From contig NC_057718.1 in NCBI RefSeq assembly GCF_004010195.1, positions 71,293,715 through 71,357,714 on the forward strand: a DNA stretch of 64,000 bases, in the 5' to 3' direction. Every line of letters starts with the position of its first letter. Position 1 is the stretch's first letter. This DNA comes from Chiloscyllium plagiosum. Lineage: Eukaryota. The position numbers were made by a program, and so were the translations under genes. The notes beneath the pieces were generated by a model. That model had not been told where the DNA came from. It did no database searches and worked only from the letters and a program-made list of their open reading frames with translations. Positions 1 to 64,000 of the stretch are shown piece by piece.

Positions 1-440
1 GAATGGAGGGCTTATCTTACAAAGAGAGGTTGACTGAGCTCGGACTTTTTTCATTGGAAAAAAGGAAGAGAGGGGACCTAATTGAGATGTACAAGATAAT
101 GAGAGGCATAGATAGAGTCGATAGCCAGAGACTTTTTCCCAGGGCAGAAATTGCTAACACAAGGGGTCATAGTTTTAAGCTGTTTGGCGGAAAGTATAGA
201 GGTGATGTCAGAGGTGGGTTCTTTATGCAGAGAGTTGTGAGAGCATGGAATGCGTTGCCAGCAGCAGTTGTGGAAGCAAGGTCATTGGGGATATTTAAGA
301 GACGGCTGGACATACATATCGTCACAGAATTTGAGGGTTCATATATTAGGTTTACCTTACATGAGGATCAATGGTCGGCACAACATCGTGGGCTGAAGGG
401 CCTGTTCTGTGCTATACTGTTCAATATTCTATATTCTATT
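1..440 (+). mobile_element. CR1/HER1-type LINE, 3' end of ORF2 plus tail
   Basis: ORF 3-488 reads GLSYKERLTELGLFSLEKR..RGDLIEMYKIMRG..TRGHSFKL..FF.QRVV..WNALP, the typical CR1 ORF2 C-terminus; followed by a (TTCTA)-like tail. Confidence 0.9.
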
Positions 441-2180
441 AGTTTAAGCAAGATTTCCATTTCATCCAATGATGCTAACTTTGTCTAATCCCAGTTCAGT
501 TGGCTGGATCATTGGTTTATAGAATGTGTGATGCCAACAGCGTGGAAGGCAACAGCAATTTGGAAGGCAAATTGTAAGTTGGCCTTCACTGCAAGAGATT
601 TGAGTTCGGAAGTAGGATGCCTTGCTGCAGTTATACAGACCATGGTGAGCTTATTATGTGCAGCTTTAGTCACCCTACCTAAGAAAGGATATTGAGGGAA
701 TGCAGCAAAGGTGCTAAGCTAAGGTTACCATGAAGGACCCTCTTTCTCAACCTCTTCCCTCGCCTGAGGCTTGGTGGCCCTCAGGTTAAATCACCATCAA
801 TTGAGAGAGCATCCCCTGTGGTCTGTTAAGACTATGGCAAAACAACAGCTATCACATAGAAGAGGAATTCTTGGAGATGGTTTCTCAACACATTTATCCA
901 GAAAACCAATTAGAGAACAGGTCGTCCCAGGGTTTTGTATAATGAAAAAGCAATAATTGTCAATATGGCTGTGTGAGACACCTTAGGAAAAGTGATCATA
1001 ATATGATAGAGTGTGACGTAATTGATTCCAAGACTAGCATCCTGAACTTATATAAAGGAAGCAGTGATGGTATGAGGCCTGAGCTGGTAAGTTAGAAAAC
1101 ATTACTAAAGGAGATGATGATAGATAGGCAATAGCATACATTGAAGAATGTTTGAAAAATAAAATGCCCAAGGCTAACAGGAGAAATTAACGATAGTATG
1201 AGATACAAGGAAGGGGCATACAGATTAAGCAGCAAACCAGAGGATTGGTAACAGTTTAGCTTTCAGCAAAGGATGATGTGAAGGTGCCAGTTGGATTGGG
1301 GTGGTCAAGGTCAGAAGTCACATGACACCAGGTCATGTCCAACAGGTTTATTTGAAATCACAAGCTTTCGGAGCGCTGCTCCTTTGTCAGGTAAAGGATG
1401 ACTAAAGGATACAGAGAGGGAAAATAGAGTACAAGAGTGTTTTGTGAAAAGAAAAATACAAGAAAAATGTAGGTCCTTTACAATCAGAAACAAGGAAAGT
1501 TATAATAGAAAACAAAGAGATGGTAGACCAATTAATTAGATAAAATAAAGCAAAGAACTGTGGATGCTCGAAATCTGCCACAAAAACAGAAATTTCTGGA
1601 GAAATTTAGTTGGTTTGACAGCCTGGCAGAGAATGGCATAGAGAAACAGAGTTAAGATTTTGAATCTGAAATGACTTCTTCAGAACTGAAAGGTTTTGGA
1701 AATGTTTAATATATAGTTCCAGTGCAACCGATAAAGGCGTCGGCAATGTTGGAGTTAGAGAAGGAGAGATATAAAAGATGTAAAATAAGGTGCAAACTGC
1801 AGAGAATTTATGAAGAGAAAAGTAAACAAGACACAAAAAAGACAAGGCTGTAGGGTGGTGGGGGGGAGCGAGGTGAAGTGGGTGGAGGGGAGAATGTAAA
1901 AAAATGGATATTGTGATTAGTTTCTGAACATTATTGAATTCATTGTTGAGATATCAAGGCTGTAAAGTGCCAAAATGGAAAATGAGACCCTATTCCTCAA
2001 ACTTATATTGTGCTTTGTTGGAAAGATAGCCCAGAATCACTGAATTCCTACAGTGTGGAAAAGATACATTCAGCTCACCAAACCCACAACAATTCACTGA
2101 AGAGCATCCCACCAAAATCCATCCCATCCCATCCCATCCCAGTTATCCTGCATTTCCCAGGGCAAATCTATCTTTCCCGT

Positions 2181-2785
2181 GTGGGCAGCACGGTGGCACA
2201 GTGGTTAGCACTGCTGCCTCACAGAGCCAGAGACCCAGGTTCAATTCCCGCCTCAGGCGACTGTCTGTGTGGAGTTTGCACGTTCTCCCTGTGTCTGCGT
2301 GGGTTACCTCCGGGTGCTCCAGTTTCCTCCCAGTCCAAAGATGTGCAGGTCAGGTGAATTGGCCATGCTAAATTGCCTGTAGTGTTAGATAAGGGGTAAA
2401 TGTAGGGGTATGGGTGGGTTACGCTTCGGCGGGTCGGTGTGGACTTAGATTAGATTAGATTAGATTACTTTACAGTGTGGAAACAGGCCCTTCGGCCCAA
2501 CAAGTCCACACCGACCCGCCGAAGCGCAACCCACCCATAACCCTACATTTACCCCTTACCTAACACTACGGACAATTTAGCATGGCCAATTCACCTGACC
2601 TGCACATCTTTGGACTGTGGGAGGAAACCGGAGAACCCGGAGGAAACCCACGCAGACACGGGGAGAATGTGCAAACTCCACACAGTCAGTCGCCTGAGGC
2701 GGGAATTGAACCTGGGACTCTGGTGCTGTGAGGCAGCAGTGCTAACCACTGTGTTTCCACACTGTAATGTAATCTAATCTGATCT
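2181..2785. mobile_element. Nested HE1/V-SINEs: a minus-strand copy (~2446-2750) inserted into the 3' end of a plus-strand copy (2181-2445, remainder ~2752-2785)
   Basis: tRNA-like head GGCAGCACGGTGGCACAGTGGTTAGC..GGTTCAATTCC, V-SINE core GTGTCTGCGTGGGT..CCTCCGGGTGCTCC, and TAATC tail repeats in both orientations. Confidence 0.9.
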
Positions 2786-4354
2786 AACCTACCTATCTTT
2801 GGTCTGTAGGAAGAAACCCAGACAGACACGGAGAAAATATGCAAACTCCACACAAACAGTCACCTAGCGTTCAGAGTTGAACCTAGGTGACTGGCACTGT
2901 GAAGGAGCAGTGCTAACCACAAGCGACCATGCCACCCATAAATGTTAGTATGAAAACAAGATGGTTTGTTGAAATGGCAAATAACTGGCAGCCAAGATTA
3001 GAGTGGTGCTGGAAAAGCACAGCAGGTCAGGCAGCATCCGAGGAACAGGAAAATCGATGTTTTGGGCAAAAGCCCAACTGGTTATAACTGGTCATTGCAA
3101 CAAAAAAAGCGGAGGTGCACAGAAAAGTGATCACCCAATCTGCATTTGGTCTTGCTGACGTAAAGCATTCCTTTTCGGAAAATATATATTTTGGTCTGGC
3201 TTCATAAAGTAGGACACAAATAACTTCGGAAAACATTGAGTATAGCAAGAGGGAGGAAATCAATACTAGTAGCGAAACAGCATTGGGGAAATTGTTGTGG
3301 ATGAAGGCCAATAAATCCCCAGGCCCCAAAAGGCATTCATTCTTCCAATAGTGAATGCATTGGCAGTCATCTTTCAAGATTCTATGGATTTTGTAACACT
3401 TCCTATAGTTTGGACAGTAGCTAGTGTAACATCACTATTTTAAAAAGCTAGTAGAGTGGAAATAGGGAATAATAGATCAGTTAACCTGACATTGGTAGTG
3501 GGGAAATGCTAGACTTCATTATAAAAGCTTTAATAGCAGACCTCTTAGAAAACAGTGACAGTACTAGGCAGAGTGAACATGGGTTTACAAAAGAGAAATC
3601 ATCTTTGGAATTTTGAGGATGCAATTGTTGGAGATGATATGAGGAATCTTTCTGTATACAGTTTACTGGGACTTTCAGAAGGTTTTTAATAAGGTCCCAT
3701 GTAAGAAATTAGCATGCAAAATTATAGCACACAAAATTTGAAGTAGAGTGCTGACATGAATAGAGAACTAGGAGAAATTGAGGACTGCAGATCAGAGTTG
3801 AACTTTGTGGTGCTGGAAAAACACAGCCAGTCAGGCAGCATGAAAGTTGACATTTTGAACATGAGCTGCAACATGGCTTATCAATGTTTATACTCAATGC
3901 CCCGACCGATCAAGGCAAGGATGCTGGAAACCTTCCTTACCATCTTATTTACTTGTGCTGTCACTTTCAGGGAGCTATGGACTTGCATCCCAAGATTCAT
4001 CAATATGTCAATGCTCATAAGAGTATTTACTCTGTATACTTTCCTCTTGCATTTGATGTGTCACAGAGTCAAAAAATCCCTACAGTATTAAAGAAGGCAT
4101 TCAGCCCATCAAGTTTTCACCAATCCTCGAACAACATCCCGTCTCTGGAGCCCCATATTTACCACATCGCCTGCATATCCCTGGTCACTACGAAGCAATT
4201 AACCACAGACAATCCACCTAACCTGCACATCTTTGGACTGTGGGAAGAAACCAGAACATCAGGCAGAAACTCACACAGACATGGGGACAAATGCATCACC
4301 TTGCATTTGATCAATGGTTGGATCAGTGCCATTCACAATATATATTAATGAGTT

Positions 4355-4645
4355 AGATTAGATTAGATTACTTTACTTACAGTGTGGAAACAGGCCCTTC
4401 GGCCCAACAAGTCCATACCGACCCGCCGAAGCACACCCACCCAGACCCATTCCTCTACATTTATCGCTGCACCTAACACTACAGGCAATTTAGCATAGCC
4501 AATTCACATAACCTGCACATTTTTGGACTGTGGGAGGAAACCGGAGCACCCGGACGAATGTGCAAACTCCACACAGTCAGTCACCTGAGGCGGGAATTGA
4601 ACCCAGGTCTCTGGCGCTGTGAGGCAGCAGTGTGCCACCCACTAG
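4355..4645 (-). mobile_element. HE1/V-SINE
   Basis: Reverse-complement SINE body with (GATTA)n tail at its left end. Confidence 0.9.
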
Positions 4646-5577
4646 ATGACTGTGCCACCCACTAGATGACAGGTTTACCAGACTAATTCCTGGGATGGCA
4701 GAATTGACATATGAAAATTGCCTGCATCGGTTAGATGACAGAGCTAAATATAATCTCTAAGTATGCTATTGATGCAAAGCTGGATGACAGGGTAAACTGT
4801 GAGGAAGATGCAGAGTTGCTTCAGTGTGATTTGGACAAAGTGAGTGACTATATGACAGAAAGATATAACAGGAAAGGTGGCTCAACCATGACTTACAAAA
4901 GAAATTAGATCCAGAGAGTTGACGTATAAAATTTAGAATTCAGCAGAAGAGGATAAAATATTTCATCAAGTGGGAGAAAATAGGATTTGAAAGTAAACTT
5001 ACAAGGAAAATAGAACCTGACTAAAATCATTCTTAAAAAATCAAGAGAAAAACATTAGTAAAGATAAATGTAGGTCCTTTGCAGTCAGAAATTGGGAAAA
5101 TTACAATGGGGCAACAAAGAAAGGGGAGATGATACTCAAAGTGAGTATATTGGATTAACTATAACATAAATAAATATGTTGTTATTCACTTGAGTAACAA
5201 AAACAGGAAGGAAGATTGTTATCTGAATGGCAATACATTGGGAAAGGGAGAGGTGCAATGAGGCCTGACTGTCTGTGTACTCCAGTCACTGAAAGTAATC
5301 ATGCAGGTGCAGCAGATGGTGAGGAAGGCAAATTGTATTTTGGCCTTTGTAGTTAGAGGGTTTGAGCACAGGAGTACAGATACTTTTGTTGCCATAGTGA
5401 GATCACTTCTGTGACATGGTGTGTAGTTTTCATCTCCTTATCTGAGGAAGGATGCTTTGAGAGGGAGTATAATCAAGTTTACCAGACTAATTCCTGGGAT
5501 GGCAGAATTGACGTATGAAGATTGACTGCATCGGTTAGGACTAAGGTCACTGGAATTTAGTCATATGAGGGAGGATC

Positions 5578-5880
5578 TCACAGCACTGCTGCCTCACAGC
5601 GCCAGAGACCCGGGTTCAATTCCCGCCTCAGGCGACTGACTGTGTGGAGTTTGCACATTCTCCCCGTGTCTGCGTGGGTTTCCTCCGGGTGCTCCGGTTT
5701 CCTCCCACAGTCCAAAGATGTGCAGGCCAGGTGAATTGGCCATGCTAAATTGCCCATAGTGTTAGGTAAGGGGTAAAGGTAGGGTATGGGTGGGTTGCGC
5801 TTCGGCGGGGCGGTGTGGACTTGTTGGGCTGAAGGGCCTGTTTCCACACTGTAAGTAATCTAATCTAATCTAATCTAATG
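5578..5880 (+). mobile_element. HE1/V-SINE (slightly 5'-truncated)
   Basis: Core GTGTGGAGTTTGCACATTCTCCCCGTGTCTGCGTGGGTTTCC and (TAATC)n tail. Confidence 0.92.
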
Positions 5881-6109
5881 ACTAGATAGGCTAAACTCAG
5901 GAAAAATAGTCCCAATGATCAGGGAGACTAGGACTTGGGATCACAGCCTAATGATATGTTGTAGGCTATTGAGGATTAAGAGGAGGAGAAATTTCTTCAT
6001 CCAGAGTGGTGAGCCTGTGGAATTCTCTGCCACAGGGAATTCGTTGAGGAAAAAACATTGAATCAAAAGGCATAGGAAAAAAGCAGGGCCAATGTGCTGA
6101 GTTGAATGA

Positions 6110-8530
6110 TCAGTGGGAACTGCTCCAGAGCTTTTTAGAGTTTTGGAAGATGCCACCAATGGATCCAATTGTTCCAGGGTCACTTCCTTTAGTACTGTGA
6201 GAAACAAATTTTCAGGCTTTGGGAAGTTGTCAGATTTCAACCCCATTAATTTTTCTAGCATCTTTATTTTAATGATACTGATATTCTTCAATTCTTCCAT
6301 GTCACTAGAGCCTTGGTTCCCTCAGGCTCTGCGAAAATATTGGTGTCCTATTTTATGAAGGCAGACACAAAATGTGTTCAATTCATCTCCCCTTTCTTTG
6401 TTGCCCCATTGTAATTTTCCCAATTTCTGACTGCAAATGACCTTAGTTTATCTTTACTAATGTTTTCCTCTTGATTTTTTAAAAATGATTTTAGTCAGGT
6501 TCTATTTTCCTTGTAAGTTTACTTTCAAATCCTATTTTCCCCCACTTGATGAAATATTTTATCCTCTTCTGCTGAATTCTAAATTTTTTTATAGATATTT
6601 TTATTAGAAATTTAACATTTTTACAAGTTTACAAAAATAAACAAAACTCTCAGATATAAACATTGATATACAATTAACTCAGATATACAATAGCCAAAAT
6701 TTAACAAAAGACAAAAAAAACGAAAAAGAAGAAAAAAAAACTCAACTATCTACTAATCTAACCTACAACTAACCAGAGTGTATATTTAAGTCTCTTACAT
6801 GCTCGGGATGTGTTAACATCAGATGTAATAAAACTCGTATTCGTGTGGGATTCCTCTCCTAAGGGGCCCCGGACCAGCCAGGTTTGTAATCTCAATTCAA
6901 TAAAAGCCCTTGTTAGGATAGCCGAAATATCTGTATTTATGTAATTCAAGAAGGGCTGCCATATTTTATAAAATAATTCGGTCTTTCGGTGCACCATATT
7001 TGTGAGGAAGTCAAGGGGAATACATTCCATAATTAATCTGTGCCAATTTGAAAGTTCAGGGGAGCCCTCAGCCACCCAGTTCACCAAAATATTTTTCCTT
7101 GCACAGAAAGAAAGAAAGAATAGAAAATGGTCTCTTCCCGTATGTGTCCAGGGAGGGAAAATTCGAAAAGCCCAAAAGGAGAGATATAGGGTCCACTTTA
7201 ATTTCCGTTCCTAAAATTTCTGTCAGGGTACTTGCTACTTTAGTCCAATATCTACGGATCTTATGACAGGTCCATAGGCAATGTACAAGAGTGCCCACCT
7301 CTATTTTGCATTTAGGACACATTGGAGATGCTCCTGCCTTAAATTTTGCCAGTCGAACCGGTGCTTTATGGGCCCTATGAAGTATCTTCAGCTGGATAGC
7401 CTGGGTTCTGTTACAGATAATAATTCTTCTAGCATTTTCCCAAATATCATTCCACGTTTCTATAGAGATTTTTCTAGTCCCAAATCCTGATCCCATGTTT
7501 TAAGCAGAGAATTCTAAATTTTATACGTCAACTCTCTGGATCTAATTTCTTTTCTAAGTCATGGTTGAGCCACCTTTCCTGTTATATCTTTGTGTCAGAT
7601 AGGAATGAATAATTGCAATAATTCATACATACGTTGCTTCATTATTGACCATTGACTATCCACTGCCAACCATTTTAGGAAGACCATAAGAAATAGGAGC
7701 AGGAGTTGGCTCTGCAGCCTCTCAAGCCTGGTCCCCCATCCAAAAAGATCGTGGCTGATCTGACATTCCTCACGTCCACTTTCCTGCCCTTTTTTGTAAT
7801 TCTTGATTCTCCAACAGATCAAAAATTGATCTATCTCAGCCTTAAACATACATAAGGACTCTAACCCCACAACTCTGTGGCAAGCAGTTCCAAAGACTGA
7901 CAACTGTCTGAGAGAAGAACTTCCTCTGCGTCATTGTCAACTTGTGCCTCATACCCTCATAGTTCCCTGTATTCAGATTCAGGACCTTAGCTTCAGATTC
8001 AACAATTTCACTCTCCACCTTAATAAACAGTTCCATCATTTTATGGTTACTGCTGCCAACAGACCCCACACAATAGGATTGTTAATTAATCCTTTCTCAT
8101 TGCACAATTCCTTGTGCATGATAACCTGCTCACTCGTTGCTTCCTCAGGTCAAAAACCATTACACATACATTTTAAGAAATCCTCCTCCATACTATTATT
8201 GTTAGTTTGGTTAGTCCAATCTACTTATAGATTAAGGTTACCCATAATTACAATTGTACTCTTATTACATGCATCTCAAATTGACAGTTTAAGTTCTCCC
8301 ATACATCTCCACTTCTGTTTGCGGGCCAATAGAAAACACCACACCAATGTTTTCAGTCCCCTGGTGTTTGTTTTCTGTACTCATATAGATACAACATTAT
8401 GATTTTCTGAGCCAATATCCTTCCTCACAATTGCATTGATTTCATCTTTTACTAACAATGCTACCCCACCTCCTTTTCCTTTTTGTCTATACTTCCTAAA
8501 ATCAATATCCCTAGACTTTCAGTTCCAATA
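6110..8530 (-). mobile_element. Old CR1 LINE fragment (endonuclease to RT), interrupted by the L1 fragment and other inserts
   Basis: Minus-strand remnants KMLEKLMGLKSDNFPKPENLF..VLKEV and LN.GNYEGMRHKL resemble CR1 ORF2. Confidence 0.65.
6588..7508 (-). mobile_element. 5'-truncated L1-clade LINE (ORF2 C-terminus, 3' UTR)
   Basis: IQLKILHR..CPKC..GTLVHCLWTC zinc-knuckle region and WQPFLNYI; A-rich tail; 14-bp TSD GAATTCTAAATTTT at 6574-6587 and 7509-7522. Confidence 0.9.
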
Positions 8531-8541
8531 CCCTCCAACTA

Positions 8542-8695
8542 CAGAACAACCTCAATTACCCGAATGAGATGGGCGGGGAGTATTTTGTTCAGATAACTGA
8601 TCTGATCATAAACAAAGGATTTACAGGACCTTGAGATCTTGTTCAGGTAATCCGAAATTCAGATAGTTGATGATCGGATAACTAGTGTTGTTCTG
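8542..8695. mobile_element. Tc1/mariner-pogo (Tigger-like) MITE, 154 bp
   Basis: Imperfect TIRs CAGAACAACCTCAATTACCCGA / TCGGATAACTAGTGTTGTTCTG with TA on both sides (8540-8541, 8696-8697). Confidence 0.75.
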
Positions 8696-9507
8696 TATAT
8701 CCTAACTGTATACATTCATTAAGAGTCATAGTGTCATAGAGCTGTATAACACAGAAACAGACCCTTCGGTCCATACCAACCAGATATCTTAATATAATCT
8801 AATCCCGTTTGCCAGCACTTGGCCCATATCCCTCTGAGCCCTTCCTATTCATATACCCATCCAGATGCCTTTTAAATGCTATAATTGTACCAGCCTCCAC
8901 CACTTCCTCTGGCAGCTCATTCCATATATGCACCACCTTCTGTGTGAAAAGGTTTCCCTTTATGTCCCTTTTATGCCCTTCCCTCTCACCTTAAACCTAT
9001 GCCCTCTAGGACTCCCATACCCCTATCCTATGCCTGCCCCTCATGATTTTATAATTCTCTAAGGTCACCCCTCAGCCTCCGACGCTCCAGGGAAAACGCC
9101 ACAGCCTATTCAGCCTCTCCCTTTTGCTCAGATACTACAACCCTGGCAACATCCTGTAAATCTTTTCTGAAACCTTTCAAATTTCACAACATGCTTCCAA
9201 TAGGAAGGAGACCAGAATTGCAAGCAATATTCCAATATTCCAATCAATGTCCTGTACAGCCACAACATGACTTCTCAATTCCTATATCCAATGTTCAGAC
9301 CAATGAAGGAAAGCATACTAAATGCCTTCTTCACTATCATATCTACCTGTGATTCTACTTTCAAGGAACGATGAATGTTCACTCCAAGGTCTCTTTGCTC
9401 ACCAACACTCCCCAGGACCTTCCCATTAAGTGTATAAGTCTGGCTTGGATTTGCTTTTCCAAAATACAGCTCCTCGCATTTATCTAAATTAAACTATATC
9501 TGCCACT

Positions 9508-10210
9508 TGTTACGAAGATGTGGGTGTACTGTATCTTTAAGAGAGTTAAAAGCTAGCAGTGACAGCACCAAGTATTCTCAATAAGATACAACATAAGCAT
9601 GTGGTCCAGCTGCTGGAGTAGCTAGTTGCCTGGAGACAAAAAAAATACAGATTTGAATTAGGCCAATCAGTTTAAATTATACCCCAAAAAATACCAAACT
9701 CTAATCCAGTTTGAATTGAGTGTATTGACAATCTTAAAAGCCAATGACACAATCCGATGCTTTTGGGGTATAAGACCAGGGAAATTTGAACAGTTGGAGG
9801 AAGAACTGCCAAGCCAACGACATCTGCACACTGCCCAGAAAATTAGCTCTCTTAAAGGCATCTTTATCAATCAGTAACCTGTGAAGCAGAATTCCCAAGA
9901 AGAAGAAAAGAAGACAGGAATGCAAAGAAAATTAAAAGCTGCCTGTTTTTGAGATAAGTTTTGTTTTTTAAAATCTTAATCGGGGAGTTTTATTGGACAA
10001 GTATGTAGAAGAGTAAGGTAAAAGATAGGTTAGAGGAAGGACTTGTAAATAGTTGTTAGTTAATTATTCCCTGTTATAATAGATATAGTTGTTCATTTTT
10101 ACTTGGAATAGTGCTTGGCCTCTCGAATTTTCCCAGGTTACTACACGGGATAAATCTTTTCTGTGTTGCTATTTTATATTAAGCAGGATTGTTTACCCTG
10201 TATCGTAACA
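9508..10210 (+). repeat. Gypsy 5' LTR
   Basis: TGTTACG...CGTAACA termini; direct repeat of 14733-15432. Confidence 0.92.
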
Positions 10211-10213
10211 GTT

Positions 10214-10237
10214 TGGGGGCTTGTCCGGGATTTGAAC
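10214..10237 (+). promoter_or_regulatory. Primer-binding site complementary to tRNA-Pro
   Basis: TGGGGGCTTGTCCGGGATTTGAAC, one mismatch to the tRNA-Pro 3'-end complement, 3 nt after the LTR. Confidence 0.88.
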
Positions 10238-10659
10238 TGTTTTAGACACAGATTTGGGGGTATGAAAAGTTCTCAACAGATTTAAACACTTGCAGGTTAG
10301 TGTCCTGGATCTTTAAATAAAACGTAAGTGAGGCAATGTGTTCATTTTTGGTGACTTAAATTAAAAGTAAGACAGGCCCTTAAAAATGCTTCATTTTTTT
10401 TAAGATTAGATTAGATTCCCTACAGTGTGGAGGGATTTGAAGATGATTCTCAAATTTGCCAAGAAAGTTTATAAGGAAAGAAAAAGGCCATACTTTTAGA
10501 ATTAGCAAAGAAGTTAGATTTGGGTTTAACCTGGGTTTAAGCTGAAATTGTTAGGGAGCTACTCAAACACGTAGGTGTGTCAGGGAAACAGACAAGTGCA
10601 ATAGAGGTAAAAAAACTTAAAATTACAATTGAGGAAACTAGAGTTAGAAGATAAACAGT

Positions 10660-10818
10660 GTGAGAGAGAGAGAGAGAGAGAGAGGAAAAGATAGAGAGAG
10701 GGAGAGAGAAAAAAAGAGAGGGGGAGAGGAGAGAGAGAGAGAGAATTTGAACTTGAGAAGTTGTGACTTCGTCAGCCAAGTCAAGTTAACAGGATGGAGA
10801 TTAAATGACAAGGTATTG

Positions 10819-10865
<47 letters not shown>
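10660..10865. repeat. (GA)n and (TA)n/(CA)n microsatellites inside Gypsy gag
   Basis: Seen directly at ~10660-10745 and ~10822-10865. Confidence 0.9.
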
Positions 10866-13800
10866 GTCAAAAGCCACATTTTGATGAGAAAGATGTTGAA
10901 GCCTTCTTTATTTCATTTGAAAAATTCACAAGGCAGTTGGAGTGGTCTAAGAATTTATGGGTAATGCTAGTTCAGACTAAATTGGTAGGCAGAGCTGGTG
11001 AGGTATGAGAGTCTATTCTGCTGGACGAATTTAAAAACTCACTTCCAGACATGGTAAGAATTCGCGTGGAGGAACAGAAAGTTGAGGAAATGAGAAAGGC
11101 AGCAGATTTAGCAGATGATTACATGTGGTACATTAGACAAGCTTCTGGCCAGAAGTTTGTCCTGTGAAGGATTGAAGTTGGGAAAAGGGGAGATTCTCCA
11201 CTACTAAGCCAAGAATAGAGAGCAGTAGTAAGAATTTATCACAGGATAAAAAAGAAGCCCAAGAAGGTGGAAAGGAGGTAAAAGGCCTCAGGTATTTCCA
11301 CAGTGGTTAAGTGGGACACAAAGTCACAGTGCTGGTCATTAAAGAAAGGCACTGTGGGAAAAGAAGCTAAGCCAGTGGCATCAGTGAAGAAAGTAAAGTA
11401 GACCCCAAGAAGAGCTGAGGAGCTGCAGGAGAGTGCACAGCATAGGCAGTGGCTGGGTATGGAGTTGGTACCTGATCGCGACAAAGAATCTTCCTTAGTA
11501 GGTAAAATTTGCTCAGAAAGAACAGGGGGAGAAGGACAAGAAGTTATCATTTTCTAGAGATACAGGATCTAACTAGTCGCTGAAAGTAAGAGATGAGTGA
11601 ATATGCACTCTTTCTGATCTGTTACCTGAGAGTGTGGTAATTTGTGGGATAGATGGACATAAATTTAGCATTCCCCTACGTAAGATCAGGTTGGAGTGCC
11701 AGCTCAAGACTGGGGATGTTACAGTGGTAATGATTGAGAGAGTGTCAGTTCCAGGAATTCAGTTTGTTCTTGGGAATGATTTGGCAGGATCCAAGGTGGA
11801 AGTGACACCCTTGTCTTAGAGAAGTCCAAGAAAGACCAAGAAACTGAGGAGTTAAAACAGAAATATCCTGGTATTTTCCCAGACTAAATCATTAACATGA
11901 ATTTCTTTCACAAGCCAGGATAAAAATCCAGACATGCAGCATCAATACATTGAAACTCAGCTTCTTAAATCATCAAGAGCTGAAAAACGTCAAAAACATA
12001 ACTGGATCCCACTATCATAAGTCACAGCATGAAGTGAAAAGTAAAGAGAAAGATGAAGGAATCGGGGTTTAGATAGCAGAGACCCTGTTTGAAGTAATGG
12101 TGCAGGAAAAACCTGAACAGGCAAAGGGTCAAGAAAGACAGAAGACTAGGATACTTACAACAGCAAGACGATGAGAAAGGATATATATGTGGATGTGTAA
12201 TCCGAATAGGAGGCAGAGAATTATTATCTGAAAGATAGAATCACAAGGCAGAAATGGAGACCACGACAGGTTAGTGCAGAGGAGAAATAGGTCGAAGTGC
12301 ACCAGATTACGTTATCAGTAGTATACAGACAGGAGGTGTTATGGGTAGTATATGAACTACCTGTAGGAGGTCACCCAGGGGTACGCAAGACTCAGGCTAA
12401 GGTACGAAAACATTTTTATTGGCCTGGAATGCAGAAGGATGTGGTGAACTTTTGCTGAAGTGTCATACATGCCAAATGGTAGGTAAACCACAGGCAGTAT
12501 TAAAACTAGTACCTTTGTTGCCAATTCCCACATTTGAAGAGCCTTTCACGCGGATTATAATTGATTGTGTAGGACCCCCCTCCGAGAACTATAAGTGGGA
12601 ACCAGTACTTGTTAACTATAATGGATGTGTCTACCAGATTTCCTGAGGCAATTCCATTACGGAGTATCAAAGCAAAAAGGGTAGTCGAGGAATTAGTTGC
12701 TTTCATCACACGGTCTGGGCTACCCAGAGAGATTTAGTTGGACCAAGGATCAAATTTTAATGTGAGGCTGCTTAAGGAAGTGATGGATAGCTTAGGTATA
12801 AAGCACTTTAAATCAAGTGCGCATCATCCTGAATCCCAGGGTCCTTCAGACAGGTGGCATCAAACCTAGAAGACCATGTTGAGAGCGTACTGTCAAGGTT
12901 ATCTGAATGATTGGGATAAAGGTATTTCACTCATTGTTTGCCATTACAGATCCCCCAAATGAATCTGCTCAGTTCATTCCATTTGAGTTAATATTCGGTT
13001 ATGAAATGAGAGGCCCTTTGAAATTAAGAGAAATTGACAGGTCCAAAGTTGGAGATCTCACACTTAGATTATGTATCGGAGTAGGTGAGTTAGCTAAACA
13101 ACACCGAAAGAGGGCACAGTGTAGAATGAAGCAGGTGGCAGATAAAAGCTCTGAGATTCAGACGTTTTCCCGAGGGGAAAACGTGTTAGAAATGTTACTG
13201 GTGATAGGAGATCCTTTCAAAGGCAGATTTAGTGATCCCTATCAAATTGAGGAAAAGTTGAGTCAGGTGAACTATCTAGTAAAGATGCCAGATAGGAAAA
13301 TAAAATCGAGTATGTTATGTGAACATATTGAAACTGTATTATACTAAAGAGAAAGAACTGGACAAACAGGTTTTAGTTACTACAACGCAGAGTGAGGAAT
13401 CAAATCCAGATGATATGGATTTTGATGTGCCTCAAAATAGATAAAAAACTGAAGAAGTCCTTGAGGCGTGGTTAGTAAGCTATCTGTCTCAGGAGCATAG
13501 AACACAGTTGAAAGATTTGTTACTGCAGTACAAGGACATATGTAAGAATCAGAAGGGGAGGACTAATGCTATTGCACATGAAGTAGACATAGGAAATATT
13601 GTTCTGATAAAACAACATCCCTATTGGCTTAATCCTTTCAAAGCCAGACAGGTCCAGGTGCTGGTGGAGGCCTTGCTCGACGAGGACATCTTCAAGCCAA
13701 GAGCGAGTGGTATTCGTCGATCATCTTAGTTCCCAAACCAGACGGGACTCAATGATTCTGCGTGGATTATCGGAAGGTCAATGCCATTACAAAATTGGTC

Positions 13801-14732
13801 TCATATCCAATTCCTAATTGGAGGACTTTATTGAGAAAATCAGACAAGTCAGTTACACCATCAAGTTGGATGTAATGCGTGGTTATTGGCATGTACCTTT
13901 ATCAAAGACGGCAAAAGAAATTTCTGTGTTTACAATCCCAAATGGGCTATATCAGTTTTAAAGTGATGCCCTTTAGAATGAAAAATGCACCCACCATTTT
14001 CCAAAGACTCATGAACAGCATTGTGACTGGGTTAACAAACTATGCAGTCTATTTAGATGATGTAGTGATCTTTAGTAAGTCCTGGAAAGATCACATGGTA
14101 CAGTTGGCAGAGCTCTTTGAATGACTATGAGAAGCAAAACTGGTAATAAACTTAAATAAAATGAAATTTGGGAAAGCAGAGGTGACGTTCTTGGGACATA
14201 ACATCGGTAATGGAAGGTTGACCCCATGGAATGCAAAGACTTCCTCCGTCGAGGAAGTTCTATGACCAACCTTGAAGAAAGAGGTGCTTCAATTCTTTGG
14301 ACTCTGTGGATTCTATCAGGAGTCTGTTCCAAACTTCAGTAGTGGAGTAACACCATGAACCATGAGTTTGGTACTGTCACGAACAATGTGTCGGAGACGG
14401 CTGTTTTCATGGATCACAATCCGTTTACATGCTTAGACAACTTTAAAGACAAGATTATGAAACTATTTGGTTGGAGTCCTATGTTACAGACTTTTAATTT
14501 AAAAATCATACATGTTGCAGGTCTTAAGAGTGTAATCGCAGTTGCATTATCACAGATTTAACTGATAGAGTTTAGATGAGATTTGTATTTACTTCATGTT
14601 ATGTAGATATACAGGTATATGAGAAGAAGGTAAGGTTAACTTATATTAAAGTTATCTGTATGTTAGGTAATGTGTTTCAAAAATATTTTAAAAAATGAAG
14701 CCATCTTTTCATTTTTTCTTAAGGGGCGGAGC

Positions 14733-15432
14733 TGTTATGAAGATGTGGGTGTACTGTACCTTTAAGAGAGTTGAAAGCTAGCAGTGACAGCACCAACTGT
14801 TCTCAATAAGATACAATGTAAACATGTGATCCAGCTACCGTGGTAGCTGGGGTAGCTAGTTGCCTGGACACAAAAATACGGATTTCAATTAGGTCAACCA
14901 ATTTAAATAATACCGGAAAAATACCAAACTCCAATCCAGTTTCAATTTAGTATATTGACAATCTTAAAAGCAATGTTTTGGGGGTATAAGACCGGGAAAA
15001 ATTGAACAGTTGGAGGGAGAACTGCCAAGCCAATGACATCTGCACACTGCCCAGAAAAATAGCTCTCTTAAAGGCATCTTTATCAATCAGTAACCTGTGA
15101 AGCAGAATTCCCAAGAAGAAGGAAAGAAGACAGGAATGCAGAGAAAACTGAAAGCTGCCTGGTTTTTAGATAAGAAGTTTAGTTTTTTAAAAACTTAATC
15201 AGGGGTTTTATTGGATGAGTATTGTAGAAGGGTAAGGTCAAAGATAGATTAGAGGAAGGACTTGTAAATAATTGTTAGTTAATTATTCTCCGTTATACTT
15301 TAAGAAATAAAGTTGTTAATTTTTACTTTAAATAGTGCTTGGCCTCAATTTTTCCCAGGTTACGGCACAGGATAATTTTTTTCTGAATTGCTGTTTGAAA
15401 TTAAGCAGGATGGTTTACCCAGTATTGTAACA
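14733..15432 (+). repeat. Gypsy 3' LTR
   Basis: TGTTATG...TGTAACA termini; preceded by polypurine tract AAGGGGCGGAG (14721-14731). Confidence 0.92.
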
Positions 15433-16349
15433 CACTCCTCAGCCCATTGGCCCATCAGATCAAGGTCCCGTTGTAATCTGAAATAACCTTCTTCACAGTC
15501 CAGTATACTTACAATTTTGATGTCATCTACAAACTTACTAACTATTCCTCCTATGTTCACATCCAAATCATTTTTTTTAAATGATGAAAAGCAGTCCTTG
15601 TGGAATACCACTGATCACAGGGCTGCAGTCTGAAAAGCAACTCTCCACCACTACTGTCTATGTTTGAGCCAGTTCTGTATCCAAATGGCTAGTTCTCCCT
15701 GTATTCCATGAGATCTAACCTTGCTAACCAGTCTGCCATGAGAGACTTTGTTGAACGCCTTACTGAAGTCCATATAGATCACATCTAACGATCTACCCTC
15801 AGCAATCCTCTTTCTTACTTCTTCTAAAAATTCAATCAAGTTCATGAGACATGACTTCCCATGCACAAAGTCATGCTGACTATCCCTAATCAGTCCTTGC
15901 CTCTCCAAATACATATGCATCCTGTCCTTCAGGATTCCCTCCAACAACTTGCCCACCACTGATGTCAGGCTCACTGCTCCATAGTACCCTGGCTTTTTCT
16001 TACCATCTTTCTGAAATAGTGGCACCATGTTAGCCAACCTCCAGTCTTCTGGCACCTCACCTGTGACTATCGATGATACAAATATCTCAGCAAGGAGTCC
16101 AGTAATCACAGAGTTCTAAGGCACACCTGATAAGGTCCTGGAGATTTATCCACTTTTATGCATTTCAAGACATCCAGCACCTCCTCCTCTACAATATGAA
16201 CGTTTCTCAAGATGTCACCATCTAGTTCCCCAAATTCTCTATCTTCCATGTCCTTCTCCACAGGAAACACTGATGCAAAATACTCTTTTAGTATCTCCCC
16301 CCCACCTCCTGTGGCTCCACACATAGATTAGATTATATTACTTATAGTG

Positions 16350-16940
16350 TTCAAAGTTTGAGAGACGATTTGTAGCTCAGGTGCTCGTTGTTGTGGTTCT
16401 GTTCGCCGAGCTGGAAATTTGTGTTGCAGACGTTTTGTCCCCTATCTAGGTGACATCCTCAGTGCTTGGGAGCCTCCAGTGAAGCGCTTCTGTGATGTTT
16501 CCTCCGGCATTTATAGTGGTTTGAATCTGCCGCTTTCGGTTGTCAGTTCCAGCTGTCCGTTGCAGTGGTCGGTATATTGGGTCCAGGTCGATGTGCTTAT
16601 TGATTGAATCTGTGGATGAGTGCCATGCCTCTAGGAATTCCCTGGCTGTTCTCTGTTTGGCTTGTCCTATAATTTCTGAACATTTCTGAACTGACAGCCA
16701 GACTACTGCGACCACTAGGACTCATAACAGCACACAAACCAACAGCCACTCTCAGACAACAACTCACAAGGACGAAGGACCCAATACCCAGCATGAGCAA
16801 AACCAATGTAGTGTACAAAATCCCATGCAAGGACTGCACAAAACACTACATAGGACAAACAGGAAGACAGCTAACGATCCACATCCATGAACACCAACTA
16901 GCCACGAAACGACACGACCAGCTATCCCTAGTAGCCACAT
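16350..16940. mobile_element. Penelope-like element fragment with inverted halves
   Basis: Plus strand VVYKIPCKDCTKHYIGQTGR..IHEH (GIY-YIG endonuclease, 16793-16930); minus strand REFLEAWHS..INKHIDLDPIY C-terminus with a degenerate hammerhead motif near 16430-16462. Confidence 0.85.
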
Positions 16941-16944
16941 TTTT

Positions 16945-17370
16945 TCATCTCTCTCTCTCTCTCTCTTCCTGTGAGATGTCCTCCTGCAGCTGCTGTATGT
17001 GCATGGCATCTTCCTCTAGTTCAATTGTTGCTATTGGAACCTCATCAACGGTTTCCTGCTCTAAGGCTCGCTAGGCTGCTCGGTCTGCGGCCTGGTTCCC
17101 TTTAAATTTCAGCCAGCCTGGATTATCTTTCCCTGGCTCTTTTTGGTGAACTTTGATTTTTATTACTGCAGCCTCTTTTGGCTGTTCGCTGGTGCTCAGC
17201 AGTACTTAGATTCTTAACTGGTGTTTGGTGGGGGATACCCCAGCAGTGGTGAACCCTCTTCTCCTCCATGCAACCATGTAGTCATGTACAACTCCGGGGC
17301 ATCTTGGCTGTCTGTATAAATGTGCACAATTCTCCCCTTTGACATCTCAAATGCTTTGGATAGTCTTACT
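16945..17370 (-). mobile_element. Orphan retroviral pol fragment (RNase H, epsilon/gamma-like), pseudogenic
   Basis: Manual minus-strand translation with one frameshift and two stops: KGRIVHIYTDS / GVVHDYMVAWRRRGFTTAG..PKEAAVIKIKVH..GNQAADRAA. Confidence 0.82.
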
Positions 17371-17371
17371 A

Positions 17372-17690
17372 TTAGATTAGATCCTTTTCAGTGTGGAAAC
17401 AGGCCCTTCGGCCGAACAAGTCCACACCGACCCTCCGAAGAGCAACCCACCCAGACCCATCTCCCTATATTTACCCCTTCACCTAACACTACAGGCAATT
17501 TAGCATGGCCAATTCACTTAACCTACACATTTTAGGACTGTGGGAGGAAACCGGAGCACCCAGGGGAAACCCACGCAGACACAGGGAGAACGTGCCAACT
17601 CCACGCAGATAGTTGTCTGAGGCAGGAATTGAACCCGGGTCTCTGGCACTGTGAGGCAACAGTGCTAACCACTGTGCCACCATACAGCCC
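17372..17690 (-). mobile_element. HE1/V-SINE
   Basis: Full reverse-complement SINE. Confidence 0.92.
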
Positions 17691-19191
17691 ATAGGCTGCC
17701 ATTCTGATCTTTGAGGGGCCCTGTTCTATCCCTCATTACCCTTTTGTCCTTAATGTATTTATAAAATTCCTTTGGATAAAGAAAACAGGAAAAAAAAGCA
17801 TAAAATCTCTTTGGATTCTCCTTAACCCTATTTGCCAAAGCTATCTCATGTCCGCTCTCCTGATTTCTCTTTTCTAAGGATTCCCTCGATCTTTGCGGTC
17901 TATACATGACATATGCTTCCTTCTTTTTCTTAATCAAAACCTCAATTTCTTTAGTCATCCATCATTCCCTATGCCTACCAGCCTTTCCTTTCACCATAAC
18001 AGGAATATGCATTCTCTGGGCTCTCGTTACCTCATTTCTGAAGGCTTCCCATTTTCTAGCCGTCCCTTTACCTGCAAAATTCTGCGTCCAATCAACTTTT
18101 GAAAGTTCTTGCCTAATACCATCAAAATTAGCTTTCCTACAGTTTAGAGCTTCAACTTTTAGATCCAGTCTACCCTTTTCCATCACTATTTTAAAATTAA
18201 AAAATTATGGTCACTGGCCCCAAAGTGCTCCCCCACTGACACCTCAATCACCTCCCTGCCTTATTTCCCAAGAGTAGGTCAGGTTTTGCATCTTCTCTTG
18301 TAGGTACACTCAAATACTGAATCAGAAAATTTTCTTATTAACAAATTTATCTCCATCGAAAACCTAAACACTATGGCAGTCCCAGTCTACGTTTGGAAAG
18401 TTAAAATCCCCTACTATAACCACCCTATTATTCTTACAGATATCCAAGTTTGTTACTCAGTTTCCCGCTGACTACTGGGGAGTCTAAAATACAATCCCAA
18501 TAAGATGATCATCCCTTTCCTATTTCTCAGTTCCACCCAAATAACTTCCATGGATGTATTCCCAGGAATATCCTCCCTAAGTACAGCAGTAGTGCTATCC
18601 CTTTTCAAAAACGCCACTCCTCCTCTTCTCTTGGCCCCCTTTCTGTCCTTCCTATAGAATTTGTATCCTGAAACAGTAAGCTGCCAGTCCTGTCCATCCC
18701 TGAGCCACATTTCTGTAATTGCTGTGATATCCCAGTCCCATGTTCCTAACCATGTCCTGAGTTCATCTCTTCCTCTGTTCAGCCTCTTGCATTGAAGTAA
18801 GTGCAGATTATTTGATCAGTCCTACCTTGTTGTCTGCTTTTGTGCTGTTAATTCATCTATTTTGTTGCATATGCCTTTGCACTTGTCTTTTTAGCCTTAT
18901 TTTAGCATTGTTTGCACCATGCCTATGTTCCTTCCCCCGTTTGTTCTGCTTTTCACTTTTACTTCTTACTTTCTTTCATTTCTATTCTGGTTTCCTTGTT
19001 CTCTGTCTCCCTGCTCATGTTCCCATCCCCTGCCATTCTAATTCAAATCTTCTCCAACAGCACCAGCAAACAGATCCCCAGTGACATTGGTCCCCATTCT
19101 TCCCAGGTGCAACCTGTTCTGTTTGTACTTGTTCAATTTTTCCCAATTTTCGAAAAATCTAAATTGCTCCTTCCTCCCATATCATTTTTTT

Positions 19192-19497
19192 TAGATTAGA
19201 TTAGATTACATTACAGCGTGGAAACAGGCCCTTCGGCCAAGTCCACACCGACCCGCCGAAGCGCAACCCACCCTTGCCCCTACATTTACCCCTTACCTAA
19301 CACTACGGGCAATTTAGCATGGCCAATTCACCTGACCTGCACATCTTTGGACTGTGGGAGGGAACCGGAACACCCGGAGGAAACCCACGCAGACACGGGG
19401 AGAACGTGCAAACTGCACACAGTCAGTCGCCTGAGGCGGGAATTGAACCCGGGTCTCTGGCGCTGTGAGGCAGCAGTGCTAACCACCGTGTCGCCCA
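19192..19497 (-). mobile_element. HE1/V-SINE
   Basis: Full reverse-complement SINE with GATTA tail. Confidence 0.92.
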
Positions 19498-19559
19498 CAA
19501 TTTCTTCTAACATATTCTGTTAATTGGATGCTCAGAAGCAGGTGATTCTGGTGTAATGC

Positions 19560-20200
19560 TGAGATTACTATCTTTGAGATCCGAGGTTTTTATTTATATC
19601 TAAACTCCCTGTACTCAGTTTTATGTTTGTCATTGGTACTGTACCACAATACAGGGTGGCTGTTCACCCTCCACCTTCAAAAGTGCTCTACAGCCTTTCT
19701 GTGTCATCTCTGACCTTGACATGAGGGAAGCAACACACTATCCTTAAGTCTCTTCTCTGTAGAGAAGACACTTGTGTATTCCCCTTATAAATGAATCCCT
19801 TATCACTCTTATTCCTCTCTTGCTGCCATGAACCTGGCTCCTACTGCAATTCCCTGAGAAGTCATCTCCTCCATCAGTATTCAGACTGGTATATCTGTTA
19901 GAGATGGGGGTGGCCACAGTGATCTTCTGCCTTCCTCTACTCTGCCCTGTGGTCATCAATACCCATTTTGCCTGTTCAATCTTTTCCTGTGGTGTGACCA
20001 TGTTACTGAACATTCTATCTATGATAATCTCAGCATATGGATAGCTAACATTGAGATCACTTGCAGCTCCACCTACACAATCTGGTTGTCCAGCAGCTGC
20101 AGCTGAATACGCTTCCTGCACGCAGGGTCATCACAGACATTGAAAATGTCTATAATTTCCCAGATTGTGCAGGAAGGGCATATCATGGTGTGACATTGGC
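19560..20200 (-). mobile_element. Old CR1 ORF1 (esterase-type) remnant
   Basis: Minus-strand PISNRYTSL..VIRDSFIRGI resembles CR1 ORF1 (V.GDS..RG). Confidence 0.6.
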
Positions 20201-21074
20201 TGCTATGTAGTCCCTTTAAATTAAGCTCCTTAGTTACTCACTTTAAAGAATACTAATTCCACCATGGTCCTCTTTCCACTCCAAGTGCTCCCACTGCAGT
20301 CCAAAGTCCCTCATTTATTTTGTTTATTCTAATGGACTACGGCAGTTTAATTGTAGACTACTTGGAGTCCATTCAGAAATTACATTTGACTCTTGGTGGG
20401 CATTTTAACAGCAGATAATTGAATTTGACTGTCAATAGTGGGTAGAGACCTTATTTTAGGAATATGATATTTTCACTACACATGTCAACTGAACTTGTTG
20501 GATCTGGATAGCTGTGCAAACTTTTCAGCTATAGAACGTTAATTAGGCCATATTTGGAATATTGTGAAAAAGATCTGATCAGCATACTACAAGGATGTGG
20601 AGGTTTTGGAGTAGCTTCAGCAACAGTTACCTAGTTTGTAAGTATTAGCCATAAGGAGAGATCGGATACACATGGTTTGTTTCCACTTGAACTTCGAAGG
20701 ATATGGGGCAACCTGATAGAAGTTTAGAAAGATATGAGAGGCATGGATAGAATGGACAGTTGGAATCTTTTTCCCAGAGAGCAAGTTTAAAGGACATGTG
20801 AGAGGCATTTTTTTTACATGGAGGGGTAAGTGCATGGAATGTGCTGCCAGAGGAAATGATAGCGGCGCAAAGAACTGCAACTTTTAAGATGCATGTTGAC
20901 ATATGATTAGGCAGGAAATGGAGGGATATGGACTGCACAGAGGCGAGAGGTTTTTAGCTTAAAAAGGTTGTTGTGTCACCATTGTCTTACCAGATTATAT
21001 GGGCTGCTCTCTCATTAGAGATAAGCAACTGGTGGTGATTTCACCTGAGGGCCACCAGATCTCTTTTTTCAATT

Positions 21075-21387
21075 TAGATTACTTACAGTGTGGAAACAGG
21101 CCCTTCGGCCCAACAAGTCCACACCGACCCACTGAAGCACAACCCACCCAGACCCACTCCCCTATATTTACTCCTTCACCTAACACTACAGACAATTTAT
21201 AGCGTGGCCAATTCACCTAACCTGCACATTTTTTTTTGGATTGTGGGAGGAAACCAGAGCACCCAGAGGAAACCCACACAGACACGGGGAGAATGTGCAA
21301 ACTCCACACAGAGAATTGCCTGAGGTGGGAATTGAACCCAGGTCTCTGGCACTGTGAGGCAGCAGTGCTAACCACTGTGCCACCGTC
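21075..21387 (-). mobile_element. HE1/V-SINE inserted in an older SINE-like repeat
   Basis: Reverse-complement SINE; flanks ~20980-21060 and ~21390-21515 resemble the reverse complement of ~490-840. Confidence 0.85.
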
Positions 21388-21959
21388 CCTCTCAGGTGAG
21401 AGAAGAGGTTAAGAAGGAGAGTACTTCATGTTAACCTCAAACCAGTGCTGGGAATTGGACCCATGCTGTTGGCATCACACTGCTCTGCAAAGCAACAATC
21501 CAGCCAACTGAGCTAAAATGTTAAAAAGGTATCATGGGTCAACACAGTCTTGGTCAGCCAAAGGACCTGTTCCTTTGCTGTACTGTTCTTTGTGGAGGCA
21601 ATAAATGCATGAATGATGATTGCAGCAACTGGTGAACTGAAACATTGGCAAGTCAAGCAAAATTATAGATGTGCAAGTGTACAATTTTATTGATGATGTA
21701 AACATCAGGTCAGAAGTCACAGGATTGACTGTGACATACAAAGTTGCAAAGAGCTTAGACTGTTAGAAGAGGTATGGAGTCAATATGGCATAGTTGGCAA
21801 TGGACCAAATGCCAGTAAATGGGATTAGTGTAGTTTGATGTTTGTTGGTCAGTATCGGCATGGTGGGCCAAAGGCCTGTTTCTTTGCTATATGACTTTAT
21901 GACTCTCTAATAGTTGGTGAATGCAGTGAGAACTGAAGACTATGGCTCACTCTTCCAAT

Positions 21960-22735
21960 TGTAGAGTCAGAGTTGTACAGCATGGAAATAGATCCTTTGG
22001 TCCAAATTGTCCATGCTGACCAGAAAACCAAAATTAACCTAGTCCCAAATGTCAGCTTTTCGATCATATCCCTCTAAACTCTGATTCATATACCCATCCA
22101 GACACTTCTTAACCAGCCTCCACCAATTCCTCTGGCAGCTCATTCTGTATACGCACCACCCTCTGTGTCAAAATGTTGCTCCTTACATCCCTTTTAAATT
22201 TTTTCCCTATCACCTTAACCTATGCCCTTTTGTTTTAGACTCCCCTATCCTGGGGAAAAGAGAAGTTATTCACCCTCTCCATTGCCCCTGATGATATTAT
22301 AAACTTCTATAATTCACCCCTCAGCCTATGACTTTCCAGGGAAAATAGCCCCAGCCTATTCAGCCTCTCCCTACAGCTCAAACACTCCAACATGGCAACA
22401 TCTTTGTAAATGTTTTCTGAACCTTTTCAAGTTCACAACATCCTTCCAATAGCAGGAGGCCAAAATTGAATGCAGTATTCCAAAAGTGGCCTAACCAATG
22501 TCCTGTACAGCCACTACATAACCTCCCACCTCCTAAACTTAATGCACTAATCAATAAAGGCAAACATACCAAATGCCTTCTTCACTATCCTATCTACCTG
22601 CGACTCCATTTTCAAGGAACTATGAACCTGCATTCCAAGGTCTCTTTGTTCAGCAACACCCCTCAGGATTCTACCATTCAGTGCATCAGTCCTGCCCTGA
22701 TTTGCCCTAATAAAGTACAGCACCTCACATTTGTC
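21960..22735 (-). mobile_element. CR1/HER1 3' fragment
   Basis: Similar to 8720-9500; CR1 ORF2 C-terminal remnants. Confidence 0.8.
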
Positions 22736-23599
22736 TAGAATTTAGAATCCCTACAGTGTGAAAATGGGCCAATTGGCTCAACAAGTCCACGCTAACCCTC
22801 CAAAAAGTAACCCACTCAGACCCATTCCCTTACCCTATTATTCTACATTTACCCCTGACTAATGAACCTAATTTACACATCCCAAAACATTGTGGGAAAT
22901 TTAGCATGGCCAATTCACCCAATCTTTGGATTATGGGAAGAAACTGGTGCACTCAGAGACAGCTAGATGTAGCACTGGGGGTGAATGGGATCAAAGGTTA
23001 TGGAGAGAAAGCAGGATTAGGTCATGATCGTGAAGAATGACAGAGTAGGCTCAAAGGACTGAATGGCCTCCTCCTGCTCCTATCTTCTATGTTTCTATGT
23101 AACTGATTGCCATTGAATCAAGACCTATTGTTGCTTTATTTCAAATAATACAACAGTATGGACAAGCTTTGAGATGTTGGTTTTCATTGGACTTAATTTG
23201 GAGCATCAGTTAGGAAACCCCGCAGTAGCCAGGAGACAGGGACACATAATCAGTAATCTTTCAAATCTAGCGCAGTGTGGAAAGGTCTAATCTTTACAGA
23301 GCAGTTAGCTTGGACAGCAGTCAGAAGGCGAGGACACCGTAATCAGTAACCAAACTGCTGCACGAAAACCAAGAGAATCTCCAGTGCAGCTTCTGCTGAC
23401 ATCATAATTTCAAACAGTGAGTACTGGATTGGTGAGAACTGGGCACCTGACAATTATTGGTTAACCCTTTCTTAGTCAACCATAATTAGCATAGTGAGAA
23501 CTTCAGCAAAATAACTAACAATTCTGGTCAATTCTGAATTACAAACTTAAGATATGTCATTGCATCGCAGTAATGCTCTCCTACAATCTTTTCTGTCAT

Positions 23600-23901
23600 T
23601 CAAAAGGTACAGATGCTTGAACACACGCACCAGCAGGTTCAATAACAATTTCTTCCCTGCCGTTAGTAGACTGATGAGTGGACTCTCTAACTTCAAGTAA
23701 TGCTGATCTCGCTAACGTTGATCTTTCATGGCACATGCCCTGTGCGATTTAACTTGTATGCCTCTGTCTAGTATTTTCACCCTATGATCTCTTTGTTCTT
23801 GTTTACTGTGATCTGCCTGTACTGCTTGTAATCAAAGCTTTTCACTATACTTATTTACACATAACAATAAATCAATCAAATCAAATTAAATCAAATCAAA
23901 T
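23600..23901 (+). mobile_element. Rex1/Babar-like LINE 3' end with (TCAAA)n tail
   Basis: Encodes RTSRFNNNFFPAVSRL, followed by AATAAA and TCAAA repeats. Confidence 0.6.
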
Positions 23902-23952
23902 CGTCAGGCAAGGACAGCCGAGCATAATATGTAGGTTGTCATATATGAGGAG

Positions 23953-24583
23953 TGTAAGAAATGGGGAAGTGTGTTGTTTTTGAAGAAATAGAAAAGCAAG
24001 AGAGTGTATGTGCAGAAAAGGGGGACAAGAAAAATCTCAGCTGGGCAAGCATTAGAGAAATGTATCTTTATCTTTAATGAATAATTGTGGAGAATTAAAT
24101 ACTAACTTTAGTGCAGAATTATTAAAGCAAATAATTCTTTTAAATAATAGTCTCAGCAAAATAGCTGAGATAGCTGAAACGCATAAACCAAGCATGAAAA
24201 GATACATTGTTAAAACGTATGTTCAAGAATGTAATGTACTTATGAACAATGGAAGATGTTACAAGCAAAGTAAAAGAACATCAAGATACAAGTTTAGCCT
24301 TATGTCAGCACTTACAGAGGGAAAGGTTGCCAACTTGGAGAAAAGGGGGCAATAAGGGTGGAGCGCAGCTGGGTAGTGGTAGAATACAATAAAAAGTTTG
24401 GATAATGTAAGAGTCGGGAGAGGTGACTTCACACAGCTCAAAAGTATAACTGTGTACTAGTTTGAATGTTCATTACTCATTTGCTTCTGCATTTGATGCC
24501 CTTTCTTGCAAGATCGTAGAATAAATTGTCTTGTTTCCAGTTTTGGTGGTCTCGTCTAAATTTTATTAAACTTGTTTCTAACA
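23953..24583 (+). repeat. ERV 5' LTR
   Basis: TGTAAGAAA...TTTCTAACA; AATAAA at 24520; about 15 substitutions against the 3' LTR counted by eye. Confidence 0.95.
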
Positions 24584-24587
24584 GATT

Positions 24588-24606
24588 TGGGGGCTCGTTC
24601 CAGGAT
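24588..24606 (+). promoter_or_regulatory. ERV primer-binding site, tRNA-Pro-like
   Basis: TGGGGGCTCGTTCCAGGAT versus the MLV-type TGGGGGCTCGTCCGGGAT (one insertion, one mismatch). Confidence 0.8.
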
Positions 24607-25421
24607 CCCAAGCTCCGGTCTCTCGGCATTCTTGGAGAAACGGAGAAGGTGCACCTCGCTGATTTCGGCGATCTCTAGTTTCCCCTTGTTGCCATGGCGG
24701 CTTTGGGCAAGCGTGATCCGGACTGAGAGACCCTGAAAACAAGATGGGCAGACGCGGCTGGTTCGGTCGGGTGACTCTTGTGTACACAAGACCCGGTTTA
24801 GAAAGGTCTTAAAAGTTTTATCCGGGCGACCGGGGTCGGCAGCGGTATTTGCTGCCAGTCGGATATATCCGGGGAACCGGGGTTCTGGGCGACCGGGGTA
24901 GGCGAATCTGGTCAACCAGGGTAGGCAAAGTAATTGCTGCCAGTTGGATATACTGCAGGACAGGGCGCGCTGACACGCAGCAGGAGGTTTGGCCGAGTAA
25001 GCGACCGGGATAGCAACGGTAGCGTTTGCCAGGTATTGCCGCGGGACGTGGCGCGCTGATTCGACCAGGTAACTCTTGTGCACAGACCAAGGTAAGAAAG
25101 TGGATCTTTAAGTATTGCCTTGGTGGTCGGGGACGTACGAGAAGTACAGGACGTACGAGAAGTACGGGGAATTGGCAACATATAAAATAAAATATTTAAT
25201 TGGCTAGATTAATCTGACGAGTAAGGTGTCTACCTGATTCAATCACCTAGCCTTAGACGGGTTGTTAAGAGGGGAAATCCCCCACGCGAATGTCAAGACC
25301 CTAAAGTGGGTGTGGAAGAAGATGACATCGGACCTCAGTAAGGTTAATTAAATTATGTAAAGAAACGGCCAAGAATTAGTTGTTTAAGTGTCAAAGGAGA
25401 CATGAGAGGGATGTCCAAGGA

Positions 25422-25695
25422 CCACGTTCAATTCCCGTCTCAGGTGACTGACTGACTGTGTGGAGTTTGCACATCCTCCCTGTGTCTGCGTGGGTTTCCT
25501 CCGGGTGCTCCGGTTTCTTCCCACAGTCCAAAGATGTGCAGGTCAGGTGAATTGACCATGTTAAATTGCCCGTAGAGTTAGGTGAAAGAGTAAATGTAAG
25601 GGAATGGGTCTGGTGGATTGCTCTTCGGCGGGTCGGTGTGGACTTGTTGGGCCGAAGGGCCTGTTTCCACACTGTAAGTAATCTATCTAATCTAA
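25422..25695 (+). mobile_element. 5'-truncated HE1/V-SINE inserted in the ERV near the gag start
   Basis: SINE body from the B-box onward with TAATC tail; gag-like IPTDSPLGKML resumes directly after it. Confidence 0.88.
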
Positions 25696-27013
25696 TCCCA
25701 ACGGACAGTCCTTTAGGAAAAATGTTAAGAGATTGAAAGTACAATCCTTGGACACAAAATGATAAAAAATGATAAAATGTCAATGAAAAAACAGCCTTAC
25801 AGTCAGGAGGAATCAGATTATGCTTCGTGTCAGAAGGGCTAGTAGCTGAAGGGCTACTGAGGGTGCACTTCATAACTTACCTATGGCCAGACATCCAGAA
25901 AAATATTCAAAAGCTAAAGGAGTCATTGCGGGAAGCTCAAAGTGTCTGTGAGATACAGTGTTTGTGTGTCTGTGTGAGTGAGTGAGTGAAAAAAAGCTAA
26001 CAGAAAGTTTAACCCTTTGTGACTTGGTTTGAATGCACATTTGTTTGTTGGTGATTGAATGTTTGTGCTTTGTTCCCTGGAGCTTGAGATCCAGGACTGT
26101 TTTGAATCTGATTTCTATTATGGAAATTTTAACATGATTTCTTTTAAGTTTAAGGATTTTACAGATTATGAAATAAAATGTTAACTCCTGCTCTTCTTAC
26201 AGTTCATGACGGCCTTACTATCAGTTTCTAACTAATCTCTTTTATCCTTACATAAAAGCGATTTATGGAGGACAGTTGAAGTTTTAACTTGAATAGACAA
26301 ATTCCTTTTAAGGCAGCTCTGGTTATTTCATGACCAATAGCATTGTAATTGAGCAATGACTGGTCAGGACTACTTGGGAGGACTAGTTTTGGATTTGAAT
26401 CGGGGGACTAGAACTGGGTGATTGTGGTGGATTTCAGAGTTGGCATTTTGAATATTAAACACTGAGTTAATGAATTTATGATATATAAATATATATTTAC
26501 AAGTAAGATTCCAAAATGTATAGTTAGGAACAGACTTTAAAGAAAAGCAAGCTTAAATTGATAAATTGTATTTGAGATTACAGGGAGCAAGAAATATTGC
26601 AATATTTCTTTAAAAAAAAATCAAGGTCCTAACAAAACATTGGGTGATGAGGAATGGCCATGAGGTGGCCCTAAAGCTGTTCAGTTGTTTAAATCAGCTC
26701 TGGCAACGTAACATGAGAAGCAGAAACAGAAGGCAAAAATAAGCCACGGTTGATGAGATAATAAAGAAAAGGACAAAACTAAAAAGGAGAAGGAAACTTG
26801 AATGGTGGCAAGCAGCATGTTAAAAATAAAGGGAGGAGAAGCGATCAGGGAGGAGATGTTAAGGGGTCTGGTAGACAGGAACAAGGATCAAAGTAGAAAT
26901 CCCCACAGGTGGGATATTATTACTGTGGAAAGACAGGTCACTTTAAGAGAGAGTGTCCAGATCCGAAAAAGGAAGTAAAGGCAGTGCTGTTTATGAACCT
27001 TGATGAAAAATAG
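25695..27013 (+). pseudogene. gag: ERV gag remnants (MA, CA C-terminus, zinc knuckle)
   Basis: PTDSPLGKML; HFITYLWPDIQKNIQKL; EKQKQKAKI; YYCGKTGHFKRECP; ends at TAG 27011-27013; internal deletions and non-coding interruptions. Confidence 0.8.
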
Positions 27014-27160
27014 GGGTGTCAGGAGTTCTTGCCCCTGGGGACCCACCATGAACCCTTGATAAATTTAAAGGTGGGACCTTACAAAGAGGACGTAATTTTC
27101 CTCGTCAATACGGGGGCAGCAAGGTCATCCTTAAAATTTAAGCCCAAGGGAGTGGGAACA
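27014..27160 (+). pseudogene. pro: ERV protease N-terminus, active-site D changed to N
   Basis: GCQEFLPLGTHHEPLINLKVG..FLVNTGAARSSL in frame after the gag TAG. Confidence 0.85.
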
Positions 27161-27529
27161 AAAAAGTTAATTGGATTATGGCAACAGTTTTGTGGCAATA
27201 TCTCGTCATCAGTTTTGTGCTCATGACGAGATATTGCCACCAAATTGGGGATTGAATTAACTGCAAATGGTGCTATGGAATCTGTTGAGTTTCTTAAAAA
27301 TGAATGTGCTCGAGCAAAACAATTACAGAAACAGAATGAGAAGTCACAAGTGACTGGTAAACAAACAGAACTGCGCGATTACAGTTGTTAAAATGTTTTA
27401 GTCACTTGTAGTGTTTCCACCCTGAATTATATAATATATATAATTAATATTTATACTAAATCAATTGTGTTAGCCTGAATCAATATTAATTGACCCAGAC
27501 ACCTCTACTTGAGTTCGACAACCGGGTGA

Positions 27530-27745
27530 TTGGGTCCTGATCAAGACCTGGAAAGTACCAAACTGCACCCGAGCTGGGATGGACCATTCCTAACCCTCCT
27601 GACTACTGAGACAGCTATCCGAACTGCTGAGAAAGGGTGGAGTCATCACACTCGCGTTAAAGATCCTGTGAACGTCCCATTGGCAGTGTGGCATGCTCAT
27701 CCTACAGACAACCCTCTGAAAATTAAGCTAAGAAAGAAGGAATGA
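27530..27745 (+). pseudogene. pol: ERV integrase C-terminal (GPY/F) fragment
   Basis: LHPSWDGPFLTLLTTETAIRTAEKGWSHHTRVK. Confidence 0.85.
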
Positions 27746-27888
27746 ACTGAGGTAAAAGACTCTTTCACTCTTTTTAACATTTGATGATTATATATATAGT
27801 TATTAGTTGTAAGGGCTGTGTGGACTCACCTTTCCCTGGTGCCTAAAAGATTAAGACAGATAGACAGGACGGTAGGCAGGGGTCAGAG

Positions 27889-29116
27889 ATGGGCGGGTAC
27901 TGGTATAGTATAGTAACGTTAGTAGTATTAACTGTTCAAGGAGGCGGGAAAAATTACTTCACTACACTATGCCAAAATTATGCTGAACAAGAGGGACTTG
28001 CCGACTGTTGGGTCTGTGCAGAGGTCCCACACCATGACGAATCTGTGATCCCCACCTCGGTAATACAGCTCACCAAAAGAGAAGTGTACGATGTATAACA
28101 ATTTGACTCGGGCTCAAATGATACAAAGTGGAGATTTGACAGGGGTAAATATAACTTTGCGGGATGGTTCCCTAGACCAGCCCCAAAAACCCAGGGTGCT
28201 ATCGATGGCCTTAGAATTTCCACACCGAAAGGAGCAGTAAATACCACTTGTTTCTGTAATCAGAATAACGCCGCACCCTTCCAATTAGGAAAATCATCTT
28301 GTGTCTACACCAGCCAAGCCACTGCCATGACCACTCCCCGAATATTAAACGGAACATATTGGGTATGCGGCCTGAAGGCCTATCCATTTATTCCCGTGGA
28401 AAAATACATTCGCGTGACCAAATGTATAGGAAACACTGCCTCAAGACCAGAAAGGCTGGAGTGGCTGCTGTTACCTCACTTATATAATCCCTCACCTCCG
28501 AATAGAAAAACATGAGCCCAACCTGAGAAAGGAAGGGGGAATAAGACGTAAGATCAGAGAAGTCTCTGAAGGAGACTGTCTGTTGTGGACACTATTCCCA
28601 AACTACGGCACTACAAGGGCAGGGGTGGAAATACAGAAACTGGCGGCTGCCCTTGAAAATTTAATTAATGATACCACCGGCGCAATGGAAGAAACTCAAT
28701 CCCAAATATCGGCCATAACCACCAAAATGATTGCCACAAGACTGAAAGCTTTACAGAATCGAATGGCTTTAGACTATCTTTCGGCCGAAAAAGGGGGAAT
28801 CTGTGCTCTGATTGGTAAGGAATGTTGCACCATCATCCCAGACACCTCTTCCATAATGGAAGATAAGGCAGAAATAGTAAAGAAAAAGATAACCAATACA
28901 AGAGAAATTGGGGATGAACTCCGAAAAGATGAAGGATGGGGATGGGGCAACTGGGGACTGACTGGTTGGGGAAAATGGTTAGTTAATTTAGGCATTTATG
29001 TATTACTAATAATAGTAGGTCTATTGATAGGGTTTAATGTGTTAAAGTGGATAATGACTAAGCTGGTAATGTCTTTGGGAGGACAACAATCAATAATGGT
29101 CATGACAATAGCATAA
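27889..29116 (+). pseudogene. env: ERV envelope (gamma-type SU+TM), about 408 aa when repaired
   Basis: Signal peptide, CWVC (CxxC), NGTYWVCG, W.GCCY, RRKIR cleavage site, ISD LQNRMALDYLSAEKGG, CX6CC (CALIGKECC), TM helix; one in-frame TAA (28096-28098) and one frameshift (~28410-28453). Confidence 0.92.
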
Positions 29117-29282
29117 GCACAAGAAAGAGAGAGGAGCAGATTACTCCTAGAGTTTGAATAAAAAGATAGACTTAGAAGGACAGAAATAGCAAGATTGTGA
29201 ACCTCGGCACCATAGGGTGAAAAGAGGGCAGAAAATAAAATTGCAAAAACAACAAATAGTTAAAGAAAAGAAATGGGGGAAT

Positions 29283-29913
29283 TGTAAGAAATGGGGAAGT
29301 GTGTTGTTTTTGAAGAAATAGAAAAGCAAGAGAGTATATGTGCAGAAAAGGGGGACAAGAAAAATATCAGCTGGGCAAGCATTAGGGAAATGTATCTTTA
29401 TCTTTAATGAATAATTGTGGAGAATTAAATACTAACTTTAGTGCAGAATTATTAAAGCAAATAATTATTTTAAATAATAGTCTCAGTAAAATAGCTGAGA
29501 CAGCTGAAACGCATAAACCAAGCATGAAAAGATACATTGTTAAAACGTATGTTCAAGAATGGAATGTACTTATGAACAATGGAAGATGTTACAAGCAAAG
29601 TAAAAGAACATCAAGATACAAGTTTAGCCTTATGTCAGCACTTACAGAGGGAAAGGTTGCCAACTTGGAGAAAAGGGGGCAATAAGGGTGGAGCGCAGCT
29701 GGGTAGTGGTAGAATACAATAAAAAGTTTGGGTAATGTAAGAGTCGGGAGAGGTGACCTCACACAGCTCAAAAGTACAACTGTGTACTAGTTTGAATGTT
29801 CATTACTCATTTTCTTCTGCATTTAATGCCCTTTCTTGCAAGATTGTAGAATAAATTGTCTTGTTTCCAGTTTTGGTGGTCTTGTCTAAATTTTATTAAA
29901 CCTGTTTCTAACA
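29283..29913 (+). repeat. ERV 3' LTR
   Basis: Preceded by PPT AAAGAAAAGAAATGGGGGAAT; near-identical to 23953-24583. Confidence 0.95.
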
Positions 29914-29919
29914 TGAGGA

Positions 29920-32300
29920 ACTCTGGATGCCAGTGTCCTAGATGACCACAAGTTCTGGAAGTGCCCCAGTTGCAGAAGCTGGAGCTCTGGGATTTGGAGC
30001 TGAAGCAGTGTTTGGAGACACTGTGACACATCCACAAGGCTGACAGTTATGTGGATAGCATGATGAGGGAGGTGATCAGACCAAGCTCAAGGGACTAGAC
30101 AAAAGAAGGGAATGAATAACCACCAGACAGTTCAGAAAGAACAGGCAGGTAGTGAAGGAGTCCCCTGAAGTCCCACTCATGAACTGGTATTCCAGTTTTG
30201 GAAGCTGTAGAGGGTGTTGGTTCATCAGAGCAGTTCGATCAGAGCCAAGCTCCTGGCAGCACAATCGGCTTGAGTGTATAGTGGGGGAGGAAGAAGGAAG
30301 GAAGAACAATAGTGATGGGTGATTCTTTAGTCAGTGGAGCAGACAGGCAGTTCAGTGGCTGAAGACATGATTCCAAGATAGTGTTTTATCTCGCTGCTGC
30401 CAGGGTTATGGATGTCACCAAATGGTTGTAGGGCTTCCTGAAAGGGGAGCATGCTGAATTAGAGGTCACAGCACATGTTGGTACCAACAAAATGGGAAAA
30501 GTGAGGAATGAGGGGAGCTCGGCAGTATATTAAAAAGCAAGACTTCAATGTTTGTAATCTCTGGATTACGCCCAGTGCCACATGTTTGTGCGTATAGAAA
30601 TTGGAGAATAGGATAGATGAATGTGTGGCTCAAGAGTTGATGCAAGAGGGAGGGTTTTAGATTCTGGATCACTGGGATGTTTTTGGAGAAGATGGAACAT
30701 GTATAAATGAGATGGTGTACACTTGAACCATACTGGGACCCATATCCTCGCATACAGGTTTGCTCGTGCTGTTGGGAGGAATTTAAGCTAGTCTGGCAGG
30801 GGAAGGGATACAGAATGTTGATGAAAGAGACACATCATGCTACAGCAAAGAAAGTAAACACAGTGAGTTAAGCTATGTTGAATGTCAAGAGCATGAGGCA
30901 AGGCTGGAAGGTCTTCACTTTAATGCTAGCAATGTTACAGTTGAGACGGATGAGTTAAAGGCATAGATTGACAAATGGAAGTGTGATGTTGCTGCCATCA
31001 CAGCAACATGGTTGAAGGAAGGGCTGGACTGGCAACTAATCATTCTGGGATGTAGGACCTTTAGGCGAAGAGGGTGTAAAAAGGGTGATGGTGTAGCATT
31101 GTTAATCAAGAAGTCAATTACTGCAATAAGAGGAGATGATATCTTGGAAAGATCCTCAAATGAGTCTTTGTGGGTGGAACCTAGGAATGTTAAGGGGCAG
31201 CCACTTTATTGGGAGTGTATTATACGGCCCAAATCAGTCAGCAAAAAATAGATTAGATTAGATTACTTACAGTGTGGAAACAGGCCCTTCGGCCCAACAA
31301 GTCCACACCGACCCGCCACCCACCCATACCCCTACATTTACCCATTTAACCTAACACTACGGGCAATTTAGCATGGCCAATTCACCTGACCTGCACATCT
31401 TTGGACTGTGGGAGGAAACCGGAGCACCCGGAGGAAACCCACGCAGACAACGTGCCAACTCCACACAGTCAGTCGCCTGAGTCGGGAATTGAACCCGGGT
31501 CTCTGGCGCTGTGAGGCAGCAGTGCCCACCGAAATAGAGGAGCAAATCTGTAGACAATTCATAGAGGTGTTAATAATTTGGTAATTATACTAAGGGATTT
31601 CAACTTTCCCAACATAAACTAGGATAGTCATATTTTTAAGCGTTTCAAGAAGGCAGACTTCTTGAAATGTATCCAGGGGAGTTTTTTGTATCATTAAATG
31701 GAAAGCCCAACAAAGGGTAGTGCATAGCTGGATCTGGTTCTGAGGAAACCAACTGAACAAATATTTGATGGAATATTTAAGTAATAGTGAGTACAACATG
31801 GTATGGTTCAAATTTATTACAGACAAGGAAAGTCATGGCCTGCAAAAGGTGGCTTTGTATTGGGGAAAAGTAGATTTTATTAAAATAAAACAGGATTTGG
31901 CCAAAGTTGACTGGGAACAGCTCCTCGTAGTTATTTGGATGGCATTCAAAAAGGAACCGGAGATAGTACAAGTCCAAAGCATACCCTTTAAGGGGAAATA
32001 TAGCAGCAAAAGGTTCAGAGAATCCTGGGATAAGGTGATACATTGACAGGGTGATAGGTAGATAGGGTGACATGTATGTCAGGTGGCAGGTTGGAAGGTT
32101 GATGAGATGGCAGACTAGTTGGCAGGGAGAGTAACATGTTGGTAGCTGGGTAGGATGGCAAGTTGGTGTGGTGACAGGTTGGACCTTTTTGAGGCTCACC
32201 TATTAAAGATAGCATGATTAGAACAAATGTGATGGACAAAGACATTGGGAGAATGGAATGGAATCTTTCCAGGGAGCAAAGTGCGAGGATGTCCAAATAA
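29920..32300 (+). mobile_element. Old CR1 LINE (ORF1 and endonuclease region), the target of the ERV insertion
   Basis: GGGTGATTCTTTAGTCAG (GDS motif), ESLWVE, GDFNFPNI-like GGGATTTCAACTTTCCCAACATA. Confidence 0.7.
31250..31530 (-). mobile_element. HE1/V-SINE
   Basis: Reverse-complement SINE; AAATAGA on both sides is a plausible TSD. Confidence 0.9.
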
Positions 32301-32327
32301 TAGTGAGGTTCAGTGGCCAGCTCACCG

Positions 32328-32565
32328 TGGGCGGCACGGTGGCACAGTGGTTAGCACATTCTTTCCGTGTCTGCATGGGTTTCCTCCGGGTGCTCCGGTT
32401 TCCTCTCACAGTCCAAAGATGTCCAGGTCAGGTGAATTGGCCATGCTAAATTGCCCGTAGTGTTAGGTAAGGGGTAAAGTTGGGGTATGGGTGGGTTGCG
32501 CTTCGGCGGGTTGGTGTGGACTTGTTGGGCCGAAGGGCCTGTTTCCATACTGTAATGTAATGTAA
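32328..32565 (+). mobile_element. HE1/V-SINE with internal deletion
   Basis: A-box head joined directly to the V core; B-box segment missing. Confidence 0.88.
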
Positions 32566-33341
32566 TCCCAAATTAAAGGAAATGATAAATGAGATATGAA
32601 GATCATACTCAGATAGATTTTACATACCTTTTGAAAGTGAAGAAGTTAGAGGGCTGCGGAGTCAGAGCTGCAGAGTGGAACTGGCTGGGTAGCTCTTTCG
32701 GGAGCTGCTACAGACATGATAGGTTGAATGGCTTCCTTCCGTATTGTGAAGTTCAATGATTCTATACAGCTACTCAGTGTTGCAAAGAGGCAACATTACT
32801 CTAGGTTTAGTACATAGTTAATGGAATCATGAAAGTCATGAAACTACTTGTGCCAGATTTCTCACCAACAAGGCGAGGGTGGGTGTGGTGGTGGCAGTGC
32901 CTATCTCTGTTCTGCTTTCGGTCAATACACAATAGCAATCAGTCTGGTTCTGTAAGATTTCACACCTTATTCAATCTCGGCAGAGCACAGGTTGTCCAGT
33001 AACACAGAGGTTAAACACTTCCGTTTTCCTCAGAGAGACTGCGCACATGGCTTAAAACAAAGACATTTTTTGAGAGAAGCGCAGGAGATCATTCCAGAGG
33101 ACATTAGACAATTACCAATCAATCAATTTTAATAAAATTACTTTATTGACAGCAACTTAGCCCAATGATATTTCCTGGGAACCAATCTTACAGCGCCCCT
33201 ATATTGTGAAACTATTCTTTGCACCTGCCCTTGCAAGGTCAGTTAGGATGGCTAGTAATGTCTTATCTGGTCTAGTTATTTCTATGCTGTAACGGAAGCA
33301 TTATCTGCTAATCTTTGTTGAACCAGACTATGGTGAGTTCA

Positions 33342-33554
33342 AAGGAGAAAGTGAGGACTGCAGATGCTGGAGATCAGAGCTGAAAACGTGTTGCTGGAAA
33401 AGTGCAGCAGGTCAGGCAGCATCCAAGGAACAGGAGAATCGACGTTTCAGGCATAAGCCCTCCTGAAGAAGGGCTTATGCCTGAAACGTCGATTCTCCTG
33501 TTCCTTGGATGCTGCCTGACCTGCTGCGCTTTTCCAGCAACACATTTTCAGCTG
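33342..33554. mobile_element. Penelope-derived fold-back element with hammerhead core
   Basis: 84-bp inverted arms 33378-33461 and 33470-33553 (2 mismatches); 11-bp TSD TGGTGAGTTCA at 33331-33341 and 33555-33565. Confidence 0.85.
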
Positions 33555-33839
33555 TGGTGAGTTCAGGAATGCAGCTTTTAGCAGCTTTAAGCAGAATTGT
33601 CAATTTGCAGCCTAGAAGCCATTTTGTTATGTTATTTGCATTAATAAGCCATTTTATTGCTGCCTATATAAATAAGAGCATGTATTGAATGGTTGTTTCT
33701 GACTACAGTTAGTTACTTCAGCCTGTATTCAGATTTCAGATCCTCAGAACCACCCAAATCAAAGCCAGTACAGTAGTATTTGATCTTGTTTCATACAGTT
33801 GCTTTTTCTTTCCAGAAACGGAAGTGTAACCAAGTCTAT

Positions 33840-35170
33840 CTTCATCTGAAGGACTGTCTAAGACACATGGGAACACCACCCACCATGTATACGGCAGGTA
33901 CTCATGTGACTCGGCCAACATTGTCTATCTCATACACTGCAGGCAACGATGCCATAAGGCATGGTACATTGGTGAGACCAAGCTGACGCTACAACAATGG
34001 AGGAATGGACACTGCGCAACATTCGCCAATAGGGATGTTCCTTCCCAGCCAGGGAACACTTCAGCGGTCAGAGATATTCAGCCTCAGACCTTTGGGTGAC
34101 CATCCTCCAAGGCAGACTTTGGTATACGCAACAATGCAGAATGGAGAGTATGGTGCTGGAAAAGCACAGCAGGTCAGGCAGCATCCAAGGAGCAGGAAAA
34201 TCGACGTTCCGGGCAAACGCCTTTTATCAGGGTTCAGGCAAAAGCCCTTCTGGCTCCTCAGATGCTGCCTGACCTGCTGCCTTTTCCAGCAACATCTTCT
34301 TGACTCTAATCTCCAGCATCTGCAGTCCACATTTTCACCTAACAACACCGAGTGGCTGATTAGAAGCTGTTAGCTAAGGATGGCCTCAGCCAGGACCTTG
34401 GGTTCAGGTTACATTATAGGTGACCCCCCCCTACACTATACACTCACACAAATACACACACTCTTACATAGCCACACACTCACACAGACCCTCTTTCATA
34501 CTTACTCCCTCCCCCACACTCACATCCTCTCACAGACATATACTCCATCACACTCACGCACACACCCTGTCAAGCATGCACACTCATACTTTTCTCACCC
34601 ATCTCATACACACCCACACACTTAACGTTTGCAGAATTGTATTTGTAGGTACATTCTATTTTGTTCAAACTGTCGGCAATCTGTGTGACATTTTATAAAT
34701 TCCACTTTGGAAATAGAACCATTCTCACTCAAGATTGGAATACAGACTCTAACCTCACACTCTTAATGCATTGTCTGAGCTGAGGTGTCACGTTTTTAAA
34801 AATAAAATCTTAAATTATCTCGAGAATGTGACTTGAAAGAAGTTCTGGGATTCACATATTAATGAATCAAAACCTGCAACCCATTCTAAAAGTTGAAAGA
34901 CTGTTAGCAATCTAGGTTTGTTCAATGTATTGCATCATTTGTATGACATTATGATCTTTTGCTATAAATTCTGTGTACTATGGTCCTGCCTGTTGAGCTA
35001 TCAAATGAAGGAGCAGCGCTTCGAAAGCTTGTACTTCCAAATAAACCTATTCGACTATAAACTGGTGTTTAGATCAGATTGGTGCTGGAAAATCACAACA
35101 CGTCAGGCTACATCCGATGAGCAGAAAAATCGACGTTTCGGGCAAAAGCCCTTCATGTGATTTTTAATAT
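33840..35170 (+). mobile_element. Penelope-like element 3' part (GIY-YIG, CA-rich 3' UTR, decayed hammerhead), with nested fold-back fragments
   Basis: SCDSANIVYLIHC..WYIGETK remnant at ~33900-33985; ATGAAGGAGCAGCGCTTCGAAAGCTTG at ~35005; nested pieces at ~34145-34340 and ~35070-35157. Confidence 0.72.
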
Positions 35171-35489
35171 TGTCTAAGAAAACACGCATGTATCCAGTTG
35201 CCCAGACAATGCAGAGTAGATGCCTGAAAAAAATTGACAAAAACCTTATCATGATTAATTATTTATGTGGGCAAGGGAGGGAATTGGTGAAAAGTCGTTT
35301 AATCAACAGAGCAACAGAGACAAAAGCAGAAATTGCTGGAAAAACTAAGCTGATTTGGCAGCATCAATGGAGATAAAGCAAAGTTAATGTTTCGGTCCAG
35401 TGACTCTCCTGGATCTAAAATGTTAATTGATTTCTTTCCGCAAATGCTGTCTGATCTACTGAGTTTTTCCAGCAACTTTCGTTCTTGGT

Positions 35490-35980
35490 TCAGATTTCGA
35501 ACACCCGGAGTTCTTCTGGTTCTCCATAGCAACAATGTAAAATTACCCACAATGCCACATACCGCGGGTACTCTCTTTTCCTGTTTGCGAGAAGGAGTCG
35601 AACATGGCGGCGATGGAAGGTGCGTTAAATGTATTGGGGCAGAGAACGTCTGGAGATTCGATTCGCACTCAGAATGGTAAGATATAGTGGATGACTTTAT
35701 AAGCGAAGAAAGGTGACGCTTCTTAGTTCTTTCCGAGTGGTATTTCCACAGACAGAGAGATCTGGGATCTTTCGTGGTCCCTCGTGAGATAAAGACACGT
35801 GCGTTATCGGTGAATGAGTAGGTAAAACGAGAATCCAAAAACTTACTCATGTCTGCGAGCTTGGCTTCTAGTTCTTGGATTCGGAGGCAAACGGTTGCCC
35901 CGTATCGCGGTTCGGCCCCGCCCGTCATCTCCGAATGTTCCAGAAGCTTCCCGTCTGGAGAACCGTCCCACGTTCAACCC
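35490..35980 (+). promoter_or_regulatory. TCP1: TCP1 promoter / CpG-rich region with X-box, TOP-like tract and YY1-like motif
   Basis: High CpG density; GTTCTCCATAGCAAC (35519-35533); CTCTCTTTTCC (35571-35581); AACATGGCGG over the start codon. Confidence 0.7.
35604..35676 (+). CDS. TCP1: T-complex protein 1 subunit alpha, coding exon 1
   Basis: MAAMEGALNVLGQRTSGDSIRTQN, donor G|GTAAG; matches the vertebrate CCT-alpha N-terminus (second ATG at 35613). Confidence 0.93.
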
Positions 35981-37526
35981 TTCCTTCAGTGTTGAGATAA
36001 AAGTCTGACATGTATCTCATGCTGCCGAAATACTTCGATAAAGATGCTCAATTTATCCTGTAAATTGTATCCATTTATTGTAGGATTCAGTTAAACTGAG
36101 ACAAGCATTCTACAAAATGCGTGATAAAACCGGATGGGAGATTCAGCTTGTTTTTTCAGTTACAGTATTGAATGCAACTCCAGAAAAGTATTAGCTAACG
36201 TTTATTTTATGGATCTTTCATGGCTGCCCGCCCCACCGTGTTCTTAGATTTCTCGCTTTTATATTGAAGCTTATGATGTGAATCCTTAGCCTGAGGACTA
36301 ATTTGCCCATTTGTTTGTCAATGGGAGTAATTCGTCCTTGTTATACACGTGCTCATACTATAGAATGGCATTTTTAATTATTCTAATATAGACGATAATA
36401 GTTCAAAAGAATTTTCTGGATAAGAGCCTTTTTTCATGCCTAATGAGGAAGGATGTATTGTTGGAACTGATATCAGGAAGTCCCTTAGACTCTGGGGAAA
36501 AGACCACAAGTAATCAAAATGAAAGTAGTCCATTGGGAAATAGCTGTTTTTAGCATATTCAGAACAAATGCATCCCAGTAAATTAGAGTAGCAAATTGTC
36601 AGGACAGTGGCTGCCTTTAATCAGAGAGCTGTCATGACACAAAAGCATTATTAGAGCATTTGCTGCCTGCACTAGTTTTCCAACAGGTATTATGACCTGC
36701 TTTTTTTCCCATACTATCATAAATTGTTTCCATTCACAGAATCATCTAATGGCACCTTGGGTTACTAAAGAGAAACCAGTTTTGGCTACTATTGAGGTAC
36801 TTGGCCACAAGGGGAAATATTGATAAGAGCCTGAAGAGCCCATATGTGATAATGTTAGGTTGTGAATACAAGTGAGAATCAGACGAAACTAGAAAAATAC
36901 AACAGTGGCATGTGAAAGGAATCCAAAAGTTGCTCTTTGAGAAGATGGGTGGGGTTGATTTGGAATAAAAAAAGGTGATAATTGGATGGATGTAGAGGGC
37001 ATGGCTGAACTACTAAATGAGAACTAGCATAGAATCCCTACAGTGTGGAAACAGGCTATTCAGCCCAACGAGTCCACACTGGAGAAGGCTGAAGTTGTTT
37101 TGCCTGGAGCAGAGCAGTTTAAGGAAAGATTGAGAGAGATGTTATTTGTACTGCTGAAGTGTATGTTCCTAGCCATGCCTCTCGTCAAATTGTTCCAGTG
37201 CAGCAATGATATTGACAGCAACCTAACAAAGTGAAAGTTACCTGATTGTCTTTTCTACAAAAGCAAAATAAATTCAAATACTACCCATCATCTACTTTGA
37301 ATTCTAAGCAAAATAACAGACGGTGTCATTAAGTGTTATGGAATGGCATTTAATCCTCAATTTACTCACTCGCTCAGCTGAATTCAAGTTCATAACATGC
37401 CTTGGTGGGATTTAAAGTATCTTTTCTATTAATCCTGTTAAGCCACTGTACTCAATTTCTTGTAATTGGTTTCAAAAGATAATTCTCATTTGCCTTTTTA
37501 TGCTAGAATAATGGTTTTCTTTTCAG

Positions 37527-37612
37527 TGATGGCAGCAGCTTCCATTGCCAACATTGTGAAAAGCTCCTTGGGACCAGTTGGCCTCGATAAAATGTTAGTC
37601 GATGATATTGGT
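37527..37612 (+). CDS. TCP1: TCP1 exon 2
   Basis: TTTCAG| (V)MAAASIANIVKSSLGPVGLDKMLVDDIG |GTAAGT. Confidence 0.97.
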
Positions 37613-38501
37613 GTAAGTAAAATTTACCACTCTTTACATTTTTTTAGCACCTAGTATATCTTCTGTTGAACGGTAAGTTGCTTTTTCATAAGCACTGGGT
37701 GCACATGGCCAAATGGCTAAGCTTCTTCATTTGTGCAGTTGAATACAGTAAAGCACAGTTGTCTCCTCACATCTAAAGTTTGCTTTATGGATTTGACTAC
37801 TTTCAATGCAGTCATCTTCATTTCTGTGGCAATTATCCTGATTCCCCTTCACCTTTCACTCTGTATCTTGAGTCTCCCTATTTTCAAAGGCTCAAGTCTC
37901 CTCCCTTTGTTGCTCCCTTCCACTTCCCAGTTTACGCTTTAGGAAAGAAATCTCTCGATTTCTGTTCGTGATTACTTTTTGTATGATGTGTTTAAGTGTC
38001 AAAAGATGCTTAACTTTATTGATGAAGAAAATGCTGATTTTGAATCATAGGGACAGCTGACCCAAGGCTGGAACAATAATAGGTTTTGAGAGAGAAAGAA
38101 GAGAGAAAAGTGGAGCAGTTTAAGGAAGAATTCCAGAGTTTGGAACCAATTAAATTGTGGTGTACAAGATGCCAGATTTGGAGAAGCATGGGGATGTCCA
38201 AGGCCAGCTGAGATAGAAGAGGTTACGTGGTAGGAAAGGGCATAACAACAGAGTTTTGAAGGCGTGAGTGAGGATTTTAAAATTATTGGGCCAGGAGCTA
38301 CTGTAAGTTAACTAGATTTGGAATAGTAGTGGAACAGGAGTTAAGGTGTGAGTTAACTTACACAGCAGAGCTTTGATTATTGCTAGTTGATACAGGGTAA
38401 AAAATGGGAGGCTGACCAGAACAGCATTATAGTAGCCAGGTCTAAGGTATAATGTGCAAGCTAACAGGTGGCTTGATGTTAGTGATGTTAAAGTCCAGAT
38501 T

Positions 38502-39919
38502 TGAGACGGTCCAGGGAATCCTTAATGGACTCAGACCTGTAAGCCCCTCTTGGTCTGTCATGGAGATTGTACTCTTTAGGAGTCTGAAATAAAAAAAACA
38601 CTTAGATTAGTTTAATTTTAGTCAACCCTTGTATTTACCAATAGCATCACTGTTACAACATAAGCTAAACTAACTAGGTTCTAATAACCTAGGAGAGTAG
38701 AGTACCAGCTCTTCAAGTGCCCTTAGCAGGCTACTCTTATATACCGATACAAAGTGGCTTCCTTTATACAAAAGTTTACAAAAGCATCACATATCAAAAA
38801 AATTCTTAATTAGACAGACAACAGTGAAAGACAATAACACGTAAGGAAGAAAAGGTCTGTGTACGCTTGACTAATCACTCCTGCAGGCCCTAAGTCATTC
38901 ATCAGGCGGGAAAAACCTACCCAGCCGAGTTAGGCATCTGCTAGCAAGATGAACTCCTATCATAAAGAGGTACCGGTCTGAGCTAATTGGAGAGTTCATA
39001 AGGTAACACAGCTAACATGTCAGATACACTCATTTTACAAAATGGCTTCTTAGCAAGGAAGGCAAACGTTTGACCGTAAAATGGCTCCAGACACATTGAG
39101 CCAGAATCTCTTCAATATCAGATCTAGAATAATTTTCTAAGCCTGGAGCAGACTTCTTTTTAAGCACTGAATCATTCTGTACCTGAGGCTGAGATGTTAC
39201 TGTAAGGTTGCATTTAAACTATTCATTAGTCTTTGAATTAAACATGCTTTCTTTTCAGGGTTGTGATTCAAATTCAAATAAGACAAGATCTGTTTAGTTA
39301 GAATTGACAGTGGGGCGGTCTGTAGAGTGGTCTGCAAGGTCAGCAAGGATGTCAAAGCTTCATCAATATTACCTTTTACAGAGTTTGTATTTAATAACCA
39401 GCAATGGCTACTCAGTATCATCATAAAGTCTCAAAAATGTAATTAAGTTCCATCCATAGCAGGTAAGCACTAAGAGTTAAATTTTCTACTGGCTTCAGGA
39501 GCCCGAGCACTATAATGGTTTTTCTCTCTCCTCTCGTGTCGTTTTGAACTCTCAAGTCAGGGTCTTGTAACAGAAAAGATGTTTTTCCTTCTGTGTCTTC
39601 TTAGCTTGCAAGAGGTAGTAAGAATTCATTATAATTGACAGGACCTGACCATCAGTTACATGGCTTTTGATAGTACCGAGTTTCGTTTCAGGGTCAGAAT
39701 CAAACACTTTCATTAATTTCACAAGGGAACAGTTATCACTTGGTATCCTGTTTACACAGATTCACCCATGTTAAGGCAATTGCCTTAGAGCATCTTGTTA
39801 TCACTTGGTGAGCATAGATGCTTTTATGTTCTGCATATTTGGGTTCCCCCTTTTTCTGAGCCTTCCTGCCTGTCAATTTTCTCGTGTGTAGCAAATGTGT
39901 TCTATAATTCAGCATTACA
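38502..39919 (-). mobile_element. Possible solo LTR in TCP1 intron 2
   Basis: Minus strand starts TGTAATG and ends GTCTCA, with TATAAA-like (~38765) and ATTAAA (~38613) in LTR order; no convincing TSD. Confidence 0.35.
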
Positions 39920-41662
39920 TTTCAGTCTAAATTTTAAAGACAAGCTTTAAGGCTATAGACTTTCTTAGTGATGCTGTGTATTTGTTTCTTGAAACTCAGC
40001 ATGCAATCAAACATCTTGATGAAGTACTGTTTTGATTCCTTTGCCTGGCAACTTTGCAAAGCTGAATGGAAATTCTTGTCCGGGGAACCATGTTTGAGAA
40101 AGGACTCAAGATAATGGACCTCAGACAATGAAGATGAGAGATATATTGGAGGAATCACTAGGTTGAGGCAGACTAATAATTTTAATGGGAGAGGAGCCTC
40201 AGTGGTGCTGTCTTGCTGAAAGGGAGGTCCTAAATTTTTGGAAATCTGAAAATGCAATGTTAAGTTACTCGATTTTCAATCAGAAGAGTATGATGAAGGA
40301 AGTGGGATTAACAAGCAAAGATATAGTGTAAGAGCAATTCAAGGGAATGATCAGAACTGGCCTTGTGTAGTGGTATGATAGGGGTTGTGAGACCATTTGA
40401 GATAGTCCGGGCAAGTCTTAGGAAAGAATGATCAGTGAACTCCTGAGGAGAATGTGCAAAGAAATAGCAAGAGGACTGCCAAAGAAAAAAAAATGCCAAA
40501 GGTAAATAAAGCTCAAGTCTAAAATACCAGCCAAAGACCATATATAATTGATATGAGGAAGATTGGCTACACAGATGTAGTTACATATAAGATCATAAAG
40601 AAGTAATTAAATAAACAGTTATGCAGAGACAACACATCAAAAATCGCAACTTAGTTAGAAGTTCAATGATGTGGCTGTAGATTGGGTAGGATTAGAGGTG
40701 CACTGATGTTTGTGCTTGGATGGATGACACCAGAAATGATTAGACAAGCTGTACTTTTAAGCATTTGTGAAGAAGTGGTCACTAACACTAGTCAGTCACC
40801 AGGCCTATGAATTGTAAAATACGTAGCAGCAAAATTATACTCCAAGTGCAATTTCTCTAACAGTCAAATTGAGAATTAAGTAAGCTCAATAGGTTCTGTG
40901 GCAGTAATTCCCCAGGTGTGGGTGGTAATTGATATGACTAATCAGTCTTCCAAGCAATGTTCGTCCAGTCACCATTAAGATAAAGCTTTTGGATGATTTG
41001 ACAAGCTGATCTGTCAGGCATGCTCTTCAGTGACTTGCTTTACTGTCTAAACTGCCATTATAATGAAGAGTGATGTTGAAAGTGAGCAGGGCTAGTTTGT
41101 GTATCAATGTCAATTTTGTTTCATTGCATAAATTTTAAAACTTATCTAAGTTATAGAAAGCAACTTATTCCAAAAACACATGTGGCCTGATGCAGATTTG
41201 TATATCAGCAAGCCAGATTTTGCTGCCTTGTAAGATTTCAGGCTTCTTAATTTGACTAGTTTGATTCAGCCTGAGGCACTGCTGAAGAGACATCCTGTGA
41301 CTATATCCACAGATCTTCCCCCAGTATTGATTTGCTCCTGATCATTTTCCTTTATCTATCCAGTATAATGATTTAATATTGAAAAAACTCACAATGTTCA
41401 AGCTGTCATTCTTGCCTTGCATTTTAGTTTTATGTTCTGTTCTTGAATGGTTCTTGAGAGTTTTAGATTACTGTAGTGTGCTTTCCTTTAGCAATGTCAC
41501 ATCGACTATATTTTGAAGAGCTCTAAAGGAAAATTAAGAATCGGTATTTTAAGAATTAGTGCAAACTACATAAAAGTATTGTGGGTGAGATAGAATAAAT
41601 TATTTTAGGGTATCTTTTGGATTTTCATATTTTTTAAATTTTACATATTTCTGATCTTTTAG

Positions 41663-41791
41663 GATGTCACCATCACTAATGATGGAGCAACAATTCTCCA
41701 GCTGCTTGAAGTAGAACATCCAGCTGCTAAGGTGTTATGTGAATTAGCTGATCTGCAAGACAAGGAAGTAGGGGATGGTACAACATCAGTT
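41663..41791 (+). CDS. TCP1: TCP1 exon 3
   Basis: [55 protein letters not shown]; contains the chaperonin GDGTT motif. Confidence 0.98.
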
Positions 41792-42441
41792 GTAAGTCCA
41801 TTGTGTCATCTGCCCTGCTTCTATTTTGGAAATGTACTAATGAGAAATACCCGTGGATTAACCTGAATTGTTCTAAAGTACAATTTAAAAAAAAACATTA
41901 TTTGTGGGATGTGTGTTGCTGGATGGCCAGCATTTAATTGACAGTCTCTCGTTGCTTTTAAAGATGATGGTGAGCTGCTGTCTTTAAGTGCTGCAGTTCA
42001 CATGCTGTAGGTAGATCCACAATGCTGTTAGGGAGGGATTATGTTGTTCACTTAATTATTCTAACACTTGGAACAAATTACAGCACCATGGACTGAGACC
42101 ATTATTACTGTTTAGAATTAATTCATGACAGTGGATCAGAAATATAGTTGTCCACATCAAATAGGGAGACAGTATTATTTTGAGATCCAAAAACTTAGAA
42201 CATGAGAAATAATTATTCTGTATCCTATTGATGTCAAGTTGGTGGCATTATATTATGCTTTGTTGTTCATGAATGCTGTGTTTTACATAGAAATACTCAA
42301 TTTTGAGTTTGGAAAATGAATTAATCACTAATTTCAATTTAATAATGAAGTTCAAATTTATCTTTTAAAAACTGGATTTTCAGAATTAAAATGTAACTTT
42401 CCATAATCTGTAATATTAAAATTTCTTCAAATTGTTCGATG

Positions 42442-42767
42442 GGTGGCATGGTGGCACAGTGGTTAGCATTGCTGCCTCACAGCGCCAGAGACCCAGGTTC
42501 AATTCCCGCCTCAGGCGACTGACTGTGTGCAGTTTGCACGTTCTCCCCGTGTCTGCGTGGGTTTCCTCCGGGTGCTCCGGTTTCCTCCCACAGTCCAAAG
42601 GTGTGCAGGTCAGGTGAATTGGCCATGCTAAATTGCCCGTAGTGTTAGGTAAGGGGTAAATGTAGGGGTATGGGTGGGTTGCGCTTCGGCGGGTCGGTGT
42701 GGACTTGTTGGGCCGAAGGGCCTGTTTCCACACTGTAATGTAATGTAATCTAATCTAATCTAATCTG
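42442..42767 (+). mobile_element. HE1/V-SINE in TCP1 intron 3
   Basis: Full SINE with TAATG/TAATC tail. Confidence 0.93.
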
Positions 42768-42934
42768 ATTTCGTTTGTGTATGAATTAAAAACATTTCCT
42801 GTTTTTAGTTGTTTAATTCTTGTTATTTTGTGAATGCTAGATTAACAAACCTATCCATCAGCTTTCAAAATGTATTCTGGGTGGGAAGAATAGTTAATAC
42901 TGGACATCTTGTGTTCCTTTCACCTTTAATGCAG

Positions 42935-43032
42935 GTTATTCTTGCTGCTGAACTACTTAAGGGTGCAGATGAGTTGGTCAAACAGAAAATTCATCCAACC
43001 TCCATCATTGGTGGTTATCGTCTTGCCTGCAA
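42935..43032 (+). CDS. TCP1: TCP1 exon 4
   Basis: GCAG| VILAAELLKGADELVKQKIHPTSIIGGYRLAC(K) |GTAAGT. Confidence 0.97.
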
Positions 43033-44597
43033 GTAAGTTCAGAAAATGTATTCAATAAGTCAAGCGTCGGAATTTTTACAATTAAACCTTTTACAGATGT
43101 GTGGCAGATTAAGTTGTACTATGTTCTCTGGCATGATAAATATTGTTTGCTGTCGAAGTTTTTTTCAGGTGAATTAAAACTTGTCAAATCTTGAAGTATT
43201 GAATTGGTATTTGTAACATTTTATTAAGTAAACATGTCAATAATGTGGGGTGCAACTATAGGTGCAAAGAGTAGGCACAGAAGGTACATTGAAATAGTTG
43301 TTACATGAAGTCAAGTTTGGAGCAAGCAAGTGGGAAGAGATGGTTTGTGGCAATTATTTTATTTAGTACAAATGGAAATGTTTCAAATACAAGTCTGTCA
43401 ACCATTTCTGAATTGAACTAGAACTTGTGAACTTGCTGTACATGAATATGATGAAAGTTGTCATCAGCAGTGCAATCAAGCAGCACTTGCTTATAAGTAA
43501 ATTGCTAACTGTTCAATTTGAGTTCTGTGACAGCCATTAGGTTCCAAACTCATTACAGCCTTGGTTCAATCATGCACACCAGAGGTGAGTGCGAGGTGTC
43601 CTTGACATCAAGGCTACATTGACGTCAAGGGACTTCACCCAAGCAAAATTAGAGTTAGTGGGAATTGGGCAGAAACTCTCACTGGTTGGAACAATTTCTT
43701 GCACAAAGGAAGATGGTTGTGGTTATTAGATGTCAGCCATCTCCGCTCCAGTGCATTTTGCAGGAGATCCTTTAGTAGATATTCTTAATCAACCTGTTCA
43801 AGAATGTTATGACCTGTGTTAGAGCAGTTAGGACATGAATCTATGCCTTCTGGCTCAAAAATAATATGCCCTAGGCCCAACCAAGAGAGAATATAGCCTT
43901 TGCCTCTTGTCATTAAATCCTAGAATCACTACTGTATGGATGCGGTCCATTTGGCCTCGAGTCCACGCTGACCTTCCAAGCCCACTTTCGTTTCTATTCC
44001 TGTTACCCTGCATTTCCCTTGGCTAATCCATTTAGCCTGCACATCCCTGGACACAATGGGCAATATTATGTGGTCAATTCAACTAACCTGCACATCTTTG
44101 GACTGTGGGTGACACCCACACAGACGCGTAGAGCATGTGCAAACTCCGTGCAGACAGTTTCCCGAGGGCAGAATCAAACTCTGTCCTTGGTGCTGCAAGA
44201 CAGCGGTACTCATCACAGAGCCACCATGCTGTTCTTTACCATGAATGGCATTACTGTCAGTGAATCCCCAGTACTATCAACATTCTGGGAAGGGTGTCAA
44301 CATTCACCAGAGCTTGAACTGATATAGCCATATAAGTTGTGTGGCTATAATAGTGGGTCAGAAGCTAGGAATCCTGCAGTGAATAACACACCACCTGATT
44401 CCCCAAAGTTGTCTGTTGTCAACAAGACAAATCAAGAATGTGATGGAATGCTCTCCACTTGGATGAATGAATACGATACAACATTCGAGAAGCTTGACTT
44501 CATCCAGAAGATGACAACCCCATGATTGTCTCCACGTCCACAGGCATTCCCTTTCCCACCAATGTTCATTAACAGCAGTGAGTACTACCTGTAAAAT

Positions 44598-44917
44598 GAT
44601 TAGATTAGATTAGATTACTTACAGTGTGGAAACAGGCCCTTCGGCCCAACAAGTCCACACTGACCCGCCGAAGCGCAACCCACCCATACCCCTACATTTA
44701 CCCCTTTACCTAACACTACGGTCAATTTAGCATGGCCAATTCACCTGACCTGCACATCTTTGGACTGTGGGAGGAAACCGGAGCACCCGGAGGAAACCCA
44801 CGCAGACACGGGGAGAATGTGCAAACTCCACACAGTCAGTCGCCTGAGTCGGGAATTGAACCCGGGTCTCTGGCGCTGTGAGGCAGCAGTGCTAACCACT
44901 GTGCCACCGTGCCGCCC
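44598..44917 (-). mobile_element. HE1/V-SINE in TCP1 intron 4
   Basis: Full reverse-complement SINE. Confidence 0.93.
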
Positions 44918-45701
44918 ATAATGCTCTACAAAATGCTCTACAAAAATTCTCTAAGATTGGTTAGACAGCATCTCCAAGCCCATGACCACTACCAGTTAGA
45001 AGGACAAGGTTACAGATATAAGGGAATACAACCACTTGCAATGTCACAACCAAACCATTCTGATTTGACAATGTATCTGTTTCTTCAGTATAATAGAGTT
45101 ATAATCTTTGAACTCTAGCCCAGCTCCCAGTGATATCTACATCGCATGAGTGAATTTTAAAAAAGTGTTATTTTTAAGAGAATCTTGGAGTTGAATAAAG
45201 CTTTTGCATGTGTCCATGAATGGTGAAGTGAGAGTAAGTTTGGAGGAACTGAGGATGTTTATTCTTAATTTAAGGGTCTCTGCAACCTGCATATTCTTGC
45301 AGGTTGTATTTTCCCTTGCCACATGGAAAATGTTAGATATATTCAGCAGTAATAGTTTGAGACTATAGAGATTCACATATCTTAACCAAAATGCCTTGCA
45401 GTCCTTTTCAGAAATTCAGAGTTGACACTTAATTCTTCCATGGTTTAAATACGAACACCATTACTCATTTTGTGTTGCACTAATATTGTACACAGTGTGA
45501 ACCCAAATAATATAAACGGTTGCTCCAATCAGTTTTGTTCCCCTTATAAACTTCATATTGTAAAAGAATTGTAGAACAGTGGTTGCTACAGCTTCGGTCT
45601 TTATTTTCAAGATATACATATGAGTTTTTATTTCATAAAAGATCTGGAGAGATTGCTTTGTTGCCTGGGGTTAGATTTGAGAAATGATTAACTTTTCCAT
45701 T

Positions 45702-45826
45702 AACCCGCATTGTTTGGCTAGCTTGACTTTGTTTCTTGGCTTGCTAGTTATTACTTGTGGGGAGAAAAATATAGTCACAACAATGTACTGAATTTGTTTC
45801 TGTACAAATAAAATGACTGCACAGAT
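45702..45826 (+). ncRNA. Candidate box H/ACA snoRNA in TCP1 intron 4
   Basis: Hairpin 1 (CCCGCA/TGTGGG, TGGCTAGC/GCTAGTTA), H box AGAAAA 45763-45768, hairpin 2 (TAGTCA/TGACTG, TGTAC/GTACA), ACA 45821-45823 plus 3 nt; same strand as the host gene. Confidence 0.6.
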
Positions 45827-45991
45827 GTATGAATATTTTTTGCATGTTGCTGTTGATGTATTCTTGCTTTTTGTGACTATTGTTGTCTTGCTGAGAACAA
45901 TAAATCAGGTGTGGAAGCACAAATACTCGAACACTGAGCCATCAAGATGAACTTTTTGCCATGTTTGTTTGCAGCCATTTGGGTAGTAGAT

Positions 45992-46190
45992 GAAACAAAA
46001 ACAGAAACAGCTGGAAAAGCTCAGCAGGTCTGGCAGCATTTGTAAAGAGAAATCAGAGTTAATGTTTCGGGTCGAGTGATCCTTCCTCTGAACTGGACCT
46101 GAAACATTAACTCTGATTTCTATTTCTGCCAGACCTGCTGAGCTTTTCCAGCAACTTCTGTTTTTGTTTCTGATTTACAGCATCCACAGT
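45992..46190. mobile_element. Penelope-derived fold-back element (second subfamily)
   Basis: Inverted arms AAACAAAAACAGAA..GCTGGAAAAGCTCAGCAGGTCTGGCAG / CTGCCAGACCTGCTGAGCTTTTCCAGC..TTCTGTTTTTGTTT; relatives at ~1540-1690 and ~35320-35500. Confidence 0.75.
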
Positions 46191-46466
46191 GTTTTTTTCG
46201 GTGTCTGTTGTGTATAAGATGAATTTGCTTTAACCATTCTAATGTCGTGAAGTGAGAAATGGCTGGTTTGTGGTAGTCTGATATCAAAGGAAGACCATTC
46301 ATAATTTAATTTTAAAAAAGCAGTGTCATGTTTTATCCATAGAGGTAAACATTGATTTTAGTTAAATTTTTGTATTGATACACTATTTTTCTCCTGTAAA
46401 AGATCCCAACATGAATCTTATTAAATAAAGACAATGTCACCTAAACATATTCCTTTTTATTAACAG

Positions 46467-46577
46467 GGAGGCAGTCCGTTACATCCAGGAGAACTTGACC
46501 ATTAATATGGATGAACTAGGCAGAGAGTGTCTTGTCAATGCTGCTAAAACATCCATGTCATCAAAAATAATTGGAGT
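46467..46577 (+). CDS. TCP1: TCP1 exon 5
   Basis: AACAG| (K)[36 protein letters not shown](V) |GTATCTTTT. Confidence 0.96.
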
Positions 46578-47566
46578 GTATCTTTTGAATGGAAGCATGT
46601 GTTTCTGAAATTTTTTGACTTGTAAGAAGGATAAATTCAATGTGACTTTCTTGTCCTTGTACTCTAGTAGGCATTCCTAATAGAATCAGTTCGAATGAGA
46701 TATTTATATATTGGCAAGAAATGTGGCTGTTTTTAAAAAAATGTGTAAGTTGCTAGTGTTAAAGTCTGTTATACTTTATTAAGTGCTTGTTGGTATTGAC
46801 TAACTGAACATGTTCAAGGCTTGCTTGTTTTCCTGCCTATGCTTGGTTTTTCTTGATTAGAAACAAGTGTTTGAGTGCAACAGAACCTTTTAAAGAGAAC
46901 TTTTTGAATCTTAATTGAAATAAATCCGGAGTCCTCAAAATTGTTTAATACCAGCAAGTAGTATGAAATGCTGCTAGATGGCATTAGATTTGAATTTTTT
47001 CCATTCTTGATTTAAGGCAAATGTCGAGAGATATTCTGGTTAGATGGATTAGCCATGGGAAATGCAGGGTTAAAGGGATAGGGTAGGGGATTGGGTCTGG
47101 ATGGGATGTTTATCAGCAGGTCATTGTGGATTTGATGGCCTGAATAGCTTGCTTCCACACTGTAGGGATTCTGTTACCATACCTTGGTGAATCTTTCTTC
47201 TTAAACTACATTTTGGTACAAAGTGTCTGTTCCGTTTTCATTTGTCTTGAAATAACAATGATTATAGCAACAATTTCTTGTATGTTGTCACCTGAAAAAT
47301 TTTGTTTCTGATGTAGATTATTTCAATTGGCCTTATATTTGTGCATTTGAGATGGATATCATTGAAATTTATGAATGAGTGGAAATTATCTGCAAACATT
47401 TCTAGCTGACTAGTCTTTCAAGTTGACACATGTAAAGCCATAATGCACTCTATATAATGTAGCCTCTTGAGTGTGAGAAGGGTGAGTTCTTAAACATACC
47501 TGAAGTAATTCTTGGACAATTTTTAAATTTCTATGATTCTTATTAACCTTGACTTTAATTGCACAG
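46578..47566 (+). other. TCP1: U12-type (minor spliceosome) GT-AG intron 5 of TCP1
   Basis: 5' site GTATCTTTT; branch CCTTGAC at 47547-47553 with the A 14 nt before the intron end; no strong polypyrimidine tract. Confidence 0.85.
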
Positions 47567-47748
47567 TGATGCAGATTTCTTTGCCAACATGGTGGTCGAT
47601 GCTGCTCATGCAGTAAAATTCACAGATGCTAAAGGTCAGCCTCGCTATCCAATCAAGGCGATAAATCTGCTAAAGGCTCATGGACGGAGCCAGAGAGAGA
47701 GTCTTTTGGTGAATGGTTATGCACTTAATTGTACTGTTGGTTCACAAG
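47567..47748 (+). CDS. TCP1: TCP1 exon 6
   Basis: CACAG| (V)[60 protein letters not shown](G) |GTAAAT. Confidence 0.97.
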
Positions 47749-49399
47749 GTAAATGTCAACAGCGTTTAACTTTGCCTCAACTTCACCATTTAGAACATTT
47801 TTAAATGTCAATCATAATACCACTAGAGTGACTTCAGTGTATCAGCAAGTGAATTGGAGATGGTGCATGACTTGTCAGAAAATTAGCGTTTTGTACATAC
47901 TCAACGTAGAATCTTTGCAGAACGCAGGGACCCAAAGTCTGCTGCTTTGCTTTATAGTGCCGAAGTGCAAGACATAATATGTGCAAGGTTATTACAAACT
48001 TCTAGGTAAAAATCAATTCCATTTTATTTACTGCATGGTCTGAGATGGGAATTCACTACTGTCTGCATTGTGGCTTGGAATAGTATCACAAATAATGGGC
48101 AATAAGCAGCTAGACTGGAATTCGCTAATCTTCCTATGAACAAGAAGAACATTAGAAAATAACAATGCCACTGAATGAAGGATGGATTTTCGTAATGTCG
48201 CTGGTCTAATAATCCAGAACCCCAAGTTAATGTCCTGAGTAATACAGTTCCAGATAATCTGGAATTAAAAGCTAACCTGGTGGCAGCCATTTTTTTTGTC
48301 ATTTAAAAACCCAGCTGATTTACTAATGTATTTCAGGGAAATGAATCTACCATCCTTATCTAGTGTGGCCTAGATGTGACTGATCTGTGACCCATTAGTG
48401 TCAAGTGAATCAAAAGGAATATTTTTGACTAATTGGATAGGTGTGGCAACATAGATAATTTGCTTGGATTTCAGATGTAATGTTCAACACACGATTTTTA
48501 GTTAAAATCAGTGAATCTTTTATTTAATTTCATCTGGCTAGGACTTGAATTAGGAGAGGGAGCATGTGAAGTAAGACCCTGGACTCAAGTTGGAAGGAAG
48601 TGGTTAGTGATGTCGCACAAAAATATCTGTGGGATGGCCTTCACTGTACACAGAAGATTAACACAGTATGTAGACATAGTACAAAACTGCAAAGAGTTCT
48701 TATAGTTTGAGTGTGCAAGCATTTCAGTGTCGTTAATTGTAGCATTATCCATTCTGGAAAAATAAAGAATGGATTTGTGTCCAGTGGTATTGTAAGTCTT
48801 GAGTATTGTCAGTCTGTGTGTGCATCAATTGTGAAGTATAGCTGGGTGTCCAAAAGGCAAATGGAATGTTGTTAGACTAGAGAGCTCAAGTATCAAGGTG
48901 AGGAAGTTCTGCTCAAGGTATAAAAAGGTGTACACACATCCCTTGTTATAGATCACACTTGGGATAGTGTACGTACTTCTGAGCACTGCTACAGAAAGGA
49001 TGTGTTGCCTTTGGACGAAGAGTTCAGTACAAATTCACATGAATAGCCTACAGGAATTCATGTGAATTCATGTGAATTCAAGAGATTGGATGAACTAAGT
49101 AATCCAAGCAGTGGCAGTAACACAGAAGGTTGCCACAGTTTACCACCAGTTCAGTATGGAGCTGAATTTAGAGGTGGATTTCTGGAGGTGATACTATGAT
49201 TCAAAAAGTGGCATAGGTTTGGTTGATCGGGAATCAGGCCTAGAGACAGTGAGTATGTAGTGTCTGGGAAGAGAAAATACTTACCTAGTTGTAGTTTACT
49301 AGGAATATAGCATGAGAGAAAGATACAGAAAAAGTTTAGTGATGAGTTGATAAGGATTATTGTCTGCAATTGATTAGATTTGGAATGGCGGGAGAAGAC

Positions 49400-51700
49400 A
49401 TAGTAAATCTGCACAGCTACTGCTGTCGCTGTTTGAGTTGAAGTATCTATGTTCATTTTTCTTAGACAATGTCCAATCTGAAATTCACAGCTGATCTTGG
49501 AGGAACCTGTGCTGGAGAGCTCACAGCACAGGAGAGCAGCAAAGTGGATTGTTTTAAGTATTACCTTATTGTTTTTTCTTTGTAGACCTATCATAGTGAG
49601 ATTCTTTTTTGATTCTATGTTTTGAGATCTGTCTCTAAATTAAAATTTAAAAATTTAAAACATACAAACTAAGTTAGCCTGGAGCAGTGTTTTAGAGTAG
49701 TAAGACTGCTATTTTCTGGCTTGCAGACTAAGGTGCAAAGATAGCCTTTAGTAGAGTAGGCCTTGAGGGTGATATAGTGGCTCCGCGGTTAGCACTGCTG
49801 TCTCTCCATGCCAGGGACTTAGGTTTGATTCCAGCCTTGGACGACTGTGTGGAGTTGGCAGATTCTCCCTACGTCTGTGGGTTTTCTCTGCATGCTCTGG
49901 TTTCCTCCCACAGTTCAGAGATGTGCAGGTTAGGTGAATTGGCCGCGCTAAATTGATCATCATATTCAAGAGAATGTGGTTAGGGTGCATTAGTCAGGGG
50001 AAATGCGGAGTAATATGGTTAGGGGAATAGGTCTGGATGGGTTACTCTTGGAAGGATCAGTGTAGAAGTGTTGGCCAAACATGGCCTGTTTCCACACTGT
50101 AGGGATTCTATGATGTGCTCTTCCTGTTGAATGCTGGGGATTAGGAAGAGTTTCCATGTTACTGATTGTCTGCAGTAACTGTTTGGTTGTGAATGCTATG
50201 TGATCACATCAATCGGTTGGAATGGCAGTTAGAAGCAATTAATCATTTACAGGCGGTAAGAGGTGATGGATGGCAGTTATAGGAAGGGAGAAAAGCTATC
50301 AATGCAGTCAGTGGGTTGCCTCCAGGAAAGGTAGGAGAGGGAGGCAGGTAATGCGGGAGTCTCCTGTGGCTGTCCCCACTTCAAACAAGTATGGTGTTTT
50401 GGAAAACATAGGGGGTGATGGGCTGTTGGGAATGTAGTACGAACTGCCAAGCTTTTGGTACAGTAATGTAATGGGGGATATGTGTTCCAAGCGATCAATT
50501 TGTGATAGCAGGAAGATTTGCTAGAGCTGCTCTGGAGGATTTAACTAGTAAGGTGGGAGGGTGGAACCCAGTGGGATAATGAGGAAAGAGATCGGTCTGA
50601 GACTAGTACAGCTGGGGAAAGGAGCAAGTCAGACGTTCAGGGCAGGCAGGAGCAAGGCAGAGAAGAACGTTGGACTGAAATTAAACTGCATTTATTTCAA
50701 TGCAAGGGGCCTAAAGGGAAGGCAGGTGAACTCAGGGCATGGTTAGGAACTGGGATATTACACCAGTCACAGAGACATACATCAGGGATGGACAGAACTG
50801 GCAGCTTAATGTTCCAGAATACAATTGCTACAGTCAGGATAGAAAGGAGGGCAAGAGAGCAAGAAGAGTGGCGTTTTTGATTGGGGTAATAATACGGCTG
50901 TACTTGGGGAGGACATTCCTGGGAATACGTCCAGGGAATTTATTTGGATGGAACTGAGAAATAAAGGGATAATTACCTTATTGGGGAGCCTATACGACAA
51001 TCTCAATAGTCAACAGAAAGTTGAGAAACAAATTTGTAAGGAGATCTGTTATTAATGAGAATAATAGGGTGGTTATAGTGGGAATTTTAACTTTGCAAAC
51101 AGAGACTGGGACTGCCATAGTGTAAGGGTTTAGATGGAGAGGAATTTAAGTGTGTACAAGATAATTTTTTAGATTAGATTAATTTACTGTATTACTTTTG
51201 ACTGTATTACGAAAGATTTGTATTCAAAAATTGATTGAGGGCAGAGGTTTGCAGGTAAAGGGATGGCTGGAAAATGGGAAGCCTTCAAAAATGAGATAGG
51301 ATATTCTTGTTAAGGTGAAAAGCAAGTGGTAGGTGTAGGGATACTGGATATCTAGAGAATGAAGTTTTGGTCAAGAAAAGGAAGGAAGCATATGTCAGTA
51401 TAGACAGCAGAGATCAAGTGAATCCTTAGATGTGTAAAGGAAATAGCAGTATACTTGGGGAAATCAGTAAGGCAAAAAGAGGACATGAGATAGCTTTGGT
51501 ACATAGGATTGAAGAGAATCCAAATAATATAATACAGTTAAGTAAATGGCTGGAGAGGTGGGGTTCAGGTTTGTGGGGCTTTAGGATGTCTTCCAGAGAT
51601 GTGGAACCTGTACAAGGACAGGTTGCATCTGAATTGGAGGGGCACGCTATAGTCCTGGCAGGGAGGTTTGTTAGTGCCACTTGAGAGGATTTAAATTAGT
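49400..51700 (+). mobile_element. CR1/HER1 5' portion (UTR, ORF1, endonuclease) with an older SINE at ~49765-50110
   Basis: LNCIYFNARGL, WDI..VTET..RDGQNWQLNVP remnants; similar to the reverse complement of ~17700-18800. Confidence 0.75.
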
Positions 51701-54700
51701 GTAACGGGGCTGGGAACTAGACCATTAGGTCAAGTAAAATGACCAAGGAGCAGTCGGAGACTAAGAGGAAGATGGCAGGACTGGTGGTCTGAGGTGTATT
51801 TGCTTTAATACAATGAGTATGACAAGTAAAACAAATGAATTTAGAGATTGCGTAGAGCACAAAAATATGTTTGGTACAATTAGTTTGGGATTTTACTGCA
51901 CCCATCCCAGAAAATGTGAAAATAGGTGTTAGGTGGGTGATCTGAACTGTCCCTAAATTGACTGGGACTCGTTTAGTCCCAGTGGTTTGGATGGGTGGGG
52001 TCAAGAGACTATTTGTTACCTGTGTATAGGTTTTTTTAAATACCGTGTAAGTAGTCCAACAAGGGAAGGGACCATACTAGACCTGTTCTTTTGGGAATGA
52101 GCATGGCCAGGTGATCAAAGTTTCAGTGGAGGAGCATTGGCCACATTCTAGAACAATGGCCATAATTCTAAGTTTCAACCTTCGGCCCAACTCATCCGAC
52201 CCAGTTTTGGAAACTAAAATAATCCATTTGCCTTCATTTTGCCCGTATCCCTATGATCTTTCCCAATCCATGTATCTGTCCTGATGTCATTTAAATGTTG
52301 TAACTGTACCCTCCTTTACCACTTTGGCATCTCATTCCACACGGGTAGAACCCTCGGCGTGGAAACAGTTGCCCTCTGATCCCTTTTTAAGTTTTTCCCC
52401 CCTCTCAAAAGGGGCTGTACCCACTATTTTTATACTCCCCTATCCTAGGGAAAATACCTTGGCTATTCACCTTAACTATCCCCCTCATTTTATAAACCTT
52501 TATCAAGTCACTCCTCAACCTCCTGCACTCTAGGCAAAATAACTAATTGTCAGGTGGAAGTATTGAATTTGGGAAAGGCTAACTGTAACAATACTGCACA
52601 GGTACTGGGGAATGTAGATTGAGTGTGGCTGAGGATAATCCATATCTCATGTGGGAATCTTTTAATGGGCAGTTGATTAGAAGTAAGGATCAGCATGTTT
52701 TTCTGAAAGTAAATAATTAAAATGGCAAGATTCAGGAACCTGAATTTGAGAGCTTAAGTCAAGTAGAAAAAGGAGACTTGGGAAGGTTTTTAGAAACGTC
52801 TAGAGTATCTAGTCCTCAAAGAAAACAGCAGGAAAGCACTTGAACAAGGAATTAGAGTTAAAAGTATAAAAATTGGCAAGTCACATTTGGAATATTGTGC
52901 ACAGTTCTGGTCACCATTCCACTTGTAGGTTGTGGATGCTTTGGCAGAGGTGCAGAAAGAATTTACCAGAAGGTTGCCTGATTTGAAGGCTATTGGATAT
53001 GAGGAGAGATTGAAAAAACTTGGTTTGTTTTTACTTGAAAGTCAAAGGGTAATTAATCTGTGAGGTTTACAAAATTGAGTGGCAGGAATAGACGAGATAA
53101 AACTTCTTTCTCCCAGGATAGAAATGCCAATTACTAGGACACATACCTTTAAGGGAGAAGCTGGGGGGGAGGGGCAAGATTAAATGAGATGTCAGAGGCA
53201 AGTTTTTTCTTCTTTCAGGATAGTAAATGCCTTGAATGCACTGATAGAGGAGATTGAGGTAGATACAGTTGCAGCATTTAAGGGCAACTTGGCAGGTACA
53301 TGAATAGACAGGCAGTAGAGGGACAGCATAGGCGCAACTTCAGAAAGGCATCATTTGTCAGCACTGTTTTAGTAGGCCAAAGGGCCTGTTTCTGTGTTGT
53401 GCTTTTCTTTGACGGAAAAAGTTGTATGGTTCAGGTTTTGGTGTTTTCAGTTGAAGTTGAATTTTTTTTTGTTAATCAGAGGATCTAGGAAAGGAAAGAT
53501 GTAGCATTTAGATAGAAGCTGTAGTCAGGGGTGAGAAATTAAAAAATACATCCCCTCAAAGATAGGGATCACCCCAAAGAAAAATCGATCAATGTAGCTG
53601 AATTTTTTTCAAGTGAGGTTGTGAAAAGGCATTTCTAAACAAGCCAAGGCAAGTGGAACGATTTGTAGTTCAAGTTTAAATTTGCGCCCATGTTGTCTTC
53701 GAAATAGCTGGTCACAGGTTTAATTTCCCATGATACTAAATTTTTTTGGCTTACTGCTTTTCTGAAAGCCTTAATGTAAATAATGCTGAATATATTATAT
53801 ATTCATTGAACTGTATTTCAAAGTTGGGAACTAAATATTCAGAGTTTCGTCTCTTTGAAAGGAAAGGATGGTGGGGTAACGTTGATATGGCATGGAATAA
53901 GTACGATAGGAAGAGATAATTTGTACAAACTTAGCCTATATCCCAACCCAATCTAGTCCCACCTGCCAGTACCCAGCCCATATCCCTCCAAACCCATATA
54001 TAGGAGGAGGAAGAAACCATAAGAAGTTTATGGGCCCTTTGGCTATGTGGTGGAACAGAGAATACATCAAGAGATAATGTGGACATGTAACAAACACAGT
54101 ACATTAATCACAGGGATAGTCAGATTGGCAGAAGTCATAATATTTAGGACCGTTTCCTAGAGTGAGTTGTGGATCCAACCGGAGACTGGGCTGTTTTGGA
54201 TCTGAATGTGTAATGAGGCAGGTTTAATAAATGATGTCAGCATGAAAGATCCCCTTTGCAACGTGATAATAAGATGATAGAATCTAGCATTCAGTGTGAG
54301 AGAGGGGAACTTGGCTCAGATACAACTAAGCTTAATTAAGAATAATTACAAAGGAATGAAGGAAGAGCTGACTGAAGTGGACTGGTGAATAGAGTTCAGC
54401 AGCAAAGATTGTTGGGGAACAAAGCATTTTAAGAAAATTCATGACTCATGGCAAAAACATGTTCTAGTGAGGGATGAGGGTTCGAGAAAAAGAATGAGCG
54501 AACTGTGGCTAACCAAGAAGTTCATGATAGTATCAGATTGAAAGAAAAACGTGTGGCAAAGCTTAGTGATGAGAGGATTGGAAAGTTTTTTAAAAATTAA
54601 CAAAATAATCGATAACATAAACTGAAGATAACTTGCAAGTGATAGTAAGTCTCTTTACACTTTTTAAGAAAAAAGAGCAAAGCCATAGTGAATGTGAAGC

Positions 54701-54704
54701 CCCT

Positions 54705-55380
54705 TGAAAATGAGGACTGCAGATGCTGGGGATCAGAGCCAAAAGGTACGGCAACATCCGAGGAGCAGGAGAGTCAATGTTTTGGGCATGAGTCTGAATC
54801 AGGAATGTGGGTTTGGTGGGAGCTGAGAGATAAATAGGAGGGGATGGGGCTGGCGGGACGGTAGCTGAGAATGTGATCGGTGGATAATAGGTGGGGGGTG
54901 ATGGTGATAGATTGGAGTGGATAGGTAAGACGAAAGATGGTCAGCTAGGACAGTTGAAGAGGGTGGTTGGATCTGGAATGAGGTTGGGGGAGAGGGGAGA
55001 TGAGGGAACTGGTGAAATTGACATTGGTACCGTGTGGTTGGAGAGTCCCAAAGCGATAGATGAGGCTGCCTTCCTCCAGGTGTTGGAGGTGACCCAGGAC
55101 TTGCATGTCGTCAGTGGAGTGGGAAAGGGTGTTGAAGTGGTCAGTCACAGCGGTGGAGTAGTATAGTGCATGTGTCCCAGAGATGTTCTCTGAAATGTTC
55201 AATGAGTTGGCATCCTGTCTCCCCAATGTAGTGGAGAACACATCAAGAGCAACAGGCACAGTAAATTAGGTGTTTGGATTGCAGGAAAACCTCTATCTGA
55301 TGTGAAAGGATCCTTTGTGGCCTTGAATAGAGGTGAGGGGAGAAGTGTGGGTGCAGAATGTTGCCTGACCTGTGTTTTTC
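54705..55380 (-). mobile_element. Penelope-like 3' fragment (target of the L1 insertion)
   Basis: Minus-strand GIY-YIG remnants and LEE..LIYRFGTLQPHG.NVNF; terminal-repeat sequence GAGGACTGCAGATGCTGG shared with ~33354. Confidence 0.65.
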
Positions 55381-55722
55381 CAGCACCACGCTTTTTTTTA
55401 CTTTTTATAATATTTTTTATTAAGAAAAAATAGATTTTTAAATATTAGAACAAATACAAAACAATGCAATTCAAAACCGTACAAAAATAGTACAAAACTA
55501 AACCCAAATAATAAAAAAACCCAACCCACCCTCCTATATGAATGTGTAAACATATATAGAGAAGTATAAAATTTCAAAAAAACCTAAACTAGCTATTTAA
55601 CTAAATAAATACCTAACAACAAACAAATAAATAGTAATAACTCAGCCCAGCCAAACAAAACACTCATACATTCACAGTTCCTCCTCCCTGGATATTGGAC
55701 TCATGAAACGCAATCGTTATGG

Positions 55723-58700
55723 CTATATAAAAGCCCTTGTTAGCGTAGCGGATAAATCTGTGTCCAGGTATTTCAAAAAGGGTTGCCATGTCTTGTAAAA
55801 ATTCTCAGTTTTGTGATATTTGTGAGAAAATCCAGGGGAATATGCTCCATAACAATCGTCTGCCAACCCAACAGGCCTGGGGGGTTTTCTGATATCCAAC
55901 CTAGCAAGATATTCTTCCTTGCACAGAATGTAAGAAAAGTTTTTTCTTATGCGAGTCTGCAGGAAATACAGTGGGCAGGCCCAAAAGGAGCGAAATAGGG
56001 TCCTTCTCCACCCCTACACCTAAAACCCTCTCCATTACAGCGCTCCAACATGTTTGAAGCCTGTCACAAAACCAAAGAGTACCCATACAGACCTTGCACT
56101 TGGGACATGCTGAAGATACTCCTGGTTTAAATTTTGACAAAAGGTCAAAGGCTGAGTGGACACTGTGGAGAATCTTCAACTGTAAAGCATGGGTCCTGTT
56201 GCAAATTGATATCTTCCTTTCATTCTCCCAAATATCCTCCCATGCCTCTGAAGAAACTTCAGCACCCAGCTCTCTCTCCCACATCTTGCAGTCGATCAGA
56301 TTCATCTGAGGTGGTGCCCCCCCAATTGGTGATATAGAGTACTGACAGAGAGTGTACTCTTAGCCCTTAGTACCCTTCTTTCTATGTCAGATTTGTAGGG
56401 ATCAGTCAAAAGTGCGGTCTTTTTTTTAAAATAAAATCCCTAACTTGAAAAAAACGAAAGAGGTCTCTATGAGGTAACTCGTACTTGCATACTAACTGAT
56501 CAAAGGACATCATTACATCTCCCTCAAATAAGTCACCCATGCAAGATATACCCCTAGCTGCCCAACATTTAAATCCTGAATCTATCATACCTGGTTGAAA
56601 ATTCGGCATACCCACTAAAGGTATAAACAAAGATGTTTTGCCAATATTACCTTCCCTCTGCCGAATTGCGCTCCATGCTTTAACAGTATTGATGACTATT
56701 GGGTTTTGGCAATATTCCCTAACTGTCCTCACCTTGTCCAAAAACAGCAAACTGGTAAGGGGGCACCTTGCCTGGGAGACTTCGATACCGAGCCATATTG
56801 AAAGAGGGTCCCCACAAACCCAATCACTTACATAGGTCAATAGCGAGCTTAATTGGTCATTTTTAATGTCTGGAAGGTTCCCCCCAATCTGTGAGGCAAC
56901 TGCAGTTTGGCTAATTTAATGAGGGGCCGTTTACGGTGCCAGATAAAGGAGCTGAACCAACTGTTCAGTCTCCTGAGTGTTTGTTTATTGAAAATCAGGG
57001 GGAGCATCCGTATAGGGTATAGCAAACGAGGGAGAATATTCATCTTTTAATAAGCGCTATCCGACCCAACCATGAGACTGGAAGTGCCTCCCATCTTTGG
57101 AGATTTTGTTTAATTTTTTCAAATAATTGAGTAAAATTGGCTTTGAACAGCCAATCCAGAACTGGAGTAATGAATATGCCCAAATACACAAAACCCCCCT
57201 GTGACCACCTAAATGGGAATCTATAGTCACTCTCAAGAGCCAACTCTTTTGTAAGACCACCCACAGGCATAGCCTCTGATTTAGCAAAATTAATCTTATA
57301 CCCTGAAAAAGCGCCAAACGCGTGAATGCATTGTATTAGGCATTGTATGAGACTACTAGATTTGTCAAGAAAATTAGAACATCATCTGCATACAGCGAGA
57401 TCTTATGTAATTTTGACCCCACTTCTGGAGCTGATATATTGAGATCCCCACGAATGGCCTCTGCCAACGGTTCAATCACCAATGTAAAAAGTAATGGTGA
57501 AAGGGGACAGCCCTGCCAGCTGCCCCTAGAAATATTAAAATTGCTTGATCGAACAACGTTGGTAATGACCGCAGTGAGAGAACCTTTATCCATCTTATGA
57601 AAACTTTGCCCAGACCAAACCGGTCTAGAGTATAGAAAAGGTACGGCCACTCAACTCGATCAAATGCCTTCTCTGCAGCTAAAGAAATCACCAATCCCTG
57701 TATTGTCTGCTATTGGCATACCTGAATTACGTTAAGCAGTCTTCTAATGTTATTGGAGGATCTGCGACCCTTTATGAAGCCCATCTGATCCTCTTTAATA
57801 ATAGAGGGTAACACAGTCTCCAGCCTTAACACAAGAGCCTTAGGGAGGATCTTAAAGTCCACATTTAAGAGCAAGATGGGCCTGTATGAAGCACAGTCTT
57901 CCGGATCCTTCCCCTTTTAAGGATAAGTGAAATATTGGCCTGCCTCAGAGATGGTGGGAGACAAACATGACTGTATGAATCATTAACATATTCAGCATCG
58001 GGCCTGACAGTATACTTAAATTCCTTCTAGAATTCATTGGGAAGTCCATCAGGACTGGGTGCCTTTCCACTTTGAAGCTGCATCACAGCTTCCTGCACTT
58101 GTTGCTCTGATAATGGGGCATTGAGAAAGGACTGTTGTTCGGGGGTCACACCCGGGAACTTCAGATCTCTAAAAAAGGATTCCATTTTGGCCTGCCCCTC
58201 CTCACAATTCTCAGACTGATATAACTTAGAATAGAATCGCTGGAACGCCACATTATTCTTTTTAGAATCACATGTTAGGTTCCCAGACCCTTCCCTAATC
58301 ACTGTTATGGTTTGTGGGGCACTTCTCTTTCTAGAAAGGTATGCTAAGTATTTGCCTGGCTTGTAACAATGCTCGTATAACCTTTGCTTTGCAAAAGCCA
58401 GCTCCTTCTTTCCCTCTGCGTGAGCATGGAATTTAGTGTAGACCGCAGTGCCGTAATCCTCTGTAGTTTGACCAACGAGGGTCTGTGAAAATAGGCCTTC
58501 TCGTCTGCCTTCAAACGTGCTTCAAGGAGACGTTGCTGCTTGCCCTTCTGCCGCTTCCTACTTGTGGAATATGAAATATCTAACCCTCTGGCATAAGCTT
58601 TGGCAGTTTCCCAGAGAACAGATGAGCTATCAACTGAGCCTATGTTGATGTCTAGGAATGCCTGAAATTCCCTAGAGAAATACTCCACAACCTTGCTGTC

Positions 58701-59454
58701 CATTCGCCAGTACCTGAATCCACTGTAACATCCTTAATTTTAACCATGAGGTACACTGCAGCATGATCAGAGGTGGCAATAATACCAATCGTACAGGATG
58801 CCACCAGATCCAGGGTTAACGCAGGGGTCACAAAAAAAAATGAATCCTCGTGTGACATCTATGTGGATTGGAGAAAAACGTGAAATCCCTACCTGTAGGG
58901 TGGACACACCTCCAGACGTCCACCAACCCTAATTCCTCACACAGACCCAATAACTGTTTAGTTTGTGTAGAGGGTATCGAGGGATCTTTAGACAACCTGT
59001 CTACTGTGGGGTCCATGAGGCAGTTAAAATCTCCCCCTATAATGATGTGCCAAGACTTGAGACTTGTCAGTTTAGAAAAAGCATCTACCTAGAATTTAAG
59101 CGGATGAACTGGGGGACAATAAACATTTAAAATGCCATATTCTTCCCCATTTATCAAAGATTTAAGAATTACAAACCTCCTGTATGTGTTTTTAACACAT
59201 TCCAACAATTTAAATGAGCAATTTTTCCTTACCAATATAGCCATTCCCCTACTTATATTAAATGATGAAAAATAAACTCGGTCAAAACCATTCTGCTGTA
59301 ATTTCAGATGCTCCTTGTCGTCCAAATGTGTCTCCTGTTACAAAGCATTATCCACTTTCTCCTTTCTAAGACTCGAGAGTACCTTCTTCCTCTTAATTGG
59401 TGAGTGACTTCCCTTGATATTCCAGGTACACCATTTAATCAAGTCACTAGCCAT
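55723..59454 (-). pseudogene. L1 ORF2 (APE endonuclease, RT, Cys-rich domain), frameshifted
   Basis: [54 protein letters not shown] in successive frames. Confidence 0.92.
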
Positions 59455-59888
59455 AATCTTCTGCAATTACATTTGAATTCCAGAGAGGAGGAACCCAAAC
59501 CACAAATTGCTGAGCCTTAGTGTTGCACGGTCCACCAAATATAAAAACTACATAAACTAAAACCACTACATTTAAGAAACATACAAAATTATTAAAAATA
59601 AAAAAAACAAAAACCAGAAGACAAACCAACATATAAAGCGCCAATAGCGCTGAGTAGGGGACTATTTAAAAAAAGAGGGACTAAGTACCCCACCCATCCC
59701 TTAGTATCTCCTAACAAAATTTAAAATGTGCATCTTAACCACCGCCAGACATAGTTTGAACCAAATTATTATCAATAGAGGAAAAAAAGGGGAAAAACAA
59801 AGCTTGAACCGGATTTCCTCCATTTCTTTTACAGAATGATAAACGTATACCCAAGCAACAATATTTATAAATACTACAGTTGTTTAAA

Positions 59889-60690
59889 TTAGGTTAGTTT
59901 GTCCACAAAGTCTCTTGCCATCTCCGATGTGTCAATGAGATGCATGGATCCATCTAAGGTGATCCGAAGCACTGCCGGTTATCTCTGAGTACTGACTCCC
60001 AAGCTCCTTCAATCTTCTCTTGACGCCATCATACAATTTTCGTTTCTGGATCACCGCCGCTGAAAAGTCCTGAAAAAACATGATCTTAGACCCCTCGTAA
60101 ATTAGGGCCTTTGGATCCTTCCCCTGGAGTCTGGAAGCCTCCATGACTCTCTCCTTATCCCAGTAATGATGGAACCCGCACCAGGAAAGACGAGGGCGTT
60201 GACCCAGACCCGGCCTCTGTGTTACGACCCGGTGAGCCCTCTCTATCTTCAATCCTCTCATGCCAATCTCCAAGTCAAGGAATTTCGGAAGCCAATCTTC
60301 AACAAATTCCGCAGGCCGCTCACCTTCCCTACCCTCAGGTAGGCCGATGATCCGAATGTTTTTTCTCCTGCTCCTGTTTTCAAGATCATCCACTTGGTCA
60401 CGCAAATTACGAACCTGCGTCTTCAGGGCTTGGATCTTTTCCTTGAATGAACTGGCATCAGCTTCCATCACTGTGACCCTGTGCTCCACCTCATCCGTCC
60501 TCTTCTCCAGGTCTCCCAGCTGCTGCTCATGCTTCTGCAGCATGAGAGAGACTGGAGCCAGCTTCTCTTCAATCTGTTTCCCCAACATCTCGCAAGATTT
60601 CAAAAGCTGGCTCACCACGTCCTGGAGAGTAATCGGCTCCGACGCTGCTGCAGGCCCGGCCTCAGATGCGCCTCCTCCCTTTTTAGGCAT
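59889..60690 (-). pseudogene. L1 ORF1 (coiled coil and RRM), with frameshifts near the C-terminus
   Basis: DDLENRSRRKNIRIIGLPE..IERAHR..IMFFQDFS. Confidence 0.92.
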
Positions 60691-60899
60691 TTCTGGACAG
60701 CTGAAAATACAGGTAAGTCAATTTTTAAATGTTTCTTGGGGCTCCACAATCTTTCCAACGCCCCAAGAAATCCTGATGACGTGGGTTGGGTGGGTCAAAG
60801 GACCGTCCTGCTCCTGCTGCGATGCGAAGCTCTGCAGTATGAACTTCTCAGATCACCGCCATCTTAGATCCCCCCAGCACCACGCTTTTTGACTATTTG

Positions 60900-62125
60900 G
60901 AAAATGACATGGAGAAAGAATACCGGGGATCCAGGAAATGGCAGATGTGTTGAGTAAATACTTTCCTTTGCTGTGAAGACTGCACAAGAATCAGCAAGTT
61001 AGCCAACATTTCTTCCATGCTGTGCAAGTATGCAGCCACTGCAAGGTTCCACACATCATGGCATTGCCTTCCAGTTCCCGAAGTCACTGCTGCATACGGA
61101 CCTCTGAGGCCTGCATAGCTGCTAAGAAAATTAGAGGAAATGCTGCTAATAATAGCATTTCAAAAATTACTAACTATTTGAGGCGTAAAAGGAGGAGGGG
61201 AAACTAATCAGGATAAAGACCAGTAAGTTCTGTCTTTGATAGCATGCATTGCTAGGTATTAAATGAAGTAACTGCAGAGGGATCCTTCTCTTTTGGAACA
61301 GATTGAGTCTATAGAGCAATTGTAGATGACCTAATTGGGCAGAAGCTTGGAAATGGCGCATAATGTAGGGAAATGTCAGGTTATGTGCTTTGGCAGAAGG
61401 AATGGAGGAGCTAAATATTTGGAGATGAATTGCAGATGGATATATAATATAGGGATTTGGGAGCCCTCTTCCATGAATTATAAAATATGAGCGTCAGAGT
61501 TTATCAGGTAATAGTGATGACAAAGGGAATGTTGAACTTTTATTTTAAACAGGTGGATTTTAAAGTGGAGAGGTTTTGCTAAAACTGTACAAGACACTTG
61601 TCAACCACACCTGGAATACTGTGAACAGTTTTGGGGCTCTTATCTCAGGAAAAATATACTGGCATGGAAGGCAATCGAGGGAAACTTGCTTCTGCATAGA
61701 TACTGTCTTGAGAGGACTATCACCTGATGAAGGAGCGACGCTCTGAAAGTTAGTGTGCTTCCAGTTAAACCAGTTGGACCTGGTGTTGTGATTTTTAACT
61801 TAGTCTTATGAGGAGGTTGTGTATGTTGGGCCTGTAACCTTTGGAATTTCGAAGAACGAGAGGTGACCTGATGGGTAAATGCAAGATTCTTGAAGAACTT
61901 GACAGAATAGGTAAAGAAAGGTTGATTCCTCCCGTGGAACAGTCTAGGATCAGAGGGTATAATATCAGAATAAGGGATTGAAAATTTAAGACTGATATAA
62001 GAAATTTCTACAGAGAAGTGTTGAGGTGATGTAGTAAAGGTTATTGGGCAAAGACAGGAAGGTAGAGTTGGGTATCAGATCAGCAATGATATCATTGAAT
62101 GGCAGAGCAGATAGGTAAATGGAAT
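60900..62125 (+). mobile_element. Old CR1 3' fragments with a small Penelope-type insert (~61715-61800)
   Basis: ACCACACCTGGAATACTGTGAACAGTTTTGG (RPHLEYC.QFW-like); insert carries CTGATGAAGGAGCGACGCTCTGAAA. Confidence 0.7.
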
Positions 62126-62681
62126 GGTTTACATCTGCTCCGAAATGTGCATCTCTAAAGCACATTTCTGCCCCAGAATTATAAATGTAAGTAAATTGAA
62201 ACAACATTGTCTCCTTGTTTATAGAATAATCCTGACTTGTAGTCTGAAGGTAACTGGTGATTTGGTTGCACAAATACAAGCAGCCCAAATGTTTCTTTGT
62301 GTGTTCAGTCTGTGGGCATTGCTGGCCTAAATTAACTGCAGACTCATGGATATAATTGCCAAGCTCTGAACTCTTAACCAGTGGTTGGCCCACTGCCATA
62401 GCAAAAACTGTGTAACAGTAATCATCATTGAATCCTGATCTGGTGTCTCAGAAGACCAATATGGCACTCGTAAGACTAGAGGAAGTTTATCCATATTCTG
62501 CATTTTAACTGGAAATGTAAAGTCTTGAAGTTATGTTGTTTACTTTTGAACCTTTTTAAACTTAAGATCTGATGTTTCCAATTATTGTTTTGGCAGAGTT
62601 AACTACATTTTGTATTAACGAACATAATTTAGCTTGATTTTTGAGTCAATTACATTGAGTTTGAAATCTTTTGGGTCTTAG

Positions 62682-62808
62682 GAATGACTAAAAGAATAAT
62701 TAATGCAAAGATTGCATGTTTGGACTTCAGCCTGCAGAAGACAAAAATGAAGTTGGGTGTTCAAGTTGTCATCTCAGACCCAGAAAAATTGGACCAGATT
62801 AGACAAAG
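62682..62808 (+). CDS. TCP1: TCP1 exon 7 (gene continues beyond the window)
   Basis: TCTTAG| (G)MTKRIINAKIACLDFSLQKTKMKLGVQVVISDPEKLDQIRQ(R) |GTACTG; phases agree with exon 6. Confidence 0.97.
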
Positions 62809-64000
62809 GTACTGTTGATTTGAAGCCGGAGACGGGGTGAACCATTTTTTTACTATAATTTTGTTATTCAAGTGAGTACTGAGATGCTTGACTTTTAAAT
62901 TGAATTTTTAAAATCATCTTGAGATTGCAATTGGGAGTTTTCAGACATTTCTTTTGTAAATGGAATTGAGGGATTATCTGTCTTCTCCCCTCAGCCTCTT
63001 TTTCTATTTGTCTGAGACTGGACACCTGTGACCATTTATTTAAAAATTGCTGAATACTAACAAAAGGAAAATTGGGTGGTTACTTCCCTTGACATGCTTC
63101 TCTGCTACCCTGTCAAATCTGCCAAAGAGAAACATTTGGACTCTTCTGTCCTTGCAGACACTGTCGTTCTTTTCTGTCAAGTGTTTAGAATGTCTCCATT
63201 TCTCTTGGAATTCTGTTTTGAACCTCCTCCATTTCTGCCTGCTGTCCAAGCATCATAGCAGCCCTGATCAAAGACACTTTAGTCCTTTGTGACTTTGTTT
63301 AATGAAATTACCCCTGTTTATTCTGGTGGAGCTGTTGTTCACGCTGATACGCTGGCTATACCATTCTGGAATGCCTCTCCTCCTTTGGCCAGCTGAGTGG
63401 TCTTGCTCCTGTATAAGTGGCTATAGCCAGCAAGACTCTGGCATGACTTCTCTTCCTGCTCCTGATTTTTTTTTAGGCCCCAAGTTCAATCTGTTTCACA
63501 TTTACATGGTGCCCCTTAGAAAATTCAGGAAGAGCAGTCTGGTCTCAAGCTTTACCGTGCCATCACCATCTCCACTGTCTCTAGTTTGTTGTGTCAACAT
63601 CCAATATTAGATGGACAGAAGTTTACTCTAGTAGAGAAATAAAATAATTATCTTAGCCATGCCACAAACTTTGTTCCTTTGCCACTGACTCCATCCCAGT
63701 CTCTTGTATAGGGCTAAATTTGAAGATTTGCAACATAGACATTTTTGGATTACAACTTGTGATTCTGAACTGATTTTCTGGCCCATATCCTCCTCCATGC
63801 CAGAAGTGCCATATCCTCTGTCATTTCCTTTCTCTGCCCATAGTGGCAGACATTTTAAGAAGTTCAGAATACAGAAAGATGCACTCCAAAGAGAGAGAAG
63901 TATCAACCATCCATGGTTAACTAAAAAAGTTCAAAATAGTATCAAAATTGATTATTAAGAAAAGCATATAATATAAAAACCAACAAAGATTAATAAAGGA

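Follow-up and report, generated by a model that had tools for sequence, protein, structure and literature searches.

The retroviral element in the window (the whole 64,000-nucleotide stretch of Chiloscyllium plagiosum DNA that was analyzed, NC_057718.1, positions 71,293,715 to 71,357,714) is a real but dead relic, one of many related copies. With moderate confidence, we assign it to a multi-copy class I (ERV1-like) family of carpet sharks as a dead provirus, generated when a defective genome was copied via helper proteins, like chicken EAV-HP, with env as a neutral passenger that decayed about as neutral drift predicts. No functional Gag, Pol or Env can be produced from this copy, and the cis-acting parts (LTRs, primer-binding site, leader and polypurine tract) are retained; intact cis elements together with nonfunctional Gag and Pol are the combination expected of a non-autonomous subfamily. 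The family is apparently undescribed, as no paper on it was found in a literature search (Repbase and Dfam were outside its scope). Carpet-shark genomes thereby gain a class I ERV family, multi-copy and fairly young, and with it a case, comparable to EAV-HP, of a derivative that has lost pol but carries env.

Structure and Classification of the Element

The features of the element are listed in Table 1. In class I, or ERV1-like, elements, gag and pol occupy a single frame across a TAG codon, and this is the arrangement found in the window copy. The NC region includes a recognizable zinc knuckle although its first Cys is absent, and the match of the integrase tail to MLVIN_C (E 2e-5, below the curated cut-off) contains the GPF motif, both as expected of class I. 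A 4-bp target-site duplication is another class I/ERV1-like feature (Table 1 of PMC4299795); the 4-bp repeat that flanks the window copy has one mismatch. Membership in ERV4 was considered and rejected because ERV4 elements lack the zinc finger and the GPF/Y motif and have 5-bp duplications.

The LTRs had been predicted to differ at about 15 positions, and the aligned 631-bp pair shows 15 substitutions (11 transitions and 4 transversions) without gaps, for a K2P distance of 0.024. This 2.4% distance between the LTRs implies 1.2% for the copy, with an upper bound of 2%. Each LTR includes a 99-amino-acid ORF, and that of the 5′ LTR had no Pfam match. The primer-binding site is presumably of the tRNA-Pro type, as judged from its motif. 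We propose that the element was inserted into an old LINE-like repeat. The flank contig from run X1 stops at position 23707, and none of the listed X1 pieces spans 23952.

Table 1. Features of the element, in window coordinates
Feature	Position	Strand	Basis or remark
Left copy of 4-bp target-site duplication	23949..23952		flanks read directly; one mismatch to right copy, 29914-29917
5′ LTR, 631 bp, TG..CA	23953..24583	+	sequence comparison
Primer-binding site, tRNA-Pro-like	24588..24606	+	sequence; presumed type from motif
Leader, GC-rich, containing short direct repeats; site resembling a splice donor, 25091/25092	24607..25401	+	
Probable gag start, interrupted by SINE	25402..25425	+	MA motif, presumed
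5′-truncated host SINE of an older subfamily, inside gag	25426..25697	+	just after gag ATG
Gag remnant, MA start fused to CA end; stop and frame changes	25698..25960	+	
AT-rich noncoding block, 680 bp, between CA end and NC	25961..26640		common to other copies
Gag NC with degenerate zinc knuckle; gag/pol TAG at 27011-27013	26641..27013	+	zf-CCHC, E 1e-4
Protease N-terminal part, active-site D changed to N	27014..27166	+	
Multi-copy DNA, 323 bp, where RT, RNase H and the integrase core would lie	27167..27489		inverted repeat 27185-27247
Integrase C-terminal tail, frame changes	27490..27745	+	homology starts immediately past the env splice acceptor inferred in relatives
Broken gamma-type env: signal peptide, CWVC, RRKIR (28544-28558), ISD, CX6CC, anchor	27889..29116	+	
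Polypurine tract	29262..29279	+	
3′ LTR, 631 bp, TG..CA	29283..29913	+	

Gag and Pol Remnants

Gag was found in pieces, in agreement with the original prediction that it is broken. The gag start and the MA portion of the remnant that follows the SINE were assigned by motif and are presumed to be MA; the protein P0154 aligns to this remnant at 25854-25952 (E 2e-4). The AT-rich block has 15-21 stops per frame and includes a strong acceptor-like site ending near 26202. The SINE looks older than the LTR pair. It includes a segment that marks older SINE copies, is 3.4-5.3% diverged and, when set against the majority of the nine other SINE copies in the window, has 14 differences over 262 sites, 9 of which are private. 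About three differences are expected at 1.2% (P 0.005), although the excess is not significant when the 2% upper bound for the LTRs is used instead (P 0.08).

Six-frame scanning and alignments agreed that pol is reduced to the N-terminus of the protease, with the active-site DTG changed to NTG, and the integrase tail, both as predicted. No match to RT, RNase H or rve was detected in the six frames of 24584-27760 with stops read as X, and the nearest long Pol found among the protein relatives, a 1124-amino-acid bird protein, aligned to the window only through its last 70 integrase residues. The segment in place of the pol core matched no Pfam family, gave no usable Atlas match, and has a weak likeness (7/15, E 0.13) to the protease end of P0156. 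Two sub-threshold Rfam miRNA matches on its inverted repeat were rejected as chance. The SINE, the AT-rich block, this segment, the loss of the knuckle Cys and the 4-bp target-site duplication had all been overlooked in the original prediction.

Other Copies of the Family and Origin of the Window Copy

Contigs from public runs revealed that the family is multi-copy, in as many as four organisms. In runs X1 and X5, every internal bin had a summed contig depth 50-1600x that of the bin of unique flank, a ratio that is not a copy number. Contigs derived from other copies cross the edge between the CA end and the AT-rich block in X1 (25922-25995) and the edge between the AT-rich block and NC in X5 (26446-26684), so that one edge of the block was seen in each of two organisms (A and B). 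A joint in X5 skips the SINE. Neither end of the pol deletion nor the MA/CA junction was bridged among the 24 contig pieces listed out of about 247,000; since no listed contig bridges the pol deletion, this defining deletion may be unique to the window locus. The small gag/pol lesions at 25786, 26894 and 27555 are absent from most family contigs, and a large share of the damage is therefore private. Among the contigs and proteins searched, no helper sharing this LTR turned up.

The multi-copy nature of the family, the bridged gag arrangement and the apparently older SINE are together consistent with trans-copying of a defective genome. Intact cis elements and an LTR distance of 2.4% without indels, in an element with several large gag-pol lesions, also favor this explanation. 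The template would already have been defective, with gag interrupted by the AT-rich block, and probably also by the SINE, and with pol largely gone. It would have been transcribed from its LTR, and the transcript packaged and reverse-transcribed by the proteins of a helper relative. The resulting copy would then have been inserted into the LINE-like repeat with two near-identical LTRs. Env would have been carried with it owing to its position 3′ of the deletion, adjoining the polypurine tract.

A somewhat unlikely alternative is that a fuller provirus inserted long ago and decayed in place, the SINE, deletions and stops arising at the locus and gene conversion making the LTRs look young. About 3% separates the window copy from the closest variants among the contigs (word share 0.38), a larger distance than the LTRs imply (1.2%), and this, as well as the mismatch in the target-site duplication, the divergence of the SINE, the private lesions and the unbridged pol deletion, is in line with decay in place. 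However, the 15 LTR differences are scattered over the full length, not in the patches that partial conversion would produce, and the AT-rich gag block is common to other copies in two organisms. The derived sites that both LTRs share (24092 and 24433) are also expected from reverse transcription of a diverged template.

Condition and Expression of Env

Several predicted env features (CWVC, RRKIR, ISD, CX6CC, the TAA at 28096 and the hydrophobic anchor) were confirmed. The region matches TLV_coat (E 3e-13), and the motifs that define a gamma-type env (CXXC, furin site, ISD, CX6CC and anchor) are present, though divided among three broken fragments. The SU piece had no significant match among solved structures. 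Except for one gap, env is colinear with P0151. Its TM portion, which is similar to those of syncytin-1 and -2, is open for 228 codons and 38-42% diverged from its nearest named relatives.

Nonetheless, env cannot be described as near-intact with two small breaks, as had been proposed. In addition to the stop (TAA, 28096-28098), there is a deletion with a frame change at about 28433, which costs env about 11 residues compared with its zebra-shark relatives. The window lacks a counterpart here for 11 residues present in P0151 and P0005 and for 14 present in P0002, one Cys among them. Several residues common to env relatives also differ, one of them within the ISD. The SU includes 10 Cys compared to 11 in P0151; an argument based on cysteine parity was dropped because the relatives have between 9 and 12. 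The single stop compares with a mean neutral expectation of 0.67 at the LTR-derived rate. By our own motif-based count, env has two lesions in about 1230 bases versus roughly eight small ones in about 1000 bases of the gag/pol remnants, a difference that also fits selection on env or late env recombination.

Two Chiloscyllium gene models, P0155 and P0159, suggest that copies of the family are spliced from the leader to the env acceptor region. In both, a leader word that ends at the donor-like site of the window is joined to residues that lie just upstream of the start of the integrase homology; these are translated gene models rather than transcripts. The N-terminus of P0155 matched the leader at 24802-24858 by tblastn. 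Judging by these models, the pol deletion appears to end just past the env splice acceptor of the family, and the acceptor was probably lost from the window copy, whose env is probably not expressible by the normal splice.

The original prediction was of an env-carrying non-autonomous family mobilized in trans. The part that concerns mobilization is supported in part by the multi-copy family, by the derived gag arrangement, one edge of which is bridged in each of two organisms, and by the apparently older SINE. That env was kept for function is not borne out: the single stop fits neutrality, a deletion is present, the acceptor is probably lost and the close protein relatives found are all shorter than 400 amino acids. 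We consider it improbable that env was selected after the loss of gag-pol, by supplying env-less helpers or blocking a receptor, with the window copy as a decayed member of such a subfamily. Colinearity with P0151, the open TM despite its divergence, the lower density of lesions, the splicing suggested by the gene models and the family contigs across env in run X15 (whose RNA nature is a guess) speak for it. The absence of the inferred acceptor does not, and past replication of the virus can also account for a TM that is open yet diverged. Furthermore, in both DNA runs (X1 and X5) most env bins are shallower than the NC, PR and AT-rich ones, and according to one X5 contig other copies have a deletion within env (27998-28114). 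The main reading is also favored by the env sites at which the window copy stands apart from almost the whole set of family contigs: eight of the nine listed fall at codon position 1 or 2, although these nine are a biased set, taken from among the 40 rows with the best support out of 847.

A fuller version of this idea is a two-component partnership, in which a carpet-shark subfamily of gag-pol-dead proviruses spread in trans with env under purifying selection, and some copies with an acceptor and an open, fast-evolving env complement env-less relatives or block a receptor. We regard it as quite improbable. If such pol-deleted copies with an open selected env exist, the maintenance of env without its own gag-pol would be shown. 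This would be the start of a path to receptor-blocking or syncytin-like capture, in a group of animals for which only sequence surveys exist. A domesticated syncytin-like host gene at the window locus is extremely improbable and is already contradicted for the window allele. The gamma-type motifs, the similarity to syncytin TM and the automatic NCBI names of some relatives, such as 'syncytin-1-like', point in its direction, but the stop, the deletion with its frame change, the ISD substitution and the probable loss of the acceptor oppose it, as do young intact LTRs and a multi-copy family in place of an old single locus. The full-length open frame expected of a syncytin or receptor-blocking gene is interrupted at 28096 and about 28433. 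Selection on env and syncytin-like use are unsupported for the window copy, whose env is most likely a passenger and not a gene kept for host benefit.

Env Relatives and Known Systems

The window env formed a clade with four carpet-shark env rows (support 100/93), with its TM on a long branch (0.7). Proteins at least 55% identical to the window env are all 147-367 amino acids long, and the best of the 68 matches of 400 amino acids or more is 40% identical. A word-based search for a close env of 400-2000 amino acids passed none of 2272 candidates; this was a weak test, which also missed relatives of 36-40% identity, and no full-length close env was found in the protein collections. The same env lineage includes the models XP_048383747, XP_048387159, XP_059503658 and XP_059509499 of Stegostoma tigrinum and XP_043561169 of C. 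plagiosum, and the closest relatives also comprise the integrase-tail models XP_072406404 and XP_072406529 of C. punctatum. The carpet-shark env models are 66-80% identical to the window in SU and 57-62% in TM, and the compact SU and the leader and integrase-tail words of the window recur within this group of relatives. All of them are partial models of less than 400 amino acids.

Pol-less env-bearing ERVs and open env ORFs of cartilaginous fish are already known. The EAV-HP family, which we take to be class II, differs from the class I-like shark element, to which no role like the donation of env to ALV-J is attributed. EAV-HP is described (PMC12523071, PMC4607243) as an avian leukosis-related, multi-copy chicken ERV that lacks pol altogether and portions of gag and env, with a fuller form in a related species and about 66 integration intervals per bird; recombination is the presumed route by which its env reached ALV-J. 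In zebrafish, the ERVs bearing DrEnv4, class I per their authors, mostly lack the RT region and retain env sequence (PMC8672886); DrEnv4 has no signal peptide, CX6CC or anchor, whereas the shark env has these motifs and is broken elsewhere. A survey of 16 chondrichthyan species reported 295 syncytin-like env candidates, gamma-type with furin site, ISD and CX6CC, and its main text includes no carpet-shark names (bioRxiv 10.64898/2026.05.06.723177). Those candidates are open ORFs of about 400 amino acids or more, and in catshark they mostly adjoin an RT-bearing pol (same source), in contrast with the window copy, which is neither open nor accompanied by RT.

Structure of the provirus

The element is a genuine provirus, dead and fairly young, and belongs to a multi-copy ERV family of carpet sharks. 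Each LTR measures 631 bp, starts with TG and ends with CA; the two are separated by 15 substitutions without any gap, in agreement with the original prediction of 631-bp LTRs with about 15 differences; the K2P distance is 0.024 (95% range 0.013-0.039). The target duplication is 4 bp long with one mismatch between its copies, the PPT is in place, and so is the PBS, which is probably tRNA-Pro-like. Judged by their motifs, the flanks (23903-23952 and 29914-30100) presumably belong to a decayed, LINE-like ORF1, near whose beginning the provirus apparently inserted. No second copy of the element was found within the 64-kb window.

Main features of the element and its internal segments (window coordinates)
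Feature	Coordinates	Remarks
ERV element	23953-29913	LTRs, target duplication, PBS, PPT
5'-truncated SINE	25426-25697	Eight codons past the probable gag ATG; absent from the original prediction
AT-rich block inside gag	25961-26640	
DNA in place of pol	27167-27489	323 bases, multi-copy

The SINE is followed by a probable start of MA, which is fused to the end of CA; the latter is matched by P0154, a protein aligning to the gag remnant (E 2e-4). Next come the 680 bases of the AT-rich block, with 15-21 stops per frame, and 3' of it the NC region, whose zinc knuckle is missing the first Cys; then follow the gag/pol TAG, 51 protease codons, the 323 bases and the integrase tail, which begins at 27490. 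Like the SINE, the AT-rich block is absent from the original prediction. A Pfam scan of 24584-27760 in six frames, with stops read as X, matched the zinc knuckle and the integrase tail only, and only the last 70 residues of a 1124-aa bird Pol align to the window. The element thus has neither RT nor RNase H nor an integrase core, as had been predicted, and the proposed change of DTG to NTG was also borne out, since the protease start has N where the catalytic D is expected.

Several minor features were observed. Both LTRs contain a 99-codon stop-free frame (24056-24355 and 29386-29685), for which a Pfam search of the 5' copy gave no match, and the leader includes several short direct repeats (24757-25166). 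A strong acceptor-like site lies near 26202, inside the AT-rich block. An inverted repeat of 28 bp lies in the DNA in place of pol, together with an open stretch of 54 codons that matches no family. Elsewhere in the window, a 261-codon frame on the minus strand (59932-60717) presumably represents ORF1 of a LINE, coiled coil included.

Family copies in public sequencing runs

Part of the stretch was found in 20 of the 24 runs listed, from four organisms and 10 studies, none of them with more than 0.38 of its words. The contigs of four runs were aligned to the stretch at 85% likeness. X1, a public DNA run, covers the unique flank (23075-23707) at a depth of 7 and shows one difference there, so its source organism can be taken to be the host itself or very near to it. 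Summed depth in X1 relative to the flank bin was 89-97 for the LTR, 50-77 for the leader, 226-543 for NC/PR, 330 for the pol gap and 84-218 for env, with similar values in X5, another DNA run; summed contig depth is not a copy number, and these values are read as "many copies" alone. An X1 contig links the CA end to the AT-rich block, and an X5 contig extends from the block into the NC side. Since these contigs cross the block edges, the disrupted gag is common to several copies and between organisms. An X5 contig omits the SINE and has other letters at the gag start. No contig bridging the pol deletion was seen among the 24 pieces listed of about 247,000, and three small gag/pol lesions are not common to most contigs (differences listed: 40 of 847 substitutions and 12 of 88 indels).

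With the SINE bins set aside, the AT-rich block has by far the highest summed depth in both DNA runs, at up to about 1500-fold the flank. It may also occur in another, far larger repeat family that either lacks env or is unrelated.

Relatives and state of env

The 228-codon TM frame has matches to TLV_coat as well as to the TM subunits of syncytins and MLV. HMMER returned 1074 env relatives at E <= 0.001, and among the best 150, with names obtained for 20 proteins, the closest were zebra-shark and Chiloscyllium gene models; more distant env models came from catshark, sawfish, white shark, stingray, sturgeon and coelacanth. A tree was built from 57 rows, namely the window, the carpet-shark relative P0151 and those of the top 60 matches that cover the TM core. 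In it, the window falls together with four carpet-shark rows (support 100/93) and sits on a long branch.

SU is colinear with its relatives as far as 28434; there, the window lacks a counterpart for 11 residues of P0151 and P0005 and for 14 of P0002 (all carpet-shark), a Cys among them. Because of these missing residues, the break that was predicted to be one frameshift is most likely a deletion rather than a one-base slip. A naturally shorter SU loop in this subfamily is a possible alternative, as the env relatives P0001 and P0019 carry a shorter, different loop. Among 151 env proteins, the six with at least 55% identity are 147-367 aa long, and the highest identity among the 68 with a length of at least 400 aa is 40%. 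These figures point weakly to open env copies being rare, because each 50% cluster is represented in the library by a single protein and broken copies are seldom annotated.

In window 28126-28915, SU (66-80%) is nearer to the zebra-shark relatives than TM (57-62%), which inverts the usual pattern; TM also lies on the long branch. Since few fixed TM differences from family contigs occur among those listed, the contrast may be a family trait produced by recombination or by fast change in the second heptad.

Order of events and origin of the copy

Compared with the majority of nine other copies in the window, the SINE has differences at 14 of 262 sites (five common to older copies, nine private), and it carries a short segment marking an older subfamily. 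The nine private changes are more than would be expected from 1.2% divergence since insertion (P 0.005) and are not in excess at the 2% upper bound (P 0.08). Together with a distance of about 3% between the whole copy and the nearest contig variants, they suggest that the template predates the LTR pair. Such a template would agree with either re-insertion of a genome that was dead by then or LTR gene conversion, and the even spread of LTR differences weakly favors re-insertion.

None of Gag, Pol and Env can be made from this copy, its cis signals are present and its relatives are many. We consider it fairly probable that the copy arose by complementation in trans: an already dead genome would have been transcribed from its LTR, the RNA packaged and reverse-transcribed by a helper, and the product integrated and left to decay neutrally. 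Env would have survived because the pol deletion ends short of it. Decay in place is unlikely. When env stops were simulated at 1.2%, the mean was 0.67 new stops and at least one appeared in 48% of the runs; the observed env state needs no selection and is compatible with selection too. A selected env in a gag-pol-dead subfamily is somewhat less probable still; the state of this copy argues against it. Env domestication is highly improbable.

Comparison with known systems

Among non-autonomous ERVs, loss of env with gag-pol retained is the commoner route. Complementation in trans is one of three routes named in passages of PMC10435555. The features fit class I/ERV1; they do not fit ERV4 membership as described in portions of PMC4299795, including Table 1. 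The nearest analogue in structure is chicken EAV-HP (PMC12523071 and PMC4607243), and most zebrafish DrEnv4 elements lack RT, as does the shark element (excerpts of PMC8672886). Almost nothing was known about fish genes of retroviral origin according to part of a 2016 review (PMC4977317). A 2026 preprint described 295 open syncytin-like env ORFs from 16 chondrichthyans (bioRxiv 10.64898/2026.05.06.723177); its main text names no carpet shark, and its supplements could list open copies of the family.

Proposed env splicing

The Chiloscyllium punctatum integrase-tail gene models P0155 and P0159 start with leader-derived residues ending in VHRPR, directly followed by the integrase tail. In the window, VHRPR ends exactly at a donor-like site (25091/25092). 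The repeated tail exon has the same start in both models, a few residues before LTQTP; homology in the window starts at LTQTP (27490), and the preceding residues are swapped for unrelated DNA. From these translated gene models, we infer that the joint of leader to integrase tail is the env splice of the family and that its acceptor was probably lost here through the pol deletion. Behind the leader-derived start, the integrase-tail exon occurs two or three times in tandem in both models, which suggests that family pieces lie in a tandem array and are spliced from one exon to the next.
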